Below are positions 1-64,000 of a stretch of 64,000 nucleotides of DNA, piece by piece; positions within the stretch are counted from its first letter, which is position 1, and each line of letters opens with the position of its first letter. The position numbers and the translations under genes were made by a program. The DNA is from Escherichia phage T5. Location: sequence record AY692264.1; one strand, given 5' to 3'. The notes under the pieces were generated by a model that searched no databases, had not been told where the DNA came from, and saw only the letters and a program-made list of their open reading frames with translations.

Positions 1-29
1 GGGATTTCTCCTCATCAATTTATATAAAT

Positions 30-58
30 ATTATAACAAGAAATTAAGCATTAAGCAA
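30..58 (-). promoter_or_regulatory. sigma70-type promoter (leftward)
   Basis: Reverse complement TTGCTT-17-TATAAT. Confidence 0.5.
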
Positions 59-83
59 CTGCGTTTTTGAAATTTCTTGGACT

Positions 84-157
84 TGGTACTCGGTGATAGA
101 ATCGAACTATCACAACCGCCGTGTAAAGGCGGGGTTCTCCCATTATACTAACCGAGC
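84..157 (-). tRNA. tRNA-Val (anticodon TAC)
   Basis: Reverse complement folds as cloverleaf: acceptor GCTCGGT/ACCGAGT (G1-U72), anticodon stem CCGCC/GGCGG with loop TTTACAC, T-arm GATAG-TTCGATT-CTATC, CCA encoded. Confidence 0.6.
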
Positions 158-164
158 AAAAATT

Positions 165-242
165 TGGTGGGTTGCACAGGACTCGAACCTGTAACCTATG
201 GTTTAAAAGACCAGTGCTCTAAACCAGTTGAGCTAGCAACCC
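165..242 (-). tRNA. tRNA-Lys (anticodon TTT)
   Basis: Reverse complement: acceptor GGGTTGC/GCAACCC, D-arm GCTC..GAGC, anticodon loop CTTTTAA, T-arm ACAGG-TTCGAGT-CCTGT, CCA encoded. Confidence 0.6.
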
Positions 243-410
243 TTAGTAACCATTATATACTTCTTTAATAGTATGGACTTTCAAATAAAGGTGATTAGTA
301 CTAAACTCCGCCATTACTTCTTTTTCATTTTTTCCATAATGTGCAAGTAAGGATTTTGATGTATTCTTACCTAAACGTTTGTCACTTACTACTAATCGAA
401 ATACTTTCAT
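243..410 (-). CDS. hypothetical small protein (~55 aa, MKVFRLVVSDKRLGK...)
   Basis: Hand-found ORF below track threshold; AGAGGA Shine-Dalgarno 8 nt upstream of ATG; abuts tRNA-Lys. Confidence 0.3.
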   Translation of the reverse strand: MKVFRLVVSDKRLGKNTSKSLLAHYGKNEKEVMAEFSTNHLYLKVHTIKEVYNGY

Positions 411-430
411 TTCGAAATCCTCTATTAAAA

Positions 431-508
431 TGGAAGCGGGTGCAGGAATCGAACCTACCTCTTTCTAGCTTATGAGACTAGCGATCTCTACCAGAGATCT
501 AACCCGCA
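431..508 (-). tRNA. tRNA-Met or Ile2 (anticodon CAT)
   Basis: Reverse complement: D-arm GATC..GATC, anticodon stem CTAGT/GCTAG with loop CTCATAA, T-arm GTAGG-TTCGATT-CCTGC, CCA encoded; position 1-72 mismatch. Confidence 0.55.
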
Positions 509-514
509 ATTGTT

Positions 515-591
515 TGGTCTCCAATGAAGGACTCGAACCTTCAACCCCACCGCCCCAAACGGTGTACTCTAGCCAATTGAGCTAATCGGAG
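515..591 (-). tRNA. tRNA-Pro (anticodon TGG)
   Basis: Reverse complement: acceptor CTCCGAT/ATTGGAG, anticodon stem CACCG/CGGTG with loop TTTGGGG, T-arm GAAGG-TTCGAGT-CCTTC, CCA encoded. Confidence 0.6.
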
Positions 592-786
592 AAAATTATT
601 TCTTCAGCCACAACATGCTTAATCCTAGCATTGTAAAGCCTGTACTTAATCCTATTACCTTTTCTATCATAGAAAAGTTATCTATGTTAAATCCTACTAT
701 TACTATAGGGATAACCCAAGTACACATGAATACTGATGCAATTTTATACTTCACTTAGCTTTCCTTCTCTTCACTTTATAAGATAT

Positions 787-815
787 ATTATACAGAGAAT
801 TAAGCATAATAGCAA
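787..815 (-). promoter_or_regulatory. sigma70-type promoter, likely driving tRNA-Pro/Met/Lys/Val
   Basis: Reverse complement TTGCTA-17-TATAAT. Confidence 0.55.
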
Positions 816-964
816 CTACATTTTTCATAAATTTACTTATTGTGTAGGCCACCTGGAGGCTACCAACCCCACGGCTGACAAAGAAGTTTGCGAGACTTCT
901 CTTAAAAGCCAGAATAGACCCGCCGATCTATCGGAACCTACATAATAAGTAAACTTTATAGTGT

Positions 965-1085
965 CATCCTAGACAGGATTCGAACCTGCTATCACTTGTG
1001 CGGACTTACGAGAACCATTCTTTCACTCGAATCGAACGAGCTTCTGCCCTCGCCAAGTTGGTTTCCCCATCAACCACGCTAGAAT
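965..1085 (-). ncRNA. atypical tRNA-like element (~120 nt) with two T-arm-like hairpins
   Basis: 3' part has canonical T-arm GCAGG-TTCGAAT-CCTGT plus acceptor strand CTAGGAT; the only complementary 5' strand (ATTCTAG) is 120 nt upstream; a second hairpin GCTCG-TTCGATT-CGAGT lies inside; does not fit a canonical 73-93 nt tRNA. Confidence 0.3.
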
Positions 1086-1207
1086 GTTAGATTGTTTTCA
1101 GTGCAAGAGTCCGAGTCTTGGACACGACCGCTTCGCAAGTACATAGGCAGCTTATCATGAGTCAGCACTTCCGAATTGCTAGCTCCGTGTTCTGCACTGA
1201 AATTTTA

Positions 1208-1555
1208 TTAGTTTAACCGTAAAGTATTATCTACTTCACCATTAATTGTTCGGCACTCCTCTGGGATTGCCGGAGTGGCCTTGTATTCCCACCACTCAGC
1301 ACCATCATATTCCCCACGTTCTAGCCAAGTTCCGTCGGCAAACCATACATTACCATAAAGTAATTGTCCACCGTATCCAGAATCATATTCAAAGTCTAGG
1401 TTATCAAGAAAATCCTCAATATCTTCTTCTGTATAACCTAAAGGTAATACCCAAACTTTTTTATCCCCATAATACCCGAATTCTATTTTAATACACTTAA
1501 CTTCAGAATTAGTATTTTTTAAGGCAAGTAACAGCTCTTCTTTGGCATTACGCAT
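1208..1555 (-). CDS. hypothetical protein (115 aa from internal Met)
   Basis: Track ORF 1208..1642 trimmed to MRNAKEELL start so it does not overlap tRNA-Asp. Confidence 0.45.
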   Translation of the reverse strand: MRNAKEELLLALKNTNSEVKCIKIEFGYYGDKKVWVLPLGYTEEDIEDFLDNLDFEYDSGYGGQLLYGNVWFADGTWLERGEYDGAEWWEYKATPAIPEECRTINGEVDNTLRLN

Positions 1556-1580
1556 AGTATATTCCCATACTGAATTAATT

Positions 1581-1657
1581 TGGCGCGACCGATGGGATTT
1601 GAACCCACATTCTCTCCCGTGACAGGGGAGTACCATTACCAAGCCAGCCCCGGTCGC
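1581..1657 (-). tRNA. tRNA-Asp (anticodon GTC)
   Basis: Reverse complement: acceptor GCGACCG/CGGTCGC, anticodon stem CTCCC/GGGAG with loop CTGTCAC, T-arm GTGGG-TTCAAAT-CCCAT, CCA encoded. Confidence 0.65.
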
Positions 1658-1666
1658 ATAATTTAT

Positions 1667-1846
1667 TTACTCAGCTTTGAGTTGTGATTTCAACCAGTTA
1701 GTAAACCCCAGCTCAGTTACGCAATCTTTATCAATACGTTGCAGGTCTCCTAGAACCGTACTTAGATGCTTAACTGATACAGCGTCACCACTTTTGCGAG
1801 CAGCTTCAATCAACTCTCGCAGTACATAAAGCATATTCATGCCCAT
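1667..1846 (-). CDS. hypothetical small protein (59 aa, MGMNMLYVLRELIEAARKSGD...)
   Basis: Hand-found ORF; start overlaps stop of upstream small ORF (TAATG). Confidence 0.4.
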   Translation of the reverse strand: MGMNMLYVLRELIEAARKSGDAVSVKHLSTVLGDLQRIDKDCVTELGFTNWLKSQLKAE

Positions 1847-2016
1847 TATTTCATCCCCAATGCTTGGTTAAAAGATTGTTCTGTCATAACTGCTGAAACT
1901 TTGGCGAAATCAAACTTTTTAGGGTTCGTAGTGATCTCAGCAACGTTGGAAGTTTTAACAGTTTTCGTAGTACGAATACCGCGAGTGTTAACACCAATGA
2001 CGATCAAGTTTTTCAT
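1846..2016 (-). CDS. hypothetical small protein (56 aa, MKNLIVIGVNTRGIRTTK...)
   Basis: Hand-found ORF; GAGAGGAAG Shine-Dalgarno upstream of ATG; consensus promoter immediately upstream. Confidence 0.45.
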   Translation of the reverse strand: MKNLIVIGVNTRGIRTTKTVKTSNVAEITTNPKKFDFAKVSAVMTEQSFNQALGMK

Positions 2017-2047
2017 ATTTCGCTTCCTCTCATTAATTTATGAAAGT

Positions 2048-2076
2048 ATTATACAGAAGTTTAAGTATTTAAGCAA
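2048..2076 (-). promoter_or_regulatory. sigma70-type promoter
   Basis: Reverse complement TTGCTT-17-TATAAT upstream of the small-ORF pair and tRNA-Asp. Confidence 0.55.
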
Positions 2077-2084
2077 ATAAATTT

Positions 2085-2534
2085 TTAAGTTTTAGTGACA
2101 GCAGGCTTATAAAATGTATGTCCCTTAATCTTAGTTGTTTTCTTAAACTTCTTTGTCCAGTATGGTTTATCTTTACCACTATGGAAGTATAAAGCTCCAT
2201 GTGTAGGATCTTGTGGTAAATCAACGTAGTATATCACTCTAGCTAAATTCTTGGCGGTTTGCCAAGCCTCATCGGTTTTATCGACTTTTGGTCTCTTAGA
2301 TACCCAAGAGAACTGGTTAGACTGATATACTACTTTACAGTAGGAATCTGGAAATTTGCCGGAGTTTACACGGTTTTTAGTAACCTGTGCAACCGCCATC
2401 ATTCCCTTTATGCCCTCACCACGACTCTCGAAATAGATATTTTTAGCAATGCAATCTATTTCTTTTGCATCGTGCGATGCTTGACTACTAAAGCTGAAGG
2501 TAAGGGCAGCTACTAAAAGCAAAGCTGCCTTCAT
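2085..2534 (-). CDS. secreted SleB/CwlJ-like (Hydrolase_2 family) cell wall hydrolase
   Basis: Signal-peptide-like N-terminus MKAALLLVAALTFSFSSQA; motif ESRGEG..GMMAVAQVTKNRV...C.VVYQSNQFS resembles the SleB hydrolase domain; AGGAG RBS before the internal Met chosen as start. Confidence 0.55.
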   Translation of the reverse strand: MKAALLLVAALTFSFSSQASHDAKEIDCIAKNIYFESRGEGIKGMMAVAQVTKNRVNSGKFPDSYCKVVYQSNQFSWVSKRPKVDKTDEAWQTAKNLARVIYYVDLPQDPTHGALYFHSGKDKPYWTKKFKKTTKIKGHTFYKPAVTKT

Positions 2535-2539
2535 TCTTT

Positions 2540-2857
2540 TTACTCCTGCCAATCGTATTCAATACGATTGGGGTTTTCTTTGTATCCCAAGTCAAGCAAA
2601 TCATTACGCATAGTTTGCTTAGCTACGGGATTCGAGGTTACTAGTACCACTTTCTTTGGTCTCTGCCCAAATTCTAAAAGTAAACGAAGAATTTGATAAC
2701 CTTCCATACCATCTACAGCCAAATCGTTATCGAAATAAACAAAATGGCCAGTGGTATCAGTTTTATTCAGAAACTCGATAGCGGCTTCTGGGGTTCGAAT
2801 GATAATGTCCATTCCGTGAAGATTACGCACATCATCAATCAAAATATGAAAAGTCAT
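2540..2857 (-). CDS. hypothetical protein, possible CheY-like receiver fold
   Basis: 105-aa ORF with RBS and upstream promoter; pattern ILIDD...DNDL..GMEGYQILRLL...VVLVTSNP is receiver-like (weak). Confidence 0.5.
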   Translation of the reverse strand: MTFHILIDDVRNLHGMDIIIRTPEAAIEFLNKTDTTGHFVYFDNDLAVDGMEGYQILRLLLEFGQRPKKVVLVTSNPVAKQTMRNDLLDLGYKENPNRIEYDWQE

Positions 2858-2887
2858 AATAGCCTCGTTTCATCAATTTAAAAATAT

Positions 2888-2916
2888 ATTATACAGAAAA
2901 CTTAATAAATTAGCAA
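2888..2916 (-). promoter_or_regulatory. sigma70-type promoter
   Basis: Reverse complement TTGCTA-17-TATAAT upstream of 2540..2857. Confidence 0.55.
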
Positions 2917-3299
2917 ATACATTTTTAAATTGTGAAACTAGTAAACCGATAAACAGCCTAGAGGCGCCACAGGCCATATCTTACGAGCCATGTACCTTTG
3001 ATCTAGGGTTTGAATCATCAACGAATACTTTGCATCTTTTAGCTTTAGAAGTTTAGAAGTTTGAGTTCTTTAAACTTTTCAGCTTTCATACTTAAATGTT
3101 GATCTTTGAAGTTGTGTCGGTAATATCAACGACTTTTTGTTTTTACGTGTCAGATTAAATGTCTGATGTAATAAACATAATCTCCAATAGATTATACTTT
3201 ATAGTATGGTCAGCGGTCTTATTTAACCTCGTATTTCAACCGCTGCTGCGAGGTAAGATGCTTGGGCTTTCGTCTACCGATTTACTAGCTTTTAAATTA

Positions 3300-3938
3300 T
3301 TACTCTACTTCAATGAAGGTAGAGGCATTAGACTCGGACAGAACAAAGTCAACATTTGTTGCAAAGTCCTGGTATTCCTCGTCATGCTGTTTAATCAGCT
3401 TCTCCAGTCCCAGCGGATCAATCAAGAATGGAGTATTCTTGAGTTCCAACAGGTTGAGCTGCATTTTAACTTCATCTTCGGAAGTTTTCTTATCGCGGGT
3501 AGCCATGCTATCCTGCAAACGCTCATATTTAGCATCAAACTGTGCTTTCTGCGTATTAAACTTAACCGTAGCGGCATGGAACTGCTTACGCATATTAGCC
3601 AGCAACTGAGCTTTAAGCTCCATAGAACGCTTAGCTTCAATTGCTTCTGCAACAGTCATTTTACGAGAACCGATCTCAACGATCGTTTCTGCGTTGCTCT
3701 TAATCAGAGCAGCTTTGATACGATCACGCTGGGACATCATATCCAGCAGAGACTGGAAATCAGTCTTAATACGAGTAGACAGGGCATCTACTTCGATTGC
3801 GGCGCCAACTACAACCTGGTTTTTATCCTTACCTTCACCAACAGCGATCAGAAGCTGTTGTTCAGTAGCTTTACGGATTTTAGCTTCCAGAGATTTGATG
3901 GTTGCCAGAGCACGAGTTTTAGAAATACGAGTGGTCAT
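3300..3938 (-). CDS. hypothetical protein (212 aa, coiled-coil-like)
   Basis: ORF with AAGGAAG RBS; preferred over the antisense 3159..3956 ORF. Confidence 0.55.
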   Translation of the reverse strand: MTTRISKTRALATIKSLEAKIRKATEQQLLIAVGEGKDKNQVVVGAAIEVDALSTRIKTDFQSLLDMMSQRDRIKAALIKSNAETIVEIGSRKMTVAEAIEAKRSMELKAQLLANMRKQFHAATVKFNTQKAQFDAKYERLQDSMATRDKKTSEDEVKMQLNLLELKNTPFLIDPLGLEKLIKQHDEEYQDFATNVDFVLSESNASTFIEVE

Positions 3939-3990
3939 TGTTTCTTCCTTATATGAAGTTTAAGATTTGAATTTGTTTAAAGTTGGTCTA

Positions 3991-4173
3991 TTACAGACCA
4001 ATTGCCAGTAGGGTACGCAGAACAGTATCTTTACTGTTATCAATTTTAGGATTAGCACGATTTAGCAGATCAAAGATTTTCTGGACACCTGATTGACGTT
4101 CAGCCATACGACGGATACCCAGATTACGAGTAGCTTTCTTACCATTTTTACGAACATTTTTAGATACTGGCAT
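3991..4173 (-). CDS. small basic protein (60 aa)
   Basis: Lys/Arg-rich ORF; conserved leader AAAAGGAAAACAAAT before ATG; promoter upstream. Confidence 0.5.
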   Translation of the reverse strand: MPVSKNVRKNGKKATRNLGIRRMAERQSGVQKIFDLLNRANPKIDNSKDTVLRTLLAIGL

Positions 4174-4213
4174 ATTTGTTTTCCTTTTGTTGTTTTCTCA
4201 AATTTATGAATAT

Positions 4214-4242
4214 ATTATACAGAATTTTGAAGCTGGAAGCAA
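4214..4242 (-). promoter_or_regulatory. sigma70-type promoter
   Basis: Reverse complement TTGCTT-17-TATAAT upstream of 3991..4173. Confidence 0.55.
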
Positions 4243-4243
4243 A

Positions 4244-4945
4244 TCAAATTTTGATTTTTTCGACCATAGCTGCAACACAATAGCTCTCAACTAAGGCATC
4301 GAATGCTGGGTCATGTTTAACTGGGTAGATTCCATAACGAATGGTGTCCATCTTCTCCATCTTAGCTTTTGCCCAGCTAATCCCCTCTGCTTCTAGGTCT
4401 TTGTAGCTATAACCAGCCTGCATCCAGAGATTGCGGAGAGATCGAACATTGCCCAAGTTCCAGAATTTCCACGGAACTATTTCTTCATTGGTTCCAGCAT
4501 GAAACGTATTTGCAGAATAGATAGTCATATCAAATTCTGGGCCGTTGCCATAATACAAAGCATTCTCACCTAGAGCCAACTCCATAATATTTTGGGCCAT
4601 AGAGTAAGCAGCATAGTTAGAGCCGAGTTTATTAGTACAACGATGTTTACCATTTTGGAATGCAATCAGCTTTGGATTACGATCGTTCATAGCTTCCATA
4701 ATATGGAGAGCTGATGGACTATTTTTAGCTTGATCCATCCAGAATGCTAGAGTAGATGCCGTAACTTTAGCTCCAGAATTAAGCTGATCTTGTACATCCA
4801 AAGTAACAAACACTAGATCGGGGTCTTTATCAATTCCATGCATAGCCACAAAAGCGAAAGAAGGCATTGCGATATGAGTAGTACCGCAATCTCCTGGAGT
4901 TCCTAGAGATTCAATATCTAGCATACCAAATGGTTTTACTTTCAT
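4244..4945 (-). CDS. DEDDh-family 3'-5' exonuclease (DnaQ/RNase T/DexA-like)
   Basis: Motifs LDIESLG (Exo I), FD (Exo II), HDPAFDALVESY (Exo III H-x4-D). Confidence 0.65.
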   Translation of the reverse strand: MKVKPFGMLDIESLGTPGDCGTTHIAMPSFAFVAMHGIDKDPDLVFVTLDVQDQLNSGAKVTASTLAFWMDQAKNSPSALHIMEAMNDRNPKLIAFQNGKHRCTNKLGSNYAAYSMAQNIMELALGENALYYGNGPEFDMTIYSANTFHAGTNEEIVPWKFWNLGNVRSLRNLWMQAGYSYKDLEAEGISWAKAKMEKMDTIRYGIYPVKHDPAFDALVESYCVAAMVEKIKI

Positions 4946-4973
4946 AACTTATCTTTTATTGCGTAGAAAACTA

Positions 4974-5210
4974 TTAAAGAGCTGTCTCTTTAATAGACTC
5001 CCACTTCTTGAGGTCTTTAGAACCAGGAAGCATATCCTCACTGACATCCCAGTTCTCTTCCATAGAGAAGTCAGGCCATTCATTCCAGCTACCTTCCAGC
5101 TCTTCATAACAGGTATTCATTACCTCATGACTAGAAAGTCGTGTATAATCTCTAGCGGATTTATGGGTGCTAGCACGGTTAAAATCATTCTTTGCTACAA
5201 AATTACGCAT
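4974..5210 (-). CDS. hypothetical protein (78 aa)
   Basis: ORF with TGGAGAA RBS; same strand as neighbours; the overlapping plus-strand ORF 4959..5228 is rejected. Confidence 0.45.
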   Translation of the reverse strand: MRNFVAKNDFNRASTHKSARDYTRLSSHEVMNTCYEELEGSWNEWPDFSMEENWDVSEDMLPGSKDLKKWESIKETAL

Positions 5211-5217
5211 AGTTTCT

Positions 5218-5243
5218 CCAAAATATGAGGGGCTTTCGCCCCT
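5218..5243 (-). terminator. rho-independent terminator
   Basis: Hairpin AGGGGC-GAAA-GCCCCT followed by T-rich run on minus strand. Confidence 0.55.
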
Positions 5244-5252
5244 ATTTATCTA

Positions 5253-5768
5253 TTACTTCGCTTTACGCTTGCGAGCTGGTTTAGCAGATTTACGAGCAGA
5301 ATCGCCCGTGAATTTAATCCCTACACCGTAGCACAGAGCACGAACGTTATCTTTGCTATACTCTACACCGAAGATATTTGGCTTAACAGAACCAAACTGT
5401 CCACGAGCATCACGCAGTACATCTGCCGTTGGTTTACGCTTCTGGTTAACTGCTTTCTCATAATCTTTCATGGCCATGCCATTACGAGAGAACAATTCAG
5501 CTCCAGCATTGAAACTCAGTGTTACTGGAACAGATTTGTGACCATAACCCTGTACATAGGTCACAAGGCGGGCTACAGAACGAGTAGCATTCTTAGCCTT
5601 CGGCTTTTGACGAATCGGAGCCGGACGATTCAGTGCCTGTGCAGCTTGAGCATCAGTAGGATGCTTGCGCAGGTGGCGTTCCAGACGAGCTTTGCGGTTA
5701 GCCTCAGTCTGCGGGAAAGTTTTAACTGTAGTAGCTGCTTGAGTTTTTGCGTTTTTCTGCTTAGCCAT
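5253..5768 (-). CDS. hypothetical basic protein (171 aa)
   Basis: Lys/Arg-rich termini; conserved AAAAGGAAAACAAAT leader; terminator hairpin downstream. Confidence 0.55.
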   Translation of the reverse strand: MAKQKNAKTQAATTVKTFPQTEANRKARLERHLRKHPTDAQAAQALNRPAPIRQKPKAKNATRSVARLVTYVQGYGHKSVPVTLSFNAGAELFSRNGMAMKDYEKAVNQKRKPTADVLRDARGQFGSVKPNIFGVEYSKDNVRALCYGVGIKFTGDSARKSAKPARKRKAK

Positions 5769-5806
5769 TATTTGTTTTCCTTTTTGTTTATCAATTTATG
5801 AAGTAT

Positions 5807-5835
5807 ATTATACGAGAATTTGAAGCGTTTAGCAA
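5807..5835 (-). promoter_or_regulatory. sigma70-type promoter
   Basis: Reverse complement TTGCTA-17-TATAAT upstream of 5253..5768. Confidence 0.55.
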
Positions 5836-5851
5836 ATGAATTTTTTAAAAA

Positions 5852-6130
5852 TTATCTGCCGACCATCTTAGCTTGTTCTTCATCAGAAACGTATTGATAT
5901 GCACCCTTGTTATACGCCGGAGCAGTGCACATCTTCTTACGCTCAATTTCTTCTTGAGCTTTACGTTCACGTTCTGCCAATTCCTCATCCAGATAAACTA
6001 AACGTTGTTCTGGAGGAGGTGGAAGACGTGTTTCTGGCTCACCAATATTAGCCTTTCTTATTTGACGAGGTGATTGTGCACGTTTTCTCAACGGTTTAAA
6101 TCCTAATGAATTTGAGTTATAAATTCGCAT
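5852..6130 (-). CDS. hypothetical protein (92 aa)
   Basis: ORF with GAGGAGGG RBS. Confidence 0.5.
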   Translation of the reverse strand: MRIYNSNSLGFKPLRKRAQSPRQIRKANIGEPETRLPPPPEQRLVYLDEELAERERKAQEEIERKKMCTAPAYNKGAYQYVSDEEQAKMVGR

Positions 6131-6157
6131 AAAGCCCTCCTCACTTTCAATACGAAT

Positions 6158-6186
6158 ATTATACTAAATTAGAGGGCTTTAAGCAA
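6158..6186 (-). promoter_or_regulatory. sigma70-type promoter
   Basis: Reverse complement TTGCTT-17-TATAAT; flanked by inverted repeat AAGCCCTC/GAGGGCTT. Confidence 0.5.
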
Positions 6187-6206
6187 GAAGATTTTTAATT
6201 TATTTA

Positions 6207-6683
6207 TCACATCTCGGCCATTTCAGCTTCAGTAATAACTGTGTTACACAATGCATCTACAGCTTCATTACCACTAATACCAGAATGTCCTTTAACCTTA
6301 ATAAAGGTAGGATTAGTATTGTGGAAGTTAATGTATTGCTGGGTTAATTTAAATGCTTCTTGCCAAAGTTCTAGATTAAGAGGAACTTCACCATCTGCTT
6401 TCTTCCAGCCTTTCCTTTGCCAAGAGAACATCCAGCTTTCCATACCATTTTTGCAATAAGCAGAATCAGTATAGATAACAATTGGTCTATTATCTTTTTT
6501 AACTGACCAACGTAGAGCTTCTACAATAGCTGTGAGTTCCATCTCATTATTTGTAGTTTTAGGACTATAACCAGATTTAGAGCCTAAACGATCGTCGTTA
6601 TCATCATAGACAATAAAACCCCAAGCACCCGGGCCAGGGTTGGACTTACAAGCGCCATCTGTATAAACATGGAAAACTGACAT
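6207..6683 (-). CDS. rnhA: ribonuclease H
   Basis: YTDGAC..NPGPGAWGF RNase HI signature; ATG start with GGAG RBS chosen over the track TTG start. Confidence 0.8.
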   Translation of the reverse strand: MSVFHVYTDGACKSNPGPGAWGFIVYDDNDDRLGSKSGYSPKTTNNEMELTAIVEALRWSVKKDNRPIVIYTDSAYCKNGMESWMFSWQRKGWKKADGEVPLNLELWQEAFKLTQQYINFHNTNPTFIKVKGHSGISGNEAVDALCNTVITEAEMAEM

Positions 6684-6734
6684 TATTTGCTCCAATTAAT
6701 AGTTACCCAATAGCCTTCACGCTAATTATGATCA

Positions 6735-6764
6735 AGTAAAATATATTATATTTGAAATTATACC
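6735..6764 (-). promoter_or_regulatory. sigma70-type promoter for rnhA
   Basis: Reverse complement TTGCTT-18-TATAAT. Confidence 0.5.
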
Positions 6765-6782
6765 TAATAAGCAAGTACAATT

Positions 6783-6810
6783 TCAAATATAATAGCCCCC
6801 GAAAGGGCTA
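6783..6810 (-). terminator. rho-independent terminator after thyA
   Basis: Hairpin TAGCCC-tttcgg-GGGCTA followed by TTATATTTG on minus strand. Confidence 0.5.
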
Positions 6811-6816
6811 TTTGAG

Positions 6817-7656
6817 TTAAGAAGACATCTTAGCTTTAAGAGCTGGGTGAGGATCGTACCCCTCTAAATGGAATGACCAAGCTGCCGTATTATTTTCTAG
6901 TAAGTCGTAAAGATCTACAAATTCTGGCATTACTAGAGTCGGTAGAGGGCGTGGCTTGCGTTTTACCTGTTCTTCTACCTGTTCCATGTGGTCATTATAG
7001 ATATGAGTATCACCGCCACTAAAGATAAGATAACGAGGTTTTAATCCTGTCAGTTTTGCTAATATATGCGTTAGCAAAGCATAGCTAGCAATATTGAAAG
7101 GTAAACCGAGGAAACAATCCACAGAGCGTTGTGTCCATTTAAGATCTAGGTATCCATCGTTACTTACATAGCACTGGAAGCCGTAGTGGCAAGGGGGTAA
7201 TGCCATTTTATCAAGTTCAGCTACGTTCCATGCAGAAACTAGATGTCTGCGGCCATGAGGATTATTCTTGAGTCCTTCAATAAGTTCTAGAATCTGATCT
7301 CGCCCACCAAAGTTACGCCACTGTTTACCATATACTGGTCCTAGATTACCCTTATCATACCCCATACTTATAGCTTGGTCTTCATAATTTGGAGTCCAGA
7401 TGGTCCACTGTCCTTCGTCACGACCAAATGTGAATACACGTAGATCATGAAGATTTGTGGAACCAGACAAGAACCATAAAAGTTCTCCTACTACTGATTT
7501 CCAGGCTAGGCGTTTAGTAGTTACAGCCGGGAACCCTTCACGTAGGTCAAACTTAGCATAGGAATCAAAAATTGAAACTGTGCCCGTTCCTGTACGGTCA
7601 TTACGGGGTTCACCTAGTAAAATTACATCTGTCAAAATTTTTAAGTATTGTTGCAT
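6817..7656 (-). CDS. thyA: thymidylate synthase
   Basis: 279 aa; LPPCH catalytic-Cys motif and overall ThyA pattern. Confidence 0.9.
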   Translation of the reverse strand: MQQYLKILTDVILLGEPRNDRTGTGTVSIFDSYAKFDLREGFPAVTTKRLAWKSVVGELLWFLSGSTNLHDLRVFTFGRDEGQWTIWTPNYEDQAISMGYDKGNLGPVYGKQWRNFGGRDQILELIEGLKNNPHGRRHLVSAWNVAELDKMALPPCHYGFQCYVSNDGYLDLKWTQRSVDCFLGLPFNIASYALLTHILAKLTGLKPRYLIFSGGDTHIYNDHMEQVEEQVKRKPRPLPTLVMPEFVDLYDLLENNTAAWSFHLEGYDPHPALKAKMSS

Positions 7657-8189
7657 TAATAAGTAACCAATTCCTGTACAAATCGCAGGCTGTTATCACT
7701 GTTTGCGCCAACTGCATAGACTAATCGAGTGGATTCATAGTTATAATCCAGTATCATACTATCTAGGTGTGTATCTGCTTCTAGTTTCTGCTCGCTAAAG
7801 ATTGTAGATACAAAAGCACTTTCAATATGCCCATGTTGGTACATTTCTAGAAGAAGATTAGCTCCACCTAGAACTACTGTTTGCTGATCTTTTAGAAAAG
7901 TAGGTAATGTATCACCTATCATTGATATGGGAGTGTAAATATCGTGTGTAATATCATCTGGCAGTGGACGATCAGCACGAATAAATAGGTCAGAAGCCCC
8001 AATCATACGTTCCCTAACGGCATATGGAAGAGCTAAATAAGTACCTGCCCCAATAATAATATTATCAGGATTTAGTACATCTAATTGTGAATAAAAAGCA
8101 TCTAGTTCTTCTTTAAAAGAACCCCAGGGAAGCTTACCTCGGAGGCCGAACTCCCCATTCGGCCCAACTGCATACATTGCTGTAATCAT
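7656..8189 (-). CDS. frd: dihydrofolate reductase
   Basis: 177 aa; N-terminal DHFR pattern (GPNGEFG..LPW); start overlaps thyA stop. Confidence 0.8.
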   Translation of the reverse strand: MITAMYAVGPNGEFGLRGKLPWGSFKEELDAFYSQLDVLNPDNIIIGAGTYLALPYAVRERMIGASDLFIRADRPLPDDITHDIYTPISMIGDTLPTFLKDQQTVVLGGANLLLEMYQHGHIESAFVSTIFSEQKLEADTHLDSMILDYNYESTRLVYAVGANSDNSLRFVQELVTY

Positions 8190-9331
8190 AGGAAATCTCC
8201 AAATTCATTGCCCAGATCTTTCAGAGTATCAGTAGAGGTCTCAGTTACCTGACCTACACGGTAGGCTGCACCAATCTGGATTTCTTGTGGAGCAGGCTGT
8301 AGAGAAGTAGTATCCAACCAGTTCATGATCCACGGAATAGGGTTTTTAGTGATTACTGGTAAGTGACTAGGCCATTCTACACCAATGTGCATAAATGCAT
8401 TACGCCCCACAAAGTACAAGTATTCTTCTAGAAGTTCTGCATTCAAACCAATCAGACTACGACCTTTGAAGATGAAATGACCCCATTCAATTTCAGTTTT
8501 CAGAGTTTTCAGGAGCTGTGCTGGTGCTTTAGCCACTGCTTCGTCTACCAGATCTTTGTCAAACTGCTGGAACATAATCTGGATGATTGCTTTAGACATC
8601 TGGGTGTGCAGAGCCTCATCTTTAGCAATTAATTGCAGATTTTTAGCAATACCTTGCAGAATATCGTTCTCTGCTAGAGCAAAAGTACATGCAAAGGATG
8701 CGTAGAACTGCATTGCTTCCAGACCGTAGATTGCAAAATAAGCGTCTAATAACTTAGCCTGAGTTTCACGTTTAACTTCAGGGAACTCAGTTTCTGGATA
8801 TGTATTGTCACCACGATGATCACGTACTGCGATGAAATACTGACCTAATTGGTACAGTTCATCGAACAGTTCAACAGAATCTGCGATACGTGCAAATGCT
8901 TCTTGGTTTTTAGTTACAGAATCAATAAATTCTGCTGGATCAGTCAGCACATTACGAATAATATTACTATAAGCACGACTATGCAGGTCTTCAAAATAGC
9001 TCCACTGCTTGAGCATACCTTCCAATTCTGGACGGCTTACAAGCGGCATAATAGCTGCTTCAGGCGCGCGACTAATGAAAGAATCTGTTTGAGTCTGCCA
9101 TGCTAAGTTCAGGAGTGTGATTTCCTGGATTTCACGTGGGAGATTGGGCCATTGTTTCTTATCTGCTTCCAGACTGATTTCAGTTTCAGTCCAAAATTGA
9201 GAGCGAGCTAATAACGCCAGCCTTTCTAGCTCTGGATGGGCTACTCGTACATAATCTGCAATACCAAGAGAATCACCGAGAAATAGATCTTTATTGGTAT
9301 GATCCCAGTTTAAGTTAAGTAAAGTTGTCAT
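8186..9331 (-). CDS. nrdB: ribonucleotide reductase class Ia beta subunit
   Basis: 381 aa; di-iron ligand motifs (DEALH); overlaps frd start by 4 nt. Confidence 0.9.
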   Translation of the reverse strand: MTTLLNLNWDHTNKDLFLGDSLGIADYVRVAHPELERLALLARSQFWTETEISLEADKKQWPNLPREIQEITLLNLAWQTQTDSFISRAPEAAIMPLVSRPELEGMLKQWSYFEDLHSRAYSNIIRNVLTDPAEFIDSVTKNQEAFARIADSVELFDELYQLGQYFIAVRDHRGDNTYPETEFPEVKRETQAKLLDAYFAIYGLEAMQFYASFACTFALAENDILQGIAKNLQLIAKDEALHTQMSKAIIQIMFQQFDKDLVDEAVAKAPAQLLKTLKTEIEWGHFIFKGRSLIGLNAELLEEYLYFVGRNAFMHIGVEWPSHLPVITKNPIPWIMNWLDTTSLQPAPQEIQIGAAYRVGQVTETSTDTLKDLGNEFGDFL

Positions 9332-9855
9332 TAGTTCTCCTGTTTATCTGTGTTTCTAAGTAGTGTTGGGTCTTTGGTTATAGAGAGAATTAAAGAATCT
9401 CGATACTCTATCGCCTCTTCTAGAGTTGGGAGAGTTTTCACATATTCTTTTCCGTTAATGGATTTTCTAACTTGAAATCCAGACCCTTTCTTCCGAATAT
9501 TCTTAGTACCCAATATATTGTTTTTACTGGTTTTTCTATTTTGACTATTTAACTGCCAGTCCGCTTCTCTTAGATTAGTCCACTTATAGTTTAGTGAATC
9601 TCCATCTATATGGTCAACCATAACTTTAGGTAAGTTTCCTGTCATGTACAGGAAAGCAATATTTTGTGCGGGATACTTCTTACCCTTGATTTGTATTACT
9701 AAGTCTTTTCGGTTAGGATCTACTGAGTGGGGTTTTAAACAGCCAGCAGGTAGTCCTCTTACTTTATTGTGTACTTCCTGGTTATTTAACCAAGTAAATG
9801 TTCCTTCATCTGGATTATACTCCAGAATCCTTTTTAATTCATCTTGTGTTATCAA
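9331..9855 (-). CDS. HNH homing endonuclease (AP2-like DNA-binding domain)
   Basis: VDHIDGDSLNYKWTNLREA HNH motif; sits between nrdA and nrdB; stop overlaps nrdB start (TAATG). Confidence 0.8.
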   Translation of the reverse strand: MITQDELKRILEYNPDEGTFTWLNNQEVHNKVRGLPAGCLKPHSVDPNRKDLVIQIKGKKYPAQNIAFLYMTGNLPKVMVDHIDGDSLNYKWTNLREADWQLNSQNRKTSKNNILGTKNIRKKGSGFQVRKSINGKEYVKTLPTLEEAIEYRDSLILSITKDPTLLRNTDKQEN

Positions 9856-9881
9856 AACTAATCTCCTTAACTAATGGAGAT

Positions 9882-9910
9882 ATTATAGCAAATCAGGTAG
9901 CGATTAGCAA
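9882..9910 (-). promoter_or_regulatory. sigma70-type promoter for HNH-nrdB-frd-thyA
   Basis: Reverse complement TTGCTA-17-TATAAT between nrdA terminator and HNH gene. Confidence 0.55.
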
Positions 9911-9920
9911 GTAAAATTTC

Positions 9921-9949
9921 AAAGAAAAAGGAGACCCGAAGATCTCCTT
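9921..9949 (-). terminator. rho-independent terminator after nrdA
   Basis: Hairpin AGGAGA-N8-TCTCCT flanked by T/A runs on both sides. Confidence 0.55.
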
Positions 9950-9957
9950 GTTTTTTA

Positions 9958-12288
9958 TTATAACTGGCAACCACCAGAAGCACAACCCGCTGCTTCTTCA
10001 CCAGCTCCTCCACCATTCGCAGTGTTGAAGTTTGCGTAGTACCAAGTCTTCCAACCATATTTAACAGCAGTCATGAAATCACGAACTACTACCGGGCCAG
10101 GAATGATTTCATTCTCAAACTTGGTGTAGTCATAGTACATATTAGTACTGATAGACTGGCTGAAGAATTTCTGCATAGTTGCTACCCATTTGATCCATTC
10201 AATACGATCTACATCATAAGCCAGTTTATAGCTCATTAACGTTTCCCAGTCGGTTGCACCTGGAGCAATTGCAATTACTTTATTCACTGCACTACCCTTG
10301 ATAGATACAATCTTACGGGGTGGTTCAATAGAGTTAGTAACCCCTAACAGAACGGAAGAACTTTCTCCCGGCATCTGCGCAGTCAGAACAGAATTACGCA
10401 TACCGTACTTCAGAATGTCTGCACGCAGAGATTCCCAATCCATTTCTAGACCTACGGATACCAACTCATCAACAGTTTTCTTATACGTGTCGATTACCAG
10501 GATTCCTTTGGATGGTTTAGTACGATTAAACCATTCACATGCACCTTGCTCTTTGGCTAGACGTACAGAGGCTTTATGCAGGAAGTAGGACAATTTTTCA
10601 GCTTCACGATGAATCCAGTTACGAGCCTCAATACCTTCATAAGCCAGACCTTCTGCTGCCATTGCACCTGCTGCGTTCATAAGGCCAATACCAACGTTAC
10701 GACGTTTCTTAGCTGTATATTCCATGGTCGGGAACGGATAGTCCTGAATTTCAATAATTGTATCAACGAATTTCAGGAGGATGTAGCAAGTTTTTTCCCA
10801 CTCAGCCAGAGATTCCATGCGTCCAAGTACAACACCACCTAAGTTACACAGAGATACTTCACCAATATCCTCCGGCTTCATTTGATCAAGTTGTTCTTTT
10901 GTTTTATACAGTTCCGTGATATGATGGAACGGGCGTGTAGGTTGAGTAATTTCAACACAAAGGTTTGTCATACGGATCGGATCAAGGAAGTTACCGTGAC
11001 GATTAGATTCCCCGATGTGGTGAGCATACATACGTCCTGTTTCCATTCGGATACGTAGCCAAGTATCTAGGATTTCTTTTGCAGAGACTTTAGGAGCTGT
11101 TGGAACTGTTTTTCCTTCGTGGTCGATCTTTGTAAGAGATGCCACACGTTTCTCCGCTGCCACATAGATTTCTTCAAATTTAGCCTCGTCATCACTATAA
11201 AACGCTTCATGAACTTCTGGAGCATAGAAGTATGACATTAGCGTAATATCTTCATTTTTCAGATAACGTTTTAACAAAAGATTGTTGAAGCTCAGGGAAT
11301 AATCCATCTTATCGATTTTATTCTCATCTGTAGCACGTTGTTGCTTAACCTGCATCAATTGAATGATTTCAGGGTCAAAGTATGGATAAGATACTGTAGC
11401 AGAACCACCACGAGTTTGCTGAGTATTAGCCTTTACTGATCGGTCAATGTGTCGATAATATGGCAGTTTTCCGGAATGCGGGAATGCCCCATTTCGCACC
11501 GGATCAGCAATTGATCGGCTTTCAAGATGATACCCGATTCCCGCTCTGGCTGCGACCATTTTGAAAACGATGTGCTCGGCTGTGTCGATTGAATCCAATG
11601 TGTCAGTGGAATCCACGAGGCAGCAACTAGCAAATCCACGGTCACTAGAGCGCAAGCCAACCAATGGCGGCGTAGGAACGTTGATTTTGTGGAGCGACAT
11701 TGCATTGTAGAGATCGATTGCATCTAGAATTGTCCAGTTGGGTTGAGATAACATCGCCATTGCCATACCCATATAGGCAAATTGCGGAGTTTCGTAAATT
11801 TCGCCAGTTGCGATATTACGACGGGAATACTTATCAAAGAATTGTTTCAATCCTCCGCTAGTGAAAAGACGGTCACGATCATGGTCAATAACCTGATTCA
11901 AAGCCTCAAACTGCTCATCGGTAATCCATGCACTCATGTCTTCCCATGCACCTACACTAACCATATGATCGTGGAAGAAGCGTAGAGAAGGTGGTTCGAA
12001 GGAATCATAAAGACGTTTACGCATCTGCGCAAGACGTAATTCCTTTGCTGGCACGTCGTATGCTGGATTATCTTTAATAAGACTTTCAGCAGCCTTAATT
12101 AAAGCATCCATCAGAGTATCGGAATCTACAACCCCTTTAGGCAGAGTTTTTTGAGCAGCCATAGTAATGGCAGACCAACTTACATCAACTGTTTTACAAC
12201 CATACTCTGCCCAACCATTGAGTTTTTCAGGAGCAAAGTCTTCTACAGTACCGTCACGTTTAATTACTTTTTCAATGCGATGGCTCAT
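9958..12288 (-). CDS. nrdA: ribonucleotide reductase class Ia alpha subunit
   Basis: ATP-cone start VIKRDG, active-site NLCVEI; start moved to MSHRIEK with AAGGAAAAC RBS (track start 12393). Confidence 0.9.
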   Translation of the reverse strand: MSHRIEKVIKRDGTVEDFAPEKLNGWAEYGCKTVDVSWSAITMAAQKTLPKGVVDSDTLMDALIKAAESLIKDNPAYDVPAKELRLAQMRKRLYDSFEPPSLRFFHDHMVSVGAWEDMSAWITDEQFEALNQVIDHDRDRLFTSGGLKQFFDKYSRRNIATGEIYETPQFAYMGMAMAMLSQPNWTILDAIDLYNAMSLHKINVPTPPLVGLRSSDRGFASCCLVDSTDTLDSIDTAEHIVFKMVAARAGIGYHLESRSIADPVRNGAFPHSGKLPYYRHIDRSVKANTQQTRGGSATVSYPYFDPEIIQLMQVKQQRATDENKIDKMDYSLSFNNLLLKRYLKNEDITLMSYFYAPEVHEAFYSDDEAKFEEIYVAAEKRVASLTKIDHEGKTVPTAPKVSAKEILDTWLRIRMETGRMYAHHIGESNRHGNFLDPIRMTNLCVEITQPTRPFHHITELYKTKEQLDQMKPEDIGEVSLCNLGGVVLGRMESLAEWEKTCYILLKFVDTIIEIQDYPFPTMEYTAKKRRNVGIGLMNAAGAMAAEGLAYEGIEARNWIHREAEKLSYFLHKASVRLAKEQGACEWFNRTKPSKGILVIDTYKKTVDELVSVGLEMDWESLRADILKYGMRNSVLTAQMPGESSSVLLGVTNSIEPPRKIVSIKGSAVNKVIAIAPGATDWETLMSYKLAYDVDRIEWIKWVATMQKFFSQSISTNMYYDYTKFENEIIPGPVVVRDFMTAVKYGWKTWYYANFNTANGGGAGEEAAGCASGGCQL

Positions 12289-12432
12289 TTGGTTTTCCTT
12301 TTTATAGTTATCAAGATTTAGGAAATAGTTTACTTTATTCTCAGTCATTTGGCAAATAAAATTTTCTGATAGAAAAGGCCCGAGTATTTTCATACCCAGG
12401 CCTTCTGTGTTGTCAGTCTAGTTTTTGGCCAC

Positions 12433-12630
12433 TTAAGTTCTCAGCAGAATATCTATTGAGGTACTTAGTTCATTATAATTGAAGGGCCGATTTGGATTTG
12501 AGGTTACAATTTTCCACGCTAGGGTAGTCTTAGGACTTTCTTCCCCTTCCTTACGTGTAATCATATTAGCAGCACTCAATGAGGTACGGTGAATTTTAGT
12601 TTTTCGGTGTAGATGTACAACGTTTCCCAT
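12433..12630 (-). CDS. hypothetical protein (66 aa)
   Basis: Track ORF trimmed to MGNVVHLH start with GGGGAAGGTG RBS just after phoH stop. Confidence 0.4.
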   Translation of the reverse strand: MGNVVHLHRKTKIHRTSLSAANMITRKEGEESPKTTLAWKIVTSNPNRPFNYNELSTSIDILLRT

Positions 12631-12631
12631 A

Positions 12632-13393
12632 TTACACCTTCCCCATGTCTTTAAAAATATCGTAGAATGCTTTAGACTCAGCAGAACGAACGTTATCAAT
12701 TAATTCGATCATTGAGAATGGAGCATTTTCATATTTCTCATAAACTTCCATAAGAAGTGCTAGACCTGAGTCACCTTTAATGTCTTTCTGAGCTATATCT
12801 CCGCAGATAATTAAACGGCAGTCTTGTCCTACACGAGTTAGTAGACAAACCATTGCCTCAACGGAAATATTCTGAGCTTCATCGACAATTACATAGGAGT
12901 TGTTGAAAGTTCTGCCACGAGCATGTTCTATAGCCAAAAATTTAATTTTCTGACGTTCGACATATCCCTTATAGGCATGATCACCGATGGCCCATTTCAT
13001 ACCATCAGCTATTGGCTCCAACCAAGGCTCTAGCTTTTCTGCTAGATCACCAGGAAGCATACCAAGAGACTTACCTAGAGGTTCATTAGGACGTACGAGA
13101 ATCACTTGCTCAATATCTGAGTGAATGTCTACGAGTTCCTGAGCTGCAAGAACAGACGGGATAAAGGTTTTACCAGTACCCGGCTCACCAATACCCACAG
13201 TCACTGTATTGTTCTTGATCATATTGATATATGATTTTTGCTCTCGGTTTTTACCTACTAGGGATTTAGCAACTGGATTAGCGTAATCATTAGAAAAATC
13301 AGCCTGAATTACGTTATTCTCATATTTGTTGCCACGCTTTCTTGAACCATTACGGTTCTCTCTTTTTTGACGTGCTTTTCCCATAAATAACAC
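12632..13393 (-). CDS. phoH: PhoH-like ATPase
   Basis: Walker A GEPGTGKTF and PhoH-like pattern; start may be the internal Met 9 nt downstream. Confidence 0.85.
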   Translation of the reverse strand: MLFMGKARQKRENRNGSRKRGNKYENNVIQADFSNDYANPVAKSLVGKNREQKSYINMIKNNTVTVGIGEPGTGKTFIPSVLAAQELVDIHSDIEQVILVRPNEPLGKSLGMLPGDLAEKLEPWLEPIADGMKWAIGDHAYKGYVERQKIKFLAIEHARGRTFNNSYVIVDEAQNISVEAMVCLLTRVGQDCRLIICGDIAQKDIKGDSGLALLMEVYEKYENAPFSMIELIDNVRSAESKAFYDIFKDMGKV

Positions 13394-13457
13394 TCCTATA
13401 GTGTACTTCGCTAACAGAGGATCAACAAAAAGATCTTGTTTATCAACTTACAAATAT

Positions 13458-13486
13458 ATTATACCAATATATACAGTAAAAAGCAA
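13458..13486 (-). promoter_or_regulatory. sigma70-type promoter for phoH
   Basis: Reverse complement TTGCTT-17-TATAAT. Confidence 0.55.
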
Positions 13487-13696
13487 CTACAATTTTAAAT
13501 AAGCCTATGATATTGCATTTAAATAAAAAATTTGCTTGCTTTTAATGGGAAATGTGTGGTATTAGATAATCATTTTATACCGCGTACATAGGCGCAGGAT
13601 TATACTATTTTAAGTACAAAATAGCAAATAAATTTTTTAACAATTTGCTAACCTTTTAGCACAGATCAAAATACAACATCTAAGAGAAAAATTATA

Positions 13697-13725
13697 TTGA
13701 CATCTGCCCTTGAATAAGCTATAAT
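13697..13725 (+). promoter_or_regulatory. consensus sigma70 promoter for nrdD
   Basis: TTGACA-17-TATAAT, perfect consensus hexamers. Confidence 0.65.
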
Positions 13726-13754
13726 AGTAGTCTTAGTTAGAGAAGGAGGGTATA

Positions 13755-15629
13755 ATGAATCGCAATGATGAACTAAAATACAAGGAAATGCAGTCCTTGA
13801 TTAGAAACTGCAAAGAAATTATTGAGGGTTCTGCTGATGAAGAGCTTCTCTTTAATAATGCGAATAAACCCTCTGAGCGTTTCCCTACACAAAGGGATAT
13901 GCTTGCAGGGGAATTGAGTAAATATCTGATTCTAGAAGAAATGCCAGTTCAGATTCGAAATGCTCATATGATTGGAGATATTCATTTCCATGATGCTGAC
14001 TACGCTGCATTAGGCATGACTAACTGTTGCCTAGTAGCTCTAGAAGATATGTTGAAAAATGGTATGAAAGTTGGTAATGCTGAAATTAGTACACCAAATT
14101 CTATTACTACTGCGGCGGCTATTACAGCTCAAATTATCACACAGGTTAGCTCCCATCAGTATGGTGGTACTTCTGTAGACCGATTAGATGAAGTATTGGC
14201 CCCTTATGTTCGTAAGTCTTATGATAAGAATCATGCGTTTGCAAAACGTTGGACTAAGGATGAAGCCAAAGCATCAGTAATGGCTACGGAGATGACTGAA
14301 AAAGAAGTCTATGATGCTTGTCAGGGTCTAGAGTATGAGATCAATACGATGTTCAACTCTAATGGTCAGAGTCCATTTATTACTTTTGGTTTTGGTCTAG
14401 GAACTTCTTGGGAAGCACGTCTAATACAGAAAGCAATACTGAAAGTACGTATGGATGGCTTAGGCATCAATAAACGTACAGCTATCTTTCCGAAACTGGT
14501 GTTTGTTCTGCGTGATGGCGTAAATATGAAGCCTGGAGATGTTAATTATGACATCAAGAAGTTAGCTATGAAATGTACTGCTGAACGTATGTATCCAGAC
14601 TATATCAGCTATGATAAGGTTGTGGAAGTTACTGGTGACTATAAAGTTTCTATGGGCTGCCGTTCATTCTTAGCTGCTACAGAAGATGGTGAAACTGCCG
14701 GTCGTAATAACTTGGGTGTTGTTTCTGTAAACTTGCCTAGAATTGCTATCGAAGCTGAAGGGAATATTGATCTATTCTTTGATTTGCTTGAGCTACGTGT
14801 GGATACAGCGTTAAAAGCATTGGAGTGGAGAGTTGATCGCTTAAAATACATTCAAGCTAAAGCCGCACCCATCCTCTATATGTCAGGGGCCTTTGGATTA
14901 CGCTTAGGGCCTGATGAATATGTATTCGATCATTTCTATAACCGTGCTTCTGTATCTCTGGGGTATATTGGTTGCCATGAAATGCTACAGTTCATGTTTG
15001 GCAAAGATGTAGATACAATGTCTGAGACCTGCATCAAGTTTGTTCAGCGTGTATTGCAGTACATGCGGGATAGGGTCGATCAGAAGAAGGAAGAGACTAA
15101 GTTAGGTTATAGCCTGTATGCTACACCATCAGAGTCCCTATGTGATCGCTTCTGTCGTCTAGACCGTGAATATTTTCCGGAGCATGAAGATATTCTGTCC
15201 AAAGGATACTACACTAACTCTCACCACCTTGATGTGGAACGTAAAGTTGCTCCTAACGTGAAATTTGATTACGAATCTAACTTTACTCCGATTGCTTCTG
15301 GTGGGTGTATCTCTTATGTAGAACTACCAGATATGAAACGATTCCCAGATGCACTGGAATGGGTTATTAATTATGCTGCTAGTAAGGTTCATTACTTCGG
15401 TATTAATACTCCAGTGGATTCCTGTGGTAAATGTGGATTCTTAGGTGAAACAGTAGCATCCGAAGATGGATTTAAGTGCCCTATCTGTGGTAATCATGAC
15501 CCTGAAACTCTTGAAGTAACTCGTCGAGTTTGTGGGTATCTTGGAAATCCAGGTGCTCGTCCGTTTAACCCAGGAAAACAACATGAGGTTATGGGCAGGG
15601 TGAAACATCAGGATATTCGAGCTAAATAA
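13755..15629 (+). CDS. nrdD: anaerobic ribonucleotide reductase (class III)
   Basis: 624 aa; C-terminal Zn site CPICG and glycyl-radical motif RVCGYLG; GGAGGG RBS. Confidence 0.85.
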   Translation: MNRNDELKYKEMQSLIRNCKEIIEGSADEELLFNNANKPSERFPTQRDMLAGELSKYLILEEMPVQIRNAHMIGDIHFHDADYAALGMTNCCLVALEDMLKNGMKVGNAEISTPNSITTAAAITAQIITQVSSHQYGGTSVDRLDEVLAPYVRKSYDKNHAFAKRWTKDEAKASVMATEMTEKEVYDACQGLEYEINTMFNSNGQSPFITFGFGLGTSWEARLIQKAILKVRMDGLGINKRTAIFPKLVFVLRDGVNMKPGDVNYDIKKLAMKCTAERMYPDYISYDKVVEVTGDYKVSMGCRSFLAATEDGETAGRNNLGVVSVNLPRIAIEAEGNIDLFFDLLELRVDTALKALEWRVDRLKYIQAKAAPILYMSGAFGLRLGPDEYVFDHFYNRASVSLGYIGCHEMLQFMFGKDVDTMSETCIKFVQRVLQYMRDRVDQKKEETKLGYSLYATPSESLCDRFCRLDREYFPEHEDILSKGYYTNSHHLDVERKVAPNVKFDYESNFTPIASGGCISYVELPDMKRFPDALEWVINYAASKVHYFGINTPVDSCGKCGFLGETVASEDGFKCPICGNHDPETLEVTRRVCGYLGNPGARPFNPGKQHEVMGRVKHQDIRAK

Positions 15630-15637
15630 GCTAATCA

Positions 15638-15670
15638 GCCAGGTTGCTAGTCGACCTGGCTTTTATTTTA
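15638..15670 (+). terminator. rho-independent terminator after nrdD
   Basis: Hairpin GCCAGGT-N9-ACCTGGC followed by TTTTATTTTATTT. Confidence 0.7.
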
Positions 15671-15671
15671 T

Positions 15672-15700
15672 TTGCTTTCAGCTAAAAATATATGTATAAT
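15672..15700 (+). promoter_or_regulatory. sigma70-type promoter
   Basis: TTGCTT-17-TATAAT followed by conserved leader ATAAATTTGAGGAGG. Confidence 0.6.
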
Positions 15701-15729
15701 AGATTTATAAATTTGAGGAGGTAGGAATT

Positions 15730-16110
15730 ATGACTTTAAAACCGTATATAGTGGAGTCTACGTGTGGTGGTTTCCACCTGGGTGTGGATGATATTGCTGA
15801 GGCTGTCTTTGCTGCCACAGGTGATTACTCTCATATAGAGGGTGCTGGATACCCCACCGTTATTGGTGATTGGGTGGAAACAAATCTAGATGTATCGCCT
15901 TATAACCCGTATTGCTTGTTTGATGAAGATAGAGATGAGGTAAAGTGTAATCTTGAATTTGTGTATAATAGAGTATTAAAAGTATACCAACGTAGTCCCG
16001 ATGGGTACGAAGATATTACTTGTAGTATTAAACAGTATCTTAAAGATGTATACTCTAGTTTTTCTGACGAAGACCTAGAAACAGTTGCAGTGGAGTTTAA
16101 TAATGACTAA
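15730..16110 (+). CDS. hypothetical strongly acidic protein (126 aa)
   Basis: Asp/Glu-rich, four Cys; own consensus promoter and GAGGAGG RBS. Confidence 0.6.
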   Translation: MTLKPYIVESTCGGFHLGVDDIAEAVFAATGDYSHIEGAGYPTVIGDWVETNLDVSPYNPYCLFDEDRDEVKCNLEFVYNRVLKVYQRSPDGYEDITCSIKQYLKDVYSSFSDEDLETVAVEFNND

Positions 16111-16336
16111 GAATGTGAAACACCTTAAATATCGCTTAATCTATAACGGACGTATGGAAACGGAAGAGCTAGCTCAATTAGCTATTAATTCTAATGAGGT
16201 TATGGTGCGTGCGCTAGCAATTGAAAAGTTGCGGGCTTCTTATGAAAGTCGTATTATGGAATTAGAGGAGAAACTTTATGGACTTCTTGAATCAGAAGCT
16301 AAAAGTAGTCCAGAGGGCGAGACTTCTAATCAGTAG
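16103..16336 (+). CDS. hypothetical protein (77 aa)
   Basis: Start at MTKNVKHL with GGAG RBS; overlaps previous stop by 8 nt. Confidence 0.5.
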   Translation: MTKNVKHLKYRLIYNGRMETEELAQLAINSNEVMVRALAIEKLRASYESRIMELEEKLYGLLESEAKSSPEGETSNQ

Positions 16337-16390
16337 TGGAGTAATTTTACTCCAAAATATTATCTAGGGGTTCAAGAGAGGAATCATATA

Positions 16391-17209
16391 ATGCGTAGGC
16401 TAATTATTATTAGTGGTGCAGGTTTGAGTGTTGAAAGTGGTGTACGAGCCTTCCGTACGGATACTGCTAGTGGTAAAGCATTGTGGGATGATTATGATCT
16501 AGAAGAGGTATGTAATATTCATGCCTTTCGTGGTAACTTTTATCATAAAACCCATATGTTTTACAACAAGCGACGTGAAGAGCTAAAAACTGTTGAACCT
16601 AATCTTGCGCATCTTCGTATTGGTGAATGGTATAAGAAATATCCGGGTCAAGTAGTAAATTTGACTACTAACGTTGATGACCTTATTGAGCGTGCTGGTG
16701 TTCCGCATAGTGACATTCTGCATATTCATGGGTATTTAAAAGAGGTTGTTGTAGCTGACAGCTACAATAGTAGCAATAAACGAGTTATTGATGTAGGGTA
16801 CAATTCTATTGACCCAGATGATTATAAATGGGTTAAACCTAATGTAATCTTCTTTGGTGAGCATGCTCCAGCGTACACAGAAATGTATAATATTTTTGAT
16901 GGTATTACCAGTCAAGATATGATCGTTGTAGTTGGTTGCTCTAACCAAGTAATTAACTTCTACTGGGAATTATTCCCTATTCTTAACCGTACTGCTGCGA
17001 AACTTATGGTAGTTAACTACTATGATAGTGCCCTAGCATCGAAACCAGGCTATCAAGGTATGACTCGTAGTGATATGTACCAACTGGAAGATCGTGGTAT
17101 TCCTTACTGGAGTAAAGGTGCGGTAGATGCTTTCAGTGATCCTGGTTTTATTGCTCGTGTAGAAGCTCATCTAGAGGGTAGACCTTATGTGTCAGGAAGT
17201 AAGAAATAA
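16391..17209 (+). CDS. Sir2-family (sirtuin-like) NAD-dependent protein
   Basis: GAGLSVESGVRAFR matches the sirtuin Rossmann motif GAGxSxxSGIPxFR; TTNVDDL matches the NAD-binding TQNIDxL motif. Confidence 0.75.
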   Translation: MRRLIIISGAGLSVESGVRAFRTDTASGKALWDDYDLEEVCNIHAFRGNFYHKTHMFYNKRREELKTVEPNLAHLRIGEWYKKYPGQVVNLTTNVDDLIERAGVPHSDILHIHGYLKEVVVADSYNSSNKRVIDVGYNSIDPDDYKWVKPNVIFFGEHAPAYTEMYNIFDGITSQDMIVVVGCSNQVINFYWELFPILNRTAAKLMVVNYYDSALASKPGYQGMTRSDMYQLEDRGIPYWSKGAVDAFSDPGFIARVEAHLEGRPYVSGSKK

Positions 17210-17372
17210 TGAATGGGATATTTTCATAACTGAGTCTGGCACTTGGTGCTATAGATTTGCCTATAGGTTTCCTAGTGTAAGAAAACGGCTGGGATACACA
17301 TATAAAATTATCTACACTACAGATAATATATGGTTATCCTCTGGAGATGAGGGGAAACAGATATGTCCATAG
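17187..17372 (+). CDS. small Cys-containing protein (61 aa), paralog of next ORF
   Basis: GAGGGT RBS; shares DIF..G.WCYR motif with 17363..17545. Confidence 0.4.
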   Translation: MCQEVRNNEWDIFITESGTWCYRFAYRFPSVRKRLGYTYKIIYTTDNIWLSSGDEGKQICP

Positions 17373-17545
17373 TTAAATCTGTGTATACACATCCCGATGA
17401 TATATTTGTATGGGCGGATGGTAGTTGGTGCTATCGATGTGAGCTATGGGAAATGGACTATAAATCCGATGACTATGGTGTCATATATGTTGATACAGTT
17501 GAGTATGATACGTTCTTAGAAAGGGACAAAAATGGAAATAAGTAA
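17363..17545 (+). CDS. small Cys-containing protein (60 aa), paralog of previous ORF
   Basis: GAGGGGAAA RBS; DIFVWADGSWCYR motif. Confidence 0.45.
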   Translation: MSIVKSVYTHPDDIFVWADGSWCYRCELWEMDYKSDDYGVIYVDTVEYDTFLERDKNGNK

Positions 17546-18038
17546 TACTCCAATTATTTTTCTAGACATTGATGGGGTGCTCAATTCGAGCATCTCCCAC
17601 CATCATGCACCTGATGATGAAAAGATTTTCTTTGGAAGTGACTGGGTTTTTAAACCGCTTCTCAAGGCTTTTCAGGACTTTATTCGTCCTTCTCCAATAA
17701 TGATTGTTGGGGTATCTTCATGGTTCTCTGTCAGGAATGAGATGGAGAACGTTCAGATTATGACCGGGTTAGGTCTTATAGACCGTTTTCTTGGTACAAC
17801 GGATTTTACTGGTGGTGGGCTATCTAGGGGTAATTCTGTTCTTCGCTTCGTTGAAAAGCATAAGCTCAAACATTGGTGTGTGCTGGATGATGCTGGTGCT
17901 ATGATGTATCAGTATCCAACGGTTATAGTCAATGGTAGAACTGGAATAAATCTTCAAGATTTAAGAGCTGTTAGCTATATGTTAGAATTTAGTCCAGATC
18001 TTGAAATGTGTAAAGCCCTACAACAATTTAAGGTGTAA
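17532..18038 (+). CDS. HAD-like phosphatase/phosphoesterase
   Basis: N-terminal HAD motif I FLDIDGVLN; AAGGGA RBS. Confidence 0.5.
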   Translation: MEISNTPIIFLDIDGVLNSSISHHHAPDDEKIFFGSDWVFKPLLKAFQDFIRPSPIMIVGVSSWFSVRNEMENVQIMTGLGLIDRFLGTTDFTGGGLSRGNSVLRFVEKHKLKHWCVLDDAGAMMYQYPTVIVNGRTGINLQDLRAVSYMLEFSPDLEMCKALQQFKV

Positions 18039-18040
18039 AT

Positions 18041-18469
18041 ATGTTTAATAATGTATTCTCTAAAGAAGCTAATCCAATATTGGTTAATTTTTGGCGTACT
18101 CTTCCAGCCAACCTGTACAATGAGGCTATTAATGCTCTAAAAATATGGTGTGAGAATAATGAAATCTCCTTTGCTTTTAAAGGCGAGATTGAAGAAGCTC
18201 CCTGTATTGGTTTAATTGTGCAGGTAGAGGATGGTCTTGAAGAGATTGTCGGCTGGAAAGAGTTAGATGAAATGGGCTTGGTTTTTGCATTAAACTATAA
18301 GCTGTTTATGCCTAATAAACACCGTATTGTTGTTAACTATAAAACCAGTGAATCTCCTGGCTTTCAAGTTAATGAACATTACGGTTGGTCTTACTCACCG
18401 GAAGAAGTAAATGATGGTATCCAAAAACTTCGTCGTTTTGGTTATCAAATTCCGGGTTTAACTGCCTAA
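18041..18469 (+). CDS. hypothetical protein (142 aa), tandem paralog A
   Basis: AAGGTG RBS; shares PCIG..GW.EL...GL..ALN..LF and C-terminal Y.PGL with 18479..18871. Confidence 0.55.
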   Translation: MFNNVFSKEANPILVNFWRTLPANLYNEAINALKIWCENNEISFAFKGEIEEAPCIGLIVQVEDGLEEIVGWKELDEMGLVFALNYKLFMPNKHRIVVNYKTSESPGFQVNEHYGWSYSPEEVNDGIQKLRRFGYQIPGLTA

Positions 18470-18478
18470 GGAGGCACA

Positions 18479-18871
18479 ATGGAACAAATATATTGGCGTC
18501 AGATTGATCCTAGTTTGGTGAAGTGTGCAGAGAAGCTGCTACAACGTTGGTTGGGGGTAAGACAAGCCTCCTTCACTTTTCCGGAGCAGCAAATAGACGA
18601 TCCCTGTATTGGTGTTTTCCTATCAGGCTACGCTGGGGAATGGGAATTGGATTGGAATGAATTGTCTGCTATGGGTTTAATTGTTGCACTAAATTTCTCT
18701 TTGTTCCATCCACGTGGTTTGGCTATATGTCGTGTGCCTGATGATGGTTGTTCGCCCCATCTTTTACGGGTGGAAGATGATATTTGGGAGTACACTCCAG
18801 ATACTCTCAAAGAAGCTAAAGAACAGTTAAACCGTGTTGGGATCTATGTTCCAGGCCTGAATGATGAATGA
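18479..18871 (+). CDS. hypothetical protein (130 aa), tandem paralog B
   Basis: AAGGAGG RBS; paralogous to 18041..18469. Confidence 0.55.
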   Translation: MEQIYWRQIDPSLVKCAEKLLQRWLGVRQASFTFPEQQIDDPCIGVFLSGYAGEWELDWNELSAMGLIVALNFSLFHPRGLAICRVPDDGCSPHLLRVEDDIWEYTPDTLKEAKEQLNRVGIYVPGLNDE

Positions 18872-18962
18872 TTTTTATTAGCTGAACTCTGATTACCGAG
18901 TCATTTTGGCTCGGTTTTCTCTGTACTCAAAGACACTGATAGCACCATCCGGAAAATTTTAC

Positions 18963-18991
18963 TTGCAGGATGCCCAAAATCTTGATATAAT
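18963..18991 (+). promoter_or_regulatory. sigma70-type promoter with ~490-nt leader
   Basis: TTGCAG-17-TATAAT; next start codon is at 19489. Confidence 0.5.
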
Positions 18992-19488
18992 ATTTATATT
19001 GAATTGAGAGACATTAGTAAAAATTGATTTTGCTAATTTTTCTTGTTTACAATCCGCGATACGGAACAGTTAGGCTGCCCCATTAAGGGTTGTTTTAACT
19101 GTTACTAGTGTTTATATTGCATTAGTTAATATTCAATTAAGTGATCTGTGTACCCTGAATTCGGAAAGGTAAATCCAAACCGTGCATATTTAGCTCGTTA
19201 TATAGGCAGAGTTTTATATGGGGGTGCGAACGAAAAGAGCAGCGAATGGCGGCACGTACAGTAGTCACCTACCAATAGGATAGTGAGGACAAATAGAATC
19301 GGCTTAGCGGCCAATGACCTAGGTTCTATTCTGTATATGAGCGAAGAGAGCACAGCACTGAGATATGATAACTTATTCATATTGTTTGATGATAATTGAT
19401 GTTTACGTAAATAGTAGTAATAGTTGTTCTATTCTTTCTGAATAGTCCTAAAGAAAAGATTTCGATTAACCAACACAGGAGTATTGTT

Positions 19489-22275
19489 GTGTTTTCTATC
19501 CTCCAAGGTCACGCCGGATTTTCTCGTGATTTAGCAACAGGTATTTGGCGAGAAATCAAAGCGGAAGATTATACCTTTGCCAAGCGATTCTCGAAAGAGC
19601 ATCCAGAAGGTAAACCAGCTTCTATGCCCTTCAAATTTGATGTAATAGAAGAGCACGACCCACAAAGCCTTGCCGAAATGTTACCCCTCATGAGACGTTT
19701 AACGTCTGACCCTCATATCGTTGCGGTGCGAGGTCGATGTCTCGCACCTAAAAATAATGTGCGACGTAAGAAAGGTAACTTTAATGTATCTAATCCTAGT
19801 AATATTATTGCTATGGACGTGGATGGTATCCTAGATACCGGTGGGTATGACAAATTTAATCTTGTTGGTATGGCCCGCCACATTATTAAGATGTTGAATA
19901 GTATTAGTGAGGATATGTTTCCTCTTGATGCAGGGTTTATTGCTCATGCATCGTCTTCGGCTGGGCTAAAACCAGGTATCCGAATGCACTTAATGCTAGA
20001 ATCTAACGTCAAGGTAACTCAGGGTCAGCTAAAGTTCTTATTTACATCTATCAACGATAGTAGTAAGCAAAAATTTGGTTTTGATATTGCCGACCTAGCT
20101 TATTATTCATCTGTCCAGCTCCACTATTTTGCCGACCCCTTATTTAGCGATGGTATTGTTGATCCGTTTAAAGCGGAGAGTAAGCCACGTCTGGTGTATG
20201 TTAAAGGTTCGAAAGTAAATTTGCCCAATAATCTGGTTGACTATGAAACAACTAGAGGGGAGTTTAAGGAAGGGTTTTATTCTTTACTTGATCAAATTAA
20301 AGGCAAAAAGATTGCTTCTGATAAAGTAGAAGAAACCATCAGCGAGTTAGAAGAGGCTGATGATGGAGTGTATTTGCGTATTATCCCCAAACTATACCAT
20401 AGAGCATTAGAGGATGGTGTTGATTTTGCATGGCTAGAACGTGAGATTAAACCAGCTTTATCTGAATATATTGCAACTAAAGATAACAGTCGTAATATTC
20501 AAGATTACTTTAATAACGGTCGTAAGCAGGCTCTCAAAGCGTTTGTTAATAATTCTAAACGTGAGATTCCATTAAATCTGAAAGGTGTTCCACTTAAGAA
20601 ATTAGAAGTGGATTCTCCACCAGAAGTTCCATACCTGAAGATTAACATTGTGCCCCCAAAAGGCCATATAACATTTGTTAAGGCAAGTCTTGGTACTGGT
20701 AAAACTACGGCAGTAACTAAATGGCTGGACGCAGGTGTTCTTCCAGGCAACTTTTTAGCAGTTACAAATACTAGAGCACTGGTATCTTCAAATGCCAAGA
20801 AATTTAGTGCAGGACAATACGATAAGTCTGTAGATATGCTCAACTTTAAACGTGGAGCTATCGATCGTATGTCCACAACTATTCACTCTTTGCATAAGTT
20901 CAAAAGTTTTATTGGGCAAATAGACACCATTTTTATTGATGAATGTGACGCTGTAATGAATGACCTATTATTCGCCCCTGTTGTTAAACAACGTCGCGAG
21001 TGTATTCAAGTTCTACGTGACATCCTTATGACAGCTAAGACTGTAATCTTATCCGATGGTGATATTAGTGCTGAGACGATTGAAGCATATGGTTCTCTAA
21101 TTGATTTTGATAAACCAGTAGCATTTTATAATCATCACCGTAAAATGCTGTCAAAAGCACACGCTTATGAGTTTCCTGATGAATCCAGTATTTGGGTTGC
21201 ACTTCAGACTTCTCTAGAGATGGGTGAGAAATCTATTCTAGTATCTGATTGTGGCCCGGATGAGCTGAATGAGAAGGGTATGGCACTGCGTCGTAATACG
21301 GGTGCGTTAGTTAAGGAAATCCATTCAAACTCCACCTCAGATGTGGATATTCGACGTATTCTGGATTATACAACTAATGAGCTAATTGATCAACAAATTG
21401 ATTGCTTATTATGTAGTCCATCCGTAACGAGTGGCGTTGACTTTAACTATTTCGATAATGTGTTTGTTATTACTAGAACCAGTAATCAAGCGCCAAACAT
21501 GCGTTTCCAAGCAATCAGGCGCGACCGTGGTGCCCAGAACATCTATTATTTTATTGATAAATCTACGAGTGGATTCTCTGCAGGTTCTGAGCAATATAAT
21601 ATTGATGAAGGTTGGCTGGAGTTAGCACAGCAATTATACGCACGTCGTAGAGAGCTGGAATCTAGAAACTATACTAGTACCTTACGTTATTATTTGCTTG
21701 ATCAGGGTGCAACTATTGATATTTTCAGCGAAAGCTGGGGAACTATTGAAGGTGCTGGTAAAGAATATACAGAAGAGCGAATCAAAGCTATTCTGCATTC
21801 AACTCCAGATTATTGTGCCCCACGTCATGCAGATGCATATGAAGCTAAACTACTTCTTGTTCGCTATTATCATCTTGAGTCTATTAAAGATGTAACAGTT
21901 GAGCATGTCGAACAATATATCAAAGATAAACCGAATGATCGAGCTGCATTCTTCCATAAGATGCACGAGATGTTCTGGGAAGATATTAAGAAGTGTTCAA
22001 ATGTGACCATTAAACCATTCATAGAGGCTCTGAAAGGTAAGAAGAAAGACTTCTTCCTTAAAACAGGTCAGAGTGCCAACCCAAAATATGCTAGAATGTA
22101 TCTTGGTATGATGGGTATTGGTAAGGATATGAACACTGAAAATATTGTAGACTGGTACAGAACCTATTGTAAAATCGAGTGTATGCCAATTCCTTTCAAA
22201 TTCATGACAGAGGAAGAGAGGGCTATGGCAGAAGAAGTAATGTCCGAACTTGGAGCAACTAATGAAGATGCATAA
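19489..22275 (+). CDS. UL9-like SF2 helicase / putative replication origin-binding protein
   Basis: 928 aa; GTG start with AGGAG RBS; Walker A SLGTGKTT, motif II IDECD, further SF2 motifs. Confidence 0.65.
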   Translation: MFSILQGHAGFSRDLATGIWREIKAEDYTFAKRFSKEHPEGKPASMPFKFDVIEEHDPQSLAEMLPLMRRLTSDPHIVAVRGRCLAPKNNVRRKKGNFNVSNPSNIIAMDVDGILDTGGYDKFNLVGMARHIIKMLNSISEDMFPLDAGFIAHASSSAGLKPGIRMHLMLESNVKVTQGQLKFLFTSINDSSKQKFGFDIADLAYYSSVQLHYFADPLFSDGIVDPFKAESKPRLVYVKGSKVNLPNNLVDYETTRGEFKEGFYSLLDQIKGKKIASDKVEETISELEEADDGVYLRIIPKLYHRALEDGVDFAWLEREIKPALSEYIATKDNSRNIQDYFNNGRKQALKAFVNNSKREIPLNLKGVPLKKLEVDSPPEVPYLKINIVPPKGHITFVKASLGTGKTTAVTKWLDAGVLPGNFLAVTNTRALVSSNAKKFSAGQYDKSVDMLNFKRGAIDRMSTTIHSLHKFKSFIGQIDTIFIDECDAVMNDLLFAPVVKQRRECIQVLRDILMTAKTVILSDGDISAETIEAYGSLIDFDKPVAFYNHHRKMLSKAHAYEFPDESSIWVALQTSLEMGEKSILVSDCGPDELNEKGMALRRNTGALVKEIHSNSTSDVDIRRILDYTTNELIDQQIDCLLCSPSVTSGVDFNYFDNVFVITRTSNQAPNMRFQAIRRDRGAQNIYYFIDKSTSGFSAGSEQYNIDEGWLELAQQLYARRRELESRNYTSTLRYYLLDQGATIDIFSESWGTIEGAGKEYTEERIKAILHSTPDYCAPRHADAYEAKLLLVRYYHLESIKDVTVEHVEQYIKDKPNDRAAFFHKMHEMFWEDIKKCSNVTIKPFIEALKGKKKDFFLKTGQSANPKYARMYLGMMGIGKDMNTENIVDWYRTYCKIECMPIPFKFMTEEERAMAEEVMSELGATNEDA

Positions 22276-22780
22276 ACCAATGCCTCCTATGGCATTTATC
22301 CTAGAAAAGCTTAGGTATGACGAAAGTACCGGGGACTTAATTTGGTTATCTGGCCCAAGGAAGGGAAAGGTGGCGGGCTCCAAAATGAAAACTGGAAGAC
22401 AGTTAGAGTTTACGATAAATGGGGAGCGGACAGCTTACTTAGCCCATAGAATAATCTGGTTTATAAAGACAGGCGAAGATCCTGGGGATAAAACTATCGA
22501 CCACAAAGACGGTGATAGTTTAAACAACTTGTGGGATAATTTACGTAAGGCTACCTATTCCGAAAATGGAAAGAATAAGAAGTGTTCTACTAATTCTACC
22601 GGATTCACTGGAGTTGTAAAACGAGGTAATAGATATATGGCCTACGCTTACTGCGAGGGAAAGCAGCATATTTTTGGTAGACGAGATACCCCGGAAGAAG
22701 CCCATCAGCTATACCTTAGGGGAGTTAAAGAACTGTTTGGTGAATTTAATCCCTCGGAGAGATATGACAGTGAAGAATAA
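22262..22780 (+). CDS. HNH homing endonuclease
   Basis: IDHKDGDSLNNLWDNLRKAT HNH motif; ATG with GGAG RBS (track TTG start at 22250). Confidence 0.8.
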   Translation: MKMHKPMPPMAFILEKLRYDESTGDLIWLSGPRKGKVAGSKMKTGRQLEFTINGERTAYLAHRIIWFIKTGEDPGDKTIDHKDGDSLNNLWDNLRKATYSENGKNKKCSTNSTGFTGVVKRGNRYMAYAYCEGKQHIFGRRDTPEEAHQLYLRGVKELFGEFNPSERYDSEE

Positions 22781-22997
22781 AAAATGGGAAACAAGGAAGT
22801 TTCCAGTAAAAGAACGTAAAGTTCCTGTTTATGATACTTCGGAGAAGCTATGTAGGGTGGTACCGCACAGATTAGCTGGCATCCCTAACATATCCGAATG
22901 GTTACTTAAACAACGGAGGACTAGCGTATCCCTTCGCATAGGGTTTGAGTTAGATAAAGTATATGCTGAACTTTCTTCTTTGCTCAAAGAATCATAA
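22764..22997 (+). CDS. hypothetical protein (77 aa)
   Basis: Track ORF 22674..22997 trimmed to MTVKNKKW start with GGAGAG RBS. Confidence 0.4.
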   Translation: MTVKNKKWETRKFPVKERKVPVYDTSEKLCRVVPHRLAGIPNISEWLLKQRRTSVSLRIGFELDKVYAELSSLLKES

Positions 22998-23006
22998 AAA
23001 ATTTAT

Positions 23007-23035
23007 TTGCTTTCAGGAAAATTTTTCTGTATAAT
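23007..23035 (+). promoter_or_regulatory. sigma70-type promoter
   Basis: TTGCTT-17-TATAAT plus conserved leader. Confidence 0.6.
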
Positions 23036-23066
23036 AGATTCATAAATTTGAGAGAGGAGTTTAAAT

Positions 23067-23771
23067 ATGGCTGGTTCTCGCAGAAAGAAACATATCCATG
23101 AAATCCCGGATGAAGTCTTTAAAAAAGTTATAGAGCATCTGGAAAACGGTGGTACTAAGAAAGCAGCATGTGAAATGCTCGGCGTATCATCCAATCCAAC
23201 TATGGAAAGGATGATTGAAGAGTGGCAAGACCGCCAGATTCAAGTTGCCGAAATGAAGAAAAAGAAACGTGGTACACTCATTGAAGGTATTGAGTTGGCC
23301 AACGTTATTGAACAGTATCTATCTGGCGATTCTTTCGAAGAGATTGCCGATCGTAATTACCGCTCTGTAGCAATGGTTAAATCTGTTCTGGAACGCTATG
23401 GTGCTCTGCTTCGTTTGAACGATATTGTAGATCCATTGAATCCACCAATTATTCCTGATGATGCTGTAGCAGAAGAATTTGAGGTAGGTGAGCTTGTTTG
23501 GGTTCCTGGATACCAGTGTATTGGTGAAATCAAAAAAGCAATGGATAACCCTGTTGGTTGTTACCGTGTTTGGCTTCTATCAGAAGGCAAACAACAGAAC
23601 GTTCATTATATGAATTATGAGCTGGCCTCTGTTAAACACCTGGAAAAGTTAGGGGTTGATGTAAAATCTCTGGGGTATAAATGGACTCGGGAAGAAGTCA
23701 TTACGTTGATTAACGAAGCTGTTAAGGCCGCCTTGAAACTTGATAAAGAAAAAGGAAAACGCCGTGAGTAG
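23067..23771 (+). CDS. hypothetical protein with helix-turn-helix-like N-terminus
   Basis: 234 aa; consensus promoter and GAGAGGAG RBS; N-terminal region resembles a DNA-binding HTH. Confidence 0.55.
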   Translation: MAGSRRKKHIHEIPDEVFKKVIEHLENGGTKKAACEMLGVSSNPTMERMIEEWQDRQIQVAEMKKKKRGTLIEGIELANVIEQYLSGDSFEEIADRNYRSVAMVKSVLERYGALLRLNDIVDPLNPPIIPDDAVAEEFEVGELVWVPGYQCIGEIKKAMDNPVGCYRVWLLSEGKQQNVHYMNYELASVKHLEKLGVDVKSLGYKWTREEVITLINEAVKAALKLDKEKGKRRE

Positions 23772-24015
23772 ACTAACTGATTTACTTAAAGATGGGGAAG
23801 TAAAAACACTATATCGTAGAAGCTGGGATAACGATAATAACGGCTTAGTGTTACTAACTTTAGATGCTGACTCGGATGTAGCTACTCAGCATACCTGGGT
23901 AGCCGGTAATTATCCATATAGCGAGGTTGTTTCATTAACAGTATGCGAAGCTATTGCAGACGATTGGGAGGTTGCCAGCATTGAGGGTATGCTCGCTGTT
24001 GGCCTGGTGGAGTAA
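23764..24015 (+). CDS. hypothetical protein (~83 aa)
   Basis: GTG start after AAGGAAAA RBS, overlapping previous stop. Confidence 0.45.
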   Translation: MSRLTDLLKDGEVKTLYRRSWDNDNNGLVLLTLDADSDVATQHTWVAGNYPYSEVVSLTVCEAIADDWEVASIEGMLAVGLVE

Positions 24016-24032
24016 CTACTTAAAAATTTCAG

Positions 24033-24061
24033 TTGCTTAATCCTACAATTCTTGATATAAT
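24033..24061 (+). promoter_or_regulatory. sigma70-type promoter
   Basis: TTGCTT-17-TATAAT. Confidence 0.6.
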
Positions 24062-24118
24062 ATTCTCATAGTTTGAAAGAACTATTCTGTTTAATTCTTA
24101 ATTAAGGAAATATAAAAT

Positions 24119-24529
24119 ATGACTACTCCAACTCAGTGGACTGATGAACTGTTCGAAAAAATGTCTTCCGAATACGTTGCTCGTATGGAGCAATTCCCAG
24201 AGGATGAACGTCCGGGTGTTAGCATGGAAATTGTTAGCGAAATTGCCCAGGAAAATGGTGTAACTCCGAACGGTTTTCGTATGAAGCTGACTAAAGCAGG
24301 TTTGTATATTAAGAAAGCTGCTGGTTCTACTTCTAAATCTAGCGCATCTACTGGAGAAAAAGCTTCCGGTGGTTCTCGTACCTCCAAAGCTCAAGCCCAC
24401 GCCGACCTTCGCGCAGCATTCTCTGATGCTGGCTTAGCACCAGATTTTCTGGATGATGCAATTATCGACAAACTGACCGGTAAAGCGGCTGCTCATCTGG
24501 CAGAAGCAATCCGAGCTATCACTAAGTAA
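24119..24529 (+). CDS. hypothetical protein sharing a module with the 27255 protein
   Basis: 136 aa; segment VSEIAQENGVTPNGFRMKLTKAG resembles the repeated module of 27255..28022. Confidence 0.55.
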   Translation: MTTPTQWTDELFEKMSSEYVARMEQFPEDERPGVSMEIVSEIAQENGVTPNGFRMKLTKAGLYIKKAAGSTSKSSASTGEKASGGSRTSKAQAHADLRAAFSDAGLAPDFLDDAIIDKLTGKAAAHLAEAIRAITK

Positions 24530-24565
24530 TTTTAGATAAATCCACCAACAAAAGGAACTATAGCT

Positions 24566-24862
24566 ATGACTAAAGCTGAAATTATTGCACAGTGCGAAAA
24601 ATTTGGTGAGTTTTATCTTCATTACGAGAAACTTCGTCAGAAAGGAACCACGTACCTTCAGGGTACAATGGAATTTGATCCGGCCCAAGATAAATATCTG
24701 GCTGAGCGTATTAAACGCGAACGTATTCGTAAAGCGAAAGATGATGAAATCCTTGTCTTCTCTCGTACTAATGATAGCTTCCGTTTTATTCCTGTCGAGA
24801 AAGTCCGTCGTGTGACTAGCCTCCAATCAGAGTTAGATCGTGCTTCTCCAGTAGGCCGATAA
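24566..24862 (+). CDS. hypothetical protein (98 aa)
   Basis: AAGGAA RBS; followed by rho-independent terminator. Confidence 0.55.
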   Translation: MTKAEIIAQCEKFGEFYLHYEKLRQKGTTYLQGTMEFDPAQDKYLAERIKRERIRKAKDDEILVFSRTNDSFRFIPVEKVRRVTSLQSELDRASPVGR

Positions 24863-24872
24863 GAAAACAATT

Positions 24873-24895
24873 AGCCCCTATATGGGGCTTTTTGT
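24873..24895 (+). terminator. rho-independent terminator
   Basis: Hairpin AGCCCC-tatat-GGGGCT followed by TTTTTG. Confidence 0.65.
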
Positions 24896-24912
24896 GTATT
24901 TGGGATATGTAA

Positions 24913-25221
24913 ATGAGCGAACAGGTAAATCAAAACTATGAAGGACACGTTGATGACCAGTCCATCATACTTTGGGAGAAGGAGGGGGAACAAGTAAGAT
25001 TAACAGTATCTGAATTTCGTGGGAATCTATACATGGGTATTCGTTACTGGCTTCTTGATATTAATGATGAATGGTTTCCAACGAAATCTGGCTTCTCTTT
25101 TCCTTACACCCTAGAAACAACATCACAGCTTTTCTATGCGTTTACACAGATTCTTAGCGAATCTGAGGTTTTACATGAAGTACAGAAACGAGCTGAAGAA
25201 CTCAAAGCCAAGAATGCCTAG
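24913..25221 (+). CDS. PC4-like ssDNA-binding protein
   Basis: EFRGNLYMGIRYW...PTKSGFSF matches the PC4/YdbC C-terminal domain pattern. Confidence 0.6.
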   Translation: MSEQVNQNYEGHVDDQSIILWEKEGEQVRLTVSEFRGNLYMGIRYWLLDINDEWFPTKSGFSFPYTLETTSQLFYAFTQILSESEVLHEVQKRAEELKAKNA

Positions 25222-25248
25222 TTCTTGGCTTTTTCTTTATAAATGTAT

Positions 25249-25277
25249 TTGCTTTCAACTCAGTTTTGTTATATAAT
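25249..25277 (+). promoter_or_regulatory. sigma70-type promoter for ligase N-fragment
   Basis: TTGCTT-17-TATAAT. Confidence 0.6.
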
Positions 25278-25308
25278 ATTTATATAAATTAATGAGAGAT
25301 ATAAATAA

Positions 25309-26280
25309 ATGACTAATGTAAAAGAATTTATTAAACGCTGTCAAGAAGCATATTATCAAGGCATGTCTTTAATCTCTGATGAAGAATATGATCGCCTGGT
25401 AAAACGCTTCCCGTTAGAGGAAGAGATCGGGCCTAAGGGTGATATTCCACATCTATATCGTATGTATTCTTTACAGAAAGTTTACTATAACCGTGGTGAT
25501 AAACCACCATTCAATCCTTTAGGTCAGGTGGAAACCGATAAGTTAGATGGTTGTGCAATTTCTCTGCTATATATTAACGGCGAATTTGTTCAAGCATTAA
25601 CCCGCGGTAATGGTATTCTGGGGAATGATGTCACAAGCAACGTAAGATTGCTGAACATTCCTAAAAAGATTTCCCAAAAAGTACCTACTCAAATCACTGG
25701 TGAAGTTCTAATTACAAAAGAAGTAGAAAATAAACGTAACTTTGCCTCTGGTGCTATTAACCTCAAAGATAGCGATGATTTCGTACAACGTATCGGGGAA
25801 GGTGGTTTAATCTTCGTTGCATACGGTATCCAGTGTTCTGCTGAATCTGTAGGTATTACAGAAGCATATTTAAAAGATATGCTTTGGCTAGAGAATGAGA
25901 ACTTCTTAACAGTTGTTAATGTGCGTTCCTTCTTTAAATGGATTCCGACGGACGGTAAAGTTGTTCGTATTAATGACAACAACAAATTCTTCCGTGAAGG
26001 CTGGACTAATAAATTCCCTCGTGGAGCATTCGCTATTAAAGAGGATGAAGAAGGCGAGATTACAACTCTTACTAAAGTTGAATGGCAGGTAGGGGCTTCG
26101 GGTAAAGTAACTCCAGTTGGTTATTTTGAACCGGTAATTATTGATGATGCTACAATTGTTAAAGCAACTCTTAATAACGTTGATTATATTAACTCTCTCG
26201 ATCTAGAGATCGGTTGCCAGATTCGAGTGATTCGTGCTGGTGGTGTAATCCCGTGCATAGTAGAGCGAGTATACGATTAA
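25309..26280 (+). CDS. ligA: NAD-dependent DNA ligase, N-terminal adenylation fragment
   Basis: 323 aa; KLDG adenylation motif; stops before the Zn-finger/HhH region, which is encoded by the next ORF. Confidence 0.85.
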   Translation: MTNVKEFIKRCQEAYYQGMSLISDEEYDRLVKRFPLEEEIGPKGDIPHLYRMYSLQKVYYNRGDKPPFNPLGQVETDKLDGCAISLLYINGEFVQALTRGNGILGNDVTSNVRLLNIPKKISQKVPTQITGEVLITKEVENKRNFASGAINLKDSDDFVQRIGEGGLIFVAYGIQCSAESVGITEAYLKDMLWLENENFLTVVNVRSFFKWIPTDGKVVRINDNNKFFREGWTNKFPRGAFAIKEDEEGEITTLTKVEWQVGASGKVTPVGYFEPVIIDDATIVKATLNNVDYINSLDLEIGCQIRVIRAGGVIPCIVERVYD

Positions 26281-26330
26281 TACATAACCCTTTGCTACCC
26301 ATCTACCATATCGGAATTATAAAGTGGTTA

Positions 26331-26359
26331 TTGACATTTTCGCCGCTTAGGTATATACT
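26331..26359 (+). promoter_or_regulatory. sigma70-type promoter inside ligase spacer
   Basis: TTGACA-17-TATACT; followed by an 8-codon mini-ORF with GAGGGA RBS. Confidence 0.5.
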
Positions 26360-26423
26360 ATTATCATTCAGTTGAGGGATAGAAAGTTATGGCGAGGGTA
26401 AGCAAAGTTAGTTAAAATTGTAG

Positions 26424-26452
26424 TTGCTAAATGCTTAAATACTTGCTATAAT
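26424..26452 (+). promoter_or_regulatory. sigma70-type promoter for ligase C-fragment
   Basis: TTGCTA-17-TATAAT. Confidence 0.6.
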
Positions 26453-26479
26453 ATTTATATAAATTGATAAGGAAGAAAT

Positions 26480-27262
26480 TTGATGAAAATCGAAATTCCA
26501 ACACAATGTCCCTCTTGTGGTTCTAAGCTAGATCTTGTCAACGGACAATTATTCTGTCGTAATAAGTCCAACTGTCCAGCGCAATCAAGTAAGTTAATTG
26601 AGAACTTCTGTACAAAAATGAAGTTAAAGGGCTTTGGCCCGAAAACTATTGAGAAGCTGGAGCTGACGAAGATTTCAGAACTATTTTACCTAACCGAAGA
26701 AGATTTGGTTAGAGCCGTGGGTAGCAAGGTTGCCGCTAAGTTAATTAGCGAATTAAATACTAAAGTTCGCGGAGACATTGACTTTGGTTCAGTTCTCGGT
26801 TCTTTAGGAATCCCTCTAATTGGAGAGGTTGCAGCAAAGAAATTATCCCAAAATTGCACTAGCTTTCAAGATGTGAAGGCTGACGGCAAGGCTGGAGAAA
26901 ACTATAAAGCCTGGCTAAATTCCCCACAAGGCAAGGATGTAATCGAATTACCGTGGAAATTCTCAAAGGGTATTAAGGGTGCTAAAGCTGAGGTCATCAT
27001 CACTGATGGTCTAGTAGCCCAGCCAAATGGAATCACGGTGTGTATTACCGGATCTTTGCAAGATTTTGCAAATCGAACGGATGCAACAAACTATTTAGAA
27101 GGTCTAGGATATACGGTTAAGAAATCCGTTACCAAAGACGTCAAATACCTAATCTGTGAGGATGAATCGAAGCGTTCTTCCTCATCTTATAAGAAAGCCG
27201 AAACGAATGGGATAGAAATCCTGTCGATTAAAGAACTATTGGAGAAAAATAATAATGTCTAA
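26480..27262 (+). CDS. ligB: NAD-dependent DNA ligase, C-terminal fragment
   Basis: 260 aa; Cys4 zinc finger CPSCGS...CRNKSNCPAQ, then HhH/BRCT-like region. Confidence 0.8.
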   Translation: MMKIEIPTQCPSCGSKLDLVNGQLFCRNKSNCPAQSSKLIENFCTKMKLKGFGPKTIEKLELTKISELFYLTEEDLVRAVGSKVAAKLISELNTKVRGDIDFGSVLGSLGIPLIGEVAAKKLSQNCTSFQDVKADGKAGENYKAWLNSPQGKDVIELPWKFSKGIKGAKAEVIITDGLVAQPNGITVCITGSLQDFANRTDATNYLEGLGYTVKKSVTKDVKYLICEDESKRSSSSYKKAETNGIEILSIKELLEKNNNV

Positions 27263-28022
27263 ACTGAACTGGAACGTAGAAGGTGTAACCGAGTCTCTGA
27301 AAGCAAAAGCCACTGCTCTGGGTGTTGATGTAATCTCTCAAGAACAAGTAGCTGCTATCGCTGCTGAACTGGCTGCTGAAACTGGCAAAGACGTTACCGC
27401 TCGCTCTGTTGGCTCTAAGCTGCGTAAAGAAGGTTTCGAAGTACAGAAAGCTAACGAAGTACAGAAATCCCCGTGGACTCCTGAGCAGGAAGCTGAACTG
27501 GTTGATTTCCTGAACGCTCATGCTGGTCAGTATACTTATGCTGAAATCGCTGCTGCTGTAGCTGGTGGTCAATTTGGTGCTAAGCAGGTACAGGGTAAGA
27601 TCCTGAGTCTGGAAATGACAGCATCTGTTAAGCCGACCGAAAAAGCTGCCGCTGTTCGTTCCTTCACTCCGGATGAAGAAACTGACTTTGTTAATCAGGT
27701 TGTTGCTGGTGCTACTATTGAAGCTATCGCTGCTCACTTCGGTCGCAATATTAAGCAGATCCGTGGTAAAGCTCTGAGTCTGCTTCGTGAAGGTCGTATC
27801 GCGGCTATGCCGGTACAGGAAACTTCAAGTGCTAAAACTCGTGAAGATCTGCTAGAAGGTCTGGATCTGGTTAACATGACCGTTGCTGAGATCGCTGAGA
27901 AAACTGGTAAGTCTGAGCGTGGTGTTAAATCTATGCTGTCTCGTCGTGGTCTGGTTGCTAAGGACTATGATGGTGCCGCTAAGCGTGCTAAACTGGATGC
28001 AAAAGCTGCGGCTGCTGAATAA
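27255..28022 (+). CDS. putative DNA-binding protein with three internal repeats
   Basis: 255 aa; three copies of a ~60-aa module ending ..RSVGSKLRKEG / ..IRGKALSLLREG / ..GVKSMLSRRG. Confidence 0.6.
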   Translation: MSKLNWNVEGVTESLKAKATALGVDVISQEQVAAIAAELAAETGKDVTARSVGSKLRKEGFEVQKANEVQKSPWTPEQEAELVDFLNAHAGQYTYAEIAAAVAGGQFGAKQVQGKILSLEMTASVKPTEKAAAVRSFTPDEETDFVNQVVAGATIEAIAAHFGRNIKQIRGKALSLLREGRIAAMPVQETSSAKTREDLLEGLDLVNMTVAEIAEKTGKSERGVKSMLSRRGLVAKDYDGAAKRAKLDAKAAAAE

Positions 28023-28039
28023 TCTGGTAAATTAAACCT

Positions 28040-28071
28040 AAGGGGAGGGGGCTATGCTCCTTCCCCTTTTT
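28040..28071 (+). terminator. rho-independent terminator before helicase gene
   Basis: G-rich/C-rich hairpin AAGGGGAGGGGG...CTCCTTCCCC followed by TTTTT. Confidence 0.55.
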
Positions 28072-28104
28072 GCATTTAGAAGGCACGAAAGCGTGCAAAG
28101 GAGA

Positions 28105-29577
28105 ATGACCTTGTTTAACGTGCAAGCTGTAGTGTTGAAGATGCTTCTAGCTTCCGAACAGAAGCAAATAGCATTGGAAACATTCTCAAAACTGCATAAA
28201 GATCATTTTAATGACGCTTTCTCCTCAATTTACCAAGCCGTCCAGAATTATTATAAAAAATATAACACAATGCCGTCCATTGACGCACTGATGCTTGAGG
28301 CTAATAGGAACGCCCGCCTTTCTCAAGCTCTAGTCGTTTTAGCTAACACTCAAATTCCAGAAGTTAGCATGGAACAGGCACTTGAAGTCCTAGAGGCCGA
28401 GTATACACAGGATTTATTCCTGAAGCTTCTAGAAACAGACGTGCTTCAAGATTTAACAATGCTGGATCAGGGAGAAATTCTTAACCGAGTTGCCTCCCTT
28501 CACTTAAAATTAGAAGAGAAAGTAACGAATACTGGAAAAGTATTCAACGCAGATAACATGCGTATTTTCCAGAGAGAAGAAGATACCAAACTGAACTTAA
28601 TCGCTCTTGGTATTTGTAATGAGTTCGACGCTCAAATTGGTTTAGCTCGCACAGAAACGTTACTGCTTGGTGGTTGGCGTGGTACTGGTAAATCCATTAT
28701 CTGTTCAAACATACAGGTTCAGCAATATTTGAATGGAGATATTGCTCCATACTTCTCAATTGAGATGAAAGAACATGAAGTATTTAGACGTAATCTAGCC
28801 ATGTTAGCTGGTGTATCAGCACTAGCAATGCGAAATAATACTCTAGAAGGTGCAGCTCTGTTGAGATTAGCCAGAACTAGAGCTAGAATGTTTAACGGTG
28901 GTGAAGAGCTTTTCGATAACTTCGTTAAACAATACACAATGGCTAAGATGAGTGATTTCTACGATATGGAAAGTAAGCTAATAGAAGGATATGAGCTACA
29001 TACTCCTATGATTATTGTTTATGATCCTGAGCTGTCTATTACAACAGTTGACGTAGAATTAAATAAATTAGTTGCTAGATATGGGGATAAAGTTACAGTA
29101 GCTTTACTTGACTATATTAACCAAACCCGACTTCCAGATTCTAAAACCATTGATATGTATGACTGGAAAGAACAGATGGTTGTTAGCTCGTCTTTCAAAT
29201 CCATCTGCCAGAAACATAACGTGGCTGGTGTAGCTCCTTACCAGATTGATCAAGATGGTAGAACACGTATGTCAAAAGGGATTCTTGATTCCGCAGACAT
29301 GGCTGCTAATCTTAATGCTGCAAAAGCTGATAATGGTCAAGGTGCTATTATGTTTGACTTCGTTAAGACCCGTTCTTCTGATAGCGTGAAGTTTATGCCT
29401 AAAATGAACTGGGAAACCCTGCGGATGGATAACACTACCAACCTAGCAATGGAAGATATATCTCAAATGGAAGCTGAGTTCGTTATCCCTATTGAGAAGG
29501 ATAAGCCGGCTCAATCTAAACGTGCTAAGAAAGACAAAGCTGAAAATTCAACAGGTGAACAGGCCAGCGATATATGA
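28105..29577 (+). CDS. DnaB-like replicative helicase
   Basis: Walker A GWRGTGKS, DnaB-like LLDYINQT; start moved to MTLFNV with AAAGGAGA RBS because the track start lies inside a terminator hairpin. Confidence 0.65.
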   Translation: MTLFNVQAVVLKMLLASEQKQIALETFSKLHKDHFNDAFSSIYQAVQNYYKKYNTMPSIDALMLEANRNARLSQALVVLANTQIPEVSMEQALEVLEAEYTQDLFLKLLETDVLQDLTMLDQGEILNRVASLHLKLEEKVTNTGKVFNADNMRIFQREEDTKLNLIALGICNEFDAQIGLARTETLLLGGWRGTGKSIICSNIQVQQYLNGDIAPYFSIEMKEHEVFRRNLAMLAGVSALAMRNNTLEGAALLRLARTRARMFNGGEELFDNFVKQYTMAKMSDFYDMESKLIEGYELHTPMIIVYDPELSITTVDVELNKLVARYGDKVTVALLDYINQTRLPDSKTIDMYDWKEQMVVSSSFKSICQKHNVAGVAPYQIDQDGRTRMSKGILDSADMAANLNAAKADNGQGAIMFDFVKTRSSDSVKFMPKMNWETLRMDNTTNLAMEDISQMEAEFVIPIEKDKPAQSKRAKKDKAENSTGEQASDI

Positions 29578-30107
29578 TAACACAGGAAAGGCTAAAAGAG
29601 TTATTTGATTACTCCCCAGGAACTGGGGAGTTTACTAGAAAAGTATCTAGAGGTAATCAGAAAGCTGGTAGTATAGTAACCAGAAAAGACTCTAACGGTT
29701 ATATAATTATTGGTATAGATGGCAAGGATTACAAAGCCCATCGGATGGCTTTTCTATTTATGGAAAATACATTACCGGAAAAAGTAGACCATGTAAATAG
29801 AATACCCTTTGATAATAGGTGGTGTAATCTAAGAGATGCCACAGCCCAGGAAAATAGTAGAAATAAAACCGCATGTAGTAAGTCTGGATACTTGGGAGTT
29901 GCTTGGGATATCGAAAAACAAAGATGGAGAGTTCAGGTAAGAGACTCTAATAGCACTCTTAAAAATGGTGGCAGATTTAAGTATGAGGAGCTAGAGCTAG
30001 CTGTAAATTCAGCAAATATACTAAGGACTAAGTTACATGGAGAACGTGCTGTTATAGAAATTTTTGATACATCTAATTATCCTTCACTGGAGGAGTTAAA
30101 TTCATGA
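29574..30107 (+). CDS. HNH homing endonuclease
   Basis: VDHVNRIPFDNRWCNLRDA HNH motif; ATGA overlaps with both neighbours. Confidence 0.8.
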   Translation: MITQERLKELFDYSPGTGEFTRKVSRGNQKAGSIVTRKDSNGYIIIGIDGKDYKAHRMAFLFMENTLPEKVDHVNRIPFDNRWCNLRDATAQENSRNKTACSKSGYLGVAWDIEKQRWRVQVRDSNSTLKNGGRFKYEELELAVNSANILRTKLHGERAVIEIFDTSNYPSLEELNS

Positions 30108-30994
30108 GTCGAATAACAGAATTACTTGATCTTAAGGGAATTGAGTATAAAGATACTGGTGGAGATATTTTAATCTGTTGTCTCAATCCAGATCATGACG
30201 ATAAACACCCAAGTTTGCGTATTGACCCTGAAACAGGTATTATGCACTGCTTGAGTTGTGGCTTCGGTAAAGGTATACCGAGCATTTACCATTATTTTAA
30301 TGAGACTCAGTACCGACAGTCCCCAAGGCTATCGCAAGTACGTAAAAAGATTTCAGAGATTAGGAATGGATCAACGAATCTTGCAATTCCTGAATCTGCT
30401 TACCTTTTCGAAGGTGATTTCCGAGGTATAAGTTCTAAGACCTTGAAGAAATATTTTGCTTTCCAACACCAAGCAGACTGGGAAGGCAGAATTGTATTCC
30501 CAATCACAGATGCTGTTGGACGCAATATCCTATTTTTGGGTCGTTCTATAAACAGTTCTGCCCCTCCTAAATACTTAGTAAAACCAAAACAAGTTTCACC
30601 ACCAATTTTTCCTGTACGATATAATACTCCGGTTCTTATTCTAGTTGAAGGCATCTTTGATATGCTGAACCTAGAGGATAATGGTATAGACTATGCTTCT
30701 TGCTGCTTTGGTACACATCAGTTTACTTCGGATAACATTGCAGATAAGTTCAGTCCTTATATTATTGCCGGTGTAAAAATTGTTGTTATCTTACTAGATA
30801 ATGATGCTTCTGGTAATAAAGCTGCACAAGCATTGGCCAAGCTAATTCGTACAAAAACGCGTTTAACACCTGTAGTTGCTAACTTTCTTCTGCCTGAAGG
30901 TAAAGACCCGGGTGACTTAAATAAAGAAGAGATTGATACGTTAGCAAAACGTATTGAAATTTTAGTTGCTGAATCGCTTAAAGATTTGGTATAA
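30104..30994 (+). CDS. DnaG-like DNA primase
   Basis: Zinc ribbon CLNPDHDDKHPS...HCLSCG; TOPRIM motifs LVEGIFD and LLDNDASG. Confidence 0.8.
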   Translation: MSRITELLDLKGIEYKDTGGDILICCLNPDHDDKHPSLRIDPETGIMHCLSCGFGKGIPSIYHYFNETQYRQSPRLSQVRKKISEIRNGSTNLAIPESAYLFEGDFRGISSKTLKKYFAFQHQADWEGRIVFPITDAVGRNILFLGRSINSSAPPKYLVKPKQVSPPIFPVRYNTPVLILVEGIFDMLNLEDNGIDYASCCFGTHQFTSDNIADKFSPYIIAGVKIVVILLDNDASGNKAAQALAKLIRTKTRLTPVVANFLLPEGKDPGDLNKEEIDTLAKRIEILVAESLKDLV

Positions 30995-30995
30995 T
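30965..30995 (+). promoter_or_regulatory. candidate promoter for DNA polymerase
   Basis: TTGCTG-19-TATAAT; non-optimal spacer. Confidence 0.35.
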
Positions 30996-31056
30996 ATATT
31001 GGTAAGTTAGAGAAGAAACACTGAAGTTATACTTACTTACCAAGAGGAGATTAAAT

Positions 31057-33624
31057 TTGAAAATCGCAGTAGTTGATAAAGCTCTAAACAACACTCGTTA
31101 TGATAAACATTTCCAGCTATACGGCGAGGAAGTTGATGTATTCCATATGTGTAACGAGAAGTTGTCCGGTCGTTTGCTCAAAAAGCATATTACTATCGGA
31201 ACTCCGGAAAACCCATTTGACCCGAATGATTATGATTTTGTTATACTGGTAGGTGCCGAACCTTTCCTGTACTTTGCAGGTAAGAAAGGTATTGGTGATT
31301 ATACCGGTAAACGTGTAGAGTATAATGGATATGCTAACTGGATTGCGAGTATCAGCCCAGCCCAGTTACACTTTAAACCTGAAATGAAACCAGTTTTTGA
31401 TGCAACAGTAGAGAATATCCACGATATTATCAATGGTCGTGAGAAGATTGCAAAAGCTGGTGATTACCGTCCTATTACTGACCCTGATGAGGCTGAAGAA
31501 TATATCAAGATGGTGTATAATATGGTTATCGGACCCGTCGCATTCGACTCCGAAACCTCAGCACTATACTGTCGAGATGGTTATCTGCTTGGTGTTTCTA
31601 TTTCTCACCAAGAGTATCAGGGTGTATATATCGATTCTGATTGTCTCACAGAGGTTGCAGTATATTATCTCCAGAAAATTCTGGATAGTGAAAACCACAC
31701 TATTGTTTTTCACAACTTGAAGTTTGATATGCACTTTTATAAGTACCATCTGGGACTTACTTTTGATAAAGCACATAAAGAACGCAGGCTCCATGATACC
31801 ATGTTGCAGCACTATGTTTTAGATGAACGTCGTGGTACTCATGGCTTGAAATCTCTAGCAATGAAGTATACCGATATGGGTGACTATGACTTCGAACTAG
31901 ATAAGTTCAAAGATGATTACTGTAAAGCACATAAAATCAAGAAAGAAGATTTCACCTATGATTTAATTCCGTTTGATATTATGTGGCCATATGCTGCGAA
32001 AGATACGGATGCCACTATACGTTTGCACAACTTCTTTTTACCAAAAATTGAGAAGAATGAAAAACTTTGCAGTCTGTATTACGATGTTTTGATGCCTGGT
32101 TGCGTATTCTTGCAACGTGTTGAGGATCGTGGAGTACCTATCTCTATTGATCGTTTGAAAGAAGCTCAGTATCAGTTGACTCATAATTTGAATAAAGCCC
32201 GTGAGAAACTGTACACTTATCCAGAAGTTAAACAGCTAGAACAAGATCAGAATGAAGCATTTAACCCGAACTCTGTTAAGCAGCTACGTGTTCTTCTGTT
32301 TGATTACGTTGGCTTAACTCCAACAGGTAAACTGACGGATACTGGAGCAGATTCTACGGATGCAGAAGCTCTAAATGAACTGGCTACGCAGCATCCAATT
32401 GCTAAAACTCTGCTAGAGATTCGTAAGCTGACTAAGCTGATCTCTACTTATGTTGAGAAGATTCTACTGAGTATTGATGCAGATGGTTGCATTCGTACTG
32501 GTTTCCATGAACATATGACTACTTCTGGTCGTCTGAGTTCTTCTGGTAAACTGAACCTGCAACAGTTACCCCGTGATGAATCTATTATCAAGGGTTGTGT
32601 AATAGCTCCTCCTGGGTATCGTGTAATCGCGTGGGACTTAACAACTGCGGAAGTTTATTATGCTGCTGTTCTATCTGGTGATAGAAATATGCAACAGGTA
32701 TTTATCAACATGAGAAATGAACCCGATAAATACCCAGACTTCCACTCCAACATCGCACACATGGTGTTTAAGCTGCAATGCGAACCCCGTGATGTTAAAA
32801 AGCTGTTCCCAGCTCTGCGTCAGGCTGCTAAAGCAATCACCTTCGGTATTCTGTATGGTTCTGGCCCAGCTAAAGTAGCGCATTCTGTTAACGAAGCATT
32901 ACTAGAACAAGCAGCCAAGACGGGCGAACCGTTTGTTGAATGTACTGTTGCAGATGCTAAAGAGTACATTGAGACTTACTTCGGTCAGTTCCCACAGCTT
33001 AAGCGTTGGATTGATAAGTGCCACGATCAGATCAAGAATCATGGATTTATCTATAGTCACTTTGGTCGTAAACGTCGTCTGCATAATATCCATTCCGAAG
33101 ACCGTGGTGTTCAGGGTGAAGAAATTCGTTCTGGATTTAATGCAATCATTCAGTCTGCTTCTTCTGATAGTCTCCTTTTAGGTGCTGTAGATGCAGATAA
33201 TGAGATCATTTCTCTTGGTTTAGAACAAGAGATGAAGATTGTTATGTTGGTTCATGACTCCGTAGTTGCTATTGTTCGTGAGGATTTGATCGACCAATAC
33301 AATGAAATCCTGATTCGTAATATTCAGAAAGACCGTGGTATCAGTATTCCTGGCTGTCCGATTGGTATTGATTCAGATTCTGAAGCTGGAGGTTCTCGTG
33401 ACTATTCTTGTGGTAAGATGAAGAAACAGCACCCATCAATCGCTTGTATTGATGATGATGAATATACTCGTTATGTCAAGGGTGTATTACTTGATGCAGA
33501 ATTCGAGTATAAGAAACTAGCTGCAATGGATAAAGAGCATCCAGATCATAGCAAATACAAGGATGATAAGTTTATTGCTGTATGTAAAGATTTGGATAAC
33601 GTGAAAAGGATTCTCGGTGCTTGA
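31057..33624 (+). CDS. family A DNA polymerase with 3'-5' exonuclease domain
   Basis: 855 aa; Exo I DSETSALY; Pol motif B RQAAKAITFGILYGSG; motif C LVHDS. Confidence 0.9.
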   Translation: MKIAVVDKALNNTRYDKHFQLYGEEVDVFHMCNEKLSGRLLKKHITIGTPENPFDPNDYDFVILVGAEPFLYFAGKKGIGDYTGKRVEYNGYANWIASISPAQLHFKPEMKPVFDATVENIHDIINGREKIAKAGDYRPITDPDEAEEYIKMVYNMVIGPVAFDSETSALYCRDGYLLGVSISHQEYQGVYIDSDCLTEVAVYYLQKILDSENHTIVFHNLKFDMHFYKYHLGLTFDKAHKERRLHDTMLQHYVLDERRGTHGLKSLAMKYTDMGDYDFELDKFKDDYCKAHKIKKEDFTYDLIPFDIMWPYAAKDTDATIRLHNFFLPKIEKNEKLCSLYYDVLMPGCVFLQRVEDRGVPISIDRLKEAQYQLTHNLNKAREKLYTYPEVKQLEQDQNEAFNPNSVKQLRVLLFDYVGLTPTGKLTDTGADSTDAEALNELATQHPIAKTLLEIRKLTKLISTYVEKILLSIDADGCIRTGFHEHMTTSGRLSSSGKLNLQQLPRDESIIKGCVIAPPGYRVIAWDLTTAEVYYAAVLSGDRNMQQVFINMRNEPDKYPDFHSNIAHMVFKLQCEPRDVKKLFPALRQAAKAITFGILYGSGPAKVAHSVNEALLEQAAKTGEPFVECTVADAKEYIETYFGQFPQLKRWIDKCHDQIKNHGFIYSHFGRKRRLHNIHSEDRGVQGEEIRSGFNAIIQSASSDSLLLGAVDADNEIISLGLEQEMKIVMLVHDSVVAIVREDLIDQYNEILIRNIQKDRGISIPGCPIGIDSDSEAGGSRDYSCGKMKKQHPSIACIDDDEYTRYVKGVLLDAEFEYKKLAAMDKEHPDHSKYKDDKFIAVCKDLDNVKRILGA

Positions 33625-34114
33625 TTTCAAATTGCCCGTCTATGCGTTACGGGCGTTTGTATCAATTGAGCAAGAAGGTGATTATTCCGTAATTACAACA
33701 AGATATAATAAATATGTGCTAGATAACAGGAAGTTGCCTGGCACGTTTTCTCAACGTAGGCTTATTCTATTTGAGAAACGGAAAGAATTACCATACAAGC
33801 TCTATCCTATTAGGGGTAGAATATCAATGTTGTCTCAATTAGTTGGGTCAAAGCGTAACCAATTTATAGATTCTGATGGAAATCTTATTAATTGGAAGAA
33901 AACTACGTTCTATGATGTTGTCACCTCTAAAGTTTTGCATTCAGCTAGAATTTATAATGGAAAATACCAATGCTATGTGGCTAAAGTCCCTTATCCATTT
34001 GTATTATCCTATGTTCCAGCTTATATAAGCTATATTCTGGTAAATAATAGCCCTGTTATTTATCAAGTCCATCAAGAGGAGCCTGAAATTCCTAGACTTA
34101 GAATAAAATTATGA
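33617..34114 (+). CDS. hypothetical protein
   Basis: GTG start overlapping polymerase stop; an alternative ATG at about 33827 has a GGGGT RBS. Confidence 0.45.
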   Translation: MLDFKLPVYALRAFVSIEQEGDYSVITTRYNKYVLDNRKLPGTFSQRRLILFEKRKELPYKLYPIRGRISMLSQLVGSKRNQFIDSDGNLINWKKTTFYDVVTSKVLHSARIYNGKYQCYVAKVPYPFVLSYVPAYISYILVNNSPVIYQVHQEEPEIPRLRIKL

Positions 34115-35463
34115 AGGTTGTTATATCTAATAAAGCCTATTTCAAGCCCGATGATGAACTTTGGGATTATTGTAGTAAGCAAACCACTTATCACATAGAG
34201 ACAATGACTAGTAAATACCCTATTATGTATAAGAATAGTGGTGTTGTTGCCAAAGAGATTAAGTGGATTCCTATTACGCGTCTGGACTTATTAGATGCTA
34301 AAGGAATAAAATACGAATTAGTCGATAAACGCACACTAGCACCGGTAGATATACCAAAACCTAAGTTCAAGCTGCGTGAAGAAGATCAGCTTCCAATATA
34401 CGAAGAATGCGATGATACCTGTATTATTAATGGTAAGCCTGGGTTTGGTAAAACTATCCTAGCACTTGCACTTGCGTATAAATTTGGCCAGAAAACTTTA
34501 GTAATCTGTACGAATACATCCATTCGTGAAATGTGGGCGGCAGAAGTTCGTAAATGGTTTGGGTTTGAACCAGGTATCATAGGTTCTGGGAAATACAATA
34601 TTGATCCGCCAATTGTAGTCAGTAATATTCAAACAGTGAATAAACATGCGAATAATCTTTCTAAAGTATTCGGTACTGTTATAGTTGATGAAGTTCACCA
34701 TTGTGTGGCTACAACTTTCACTAACTTCCTAGAAATATCATGTGCTCGCTATAAAATTGGACTATCCGGTACACTAAAACGAAAAGACGGTTTACAAGTT
34801 ATGTTCAAAGATTTCTTTGGATATAAGATATTTAGCCCGCCGGTTAATAATACTGTTGCACCTACAATCCATAGGTACTCCGTGCCTGTTGAGCTATCAG
34901 GAAACCAAAACGTACCGTGGGCATTACGTGCTAACGATGTGTATAATCATCCTGAATATCGAGAGACTATTATAAACCTAGCACATTTATATGTGAATAT
35001 GGGACATAAAGTACTCATTGTAAGTGATAGAACAGAGTTAATCCAAACAATACTAGAAGCTTTTACACAGCGTGGTGTTACAACCTATGAAATTATAGGA
35101 GCAACCCACTTAGATGACCGATTAAAAATTCAGGAAGATATAGCAAAAGGCGGGCCGTGTGTGCTTGCAGCAGCTCAAAGCATCTTCTCTGAAGGTATTT
35201 CACTTAACGAGCTGTCTTGTTTAATAATGGGAAGCCTCATTAATAATGAATCTCTCATTGAACAGCTTGCAGGCCGTGTTCAACGTATTGTCGAGGGTAA
35301 ACTCGACCCAATCGTTGTAGATCTAATTATGAAAGGTGGCACTGGGTTAAGGCAGGCTTCTGGACGTATGGCAGTATATCGTAACAACGGGTGGAAAACT
35401 ATTACTATGACTCCGGAGAAAGCAGTTCAATTAGCTAAAATTGCATTTGGCAACAGCTCATAA
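34111..35463 (+). CDS. SF2 DEAH-box helicase (T5 D10-like)
   Basis: 450 aa; Walker A GKPGFGKT, motif II VDEVHH. Confidence 0.8.
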   Translation: MKVVISNKAYFKPDDELWDYCSKQTTYHIETMTSKYPIMYKNSGVVAKEIKWIPITRLDLLDAKGIKYELVDKRTLAPVDIPKPKFKLREEDQLPIYEECDDTCIINGKPGFGKTILALALAYKFGQKTLVICTNTSIREMWAAEVRKWFGFEPGIIGSGKYNIDPPIVVSNIQTVNKHANNLSKVFGTVIVDEVHHCVATTFTNFLEISCARYKIGLSGTLKRKDGLQVMFKDFFGYKIFSPPVNNTVAPTIHRYSVPVELSGNQNVPWALRANDVYNHPEYRETIINLAHLYVNMGHKVLIVSDRTELIQTILEAFTQRGVTTYEIIGATHLDDRLKIQEDIAKGGPCVLAAAQSIFSEGISLNELSCLIMGSLINNESLIEQLAGRVQRIVEGKLDPIVVDLIMKGGTGLRQASGRMAVYRNNGWKTITMTPEKAVQLAKIAFGNSS

Positions 35464-35546
35464 ATGATGTATAATATATACATAAATTTGAGAGAGAAAG
35501 TTTCGGATTGATAAGAAAGTCCGAAGCAGAAAAATAAAAATTTTAG

Positions 35547-35576
35547 TTGCTAAATTCTCTCGAAATCTAGTATAAT
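35547..35576 (+). promoter_or_regulatory. sigma70-type promoter
   Basis: TTGCTA-18-TATAAT; a second TATAAT box lies ~100 bp upstream at about 35470. Confidence 0.55.
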
Positions 35577-35683
35577 ATATACATAAATTCGAGGAGAAAA
35601 CAAAAATTAAATTCTTCGATTATGAAAAGCTATACTTACTAGCTAGAGGAAATTCCGACCTAATTATTAAGCTATTCAAAAGA

Positions 35684-35968
35684 ATGCTTACAGAGCCTGA
35701 TGCTCACCAATTATTGGTCGGTTCCTCATTCATTTTGAATGAATCAACAATAGTTGATAATCCAAATAAATTGTCTAATAGGCAACTGGCAGAATATCTA
35801 GGAATTTTAAGTCTACGAAATTATGCCGAATACAAGTTTACAAACGATCCTAGTTTGGACATACAATATGTTCCAGTATGGATACCACGTTTAGTAATCG
35901 ACACTAACCCACTAATCGCAATTAACAAATCGAAATTAATCTTTAAAGAGGAAATAAAATATGGCTAA
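35684..35968 (+). CDS. hypothetical protein (94 aa)
   Basis: ORF downstream of a consensus promoter; no clear RBS at the ATG. Confidence 0.4.
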   Translation: MLTEPDAHQLLVGSSFILNESTIVDNPNKLSNRQLAEYLGILSLRNYAEYKFTNDPSLDIQYVPVWIPRLVIDTNPLIAINKSKLIFKEEIKYG

Positions 35969-36734
35969 GTCTTGGGGCGAAACTACTGGCGGTTCTAACG
36001 ATAAAATCGAATTCCTGAAGTTCAACAACGGTATCACTCGTGTTCGTATCGTTTCTGGTGTTCTTCCACGTTATGTCTATTGGCTGACTAATAAAGAGGG
36101 TAGCGTAGCTCCTTTCGAATGTCTCCGTTTTAACCGTGACAAAGAGAGCTTTGTTCGTGGTAAAGCTGATCCGGTTCATGAGTTGGGCTTCTTTGAGAAA
36201 GAGCTGGATAAAGATGGCAATCGTGTACCGCTGAAACCGAAGAAAAACTATATCGCTTTTGTTATCGACCGTTCTGATAACAAACTGAAAGTAATGGAAG
36301 TCAAAGCTACTATTCTGAAAGGCATCCAGTCTATCATGAAGCAGTTGAATCTGGCAACTCCGTTTGATATTGATATTTCTATCGAGAAAAAAGGCAAAGG
36401 TTTCGATACTGAGTATGATGTACAGCAGATTGCTGCTATGCAGTTCCAGATTAAGCTGCAAGATCCTAACAGTGCAGAATCTAAGCAATATGCTGCAGAT
36501 GTAGATCTGATTGGTGAAGCTATGTGTGACGAAGATGGCGACATCATTAAGTTCGAGAAAGTTCCTTCTCTGGAACAAACCTATCCGGTTCCTACCTATG
36601 AAGAGCAGAAAGAAGCAATTCAAGCCTTCATGGAAGGTCGTGAGAATAAAGATGACGATGCCAAGTCTGGTAACAGCAATGCTGGTTCTCAGAAAGGTAT
36701 TGACCAGGAAGCTGCAAGCGATCTGGATGACTAA
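35961..36734 (+). CDS. putative ssDNA-binding protein (acidic C-terminal tail)
   Basis: 257 aa; AAAGAGGAAA RBS; acidic C-terminus ...EAASDLDD typical of SSB-type proteins; function inferred. Confidence 0.5.
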   Translation: MAKSWGETTGGSNDKIEFLKFNNGITRVRIVSGVLPRYVYWLTNKEGSVAPFECLRFNRDKESFVRGKADPVHELGFFEKELDKDGNRVPLKPKKNYIAFVIDRSDNKLKVMEVKATILKGIQSIMKQLNLATPFDIDISIEKKGKGFDTEYDVQQIAAMQFQIKLQDPNSAESKQYAADVDLIGEAMCDEDGDIIKFEKVPSLEQTYPVPTYEEQKEAIQAFMEGRENKDDDAKSGNSNAGSQKGIDQEAASDLDD

Positions 36735-36740
36735 TAAATA

Positions 36741-36766
36741 GAGGGGCTTCGGCCCCTTTCTTTTTA
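36741..36766 (+). terminator. rho-independent terminator
   Basis: Hairpin GAGGGGC-ttcg-GCCCCTT followed by TCTTTTT. Confidence 0.7.
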
Positions 36767-36770
36767 ATAT

Positions 36771-37748
36771 ATGAGAATATTATTTAGTGCTGATCATCAT
36801 ATCAAACTAGGACAAGATAAAGTTCCAAAGGAATGGCAGAAGCGTCGCTTCCTGATGCTAGGAGAACGGTTAAATGATATATTCCATAATCATAACTGTG
36901 ATCTTCATATTGCTGGTGGTGATATACTTGATGTTGCCGACCCGTCGTCAGAAGAAATAGAACTGCTTGAACAGTTCATGTCAAGACTTGACCATCCAGG
37001 CAAAATTTTTACTGGAAATCATGAAATGTTAACTAAAACCATTTCGTGTCTGTATCATTACGCAGGGGTTATTAATAAAGTAACTAGTGGGAAGTGGGAA
37101 GTAATTACCAAACCATATCGTTCCCCTGAATTTGATATTGTTCCGTATGATGAGATCCATAAAGCTAAGTGGAAACCTCCGGTATCAAAACTATGTTTCA
37201 CGCATGTTCGTGGTGAAATCCCTCCACATGTAAAACCAGAAATTGATCTAACTAAGTACAACTGTTATGATACTGTAATTGCTGGCGATTTACATTCTTA
37301 TACTAATAGCCAGACTATCGGATCTACTAGACTCCTCTACCCAGGGTCTCCATTAACTACATCGTTCCATAGAGAACGCACAAAAGGTACAAATGGTTGC
37401 TTTATTATTGATACCGACACATTAAAAGTAGAATGGATTGAACTAGGTGATTTACCACAACTGATTCGTAAAACAATCGGAGCAGGTGAAGAGATGGAAC
37501 CTAGTGATTATGATCGTGTAGTCTACGAAGTTACTGGTGACGTTGTTCAATTAAAGTCTATCAAAGACTCTGATTTATTAGATAAGAAGATTAACCATCG
37601 AGTTACTAAAGACGCTAAGTTAAATCTTGTTGATCTTGATATGTTAGGTGAACTTGAACTTTACTTCCGTGAAGTCGAGAAGCTATCTCAAGGCGACATT
37701 GATAGAATCTTGGCTAGAGCTGCGAAATATGTCAAAGATTACAATTAA
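36771..37748 (+). CDS. SbcD/Mre11-like nuclease
   Basis: Calcineurin-like phosphoesterase motifs DHH, GGDILD, GNHE. Confidence 0.85.
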   Translation: MRILFSADHHIKLGQDKVPKEWQKRRFLMLGERLNDIFHNHNCDLHIAGGDILDVADPSSEEIELLEQFMSRLDHPGKIFTGNHEMLTKTISCLYHYAGVINKVTSGKWEVITKPYRSPEFDIVPYDEIHKAKWKPPVSKLCFTHVRGEIPPHVKPEIDLTKYNCYDTVIAGDLHSYTNSQTIGSTRLLYPGSPLTTSFHRERTKGTNGCFIIDTDTLKVEWIELGDLPQLIRKTIGAGEEMEPSDYDRVVYEVTGDVVQLKSIKDSDLLDKKINHRVTKDAKLNLVDLDMLGELELYFREVEKLSQGDIDRILARAAKYVKDYN

Positions 37749-39567
37749 GACACTAAAATTTAGTAACGTTATGTCTTACGGTAAGGACATCGTAATTCAT
37801 TTCGATAAGAATCCAGTTACTCAACTAATTGGGGGCAATGGGCTAGGGAAATCCACCATCGCTACGGTTATCGAGGAGTTGTTTTATAACAAGAACTCTC
37901 GAGGTATCAAGAAGGATGCATTGTTCTCTTGGAATGCCCCTAAGAAAGAATACGATATGCACGCTTACTTCTCAAAAGATGAAGATGAGTATGAATTGCA
38001 TAAAGTAGTTAAATCAACTGCTAAAGTTACACTCATTAAGAATGGAGAAGATATTAGTGGGCATACGGCAACCCAAACATATAAGATGATTGAAGAGATT
38101 ATGGGTGGTGACTTTCAAACATTCACCAAACTAATTTATCAATCAGTGGGTTCCAACCTAGATTTTCTAAAAGCAACGGATGCAACACGTAAGGCTTTTC
38201 TTGTTAACTTGTTCAATCAAGAGCAATACAAAGAAATGTCGGAAACTATTAAGGCTGACCGTAAAGAAATAGCAAATACCTTAAATAATTTGCAGGGCCA
38301 GATGGCTGTAATTACGAAAATCCTTAATGGGAAAAATAATCTAGGAACTTTGCAGGAACCTGTAGAAGTACCGGAGTTTGATGAAGAGCCATTAGCACAA
38401 GAACTTACTGAATCGAAAATTAAGGCGGCATTAGCCAAGTCTCAAGAGGCTAATATTACTAAGTTGCGTAATTTGGACAAAGCTGTACAAGTTGCCGAAC
38501 AATCTTTCGAACCTTTCAAAAATTTGCCCGCGCCCACCGACCAAAATGAAGAGATCTCGAGTGTTACGCGTGACCTAACGATTGTGACCTCACGTGCGAG
38601 CGAAGTTAAGAAACGTTATCAGAAGTTCAAGCAAGAGGCTTCAAATACTGAATGTCCTACTTGCGGTACTCATCTGGATACAACTGCTGCTCAAAAAGCC
38701 ATGGATATGGCTAGAGTAGAATATGATCCTCTGTTCAAAGAGAAGCAATCTCTTGAAGCTAAGCTAGAACAGTTGAAGAAAGAACAACTTGAGTACGTTG
38801 CGTATACTAGAGCAAAGGATGCTTTGGATAAAGCAGTGGTAGCTAGAGACGAGTTCAAAAATTCAATGAGTGATGCTTCTTTTGAAGAACTCAATGTGCA
38901 AATCCTACAGGTGCAAATCCGACAATTAGAGCAGGAAATCGCTGATGGCCGTTCTAAGGTTGCAATTGCCAAAGAGCATAATGCAACTGTCGAATTAGCC
39001 AATGCAAAATATAAAGCAAAGCTAGAACAGATTGAGAAAGCAGAAGCAGAAATGACTGAGATTACCTCCAAACTGGATGGAGTATCAGAAGCTGTTGCTG
39101 ATCTCGATATTCTAATTGCTGCATTGAAAAATCTGGTGGGGTATAAACTAGAGCATAGTGTGAAAGTATTTGAAGAGCTAATTAATAAATATCTTTCTAT
39201 TATGACTGGCGGTAAATTCGCACTTGGATTTGAACTTGATGAAACAAAATTACAAGTAGTAATCTTCAATGATGGAAATCGTACCAGTATGGAGAACTGC
39301 TCTACTGGTCAGCAAAGTCGAATTAATCTAGCAACCCTGTTAGCTATTCGGATGCTGTTAACATCTATTAGTAAAGTTAATATTAATCTTCTATTCCTTG
39401 ATGAAGTAATTAGCTTTATTGATACGAAAGGACTTGATACTCTCGTTGAACTATTAAATGAGGAAGAAAGTCTAAATTCTATCATTGTTTCTCATGGGCA
39501 TACGCATCCATTAGCTCATAAGATTACTGTCAAAAAAGATGCAGAAGGATTTTCCTACTTAGAATAA
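37729..39567 (+). CDS. SbcC/Rad50-like ATPase
   Basis: Walker A GGNGLGKST, coiled coil with CPTCG zinc hook, C-terminal LFLDEV; start moved to MSKITIK (track start 37648). Confidence 0.85.
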   Translation: MSKITIKTLKFSNVMSYGKDIVIHFDKNPVTQLIGGNGLGKSTIATVIEELFYNKNSRGIKKDALFSWNAPKKEYDMHAYFSKDEDEYELHKVVKSTAKVTLIKNGEDISGHTATQTYKMIEEIMGGDFQTFTKLIYQSVGSNLDFLKATDATRKAFLVNLFNQEQYKEMSETIKADRKEIANTLNNLQGQMAVITKILNGKNNLGTLQEPVEVPEFDEEPLAQELTESKIKAALAKSQEANITKLRNLDKAVQVAEQSFEPFKNLPAPTDQNEEISSVTRDLTIVTSRASEVKKRYQKFKQEASNTECPTCGTHLDTTAAQKAMDMARVEYDPLFKEKQSLEAKLEQLKKEQLEYVAYTRAKDALDKAVVARDEFKNSMSDASFEELNVQILQVQIRQLEQEIADGRSKVAIAKEHNATVELANAKYKAKLEQIEKAEAEMTEITSKLDGVSEAVADLDILIAALKNLVGYKLEHSVKVFEELINKYLSIMTGGKFALGFELDETKLQVVIFNDGNRTSMENCSTGQQSRINLATLLAIRMLLTSISKVNINLLFLDEVISFIDTKGLDTLVELLNEEESLNSIIVSHGHTHPLAHKITVKKDAEGFSYLE

Positions 39568-39570
39568 AAC

Positions 39571-40053
39571 ATGGCTGTAGATAGTAGAGAGAAAGGTAAA
39601 CGTGGAGAATATCAGGTAAGAGATATTCTACGTGAGCGTACAGGTCTTGAGTGGGAACGTGTTCCTGGCTCTGGTGCTTTTGGCCAGAGCCACGGACTGA
39701 AAGGTGACATCTACCTTCCACCACAAAGTGGACACATTAGTAAATACTGCTTCGAAGTTAAGTGGTATAAAGATGATAATATATCAAGTAATTTATTTAA
39801 TGTTGGTGAATCCACTCTAGAGAAGTGGTGGCAGCAGTGCTCACGTGAAGGTGAGCAGATGAACTCCAAACCTGCATTAATATTCAAAAAAGACAGAGGA
39901 CAGTGGTTAATAGCTTTGGATAGCTCAGACCCGATGGTTGACAACTTAATGAGTCGTACCCATATGGTGTTAAATAAGAAAGACATGGAAATCGTAATTG
40001 GTTTATTTGAGCCGTGGCTACATCATGCATCTGTTGAGGACTTAATTAAATAA
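39571..40053 (+). CDS. PD-(D/E)xK nuclease, possible Holliday-junction resolvase
   Basis: 160 aa; candidate D...E.K catalytic pattern (GDIYL...FEVKW). Confidence 0.5.
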   Translation: MAVDSREKGKRGEYQVRDILRERTGLEWERVPGSGAFGQSHGLKGDIYLPPQSGHISKYCFEVKWYKDDNISSNLFNVGESTLEKWWQQCSREGEQMNSKPALIFKKDRGQWLIALDSSDPMVDNLMSRTHMVLNKKDMEIVIGLFEPWLHHASVEDLIK

Positions 40054-40928
40054 TGAGTAAATCCTGGGGAAAATTTATTGAAGAAGAGGAAGCTGAAATG
40101 GCTTCCCGTCGTAATCTAATGATTGTCGATGGAACTAACTTAGGCTTTCGCTTCAAACATAACAATAGTAAAAAACCATTTGCCTCAAGTTATGTTTCAA
40201 CTATTCAATCTCTGGCAAAATCCTACTCTGCCAGAACTACGATTGTTCTAGGTGATAAGGGAAAATCTGTATTTCGTCTAGAACATCTACCAGAGTATAA
40301 AGGTAATCGTGATGAAAAGTACGCACAACGTACGGAAGAGGAGAAAGCGCTAGATGAGCAGTTCTTTGAGTATTTGAAGGATGCTTTCGAGTTGTGTAAA
40401 ACTACATTCCCAACTTTTACCATTCGTGGTGTAGAAGCAGACGATATGGCAGCTTATATTGTTAAGCTCATCGGGCATCTTTATGATCACGTTTGGCTAA
40501 TATCTACAGATGGTGACTGGGATACTTTATTAACGGATAAAGTTTCTCGTTTTTCTTTCACAACACGTCGTGAGTATCATCTTCGTGATATGTATGAACA
40601 TCATAATGTTGATGATGTTGAGCAGTTTATCTCCCTGAAAGCAATTATGGGAGATCTAGGAGATAATATTCGTGGTGTTGAAGGAATAGGAGCAAAACGC
40701 GGATATAATATTATTCGTGAGTTTGGTAACGTACTGGATATTATTGATCAGCTTCCACTGCCTGGAAAGCAGAAATATATACAGAACCTGAATGCATCGG
40801 AAGAACTGCTTTTCCGAAACTTGATTCTGGTTGATTTACCTACCTACTGTGTGGATGCTATTGCTGCTGTAGGTCAAGATGTGTTAGATAAGTTTACAAA
40901 AGATATTTTGGAGATTGCAGAACAATGA
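40053..40928 (+). CDS. flap endonuclease / 5'-3' exonuclease (T5 D15-like)
   Basis: 291 aa; N-terminal LMIVDGTNLGFRF FEN motif. Confidence 0.9.
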   Translation: MSKSWGKFIEEEEAEMASRRNLMIVDGTNLGFRFKHNNSKKPFASSYVSTIQSLAKSYSARTTIVLGDKGKSVFRLEHLPEYKGNRDEKYAQRTEEEKALDEQFFEYLKDAFELCKTTFPTFTIRGVEADDMAAYIVKLIGHLYDHVWLISTDGDWDTLLTDKVSRFSFTTRREYHLRDMYEHHNVDDVEQFISLKAIMGDLGDNIRGVEGIGAKRGYNIIREFGNVLDIIDQLPLPGKQKYIQNLNASEELLFRNLILVDLPTYCVDAIAAVGQDVLDKFTKDILEIAEQ

Positions 40929-41371
40929 TTAAAATTAAGTTAACTCATCCAGATTGTATGCCTAAGATTGGATCTGAAGATGCCGCAGGTATGGATCTGC
41001 GAGCATTCTTTGGTACTAATCCTGCAGCGGATTTACGAGCTATTGCACCAGGCAAATCCCTAATGATTGACACCGGTGTTGCGGTAGAAATTCCGCGAGG
41101 TTGGTTCGGTTTGGTGGTTCCTCGTAGCTCTTTAGGTAAGCGCCATTTGATGATCGCAAACACCGCAGGAGTGATCGACTCAGACTATCGTGGTACTATT
41201 AAGATGAACCTCTATAATTATGGTTCTGAAATGCAAACTCTAGAGAATTTCGAAAGACTTTGTCAGTTGGTAGTGCTACCACATTATTCAACCCATAACT
41301 TTAAAATCGTTGACGAACTAGAGGAGACTATTCGTGGAGAAGGCGGATTTGGAAGTTCAGGAAGCAAATAA
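40925..41371 (+). CDS. dut: dUTPase
   Basis: 148 aa; motifs AAGMDLRA and RSSLGKR. Confidence 0.85.
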   Translation: MIKIKLTHPDCMPKIGSEDAAGMDLRAFFGTNPAADLRAIAPGKSLMIDTGVAVEIPRGWFGLVVPRSSLGKRHLMIANTAGVIDSDYRGTIKMNLYNYGSEMQTLENFERLCQLVVLPHYSTHNFKIVDELEETIRGEGGFGSSGSK

Positions 41372-41597
41372 TTTTACTGATCCTAATATAGTAGGTACTG
41401 ATACTAGTACACCAACTTATCAGACTAAAACTACAGAACCAGAAACGTTTGTACTAAAAACAGACAAAGAAGGTAATGTTACTTTCTGGGATCCTGAAGG
41501 TTTTGTAGAGCTTTGTACTAATACAGATAATGATCAGTTAAAATTACTACTAACTATTTATAATCTTGGTATTATAGAAGGTTGTAGAAGTGAATAA
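41334..41597 (+). CDS. hypothetical protein (87 aa)
   Basis: ORF overlapping dut 3' end; followed by a strong terminator. Confidence 0.35.
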   Translation: MEKADLEVQEANNFTDPNIVGTDTSTPTYQTKTTEPETFVLKTDKEGNVTFWDPEGFVELCTNTDNDQLKLLLTIYNLGIIEGCRSE

Positions 41598-41605
41598 TAG
41601 AAAAA

Positions 41606-41641
41606 CCCCAGTGGACAAAATCCACTGGGGTTTCTTTTTTA
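41606..41641 (+). terminator. rho-independent terminator ending the plus-strand early module
   Basis: Hairpin CCCCAGTGGA-caaaa-TCCACTGGGG followed by TTTCTTTTTT. Confidence 0.75.
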
Positions 41642-41801
41642 TTAAACCTTACTAGCAAGTAAAGAATTAACTACTTGGGTTAAGTCTGCTATTTGCTTTT
41701 TAAAATCTCTATTAGACAATTAGCTGAGTGTTTGTCATATAATATTGCTATTGAATACCTAGCTCGATGATGTTTCCCTGTAAAATGCTATGTGAAAATA
41801 A

Positions 41802-41827
41802 AGGGGCCTAATGACCCCTCTTTTTTA
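41802..41827. terminator. hairpin usable as terminator in both orientations
   Basis: AGGGG-cctaatga-CCCCT with TCTTTTTT on plus strand and TTATTTTC on minus strand; lies just after the ltf stop. Confidence 0.5.
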
Positions 41828-44800
41828 CATACCTAATTTATCCTCAATTGCAGATAACCTCGCTTCAAATCCTTTTGCGATAAAAAGGTTTAACTCTTCA
41901 AGGCGGAATGAGTAATGATCGCCAGCCGGGATTGTTTTGTAGATCGGGTTTTCAGTTCCATCTTCATTTGCAGGGCCGTATTCAGAAACAACCGTATGTT
42001 CATCCCATTTGTCATAGCAGATGAAACCATATTTGAACGGATCAAGCCCAAAACTTTCCATGATCTCAATTGCACGCTGCACGGTCAAACCGCAGTGTTC
42101 GCGAATATCATTCATGTCAGCTTGCTCCTTCCACGTCCAAAACCCAATCTCCTTCGCAATAGCTTTGGCCGCTTCGGTTTCAGGATCGCTCATGGCTCGA
42201 ACATCGTTCTTCAATCTAGCATCGGAGGTGTTAATTGTACCATTTACGGCGTAAACCTGCTTAACCCTACCAGATCCCCAGCCTAAGTTATATCTGTTAT
42301 CTGCCATCGGCATTAACGTTCCGTTATGGTCAACCCCCCACCGTGGGAGACGAGAGATGCTTCCAGACTCACATGTCTCCAACACAACCTGTGTTGGCGT
42401 TGAAGTTGGACCCCACCCCCCAGCGGACTTAATTGCTACACTACCACGCATTGAGTCGAACTTCTCTCCATCATGACCAGACGCACCAATATAGAAAGTC
42501 GAACCGGGTTGTGTAGCGCCAATATATCGCGTCGTATCTGCTAGACTACCCTCACACCACATAGCTCGAATAGCTGGCGCCGAGGCCCCAGAACCACGTG
42601 GCGCAATCAAGTCAATCTCTGGTGCCTGGGGTGCAACAATTTTCAGCCCTCGTCCATCCTGTATACTCGGGGCGTTAAACCTAGGCACAGCAGCATTTAG
42701 TGTTTCAATGCTACGCACCAACCCAAGATCTGAGTGCATAGCTCCATCTGGAACTAGCCAAAGATCTCCATTATCTGACAGTCTGAATGCCGGAACCCTA
42801 TCGCTAATCGTCTTACCTTTAGGAGTGACAAGTAAACGAATCCACCCCCCGTGATTGGTTGCCGATGTATCGCCAGCCCCCAGGAAATGCAATGCTGCAT
42901 TGCTATGTTCAGTATATGTAGAACCTAACCACGGGCGTGAACCATAACCACCTAAAAGCTGGTTGTTCTTCGTTACGCTATTGGACGCTCCGCGAGTGTA
43001 GTTATGGAACACGGCAGAACCTCCAGCCGTATTCTCAATACCAAAAGAACACTCCGTTGCGCTATCGCCGATAAAGTTAACGCCAATCCCGGTTGTCGCG
43101 GTTGTCTCCTTCAGTGGTAAGCTCTGTGACGCGGTAACATCAATCTCTTTGCTATTGACACCACCCTTAACAACCAAATCACCATTTGGTGAAAGAATCA
43201 TCTGACCTTCCGATATCCCATCACCATTTGGTCGAAAATATATCATTTGACCAGCTTTTGCGCTAATGATTGGAGAGCCTGCATTGTTGCAACGAATTGC
43301 CGCACCTTGACCAAATGAGATTTTTGTGTCTCCAGCGCTGGCCGATGTGCAAGAAATTTCAACCTGGTTATCTAGCGACGTTGCCCCCGCTGGACGAAGC
43401 TGCAATAGTCTATCAGTTCCGCCAGAGGAAGATAAAATCAATCTACCTTCACCACCTTCACGAACTATAGAGCCGCGACCAATTACGATCCCCTTATCAG
43501 ACGATGGCATTTTTGATGTAGCGCCGCCACCAACACCGAGGTTTCCGTTCAGAACGCCAGCGCCACCAACCGAAAGCTCATTACCAGACAGGCGACCTGA
43601 TACGCTCATTGACTTAACACTCACATCTTGGTTCATGCCGCTGACAACAGACTCACGCCAGGCTGACCACGTGCCATTGCTACAATAACGTGTAAACTCA
43701 CGATTTAAGTCAGTGCCAAAAAGTCGCTGGCGGTTAGTGAAATCAGTGTCACCCACTTTGCGGATTGACTCGACGTAAAGAATGAAGTTACCACCTATTC
43801 CGCTTGGCTTGTTGGTAATGTTGTTGCCGCCACCAGCACTAACGCACTGGTAAACACGAATCGACCCGGGATCGCTTTTCTTAATCATCAAGGAGTTAAG
43901 ATCAAGTTCCTGGTCACTAATGTTTTTAGCCTCCCAAGGTCCGGCGAATCCATTAGTAAAATCCATTAGCCCAGCAACAGAGAAACCAGCATCCATCATC
44001 TTGCGCGTTACAATCTTGCTGTTTTGTTTATGATCAGGATTCTCACCAAAAGCTAGATCTCCATCAATATCAATACCTAGAAGCTTTGCGTTCATGTTAT
44101 TGAGCTTGAATCCAACCGACACATTAGAATCTGAGTCGCGCACTAACATGATGGGCGTATGTTGCTTACCACTGACTCGCAGGTTTGTAGCAGCTGTGTT
44201 TGTGTCATCGTTGGAAAATTCAGCAGTCCGAGATGAGATCTTATAACTGATCTTTGCATCTTTCGCTTCGATTCGCCCATCGTGACGCACGATAAAATCT
44301 CCAGTACTGGTGCCGTCGGAAGTCTTAGCCCTGATGTGGATTTCGCCAAGTGAGCCATTGTTTGGTGGTGACCAAATAACACCGCGCTCGCCTCCGTCGT
44401 TGTTCATGAACCACAGATGGGCGTTTCCTTGTGTTGATTTTAACCTGATAGACGGCGTTTCTTTCCGTATATCAAGATCACCTGACATAACATCGCCTGC
44501 TTTTTTCACCTGCGCATCGTTAGTTACGTTGCCAAGTCCAACGTCCGATTTCGACGGTTTGTTTGCCGTGCCGTAGAGAGTGTTGGCGTAAACAATGTCA
44601 CTTGCAAGGTTGCGGTCAGTGGTTGCTAGCACCTTAACGATTCCAGTGTTGTACTGCACGTTAATTGCAGCATGGGTATCTCCGCAATGAGAGTAAAAGC
44701 CAGAACCGTGATCGTTAATATCAACGTTTGCACCTGATTCGCGAGCCGCTCGCCAGTATTGACCGCCATTAGCTTTAAGCTTGTTGATCAAGTCTACGTT

Positions 44801-46015
44801 GCTCTGCACGGAGCTATAGGAAAGACCGTTACCGCCAAGACCGAAAGCGCCTACAAGCATAGCATTTTCAAGGCCCAAGTCTGCCTTAGTAGGCTTATTT
44901 ACCTGGTCGTAAATCCTTGCGGCTAGGCTTTCAATAAATCCTGATGGTTGAGTATCTTGACTAACAAATCCTTCTGGAATGTATAATTCAGTCCTGCCAG
45001 TCTGTGCCAGTACTGCAACCCTTGTTTCTTTAATAAAGGCTCGCTGATAGCACCAGACTTCGAAATAGCCATCACCTTCTACAAGGCCGTAACGCAGTTG
45101 GTTATCCCAGGCAAGGTTTGGTGAACCGAGTCGGCGAACACTTAAAAATTTAGTTATATTTTCACTGGTTACCCCTCTTGCATCGTTAAGACCGCGAGCA
45201 GATATCTCTACAAAGTCAATATTACCGTAACTTGAACCGTAGTTACCGCCATTTGTAATCATTAGCGTTAGGTGACAGCTTACTGCACCTGGATCGGTAA
45301 GTTTAGCTATCTTGACGTAAACGCTATTGTTGTTTGTACCGACGGGCCAGTCGTATTGCGTTACTGGGCTTACGAGTTCACTTGCCATATCGAGATATTC
45401 TTTCGCCTTATTCTCTGACGTTTTGGCATTGGTTTCGCTTGTTTTTGCTGCTGTCTCGCTTTTCTTTGCATTGGTTTCTGATGTTTTTGCTGCTGTGGCA
45501 GAGTTTGCAGCCGCTGTTTTTGATGCATCCGCCGCCTGAGCGCTATTACCAGCATTTGTTTCAGATGTTTTTGCGGCCCTCGCGGAATTTTCTGCCGCCG
45601 TTGCAAAGGAAGATGCGCTACTAGCACTTGATGCTGCGTTCGTTTCTGAAGTTTTTGCAGCATTTTTACTATTATTGGCGTTAGTCTCGGAAGTTTTTGC
45701 AGCTTTAGCACTATTAGCAGAAGCAGTAGCAGAGGAGGCAGACTGAGTTGCAGATTGCTGAGAAGATGTTGCGGAAATTTCTGCCTCATTCTCAGAATCT
45801 TTGGCATTTAACTCTGATTGCTTAGCATTAATTTCAGACTGCTTAGCTGCAGCAGCGGATGCTTTAGAAGACTCTATCGCAGAGGTTAGCTCTGCAGCAG
45901 TAATAGAGCTAATGGAATTAGAAAGCACAACTGTATACTTAGGATATTTACTTGCAGTTATACTATTCTGGTCCATAGTGACCATTTGCTGTAGAATTAT
46001 TTTAGTTATAGCCAT
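41825..46015 (-). CDS. ltf: L-shaped tail fiber protein (T5 pb1-like) with C-terminal intramolecular chaperone
   Basis: 1396 aa; N-terminal Ala/Ser/Thr-rich tandem repeats (AAKTSETNA...); C-terminal S74-type autoproteolytic region around SDARLKNDV. Confidence 0.85.
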   Translation of the reverse strand: MAITKIILQQMVTMDQNSITASKYPKYTVVLSNSISSITAAELTSAIESSKASAAAAKQSEINAKQSELNAKDSENEAEISATSSQQSATQSASSATASANSAKAAKTSETNANNSKNAAKTSETNAASSASSASSFATAAENSARAAKTSETNAGNSAQAADASKTAAANSATAAKTSETNAKKSETAAKTSETNAKTSENKAKEYLDMASELVSPVTQYDWPVGTNNNSVYVKIAKLTDPGAVSCHLTLMITNGGNYGSSYGNIDFVEISARGLNDARGVTSENITKFLSVRRLGSPNLAWDNQLRYGLVEGDGYFEVWCYQRAFIKETRVAVLAQTGRTELYIPEGFVSQDTQPSGFIESLAARIYDQVNKPTKADLGLENAMLVGAFGLGGNGLSYSSVQSNVDLINKLKANGGQYWRAARESGANVDINDHGSGFYSHCGDTHAAINVQYNTGIVKVLATTDRNLASDIVYANTLYGTANKPSKSDVGLGNVTNDAQVKKAGDVMSGDLDIRKETPSIRLKSTQGNAHLWFMNNDGGERGVIWSPPNNGSLGEIHIRAKTSDGTSTGDFIVRHDGRIEAKDAKISYKISSRTAEFSNDDTNTAATNLRVSGKQHTPIMLVRDSDSNVSVGFKLNNMNAKLLGIDIDGDLAFGENPDHKQNSKIVTRKMMDAGFSVAGLMDFTNGFAGPWEAKNISDQELDLNSLMIKKSDPGSIRVYQCVSAGGGNNITNKPSGIGGNFILYVESIRKVGDTDFTNRQRLFGTDLNREFTRYCSNGTWSAWRESVVSGMNQDVSVKSMSVSGRLSGNELSVGGAGVLNGNLGVGGGATSKMPSSDKGIVIGRGSIVREGGEGRLILSSSGGTDRLLQLRPAGATSLDNQVEISCTSASAGDTKISFGQGAAIRCNNAGSPIISAKAGQMIYFRPNGDGISEGQMILSPNGDLVVKGGVNSKEIDVTASQSLPLKETTATTGIGVNFIGDSATECSFGIENTAGGSAVFHNYTRGASNSVTKNNQLLGGYGSRPWLGSTYTEHSNAALHFLGAGDTSATNHGGWIRLLVTPKGKTISDRVPAFRLSDNGDLWLVPDGAMHSDLGLVRSIETLNAAVPRFNAPSIQDGRGLKIVAPQAPEIDLIAPRGSGASAPAIRAMWCEGSLADTTRYIGATQPGSTFYIGASGHDGEKFDSMRGSVAIKSAGGWGPTSTPTQVVLETCESGSISRLPRWGVDHNGTLMPMADNRYNLGWGSGRVKQVYAVNGTINTSDARLKNDVRAMSDPETEAAKAIAKEIGFWTWKEQADMNDIREHCGLTVQRAIEIMESFGLDPFKYGFICYDKWDEHTVVSEYGPANEDGTENPIYKTIPAGDHYSFRLEELNLFIAKGFEARLSAIEDKLGM
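45390..45760 (-). repeat. tandem in-frame repeats encoding the Ala/Ser/Thr-rich N-terminal segment of the tail fiber
   Basis: Repeated AAKTSETNA-type peptide units and recurring TTTTTGC(A/T)GC DNA units; spurious alternate-frame ORFs arise here. Confidence 0.5.
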
Positions 46016-46437
46016 TATTGAGTTACTCCATCACTAATATAAACCTTGCCTTCCATAATACGGAAAGAACTAGCAGCACTACCAACAGCTGTTCTAGTAA
46101 TAATTACATCATAGTATCCAGCCAATCTCTGTCTAGGGTTATATCTATCTCTTTCTTTGGATGCTTTGGAAGCAATAGTAGTTACAGCACTAACAGGTAG
46201 GCTTATAGATGCTACACCTTGTGCAGCATCAACAATAGCTGTAGTAAAAGATGCTACAGTTTCAGCCCCATCTTCCAAGCTGCTTTTAATACTCCCTCTA
46301 AGAGAGAAATCAGTAAGATCTACTGGTTTGGATGTAGATGGGTAAACACTATCATCTACGTCCATAAATTGCATAAGTAAACCATAAGGTACGTTCTCGT
46401 CTACCACTAAATCAATAACTCTATTTTCTGTACTCAT
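46015..46437 (-). CDS. tail collar / fiber-attachment protein (T5 p132-like)
   Basis: 140 aa; position between ltf and the tip proteins. Confidence 0.55.
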
Positions 46438-46441
46438 TATT

Positions 46442-48508
46442 TTACCTTATATGGATATACCCGTTTTGCAGGTCTATCTTCATTTTGTAGGATCCCTCTG
46501 GGTTAGAGGATAGTGCTGCTGCACGATCATATATAATATTTACACCAATTTGTGATAAGAAAGCATTGTTAGCAACAATTTTACTAGCAGTTACCGTGCC
46601 ATTAACTATCATATCTCCGTGTAAAACCATTGCAGGGCTAGTCCACGCCGAACCATTCCACTGTCTAGTAAAAGCTGTCCCAGGAGCACCACTCTTATAT
46701 TCAGTTAATACGTCATATTTAACAGGACCACTGCCGAAATTAGATGTAAAAAATGAATTAGCTTGTGAGTCATTCCATGCTGTTAAATTAGCAATAGCAA
46801 GAGAATACATTCCAGGACCACGTTGTCCTGTAGCCCCCGGCCTGCCATCAACACCTTCTGTACCACTCCATTGAACTACGTCAGACCAACTAGTTCCCGA
46901 TACTAATTGATTAGTAACTGGGTCCAGAGTACCTGTAGAACAGTAAATATTCTGAGTATTAGATGTTCTATTTGGTGGAGTTTTAGACCAACCAGAAGGT
47001 GGGTATGCAGGACTTGTTGGTTTAGCAGGTAATGAAGTACCTATAATATAGATAAATACTGTTTGCTTCCCTTGTATACCCGTCTGTATATCAATATCAC
47101 CATTTGGGGTACCAATTACAACCTCACTAGAGATCCTAAGTATATTACCATCATAACGAATATACTGTGTAGCATTACCAATATCTAATTTTGGTTTAGC
47201 AGTAACATTATCCATGCCCATCCAGATACCGGATTTTGTATCGCCCCAAGTTTTACCCTGTGTATAAATTGCTGGGTTATCTTGACCGGTTAAATTAGTC
47301 ATGACAAAGTTAGCAGCATTAATAGTTTTAGTTATTACACTCCCATCAACGTTAACTATCTTTTTAACAGGGTCAAAGGATATTGGTGCTTTTCCTTCTG
47401 CGTCTAGAAGACCTATATTAATAGCACCAGTTGCAGCGTCAATTAAGAAAGTTTGTTTCCAGGTAGATCCATCTTTAATTTTACCCTTAATGTACGCATA
47501 GTTTACTTCGATACCAGTTTCATTAACAAAACTATTGTCTAATGGTGTACTCTCATTTAATATAAATGTCTGTACTGCGGAATCAGTAACATCTTGAGCA
47601 TCTGGTCCCCAGGCAATAGATGACACTTTAAATTTATGCTCTACTTTCCACGGGAATGATATAATTGTTGCCGACTGAGCAGCCCCCACGTTGATTTTTT
47701 GTGCCTTAGTCCATCCAGTTCTTACAAACTCTGCCGAATCTATATAAGATAGAACGAACTCACGAACATTAGCACCCGCACCCCTATTCCAGTCCCACTG
47801 CACACGTAAATCATAACGCTCTTTACCGTCTGCTATGCGCGCAGCTTTAAACACAATATTAATAGGAGCCGCAGGAGGTACAAAGTTATATCTAACTTCA
47901 AAGACATTAGGATATTCATAGTATCCTGATGAATCAATAGTAACACCGTCTGGTAGGCTTATTTGACCAGAAATTCTTACCTTATAGGATCCAATTGGCA
48001 CACCACCAAACATAATAGTAGGCATTAGTGCACCAACGTAATATTTAACCCATGGATTATTGGCATTAGAATTATCTTTTAATTCTATAGTGCAATAATC
48101 GGCCTCCCCTGTAGTATCTATATAAACTATTGGTGCTCCAACACCAACATCTACTGGTTCTGACTCGCATCGAGCACCAGTGATTCTAGGTGCTGATTTC
48201 ATTTTAAAAGTTTGCTTATCAGATAGATTAATTCCTATCTGTGCATTAAGAAGTTCAGAGTCTATTATGGAATCATAAAATGCACCCTGAACTTCATAAG
48301 TTGTTGTAGGTTTTAAGTTATTAATAGTTACAGAGAAAGTATCAATACCCGTGAAATCCCTACGAGTAACGTTGCTGCCTTCTTTAAGCCAAAATGATCT
48401 ACCTATAACGTCGTAATCAGAGTAGATAGAATGCTGGATATACGCCAACGTATATCCAGTTAAGACGCTATTTAGAACCATTTTAGCTGGTGCATTATTT
48501 GAAATCAT
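46442..48508 (-). CDS. tail tip / baseplate protein (T5 pb4-like)
   Basis: 688 aa; synteny within tail module. Confidence 0.6.
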
Positions 48509-51358
48509 TTAAATAGTAGCCCAACCAACAGATTGCTCTCCGTTTTCCCCTTCAGCTCGTATTCTAAACCGTAATTTACGATTGATACCTAGAGCCCCCG
48601 AGTTTAGTAAAGCAAAATCCGCCTTATTATATGTTAATAGATAATCATAGGTATAGACATCTTCTATTCTAACACTACGAAGCATTCTATCTTGAGAATC
48701 ATAAATTTCCAAAGTATAGTAAATTTCAGGAATTATTTCTTCCTCTGGAATCTTATCCCAAGCAAGTTTAACATCCGGTCCAACAAATTCAGTTACGTCT
48801 CCTGAAGCAGTATTAACAACCCTAAAGTTACTAACTACGCTTAAGTTCTTTGCGGAGTTAAGATCTACAGATAGTGTAACTGGAGAACTACGTCTACCAT
48901 TAATATCTACTGCGCGTAGCTCAAAAATAGCTAAACCAGCAGGCTCCCCTATAATCTCCTGAATCATTCTCTCATTAGGATTATTTTCCAGTTGTTGAAC
49001 TATGTAGGGATTAACATGTCCAGAATGTGCAATAGAATAGTATACTACGTTATTTGTAAGACTAGGAAGCCAGGATAGCTCACCATTCTTACCTATAGCA
49101 CCAACTACGCCACCTGGAGTAGGGGTGTACTTAAAGTCTCTAGGCGGTAGAACGTTATTACTAATATCAGGAATATCATTACCACTATTATCTACCTGTT
49201 CGGAATTAATAAATACATCTTCTCCATACTCTTGGAGGACTAGATTAATTTTACCATCACGAGTATTTTCTACTTCGTCAACCAGGAAGAATTTGTCCTT
49301 CCAGCCGTAACGTTCATATGTGAAAGCAATAGGATCGTTAGGCTCTATACCTATAAATTTATAGGGTACGGAAAAACTTAAAGTACGGGAGTATCTAGAT
49401 TTCTTAAGTTCCCTATCTGCGTAACTCCTAGCAGTGTAGTAATTAGTAATATTAGCAAAAGATAACTGAAGTTTCTTGTCAAGACCTTTATCCTGCTCTT
49501 TAAACTTCGAGTTATAGAACGTAATAGAGTTTGTTTTCCAGCTTAGTGCAGGGTCTACTAAGGATGCCTGTACTGAGTTAAACTTATTTCTACCAGTAGT
49601 ATCAGATAAGTCTAAATCTCCATAAGTATCTAGAAAATTTATTCTCAGAGGATTCGTAGAATATTTTTCTACTGTTATTCTATACTCACCTGATAGGTTA
49701 TTTATAGCTCCACCAAAGGATTCTAATATACCTTGAACGTTTTTAAAAACTGATTCAGAAGTATCCAGTATAGTATTTAGTTGAACTATTTGACGATTCT
49801 CAGATAGGGGGTCATTCCACCCAACGTAACGCCAGTAGGGCTGCCAACTAGTCTGGTAGGACTCGTCAATTATATCAAGTATTTTTGCCTCTGATATTAC
49901 TTTTTGTAGCGGGAACTGATCTAAAGTAATATCAGCACCATAACGATCTGAAGTCAGGTAATCCATAAGTTGCCAGATACCATTTAAGCTAGTCTTATCT
50001 GCTTTTATAGTACCATCAGAGTTGTATACTTTAACTTTCTTACCCTGCACTTCTGCGCTAATTTCAGGAATTTCAGTTCTATTCTCATTAATAGTAAATC
50101 TAACTATAGCATAAGCTGTATCCAATAACTTATAACGAGAATCCCAGTATTCCGGTCCGTTGCCGTTCTGATTCTGTAGATAAAATCCTTTTTTCTTAGC
50201 AATGTCTACAAGTACTTGTGCAGCAGTCTGGTCTGGTTTTCCATGAAAGGTCCAGATTCTTATATCCCCATTACCATCGTTATACTTATATTCTTGTCCA
50301 TGAACAGAAGGTTGAGATGTACTTGTACCAGCAGCTAGACGGTGCATTGTATCACCGACTATCTTTTTACGTCCAAAACAAGTTCTAGTATCGGAGTCTG
50401 TTTCATCAAAACATATCATAGGGCTATCTCCGATATAGAAATCTAGAAATCCATCTATCTCACCTTCTGCAAAAGCATATACTACGTATACTATATTAGG
50501 GTTATTTAGTTCCGTATCTGCAAAAATAGGTATACCAGGAATTTTCTGAACACCATATACTACAGGTATAAATTTAGCTGCTAAGTTAAAGTCTAGGTCA
50601 ACTTCTTTAGTTACAGTCTCATAGTATTTTTTAAGGCTGTAGCTTCTAGACAGACCAAATAACTTTTTCTTAGACTGTAATTTATATCGTTCTTCTTTAA
50701 CTTGGTATTTAGCTAGAATAGTTGTACTTTTATTAGAGTGGAAGAATCCATAGTCTTCTTGGTACTCAGGACGTTTAGCCCCATTTGATGGCTGAAGAGT
50801 TCCATTAACAACTTCAAGACCTCTATGAGATGCATCATCTGTATACCTGCCGTTTACTCTATCAAAATCATAAAATTGATTAGAACAGTTCCAAGTAATA
50901 ACTGATGTACCTATTCCGGAAGTATTAACGTTATCTTTTATTCCGCCTCCGGTAATTCTACCGCGGAAGAATAATAAAGGGCCATCTGTATCAGGATCTA
51001 CAGGAAGAATATTTCCTTCTTCATTGATTATTGCCTGATGGATAGTTATACCCCTATCTAGGAAAGATACTCCATTTTGAACTAGCTTTAGTACCTCATC
51101 TTCGGCAGTACCAGTTATTGTGAAGGATAGACTACCAATAGATAATTGACGGTTCTGTTTATGGGAGCTTATACTTTTTACTTTACCTGATCTGTACAAA
51201 ATACCATTATATGTAACATCTCTAAAATAATCTGTTAAGTAGATATAAGTAGCTGCGGAACCAGATGAACTTGGCAATTCAAGAGCTATAAGACATGCTG
51301 TCTTTAATTTATCATGGGTATTCAGGTAATTTTTAGCACTATCGAGTATTTTCTTCAT
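48509..51358 (-). CDS. baseplate hub protein (T5 pb3-like)
   Basis: 949 aa; position between distal tail protein and pb4-like gene. Confidence 0.6.
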   Translation of the reverse strand: MKKILDSAKNYLNTHDKLKTACLIALELPSSSGSAATYIYLTDYFRDVTYNGILYRSGKVKSISSHKQNRQLSIGSLSFTITGTAEDEVLKLVQNGVSFLDRGITIHQAIINEEGNILPVDPDTDGPLLFFRGRITGGGIKDNVNTSGIGTSVITWNCSNQFYDFDRVNGRYTDDASHRGLEVVNGTLQPSNGAKRPEYQEDYGFFHSNKSTTILAKYQVKEERYKLQSKKKLFGLSRSYSLKKYYETVTKEVDLDFNLAAKFIPVVYGVQKIPGIPIFADTELNNPNIVYVVYAFAEGEIDGFLDFYIGDSPMICFDETDSDTRTCFGRKKIVGDTMHRLAAGTSTSQPSVHGQEYKYNDGNGDIRIWTFHGKPDQTAAQVLVDIAKKKGFYLQNQNGNGPEYWDSRYKLLDTAYAIVRFTINENRTEIPEISAEVQGKKVKVYNSDGTIKADKTSLNGIWQLMDYLTSDRYGADITLDQFPLQKVISEAKILDIIDESYQTSWQPYWRYVGWNDPLSENRQIVQLNTILDTSESVFKNVQGILESFGGAINNLSGEYRITVEKYSTNPLRINFLDTYGDLDLSDTTGRNKFNSVQASLVDPALSWKTNSITFYNSKFKEQDKGLDKKLQLSFANITNYYTARSYADRELKKSRYSRTLSFSVPYKFIGIEPNDPIAFTYERYGWKDKFFLVDEVENTRDGKINLVLQEYGEDVFINSEQVDNSGNDIPDISNNVLPPRDFKYTPTPGGVVGAIGKNGELSWLPSLTNNVVYYSIAHSGHVNPYIVQQLENNPNERMIQEIIGEPAGLAIFELRAVDINGRRSSPVTLSVDLNSAKNLSVVSNFRVVNTASGDVTEFVGPDVKLAWDKIPEEEIIPEIYYTLEIYDSQDRMLRSVRIEDVYTYDYLLTYNKADFALLNSGALGINRKLRFRIRAEGENGEQSVGWATI

Positions 51359-51969
51359 AGACTTTCCCTCAAGGAAAGTGAAATACCAGAGTAAGTACCA
51401 TTGTTATTTAGGGTAGAACCGAAGGAATCTCCGTTCATTAGCTTAGTTCTAAATAAGATACCATTAAAAACTGGTTTTTCACTACCCGTAGTAGTAATAA
51501 ATAGATCAGGATACAGGGAAATATTCCATACGTTTCCTGAACTACTAAAATTTGTTATTTTATAAACTTTAGGATGAGTAGATAATTTAAATAAATCCCC
51601 AGCTTTTGGCTGCCCAGTTAGGGTTCCATTAGTATTTAGTATAATTTGAGAACCTTTTTGACCGGCGGGTATGGTAACACTCTTGGTATCACCACGTACT
51701 CTAAATGCTTCATACTGAGGCAGGAGTACATCTAAATAATCTCCAGTTCTTTTATACTCTAAAAGCCTAGAGTCTAGAAATGCATATTCATCCGGGAAAA
51801 GTTCCGGGTATGAGATATTAATTCCCCAGTATTGAGCAGATATTTTAACCTCTTTGACTTTACCATTAGGTAATTCATCACGAATCATAGGGTCGTTATC
51901 TACTAAATTGACGCTTTCAAAACCTAACCCTGGGTACTCTGGGTTCGTGTATGGATCTGGTAGTCTCAT
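51355..51969 (-). CDS. distal tail protein (T5 pb9-like)
   Basis: 204 aa; just downstream of tape measure gene; overlaps next gene by 4 nt. Confidence 0.55.
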   Translation of the reverse strand: MRLPDPYTNPEYPGLGFESVNLVDNDPMIRDELPNGKVKEVKISAQYWGINISYPELFPDEYAFLDSRLLEYKRTGDYLDVLLPQYEAFRVRGDTKSVTIPAGQKGSQIILNTNGTLTGQPKAGDLFKLSTHPKVYKITNFSSSGNVWNISLYPDLFITTTGSEKPVFNGILFRTKLMNGDSFGSTLNNNGTYSGISLSLRESL

Positions 51970-51996
51970 AGTTAATTTCTCCTCTTTAATAACAAT

Positions 51997-52025
51997 ATTA
52001 TAATAGTATTGGAAAATTTTATCAA
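51997..52025 (-). promoter_or_regulatory. sigma70-type promoter in front of pb9/pb3/pb4-like genes
   Basis: Reverse complement TTGATA-17-TATAAT, then AAAGAGGAGA RBS and ATG at 51969. Confidence 0.5.
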
Positions 52026-52043
52026 GAAATTTTTATTTTTCCA

Positions 52044-52072
52044 TAAAGAAAAGGAGGACATAAAGTCCTCCT
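52044..52072 (-). terminator. rho-independent terminator after tape measure gene
   Basis: Hairpin GGAGGAC-tttat-GTCCTCC followed by TTTTCTTTATGG on minus strand. Confidence 0.65.
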
Positions 52073-52078
52073 CCAATA

Positions 52079-55000
52079 TTAAGAATTACCAAGAGATTTC
52101 AGGGTGGTTCCATTCTCATTAAGAGCCAGTTCCACGGCATCTCTGAAAGCAGTACTGTTATTCGATGCAAAATCTCTGAAGCTTGCCGCATCCATAGTGC
52201 TGATATTCAGGATAATAGGTCTTCCAGAGGTAGTCTTTGATCCATCGGAAAGCTGATCATTAGGTGTAGCTTTCATAGGAACCATAGGAGTTACTACTTC
52301 GGTACCATGCTCACCCATTTGATAACTAACTCCAGGGTACATCATACCGCCCTCAGCACGCGGAACAAATGAGTTGGCATTACCAATACCTTTATCACCG
52401 CGTAGGTAGGATAGTTCTCCTGAACTAGCTTGCATAGATACATCAACATTTTTCTGTCGCTCACCTAGAGTTAAGTACTGAGTAGTATCTGCCCCAGAAT
52501 CCGCAATAGAAGACATGCCAGATGCAGAAGATGCTTGAGCAAGAGCTAACGCACCTGCTAAACCTGCCGCCACCATCAAAGGAATAGAGAACGGGTATGG
52601 TACAGCTGTTGCTGCTTGCATTACTGCTACTGCTGTCTGAATGATGATCTGTTTCTTAGCTGCATCTTGCTGAATCTTCAGCTTTTCAGCTTCTAATTTT
52701 TTCAGCTTAGCTTTAGATGCCTCAGATTTGCCATCACGCTTCTGTTCTGCTGCAATAGCCTGATCAATTGCACTAACCTGCTGACTAGTACTGTATTGAA
52801 TCATAGAAGCTACAGTCTGCATACCGGAAGCAATCATAGACGTAGTATCTAAAGATCCCTGAGAGAACTGAATCATAGCATTAGTTAAATTACCCATGCT
52901 TTGAGCCACAGCGGTTGCTTCGGAATTTAATTCAGACAACTTAGAGATCGCCTGGTCATAAGAAGCCATTCTATTTTGCATATCAGCAAAATCTTTATCT
53001 TCTCCGATTAACCCAGTAGTAGGAGTATAAGTAGCCCCAACAGAAGATCCTACCTGTTGCTGCATTTGACTTTCTCGCTGCTTTTTAAGCTGCTCTAAAG
53101 CTGCTGAAGTTTTATAAATCTCATTACGATACTTAAGCTCCTCTTCCGTATTACCCTTAGATAGTTCCAGCTGTTGCTGGAGAATGGATAATCTCTCCGT
53201 AAGAATTTGAGATTGACCAGTAACATTTCTCTGCGTTTGACTGACCTCTAGTGCATCCATGAGGGCTGATACATGTGAGGCTGTTCCCTGTTTCTCCGCT
53301 TCCCATATTTCTCTACTTATTTGTGCTTGAGCACGTCTAGACTGCTCTACTTTAGCTTGACCATCCGCTTGTTTAGAGTATAATTCCGTTTTTTCCTGCT
53401 CTAACTGCAGCTCTAGTCTTAACTGCGCCAAACGATACTGAGTACTCGTCATAGTGCGGTCATTCAGAAGAGCTATTTCTCTATCAACACCAAGAATCTT
53501 ATCAGTATAGTCTTTAGTCTTCTTAGCATTTTCGAATCCCTGGGCTTTAGTATTAAGAATTTCTGTCTCTATCTTAGCTACTTGTTTTAATGCTTCGGGA
53601 TCATTAGGGTTAATAGCTAGCAACGCTTTTGCCGCCGTAAGCTGTTCCTGCTGTTGTCGTAGTAACACCTCTCTAGCTGCTGCTTCTGCCTTGGCCTTAT
53701 CCTTAGTCTGGTTGTAAACCTCATCTTTACGCTTAGCTACTTCCAGTGCATTTTGCTCACTCTTATCCATAGCAGTTACATATTCTGATAGACCTTTCTG
53801 TGCAGCCTTCATTTGGTCTAGGCTTGAGAAACCTAGATTTAGGTTCTTAACTAGAGTATCCGCACTTTGCCCGGTTACTTTAGAAGTATCTTCTACTGCT
53901 TTTACAACACTATTTAGGTCACTAGAGGCTTTTTTAGCGTTAGTAATACTACTTGCCGCCATTCTTATGTTATTTGCAGTATCACTAGAGCTTTTCTTCA
54001 GGAAATCAAAGTTCTTCTGTATCTCTGATACAGCTTTGAGGTTATTAGGATCAACTTCGAATACTCCTTTGTCTCCTGGAACAGCAGTATCAGCATACTT
54101 CATCTTAGCGCCTAACTGCTCAGCTAGTTTGCCATTACGTAACAGAGCTTCTCCAGTATCCTGTACCGCTTGTCTTAGAACCTTCTCAGTTTTAGTGCGT
54201 TCTTCTATCTCTTTGTTTTGACGAGCCAATTCATTAGTGAGTTGTACTACTAACTTATTACTCTCATCACCACCAATACCGCCAGCAGTAAGGGCATTGG
54301 CGATAGGAGCAGTAGCCGCCTGTTTTGCCTTAAGATCATCCAATTGCTGCTTAAGCTCTTGAGCTTTCTTAACACGTTCTTCGCTTTCTTTAAGATATGT
54401 ATCTAGATCTTCTCGCGCCCCTACAGCATTCTCTATTAAAGCTGTAACGTTTTCAGCTGGAGTAGTTTTAGCGGATGCACTACGTGCCATTGCGGAAACT
54501 CTCATCTGGGAAGATTTAGTTTGGTATAAGAAAGTATTAAGGGTATCCATAACAGGATTTAAGTATGTAGCAGCACTTTGTTGTAAACTTCTTAGAGCTG
54601 AGTTAGCATTGGCAGCAAATTGTTCCCAAGAGGTTGCCTTAAGAGCATCATCTAGGTATCCAAATCTACGAGTAGACTCTGCAATAACTTCATTTGCATA
54701 CGCTTGTTGTTTCTGGTATGTAGTTAAACTATCTACAGTATATTTAATACCTGTACTGGTAGCATTTAATTGTTTAACGTAATTTTCATACGCATCGTTA
54801 AGACGAATAGTAACACCAAGTTCATCCAGAAGTTCGATTTCTTGTTTTGATACACCCTTAATTACACGGTTAAGTGCATCAGTCATATCAACACCAAGAA
54901 CAGCAGCCGCACGACGTGCTACTAAACCGAACTGCTCTAGTTGTTCGCTGTCAAATCCATAAGCGGAAGCAGAGGATGCTTGACGCATAGCCTCTTCAAA

Positions 55001-55738
55001 GGATATAGCACCATTAGTAGCGTTTTGTAGTGATAAAGCTAGTGTCTGTACCGGTGTACCTGTCATGGTGCCGACAATAGTACCGAACTGTTCCAGCCTA
55101 TTTAGCTGGTCACCTACTTTTAGGCTCTCAAAAGCAGTCTGTAGGACGAATACGTTAGAAGCAAGAGCTGCGTACATAATAGGTAACCTACCGCCGATCT
55201 TAGCCATTGCTGCAAAGTCACGAGTAGCTCCGCGTGCGGAACCGGAAGTATTACCTAAAGCTCTAGAAGCCCTACCAGCAGCACCAGCAGTGTCATTAAA
55301 ACCCTTAGATGTACCACCTAAAGCTCTATTGGTGTCATACAATCTATCTTGAACTTTCTCTGTTGCAGCTGCAACATCATTACCCATTGCTTTAACAGAT
55401 CTAGAAACCCCATCGAATCCAATTTCTAGTTTATCTGTTACTTCAATAAGTTGGATAGCCAGGTAATCTAGCTTATCACCAATACCATCAATGGATTTAG
55501 TGATACCAGCCATACCCCTACTAGCCTGCATTTTAGTAAGACTTTTTGCTGCTCTATCTGCTGCCCTCTCAATGGAGTATAGAGTTCTGGGCATTTTACC
55601 TAACTGTTCATTTGTCAGTTCGGAAGCAGCAGCAGCATTTTCTAATGCATCAGATACGTTTTCAATAGACTTTGCAGTACGGGTTGCCCCCTTCTGTTTA
55701 ACGTCTATTAGTAATTCTCGTATTAGCTTATCAGTCAT
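52079..55738 (-). CDS. tail tape measure protein (T5 pb2-like)
   Basis: 1219 aa, long Ala/Gln/Glu-rich coiled coil, Gly-rich C-terminal region. Confidence 0.85.
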   Translation of the reverse strand: MTDKLIRELLIDVKQKGATRTAKSIENVSDALENAAAASELTNEQLGKMPRTLYSIERAADRAAKSLTKMQASRGMAGITKSIDGIGDKLDYLAIQLIEVTDKLEIGFDGVSRSVKAMGNDVAAATEKVQDRLYDTNRALGGTSKGFNDTAGAAGRASRALGNTSGSARGATRDFAAMAKIGGRLPIMYAALASNVFVLQTAFESLKVGDQLNRLEQFGTIVGTMTGTPVQTLALSLQNATNGAISFEEAMRQASSASAYGFDSEQLEQFGLVARRAAAVLGVDMTDALNRVIKGVSKQEIELLDELGVTIRLNDAYENYVKQLNATSTGIKYTVDSLTTYQKQQAYANEVIAESTRRFGYLDDALKATSWEQFAANANSALRSLQQSAATYLNPVMDTLNTFLYQTKSSQMRVSAMARSASAKTTPAENVTALIENAVGAREDLDTYLKESEERVKKAQELKQQLDDLKAKQAATAPIANALTAGGIGGDESNKLVVQLTNELARQNKEIEERTKTEKVLRQAVQDTGEALLRNGKLAEQLGAKMKYADTAVPGDKGVFEVDPNNLKAVSEIQKNFDFLKKSSSDTANNIRMAASSITNAKKASSDLNSVVKAVEDTSKVTGQSADTLVKNLNLGFSSLDQMKAAQKGLSEYVTAMDKSEQNALEVAKRKDEVYNQTKDKAKAEAAAREVLLRQQQEQLTAAKALLAINPNDPEALKQVAKIETEILNTKAQGFENAKKTKDYTDKILGVDREIALLNDRTMTSTQYRLAQLRLELQLEQEKTELYSKQADGQAKVEQSRRAQAQISREIWEAEKQGTASHVSALMDALEVSQTQRNVTGQSQILTERLSILQQQLELSKGNTEEELKYRNEIYKTSAALEQLKKQRESQMQQQVGSSVGATYTPTTGLIGEDKDFADMQNRMASYDQAISKLSELNSEATAVAQSMGNLTNAMIQFSQGSLDTTSMIASGMQTVASMIQYSTSQQVSAIDQAIAAEQKRDGKSEASKAKLKKLEAEKLKIQQDAAKKQIIIQTAVAVMQAATAVPYPFSIPLMVAAGLAGALALAQASSASGMSSIADSGADTTQYLTLGERQKNVDVSMQASSGELSYLRGDKGIGNANSFVPRAEGGMMYPGVSYQMGEHGTEVVTPMVPMKATPNDQLSDGSKTTSGRPIILNISTMDAASFRDFASNNSTAFRDAVELALNENGTTLKSLGNS

Positions 55739-56487
55739 CTAATGTTTTCCTGTATAAAACTATTAGTTAAAGATAGTATAGTTTCTAGCTCAGAGTAGTG
55801 ACAAGTTTCGGTGTACCCATCTGGAAGGATACGTTTATCTAATACTCCTGTGTTTACTGAGTCCTTTACTACTTTTTCTAGCCCCCTAGCCATAGAACCA
55901 TAAGAAAAAGTATGAGAAAAAATTACCGAGTGCTCGCATAGTGATTTATTGCTCTGCTGCCTCATTCTCTCTAGTACATCCTTACCAGTGATCCCAAATT
56001 TTAGAAAGTGAGTCCCTTGATACGTTAATTTCTGTATATAAAAAGTAGCTGGTATATTAGGATTAAATCCTCCTGAAGCACAATCAGGACACCCTGTATC
56101 GTGATTAATAAAATGGTGTATAGACACATCCCAGATACAACCATCTTTTAAACACTTAAGTATAATCTTAGAATCTTTATTAATATAGGTGGAAGACCAA
56201 GATAGAAAGTTATATCCTTTCTCGGCACACTTACTTTTTATTTGTTCTTCTCTTTCTTCCTTCGTCCATCTAGCTTTGCCTGCGCATGCAGGGCATTTTT
56301 GGGCAGTAATCCGTAAAAAGTTATCCAACCTAGGAGACCAGGTGTAATAACATTTATTACACTTAAGTGTAAGGGTGCTTTTAATATTAGTGTACTCACC
56401 TATCCAGCCAACAAAGGATAAATTTTTATCATTGCAAATGTTGCTTATCTGAGACTCTCTATCCTGTTTAGTAATCTTCTTTCCCAT
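55735..56487 (-). CDS. zinc-ribbon protein with GIY-YIG/T5orf172-like C-terminal domain
   Basis: Two CxxC...CxxC repeats (KCNKC..CPAC; CLKDGC..CPDC); C-terminal FYIQKLTYQGTHFLKFGITG resembles GIY-YIG; stop overlaps tape-measure start; start after the terminator chosen (track TTG start 56547 lies in the hairpin). Confidence 0.5.
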   Translation of the reverse strand: MGKKITKQDRESQISNICNDKNLSFVGWIGEYTNIKSTLTLKCNKCYYTWSPRLDNFLRITAQKCPACAGKARWTKEEREEQIKSKCAEKGYNFLSWSSTYINKDSKIILKCLKDGCIWDVSIHHFINHDTGCPDCASGGFNPNIPATFYIQKLTYQGTHFLKFGITGKDVLERMRQQSNKSLCEHSVIFSHTFSYGSMARGLEKVVKDSVNTGVLDKRILPDGYTETCHYSELETILSLTNSFIQENIR

Positions 56488-56513
56488 ACTATACCAACCT
56501 ATATGTTTATAAA

Positions 56514-56545
56514 TAAAAAAGGCTCTGGGCATATCACCCAGAGCC
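56514..56545 (-). terminator. rho-independent terminator after chaperone gene
   Basis: Hairpin GGCTCTGGG-tgatatg-CCCAGAGCC followed by TTTTTT on minus strand. Confidence 0.7.
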
Positions 56546-56581
56546 AAGCCTCATCGTGGAACGCCCCATTGGAAGAAACTT

Positions 56582-56950
56582 TTACCGTGCTCGAGATTTG
56601 GCATGTGGCTTAACGTTAGGTATTCTACCGTTTTGCGGCTTATGCTTCTCAGCACGTTTACGTGCAGCGTCTACAGCTTTAGCATCAAATATATTGATAA
56701 TGTGTAGAACAAATTCTTTCTCTATAGGATCTGTAATCCCATAAATATCAAATAAAACACCTAAAGCAGCCTTGTCTTTACCTATAAAGATAGGGAAGTC
56801 ACCAGGTATGAAACAGTCAACTAGACTATTATAAATATTCATACTAATAGCTACAATAGGTGGAAAGTCTTCAAGTTCAACAGGCATGGCCTTAGGATCA
56901 GGCTCTATACCCATTGATTCACAAAGTATTAAATATTGTTGTTTAGTCAT
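56582..56950 (-). CDS. putative tail assembly chaperone
   Basis: 122 aa; between tail tube and tape measure genes. Confidence 0.4.
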   Translation of the reverse strand: MTKQQYLILCESMGIEPDPKAMPVELEDFPPIVAISMNIYNSLVDCFIPGDFPIFIGKDKAALGVLFDIYGITDPIEKEFVLHIINIFDAKAVDAARKRAEKHKPQNGRIPNVKPHAKSRAR

Positions 56951-57011
56951 TTTAGATGCTGAGCTTTTAATACACTTATCTGCAAAATCAGCAACAGCAT
57001 CTAGTAATTCT

Positions 57012-57416
57012 TTACGCTTTTGAGCTACGAAAAGTATCTAGGTGGAACACTGTCTGGTTGATCCAAGAATCAAACGCAGCAGAGTTCTGCATAAGCATTA
57101 CAGCATTATCACGACTAAATGGAACTTCAGTAGCAGGATCAGCATCTGTTTCAATCAGCATCAGTTTTTCAACGTCACCTACAGTCAAACCAGTCCAACC
57201 TTTAATCGCAGCATCAACGAAAGCTTCAATAAACTTATCATCATCCTGTACCTGAATCAAAGTACCATTAACCCACTCGTCACGCTTAGCAGAGGTGATA
57301 ACTCGTTTAGAAGTAGCACGAGACATATAATTAAGCTCTAGCTTAAAGTTTGGCATACCTGGGTATGAAAGAGTGACAGTACGAGTTTCTAAAGTAATAT
57401 CTTTTAAGTTAATCAT
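57012..57416 (-). CDS. putative tail assembly chaperone
   Basis: 134 aa; position only. Confidence 0.4.
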   Translation of the reverse strand: MINLKDITLETRTVTLSYPGMPNFKLELNYMSRATSKRVITSAKRDEWVNGTLIQVQDDDKFIEAFVDAAIKGWTGLTVGDVEKLMLIETDADPATEVPFSRDNAVMLMQNSAAFDSWINQTVFHLDTFRSSKA

Positions 57417-58312
57417 TATTTTCTTTCTCCAAAGAAGTTTATTTCTACAGGGTCTGAATCAGCAGTAGGGATTACGTCATACTCTACCTGATACAAATCT
57501 GAGAAGTTTAGGCGTTTTGAAATACGTGCTAAAGGGAATGTTATAGAAACATATTTATTTTTAATAATTAGTGGAGTTCTTGTTTCAGGATCTAGATTCA
57601 AGAACTTATCTCCTACCAATCTCTTAACATAATAGAAAGCTAGCGTTGCGGAAGCATTCATCTCATTGACATAAGCTCGTTTATTAGTATAAATTTTATT
57701 TATATCAAATATATTTCTATCTTCTCTCCAAGAACATTGTTGCTGGAAAGACATAGATGCTGAAATTAGCGCTGGCAACGGAGAGCTATTAGTGTACACA
57801 GCAGGAGCGCTATATGGAAGAACTTCACCCTGTGTAATTGTATATCCATCTCGGAAAGTAGATACTTCAGAGAATTTTCCAGACTCAATACCAACATTTA
57901 GGATCGGTATACTCTTATCTAGAGAAAAATCAACTGTTGATACATAACAGTTTTCGAAATAAATACAGCTATTATTATGATTAATAATATACATATTGAA
58001 CATAATAGGTTCAATATTGGGAGTATTTCTTGGCAAAAATAAAGAATTTCCCTCACGCGTGAATCCCATCCAATCAAAGAAGTTAGATTCAATAAGCGTA
58101 GTACTGAAATTTATTGCCAATGAAATAGATGAAGGATCTTGAGCATTAATAATAGAGTCTGCATAGTTTGTACGATTATGAATAGTACGTCTAAGAGTTT
58201 TAAACTCTTGAAAAGACGTACTAGCGTCATAGTTAGAGAGGGCATCGAAATGATACCCTCTACCGTCATACTCAATAACTATTTTAGACTCTCGCATGAG
58301 AGAATAAAACAT
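57416..58312 (-). CDS. tail protein (T5 p140-like)
   Basis: 298 aa; immediately downstream of major tail tube gene. Confidence 0.5.
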   Translation of the reverse strand: MFYSLMRESKIVIEYDGRGYHFDALSNYDASTSFQEFKTLRRTIHNRTNYADSIINAQDPSSISLAINFSTTLIESNFFDWMGFTREGNSLFLPRNTPNIEPIMFNMYIINHNNSCIYFENCYVSTVDFSLDKSIPILNVGIESGKFSEVSTFRDGYTITQGEVLPYSAPAVYTNSSPLPALISASMSFQQQCSWREDRNIFDINKIYTNKRAYVNEMNASATLAFYYVKRLVGDKFLNLDPETRTPLIIKNKYVSITFPLARISKRLNFSDLYQVEYDVIPTADSDPVEINFFGERK

Positions 58313-58316
58313 TTAA

Positions 58317-59711
58317 TTAACCACCTGCTGTTACAGTAATAACTTTAGTGCCTTTAACACCAGAGCCGTCTTTAGCCGTGGCTTCAACAGTTACCGCACC
58401 GGTTTTACTAGCATCTGCTCTTAGTAACCCTGTTGCATTGATAGTAGCTGCATCACCGGCAGTGATAGCCCAAGTAACTTCCTTATTCCTTGCGGAAGAA
58501 GGAGTAACTTCAACACTCATCTGAAGAGTAGCTGATCGATTTAATGTAGTAACATTTCCAGCAGACTTAACAGTAATTGCGGTTACAGCATCAGTAGCAC
58601 CGTCACCATTAACAATTAGATTATTAATAGTTGTTCTAGTATACTTACTAGAGAAGCCTAAGTAACCTTCGTCACCAGCATCCAGATCTGACGGAATAGC
58701 CTTAAATTCTACTGAAGTACCAAGTACATCATCAGTCTCAATAGTAGGAATATTAACGTGCGCCTGTTTAGCTACTAGAATAGCTGCAGGACGTTCATCA
58801 TCATACTCGCCACCAAGTACTAGGGCGATTTCAAAGCGGTTAACTACCTTCAGAGTTTTGATAAGATCTTTATACAGTTCCATAGAACCAAGAGATTTAT
58901 CATTCAGGTAAGCAGTTAATGAACCAGTTAATTCAAAAGCACCAGTAAAGGAACCAATTGGAATAGTAACACGGGACATTACATTAGGTGTTAGGTAAGT
59001 AATGTTGTTGTTAATAGTAAAAGTACCACCGGTAATTGGTATATCATAAGACTTATTGGTATCCATGTCCTTGATCTTCAAGATCGTTAGTTTGTTTTTA
59101 ATGTAAGAACCCTGGATAGTCATATAAGTTTCATCATCAATACCTATTTGATCTGGATCAAATGGTTGCTCATCCAGTGGGATTAGCTGGTTACCATTAC
59201 CAGACCAAGTTACACGACCAATATCTTCAATATCAACGTTAACTTCTGCCTGATTAATCTGACAGGAATCGATATAACTCCACGTTTTATCAGTCAGAAT
59301 GTAAATATGTAGCATTGCTAACTCATGATAGGAATTATCTTTAAAGTTAACCATGAAGTTAGTAGCATTATTATGTGCTCCAGTAGTTCCTTCAAGATTA
59401 ATAGCTCTACCACTAGAAAGTGCATGCCATAACATATAGTCAGGAACAATTTGTTTGCTAGTATTTTTATCTTTATACGGCAGGATATAAGTAGAGAAAC
59501 TCCACTCAGCTGCGTTTAAAGAGTCGTTAAAACGTTTAGAACCACGAGTTGGACGCGGACCAGCTTCATTAACAGTAATATCTGTTGAGTTACTGTCCTG
59601 ACCCCAAGAAATATCATCCTGAACTAGAATCTCTTGCGTGTTGGTCTTATTATGACCAGTCTTAACCGTAGACACGAAGATTCGAGTATTACGTAATAGT
59701 TGTAAAGACAT
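58317..59711 (-). CDS. major tail tube protein (T5 pb6-like) with C-terminal Ig-like domain
   Basis: 464 aa; C-terminal BIG2-like region (VTVEATAKDGSGVKGTKVITVTAGG). Confidence 0.8.
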   Translation of the reverse strand: MSLQLLRNTRIFVSTVKTGHNKTNTQEILVQDDISWGQDSNSTDITVNEAGPRPTRGSKRFNDSLNAAEWSFSTYILPYKDKNTSKQIVPDYMLWHALSSGRAINLEGTTGAHNNATNFMVNFKDNSYHELAMLHIYILTDKTWSYIDSCQINQAEVNVDIEDIGRVTWSGNGNQLIPLDEQPFDPDQIGIDDETYMTIQGSYIKNKLTILKIKDMDTNKSYDIPITGGTFTINNNITYLTPNVMSRVTIPIGSFTGAFELTGSLTAYLNDKSLGSMELYKDLIKTLKVVNRFEIALVLGGEYDDERPAAILVAKQAHVNIPTIETDDVLGTSVEFKAIPSDLDAGDEGYLGFSSKYTRTTINNLIVNGDGATDAVTAITVKSAGNVTTLNRSATLQMSVEVTPSSARNKEVTWAITAGDAATINATGLLRADASKTGAVTVEATAKDGSGVKGTKVITVTAGG

Positions 59712-59737
59712 TTAATTATTTTCTCCTAATCTGTAAC

Positions 59738-60223
59738 TTATCTGCGAAGTGACCTACGTGGAGGCTGATACCTCACTGTTACATTTATTTCTGCTAAACC
59801 ATATGGGGCCAGTAGACCCTCATCTGTACTAACTGATGTAATGATCATATCAGTTGCCTCACATGGGAAGGTCGATCCATTAGGTTTACTAACAGTATAT
59901 TCTAAATTTCCACCTGTGTCAATAACGGTTTTTATATCCGCTACGAGTTTTTCAAGTTGCTCTTGAATGTCTGTTTTCTCTTTATCGTACACCAGGATTG
60001 GAAGTTCTAAAAACATCCACTGTTGGCCTGAAGGAAGATACTGCCCAGTTTCAGTTCCGATATGAACTGCTACATAAGGAAACTCTCGTATTTCCTCAAA
60101 TTTATAAGTTTGACGAGAAACGTTTCCATATAGGTTATTAAAATATTCGTCAGGTTGAGAACCATCCATTTGTTTAGAGATTCGGTCAACCATAGCTTGT
60201 GCAATACTTGTTCTATGATCCAT
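59738..60223 (-). CDS. tail terminator protein (T5 p142-like)
   Basis: 161 aa; directly upstream of tail tube gene in transcription order. Confidence 0.55.
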   Translation of the reverse strand: MDHRTSIAQAMVDRISKQMDGSQPDEYFNNLYGNVSRQTYKFEEIREFPYVAVHIGTETGQYLPSGQQWMFLELPILVYDKEKTDIQEQLEKLVADIKTVIDTGGNLEYTVSKPNGSTFPCEATDMIITSVSTDEGLLAPYGLAEINVTVRYQPPRRSLRR

Positions 60224-60226
60224 TTA

Positions 60227-60994
60227 TTAGGTTCCTTGATTAACCTTAATTTTATATCTGGAGTGAATCAGGTCTCTTGCAGCTTTTGCTATAGCCTCAC
60301 CAATAAGTTTTTGTGGGTTTCTAGCGCCAGGATAAGGTCGTAGGGATAATCTTCTATATGTAGATACTGCCGGATTGAACACAGAATATGGACGAGTCAT
60401 ATAGTTATATGTTACGTTTAATTCAGGAGAGCCTTTACTAGTTTCAGAATCACGAAGCATAACATCTTTAATTTTTAAAGAGTTTGCAAAGCGACCAGTT
60501 CTAAACTTTAATGGTGCTCCAGCTTTTTTCATATCCTTTATTAAGTATTCTTTAGCAACTATTTCTAGTATAATCTTCATATTGCTGTTAGACACAAAAC
60601 GTCCAGAAGCACCTGTTACTGCACCAGAATATCCATCTTCAACATCACTAGGATCACCAAAGTTTACCTGTACCCTACCAGTAGAACGTTTTTTACCTAC
60701 TGAGGATTTTTTACCGGCGGTTGCTTGTATTAGATTCTCCAGAGCACCTAAATCTCCAGAAAGATCTAAACTAGAGGATACAGCTTTTAGTATAGAAGCT
60801 GTCCTAATGTTAAGGAGATCTTGTGATACAGGTTTTGAAAACTTAAAGGATACTTGAGCAACAGTACCATCTCTGGTAGGATCTTTTAACCCTGTTTCAA
60901 CAGAGTATACAACAGTATTCTTATTGTTTTCAGATCGGCTTGCAGTATCTAGCTGCTCTTTAATAATTTGTCTAGCTAGATCAGAAAGAGACAT
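60227..60994 (-). CDS. tail completion / head-tail joining protein
   Basis: 255 aa; position between capsid and tail genes. Confidence 0.5.
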   Translation of the reverse strand: MSLSDLARQIIKEQLDTASRSENNKNTVVYSVETGLKDPTRDGTVAQVSFKFSKPVSQDLLNIRTASILKAVSSSLDLSGDLGALENLIQATAGKKSSVGKKRSTGRVQVNFGDPSDVEDGYSGAVTGASGRFVSNSNMKIILEIVAKEYLIKDMKKAGAPLKFRTGRFANSLKIKDVMLRDSETSKGSPELNVTYNYMTRPYSVFNPAVSTYRRLSLRPYPGARNPQKLIGEAIAKAARDLIHSRYKIKVNQGT

Positions 60995-61506
60995 TATACT
61001 CTCCTATACACTTCAATAATAGTACGAATATGCTCTGGAATACCAGATTTAGTGTTATTGAAGGTTACTGTTTCACCACCAATTGTTCTAGCTTGGCGAT
61101 AATCTTGTTTGTGCCAATGATCTACTAGCATACATGCTGCAAGTTTGAGATCCTCAGGCATTGGGTTAAACCCATCCTGTGTATATTCTACGTCCATATA
61201 ACCTTCTGGAGGATTAAATTTAAGAAGTATAACCCCATCAGAATACAACTTATACTGTTCAGGATCTATCTCCTTATCATTAATAGTCATTTTGGTTACT
61301 GAAGTAGCTGAGGGAGAACTTAAAAAGTATTTTTTACGAGTAGGTTTTGTAGTGATTAACTGGTCTACTGCGTCAGCATCATCCATACCTAAAAGGCTAG
61401 TAATCAGCGCATTGGCAGCAGTAATCATCACCTCTACTCCAGATTCTAGTTCCGGTCGTTTTAAACCACCATATAATCTATAGTCTTCAGCTGTGATTAT
61501 TTGCAT
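60994..61506 (-). CDS. head completion protein
   Basis: 170 aa; first gene after the capsid-gene terminator. Confidence 0.5.
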   Translation of the reverse strand: MQIITAEDYRLYGGLKRPELESGVEVMITAANALITSLLGMDDADAVDQLITTKPTRKKYFLSSPSATSVTKMTINDKEIDPEQYKLYSDGVILLKFNPPEGYMDVEYTQDGFNPMPEDLKLAACMLVDHWHKQDYRQARTIGGETVTFNNTKSGIPEHIRTIIEVYRRV

Positions 61507-61520
61507 TTATTTTTCCCAAT

Positions 61521-61546
61521 AAAAAAGGAGAGCCGAAGCTCTCCTT
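61521..61546 (-). terminator. rho-independent terminator after major capsid gene
   Basis: Hairpin AGGAGAGC-ttcg-GCTCTCCT followed by TTTTTTATTGG on minus strand. Confidence 0.7.
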
Positions 61547-61565
61547 ATCGGCTGAAAAGCCTGTA

Positions 61566-62942
61566 TTAAGACGCAGCGTAAGTACCAGATACAACGCCAT
61601 TTGCAAAGTAACGTTGCAGGTTAACACGCTGAGTAACGTAGTACGCATCACGCTGTTTACCAGCTTGGCGCTCACGTTCAACAGTAACAGCGCGCTGACG
61701 TGGCATTACGAAGTTATCTTTATAAACAATAACTGCGAACTCTGCTGAGTTAGCTTTAGCTGGGAAATACTCGGAAACTACAACCGGCAGACCATAAATA
61801 CGACCAACCTGACCTTGCAGTTTAACAGAATCGTTACCAACCTGGGCAACATCCTGCCATTCTTCATCTTCCAGCAGATCGTAGTAAGCATCCATAGATA
61901 CGATCAGTACCAGTTTGCTCAGTTTCAGACCATGACGACCCAGTTTACGACGCAGTTTGGAGATAGTTTTAGCAGTTACTAGAACAGAACCATCAGCTTT
62001 AGCCTCAGTAACAACCTTAGCACTATCTTCACTAGCAAGGGTCAGCAGACCTTTCGGCTTACCAGAACCATCACCAGTCATGAAAGCTTCTTCGATAGAA
62101 ACAGCGTGTGCTTCAATCAGACGCTTACGCAACAGCGGCAGCAGGGAGAAGATTGCATCTTCTTCAGTTTCATCAGTAATAAAGGACTTGGCAGCCAGTT
62201 TGTAAGTACTGAAGTGGATTTCTTTAAGAGCTCCTTTAACTTCCTCACCAGTAGTTGTATCGGTACCATAAGTAGAAGCAGCAACCCAAGTAGCTTTACC
62301 AGCATCCGGTTCAACCAGCATAGTAAGAATCTTACTGGACATCGGCAGTTCTTCGAACAGTGCGCCAACTACCAGCTCTTTCTGCAGGTCGCGGATAATA
62401 CGCTGAGAGAAAATAGTTTCATAGCTTTCACTAGAAACTTCTACGGAAGAAGACTGATTCACTGCTTTCAGGTGTCTCTGACCATGCTCGGTCTCGAATA
62501 CGCCTTTTTCCATTACATAAGATAACAGAACCAGTTTTTCTACTTCGTCTTCAAAGTTTTCCTGAGTACCATACAGTGCTTTAGCTACGCTATCACCGAC
62601 GAAGGAACGACCTTCACGAGCTGTCAGCAGAGATTTGATTTCATCCTGAAGACCAACAATAGTTTCCTGCTGTTTTTCTACTGTCTGCGCAAACAGTTCA
62701 TTACTCTTCTTAGATTTCTCATCCAGCGACTTAACCAGTTCCAGAGCCTCTTCCAGACGCTTACGGTCTTCGCCAACTGCTTTAGAAACCAGGTCATTCA
62801 TACGAGCCAGTTCTTTTTCTTCCTGCTCTTTACGCATACGTTCAGCTTCCTGAGCTTTCTGAGCAGCGGTCAGACCTTCCAGAGATTTAGCCAGATCACC
62901 CAGACCAAGTTCTTCTTTCAGCTTATTAATATCAATAGTCAT
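61566..62942 (-). CDS. major capsid protein precursor (T5 pb8-like) with N-terminal scaffolding domain
   Basis: 458 aa; N-terminal charged coiled coil consistent with a cleaved delta domain. Confidence 0.85.
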   Translation of the reverse strand: MTIDINKLKEELGLGDLAKSLEGLTAAQKAQEAERMRKEQEEKELARMNDLVSKAVGEDRKRLEEALELVKSLDEKSKKSNELFAQTVEKQQETIVGLQDEIKSLLTAREGRSFVGDSVAKALYGTQENFEDEVEKLVLLSYVMEKGVFETEHGQRHLKAVNQSSSVEVSSESYETIFSQRIIRDLQKELVVGALFEELPMSSKILTMLVEPDAGKATWVAASTYGTDTTTGEEVKGALKEIHFSTYKLAAKSFITDETEEDAIFSLLPLLRKRLIEAHAVSIEEAFMTGDGSGKPKGLLTLASEDSAKVVTEAKADGSVLVTAKTISKLRRKLGRHGLKLSKLVLIVSMDAYYDLLEDEEWQDVAQVGNDSVKLQGQVGRIYGLPVVVSEYFPAKANSAEFAVIVYKDNFVMPRQRAVTVERERQAGKQRDAYYVTQRVNLQRYFANGVVSGTYAAS

Positions 62943-62959
62943 TTTTAAATAATTCTCCG

Positions 62960-63592
62960 TTATTCTTTAACGTAGCCTAAAGCTATCGCAAGTTTTTCTA
63001 GTTCAGAAAGATTACGTTCTTGAGCTGGGACAGCTTTAGAACTTATTGCAGTAAAAGATTTACGCCATTCAGTATAATCATGACCATTCATGCTCTTAGC
63101 GAGATTGAATGTTGAGTCCTGATTACAAGGTACAGAAACTACCGAAACTTCGTATAGTTCTAAATCTTTAATAATAAATATATCAGTAGCTTCATCCCAC
63201 TCTGCATCTAGGCAGCGGAATCCGATACTAAAAGTTTTCAGTACACCGTTTTTAATTAGTGAAAAGATAGCCGGGTCAGAACTTTCATAGATCTCACATT
63301 CGATTTCGAGACCCATTTCAGTAGGGTTAAGATCAATACACTTACCGATTGGACGACGATGATCGTGTCCGAAAAGAATAATCGGGTTTTTCATGTAGTT
63401 AGTAAGTGCATTAGACGTTTTCCACGCAGAAGCAGGAATTACATCACCAGCGCGATCTTTACTAATTGTGTTAGCGAATCCACGGATTTTTACAACACCT
63501 TCTTTGGATTCGCTATCAATAGATTTAATATAAGCATCTAAATGAACGGGTGCTGATTTTAACTTGTTATAGTCAATAGCAGCTTGTGTCAT
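62960..63592 (-). CDS. prohead protease (T5 pb11-like)
   Basis: 210 aa; directly upstream of major capsid gene. Confidence 0.75.
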   Translation of the reverse strand: MTQAAIDYNKLKSAPVHLDAYIKSIDSESKEGVVKIRGFANTISKDRAGDVIPASAWKTSNALTNYMKNPIILFGHDHRRPIGKCIDLNPTEMGLEIECEIYESSDPAIFSLIKNGVLKTFSIGFRCLDAEWDEATDIFIIKDLELYEVSVVSVPCNQDSTFNLAKSMNGHDYTEWRKSFTAISSKAVPAQERNLSELEKLAIALGYVKE

Positions 63593-63595
63593 TTA

Positions 63596-64000
63596 TTAGC
63601 CTCCAGGAACAGTAGGATTAACTGTCACAGCACATGTAGTAGAATCCTTACTTACTTGCTTACTATCTGTTACAGTTACTTTATAAGAGCCGGCATCCTC
63701 AGCTGCTGCTGTAGGCTTAGTATAGGTAGCTCCTGAAGCATCCGGAATAGGAGAACCATCTTTAGTCCATGCATAAGTATATGGACCAGTACCACCAGTT
63801 GCAGTAACAGAAAGTGTTAATGCTGCTCCCTCTTCAACTGACATGCTAGCAGTTAAATCTTTAGAAAGAGTTAATGGTGGAGCCGGTGGGGCCGGAGGAA
63901 TTGCTTTACCATAAGCCTCTACAAATTTCTTCCATACTTTACGGTTAGTATGCGCAGATGAAAGCCCTAGTTCTCTACGCAGAAAAGCATAGCTAGGAAC
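63596..64000 (-). CDS. capsid decoration protein with Ig-like domain (T5 pb10-like), partial
   Basis: Reading frame is open to the window edge; C-terminal Ig-like sequence TLSVTATGGTGPYTYAWTKDG...YKVTVTD; N-terminus lies outside the window. Confidence 0.6.
   Translation of the reverse strand, partial: VPSYAFLRRELGLSSAHTNRKVWKKFVEAYGKAIPPAPPAPPLTLSKDLTASMSVEEGAALTLSVTATGGTGPYTYAWTKDGSPIPDASGATYTKPTAAAEDAGSYKVTVTDSKQVSKDSTTCAVTVNPTVPGG

Follow-up and report, generated by a model that had tools for sequence, protein, structure and literature searches.

The NAD-dependent DNA ligase of bacteriophage T5 is encoded by two open reading frames, ligA and ligB, which are separated by an intergenic region carrying promoter sequences. 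This arrangement raises the question of whether the split is genuine, and of whether the DNA between the two genes is a regulatory module or the trace of an element that has since been lost. We examined the locus in a stretch of 64,000 nucleotides of Escherichia phage T5 (AY692264.1), here called the window, whose numbering is used throughout. A first-pass annotation of this DNA had proposed two separately transcribed and translated ligase halves, two promoters and a mini-ORF in the spacer, and either a lost intron or homing element or a regulatory function as the explanation for that spacer. The 2.2 kb around the ligA/ligB junction are 100% identical to positions 65255-67455 of the Escherichia phage T5 record AY543070.1, and 515 more phage records match the same region. 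The annotation of AY543070.1 already holds ligA, ligB, an unnamed promoter before ligA, the promoters P-K28b and P-K28a in the spacer, and D5 directly downstream. The experimental status of these two promoters is something that we take from that annotation, and the original promoter paper for both is reportedly that of Gentz and Bujard from 1985. The split ligase itself was described by Wang et al. (2005) along with the T5 genome, as cited in PMC1684257, and both T5 ligase subunits are listed as a routine matter in other papers. Because the genes, the promoters and the split had all been annotated or published for T5, our finding is the rediscovery of a known feature: the two-gene NAD-dependent ligase of T5 and the P-K28 promoter pair in its gap are real, ordinary and already known. 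The core of the finding changes nothing in what is known, as these are textbook-level features of a model phage, for which a homologous two-chain structure has also been deposited. The additions that came from comparison with relatives, namely a clade-wide promoter at the split, an unusually conserved module, and occupancy of the junction by the gene of a homing endonuclease that is predicted to target T5 ligA, are modest and leave the classification unchanged. The features discussed below are collected in Table 1.

Table 1. Positions of features at the T5 ligA-ligB-D5 locus, in window coordinates.
Feature	Position	Strand	Basis
Terminator-like hairpin behind T5.115, closing the unit that precedes the ligA promoter; directly ahead of that promoter	25204..25232	+	12 pairs, then T run
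ligA promoter, unnamed; -10 TATAAT 25272-25277, 31 nt before the ligA ATG	25229..25303	+	Annotated in AY543070.1
ligA, NAD-dependent DNA ligase half	25309..26280	+	Annotated ligA; Pfam PF01653, PF03120; PDB 9HU3_A match E 8e-104
Part of T5 ligA predicted to be recognised or cleaved by the GIY-YIG endonuclease of relatives	26083..26102	+	Start of diverged tract and W-A-T-G/W-Q-V-G recoding; inference only
Variable 5' part of spacer, insertion site in relatives	26281..26315	+	Diversity 0.053 vs 0.004 in rest of spacer; junction alignments
Promoter P-K28b; -35 TTGACA 26331-26336, -10 TATACT 26354-26359	26311..26385	+	Named in AY543070.1; 11/12 consensus
8-codon ORF MARVSKVS in the P-K28b leader, probably non-functional	26389..26415	+	Sequence; GAGGGA upstream
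Promoter P-K28a; -35 TTGCTA 26424-26429, TG-extended -10 TATAAT 26447-26452	26404..26478	+	Named in AY543070.1; 10/12
ligB ribosome-binding site AAGGAAG	26469-26475	+	
ligB, NAD-dependent DNA ligase subunit B (4-Cys Zn finger, HhH, BRCT), 259 aa	26483..27262	+	Pfam BRCT, HhH; 9HU3_B match E 4e-80
D5 DNA-binding protein gene, 8-nt overlap with the ligB end	27255..28022	+	Annotated
Terminator-like hairpin closing the ligA-ligB-D5 unit	28040..28068	+	13 pairs, 8 G-C, then T run

LigA had been described as the adenylation half of the enzyme, which is correct but incomplete, in that domain Ia and the OB fold are present as well. Its nucleotidyltransferase (adenylation) domain matches PF01653 at E 2e-23, and the lysine of the KxDG motif is found in the T5 segment TDKLDG, aligned with HKVDG of 1V9P. 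For domain Ia, which determines NAD+ specificity, residues 14-30 of the T5 protein, AYYQGMSLISDEEYDRL, align with RYYVLADPEISDAEYDRL of 1V9P; the score of this segment on its own is weak, and the full LigA N-terminus can be aligned with 9HU3_A. The C-terminal OB fold is matched by PF03120 at E 3.8e-22 over residues 252-321 and aligns to residues 284-390 of 2OWO. As for LigB, its residues 3-251 align to residues 400-653 of 1DGS, the BRCT domain reaches 35.1 bits against PF00533 (E 1.6e-8, above the cut-off), the Pfam match of the HhH domain falls, at 25.2 bits, just under the cut-off of 27, and the Zn-finger cysteines C9, C12, C25 and C31 are invariant in the six genera compared. The two halves are indeed separate ORFs, with ligA at 323 aa as first described, while the 260 aa given for ligB have to be corrected to 259 aa, counted from an ATG at 26483. 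This ATG is almost certainly the ligB start, and the TTG at 26480 the wrong one, because the ATG and the AAGGAAG ahead of it are conserved in the sequences of relatives and the TTG is not. The spacer, correctly located but originally drawn as some 200 bp ending at 26479, extends from 26281 to 26482 (202 nt).

The point at which the protein is divided can be read from single-chain LigA. Residue 320, at the C-terminus of T5 LigA, corresponds to residue 390 of E. coli LigA (2OWO), and residue 3 of LigB to residue 402; the cut therefore lies within the linker that joins the OB fold to the Zn finger, at approximately residues 393/400 of the E. coli protein, and only about six residues of single-chain LigA, all of them linker, are missing from the T5 pair. 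LigA (domain Ia, nucleotidyltransferase, OB fold) and LigB (Zn finger, HhH, BRCT) make up a genuine two-subunit enzyme, the chains of which are translated separately and would then assemble non-covalently. We infer this assembly for T5 from its homologue in phage PR1, both chains of which were deposited together in PDB entries 9HU3 and 9I5I. These entries, whose chains are named 'DNA ligase (NAD(+))' and 'DNA ligase subunit B', match T5 LigA at E 8e-104 and T5 LigB at E 4e-80, and the LigB of Providencia phages PR1 and PSTCR5 has the same sequence as their chain B (100% identity); a literature search for a paper describing the structure found none.

Could the split nevertheless be a sequencing frameshift or an assembly error in what is truly a single LigA gene? 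We see hardly any chance of this. The spacer has stop codons in all three frames, ligA and ligB lie in different frames, and with only those six or so linker residues missing, no corrected frameshift would restore one continuous ligase ORF; what lies between the genes is, in fact, 202 nt of non-coding promoter sequence, and ligA and ligB are each provided with a ribosome-binding site and a start codon. An artefact would also have to recur in environmental contigs and in 438 independent phage records, where the same two-gene architecture occurs, and be matched by a homologue that is present in the PDB as two chains. When the concatenated subunits were used as a tblastn query, the ligase was found in two pieces in every T5-like phage recovered, namely phages of Escherichia, Salmonella, Klebsiella, Serratia, Providencia, Proteus and Vibrio, and the only single-piece ligases, found in jumbo phages and in phage c-st, were less than 30% identical. 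We further assembled a comparative set of 118 loci from phage records and IMG/VR contigs, in which LigB identity ranges from 38 to 100%. Both genes are present in 117 of them; the split falls at the same OB-fold/Zn-finger linker every time, and a fused ligA-ligB was seen in none of these 117. By these comparisons the split is ancestral and universal in the T5-like clade. That the halves are separately translated, as had been proposed, is borne out both by a split that is fixed in all the relatives examined and by the homologous pair that forms a two-chain PDB entry. The ligase locus of the T5-like phages is, in this respect, a concrete system in which to ask why a multidomain enzyme stays split.

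Both promoters that had been picked out in the spacer are present, TTGACA-17-TATACT at 26331-26359 (11 of 12 matching positions) and TTGCTA-17-TATAAT at 26424-26452 (10 of 12, with a TG extension), and each combines near-consensus hexamers and a spacing of 17 bp with an A/T-rich upstream region. In an alignment of P-K28b and P-K28a with P-N25, P-N26 and the ligA promoter, a 19-nt core, TATAATATTTATATAAATT, is exactly common to the ligA promoter and P-K28a. This -10-proximal/initial-transcribed motif has 11 matches with three mismatches or fewer in the window, against 0.16 expected, so that P-K28a, an exact match, is part of a repeated family of T5 early promoters of which P-K28b is a looser member. 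A generic promoter scan of the region gave no overall enrichment (5 sites, compared with 7.1 +/- 2.7 in shuffled sequences). Among relatives, a near-consensus sigma-70 promoter (at least 10/12) was found in 27 of the 33 unique diverged spacers, compared with 1.2 +/- 1.1, and never more than 5, in dinucleotide shuffles; the -10 hexamer in the diverged relatives is placed 24-32 nt before the ligB ATG, and a promoter equivalent to P-K28a can be followed upstream of ligB down to 38% LigB identity. On the basis of this count, and of the position of these promoters close to the ligB ATG, the proximal, P-K28a-type promoter is therefore as old as the split itself, and the T5-like clade as a whole, to protein identities as low as about 40%, has both the split and a promoter at that site. 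The upstream, P-K28b-type promoter is confined to the Escherichia/Salmonella, Klebsiella, Serratia, Providencia and L067 lineages, and is in our reading a second promoter that was added in the enterobacterial lineage.

Conservation of the spacer sequence points in the same direction. Both promoters keep their -35 and -10 hexamers in the Klebsiella, Serratia and Providencia phages, whose flanking sequences have diverged. Spacer lengths fall into three classes: environmental relatives have 53-137 bp, the enterobacterial genera 185-203 bp, and loci with extra genes 358-1374 bp. Nucleotide diversity, calculated over 28 unique close relatives, is 0.004 in the promoter module (26316-26482) and 0.053 in the first 35 nt of the spacer; in the flanking genes, second codon positions give 0.011-0.015 and third positions 0.094-0.164. 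Measured in this manner, the spacer is the most conserved stretch of the region among close relatives, and the enzyme genes on both sides evolve faster than its promoter module. Since both promoters are annotated and conserved, the suggestion that the spacer is a regulatory module holds.

How the cluster is transcribed is a separate matter, and here the earlier proposal that the two halves are separately transcribed needs qualification. A simple consensus scan detected no terminator-like hairpin between ligA and ligB (Rho-dependent or atypical termination being beyond the scope of such a scan), and for this reason the proposal is only half right: ligB does have promoters of its own, but ligA is not set apart from it, and transcription that starts at the ligA promoter probably continues into ligB and D5. 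A literature search for transcript mapping of T5 found no data. The linkage of ligB to D5 is tight, with a D5 homologue lying between -29 and +32 nt from the end of ligB in 117 of the 118 loci. Taken with the promoter count in the diverged spacers and the missing hairpin behind ligA, this linkage leads us to conclude that the spacer is an internal promoter module for ligB and D5. We therefore regard the region, with considerable confidence, as the ligA-ligB-D5 early cluster of T5, encoding a two-subunit ligase and carrying an internal tandem-promoter module in its spacer. In the arrangement that we propose, P-K28b and P-K28a would act as two tandem sigma-70 early promoters within the 202 bp, and the transcripts from each would cover ligB and the overlapping D5 and end at the hairpin behind D5. 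As ligA has a promoter of its own and no terminator-like hairpin follows it, ligB and D5 would be served by three promoters and ligA by one, and expression of ligB and D5 might then be higher than that of ligA and semi-independent of it.

Two further functions could be imagined for the leader that lies between P-K28b and ligB. The eight-codon ORF MARVSKVS noted there is present (26389-26415), with a Shine-Dalgarno-like GAGGGA before its ATG, and it might encode a functional leader peptide or act as a regulatory upstream ORF controlling ligB translation; its ATG stands at a canonical 29 nt from the -10 hexamer of P-K28b, and the segment is nearly invariant in close relatives. We consider such a role very improbable nonetheless. 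The start codon is replaced by TTG in Klebsiella phages (where four codons are left), by ACG in PSTCR5 and by ATT in Serratia phage Slocum, all of which lose the ATG and the frame yet retain both promoters, and Providencia phage PR1 has an unrelated 9-codon peptide in the same place. The variants seen among close relatives are exclusively non-synonymous (AGT to AAT or ATT at 26411), and the conservation of the segment is explained by its overlap with the initial transcribed region of P-K28b and the A/T-rich region upstream of P-K28a. As a gene, then, the mini-ORF is rejected owing to the loss of its ATG and frame in these phages, and it is probably an incidental reading frame. The distance of its ATG from a -10 hexamer resembles that of ligA (31 nt) and ligB (30 nt), which gives P-K28b the look of a promoter-RBS-ATG cassette with no gene behind it, a likeness to which we attach little weight. 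The same leader might instead fold into a hairpin, at 26368-26467, whose 3' arm spans P-K28a and which would serve as an element for the processing or stability of transcripts that read through or start at P-K28b. In T5 the predicted fold is striking (-32 kcal/mol, z = -4.67 against shuffles), and the spacers of the Klebsiella (z -1.84) and Serratia (z -2.48) phages are predicted to form hairpins like it, but the leaders of Providencia phages and L067 are predicted to fold differently, RNAalifold returned no consensus structure for the leaders, and an alignment of five genera showed no covariation, with 62.3% of cells paired compared to 62.5% in shuffles. Rfam offers no match either. With a notable z-score in T5 alone and neither a common fold nor covariation, a conserved RNA hairpin was demoted to a weak alternative, one that we find quite unlikely though less so than a leader peptide, and the tandem-promoter module is still the reading that we prefer.

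The possibility that the spacer is what remains of a lost intron or homing element deserves a longer discussion. With respect to introns and inteins, the answer is negative: a scan of 25100-26700 against Rfam with E up to 1 produced no match apart from two chance ones, by which a known RNA family or a group I/II intron at the junction is ruled out, a Pfam search found no intein Hint domain there, and the LigA end and LigB start meet at the OB/Zn linker without any extra residues. With respect to mobile genes, the junction turns out to be a reused insertion site in relatives of T5, where a homing endonuclease gene is found as well as other cargo. Between ligA and ligB of Salmonella phages SP3 and vB_Sen_SG_WM_RUS_R2 (R2) sits a 213-aa GIY-YIG ORF, which starts in an ATGA overlap with the ligA stop; the SP3 ORF matches PF01541 at E 1e-5 and 26.1 bits, above the gathering cut-off of 22.6, and precomputed PF01541 matches for P0001 and P0002 agree. 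Its codon differences (39 synonymous versus 20 non-synonymous) indicate that the ORF is under purifying selection. An exhaustive HMMER search with it returned only nine relatives, the closest of which (56% identity) also occupies the ligA/ligB junction, in a Klebsiella-phage-type contig (L121). Altogether, its occurrence is sporadic, the carriers being 3 of the 438 phage records and one Klebsiella-type contig, and the gene is always at this junction; it is absent from the junction of T5. Other inserts are a 64-aa ORF in 11 Salmonella and Escherichia phage records, two or three genes in Vibrio phages, among them the DprA-like phrog_768 and phrog_7775, a radical SAM gene in one environmental contig and a crAss001_48-like gene in another. 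None of the inserts of Vibrio phages and environmental contigs, some of which resemble nothing known, is a homing endonuclease, and the site is empty in 422 of 438 close relatives.

Wherever the GIY-YIG gene is present, the adjoining 3' tract of ligA, about 195 nt in length, has diverged in a co-conversion-like manner. In SP3 and R2 this tract is 70% and 76% identical to T5, compared with 96-99% in the rest of the gene, and it begins sharply at nt 778 of ligA (26086 in the window); in L121 it is 64% identical to the Klebsiella relative, compared with 83% elsewhere. SP3/R2 and L121 do not share one common ligA 3' allele, as their tracts are 68-71% identical to each other and have only a short recoded motif at the left edge in common, which reads W-A-T-G in all three endonuclease-bearing alleles and W-Q-V-G in all five endonuclease-free ones. 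Such a combination of tract and occupancy is the expected pattern for a free-standing homing endonuclease with a target some 195 nt upstream of its own gene, and the comparison yields a prediction of the target site (Table 1) for an endonuclease that is so far uncharacterised.

Might T5, then, carry a relic of such a gene? The first 40 nt or so of its spacer (26284-26322) could be the scar of a lost free-standing GIY-YIG gene, and, more broadly, an insertion of this kind could have split the ligase or kept it split. This segment of T5 is collinear with the right end of the GIY-YIG cassette, with homology to its 3' end and right flank: T5 has ACATAACCCTTT, to which AGATAACCCTTT of L121 corresponds, its TAA being the stop codon of the endonuclease, and the T5 sequence from 26287 to 26322 reads ...PSTISEL*, in the same frame as the tail of the SP3/R2 ORF and identical to it. 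The endonuclease-free Klebsiella spacer is devoid of this right-end segment of the cassette. The exact placement of the ORF at the junction in SP3, R2 and the Klebsiella-phage-type contig, its purifying selection and the diverged ligA tract beside every occupied allele agree with such a history too. The same pattern would arise, however, if the cassette had entered an ancestral empty spacer with its ORF running on into spacer sequence, and the PSTISEL tail is not intrinsic to the endonuclease family, as P0002 and P0003 end before it; the data fit a cassette gained by a spacer that was already present, and they also fit one deleted from an ancestor that carried it. An unrelated 64-aa ORF, moreover, enters the same shared sequence in a different frame, the short spacers of environmental relatives hold only a promoter, the other inserted genes are all something other than endonucleases, and most close relatives have an empty site. 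A scar in T5 is hence possible, yet we are inclined to doubt it. We are similarly hesitant about a fuller scenario in which the junction is an ancient and persistent landing site for mobile and accessory genes, among them a SegF-like GIY-YIG gene targeting the 3' end of ligA, the 5' segment of the T5 spacer is a cassette relic, and the ligase was cut at the OB/Zn linker by a cassette bearing a promoter or an endonuclease, the split then being retained because it puts ligB under the strong promoter that serves D5. The split is universal with or without an endonuclease, so that a causal link between the two would be hypothetical, and the internal tandem-promoter module remains our interpretation of the spacer.

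Compared with known systems, the locus is, first of all, the ligA/ligB pair of T5 (T5.116/T5.117) with its early promoters P-K28b and P-K28a, from which it differs in nothing. Set beside single-chain LigA, such as that of E. coli (2OWO) or Thermus filiformis (1DGS/1V9P), the T5 pair has all the domains in the same order, together with the four cysteines of the Zn finger and the motifs of domain Ia and KxDG, but, unlike in those enzymes, the polypeptide is broken between the OB fold and the Zn finger by an intergenic region that bears promoters. The LigA-LigB complex of Providencia phages vB_PreS_PR1 and PSTCR5 (9HU3, 9I5I) has the same domain split, gene order and two-promoter spacer as T5, and differs in a protein identity of only 52-55% and, in the case of PSTCR5, in lacking the mini-ORF. 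Among cases of genes in pieces that arose through free-standing homing endonucleases, the nrdA of Aeromonas phage Aeh1 is said to be split by the endonuclease gene mobE, and SegF of phage T4 reportedly acts on gene 56. The GIY-YIG gene of SP3, R2 and L121 resembles these cases in lying exactly between the halves of a split enzyme, in overlapping the upstream stop codon with its start and in adjoining a diverged tract of about 195 nt, whereas T5 and more than 95% of its relatives have no endonuclease gene at the site. What the comparison adds to the known T5 system is the universality of the split, the age of the proximal promoter and the identity of the genes that occupy the spacer in relatives.

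A free-standing GIY-YIG endonuclease gene lies exactly at the junction between ligA and ligB, the two genes of the split NAD-dependent ligase, in three T5-like genomes from two genus-level lineages, namely Salmonella phage SP3, phage R2 and a Logan contig, and in all three of these carriers it adjoins a diverged tract at the 3' end of ligA. A target for this endonuclease in T5 ligA is predicted (see table). The same junction is also occupied by a 64-aa ORF with no assigned family in 11 phage records, among them Escherichia phage TrudiRoth; as with the GIY-YIG gene, its start codon and the ligA stop codon overlap in an ATGA, but no diverged ligA tract is found next to it. Further loci, including those of Vibrio and related phages, carry a mixed cargo in the ligA-ligB spacer, encoding a phrog_768 "DprA-like" protein of 186 aa, a phrog_7775 protein, a radical SAM protein (PF04055) of 334 aa, a crAss001_48-like protein, and several more without an assigned family.

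Location of features in T5 (window) and in the ligA/ligB loci of its relatives (L-numbers, own coordinates)
Feature	Location	Strand	Source
GIY-YIG endonuclease gene	L027 3965-4606		Salmonella phage SP3
GIY-YIG endonuclease gene	L120 1301-1942		phage R2
GIY-YIG endonuclease gene	L121 2501-3124		Logan contig SRR21291484_249
Predicted GIY-YIG target in ligA	window, about 26083-26102		T5
64-aa junction ORF	L002 1841-2035		Escherichia phage TrudiRoth
Junction cargo	L035 2469-3687		Vibrio and related phages
Junction cargo	L036 2469-3427		Vibrio and related phages
Junction cargo	L070/L073/L074		Vibrio and related phages
Junction cargo	L083 spacer; L075/L076 spacer		
ligB in two ORFs	L004 1765-2545		Salmonella phage GSW6
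T5.115 (102 aa), upstream of ligA	window 24913-25221		T5
T5.115-ligA interval	window, about 25222-25308		T5
Interval with additional small ORFs	L002 393-884		
Interval with additional small ORFs	L003 409-876		
Interval with additional small ORFs	L005 892-1273		
Exact TATAATATTTATATAAATT copy	window 17-35	-	T5
Exact TATAATATTTATATAAATT copy	window 25272-25290	+	T5
Exact TATAATATTTATATAAATT copy	window 26447-26465	+	T5
P-K28b leader	window 26366-26500		T5
ligB/D5 overlap	window 27255-27262		T5

At the other end of ligB, the gene overlaps the start codon of D5, the DNA-binding protein gene that follows it, by 8 nt, and a close spacing of -29 to +32 nt is kept in 117 of 118 loci, which together suggest that the two genes are translationally coupled.

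The ligB annotation of Salmonella phage GSW6 (NC_111398.1) comprises two ORFs, giving an apparent threefold ligase, because one T is inserted relative to T5; this insertion is either a sequencing error or the mark of a pseudogene. The entries labelled "Listeria phage LM 4-11-1" (OR847284.1, OR847187.1), as well as Campylobacter-labelled matches, are short and 99.5-100% identical to T5 ligA/ligB, and are probably contaminants or mislabelled.

Upstream of ligA, many relatives carry one or two additional small ORFs (approximately 60-95 aa) after the T5.115 homologue, while the T5 interval holds the ligA promoter only, without these ORFs. T5.115 itself is annotated as a transcriptional co-activator in relatives, and its L121 homologue gives a weak match to PC4 (PF02229).

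Within the T5 spacer, the leader transcribed from P-K28b, one of its two annotated promoters, is predicted to fold with unusual stability (-32 kcal/mol, z = -4.67), and in the modeled structure the -10 region of the second promoter, P-K28a, would pair with the start of the 8-codon mini-ORF (MARVSKVS); a cross-genus comparison yielded no covariation support for this structure. The 19-nt promoter core TATAATATTTATATAAATT is present in three exact copies in the window, and if up to 3 mismatches are allowed, 11 matches are found there against 0.16 expected. The repeats define a family of T5 early promoters with a common -10 hexamer and a common initial transcribed sequence.
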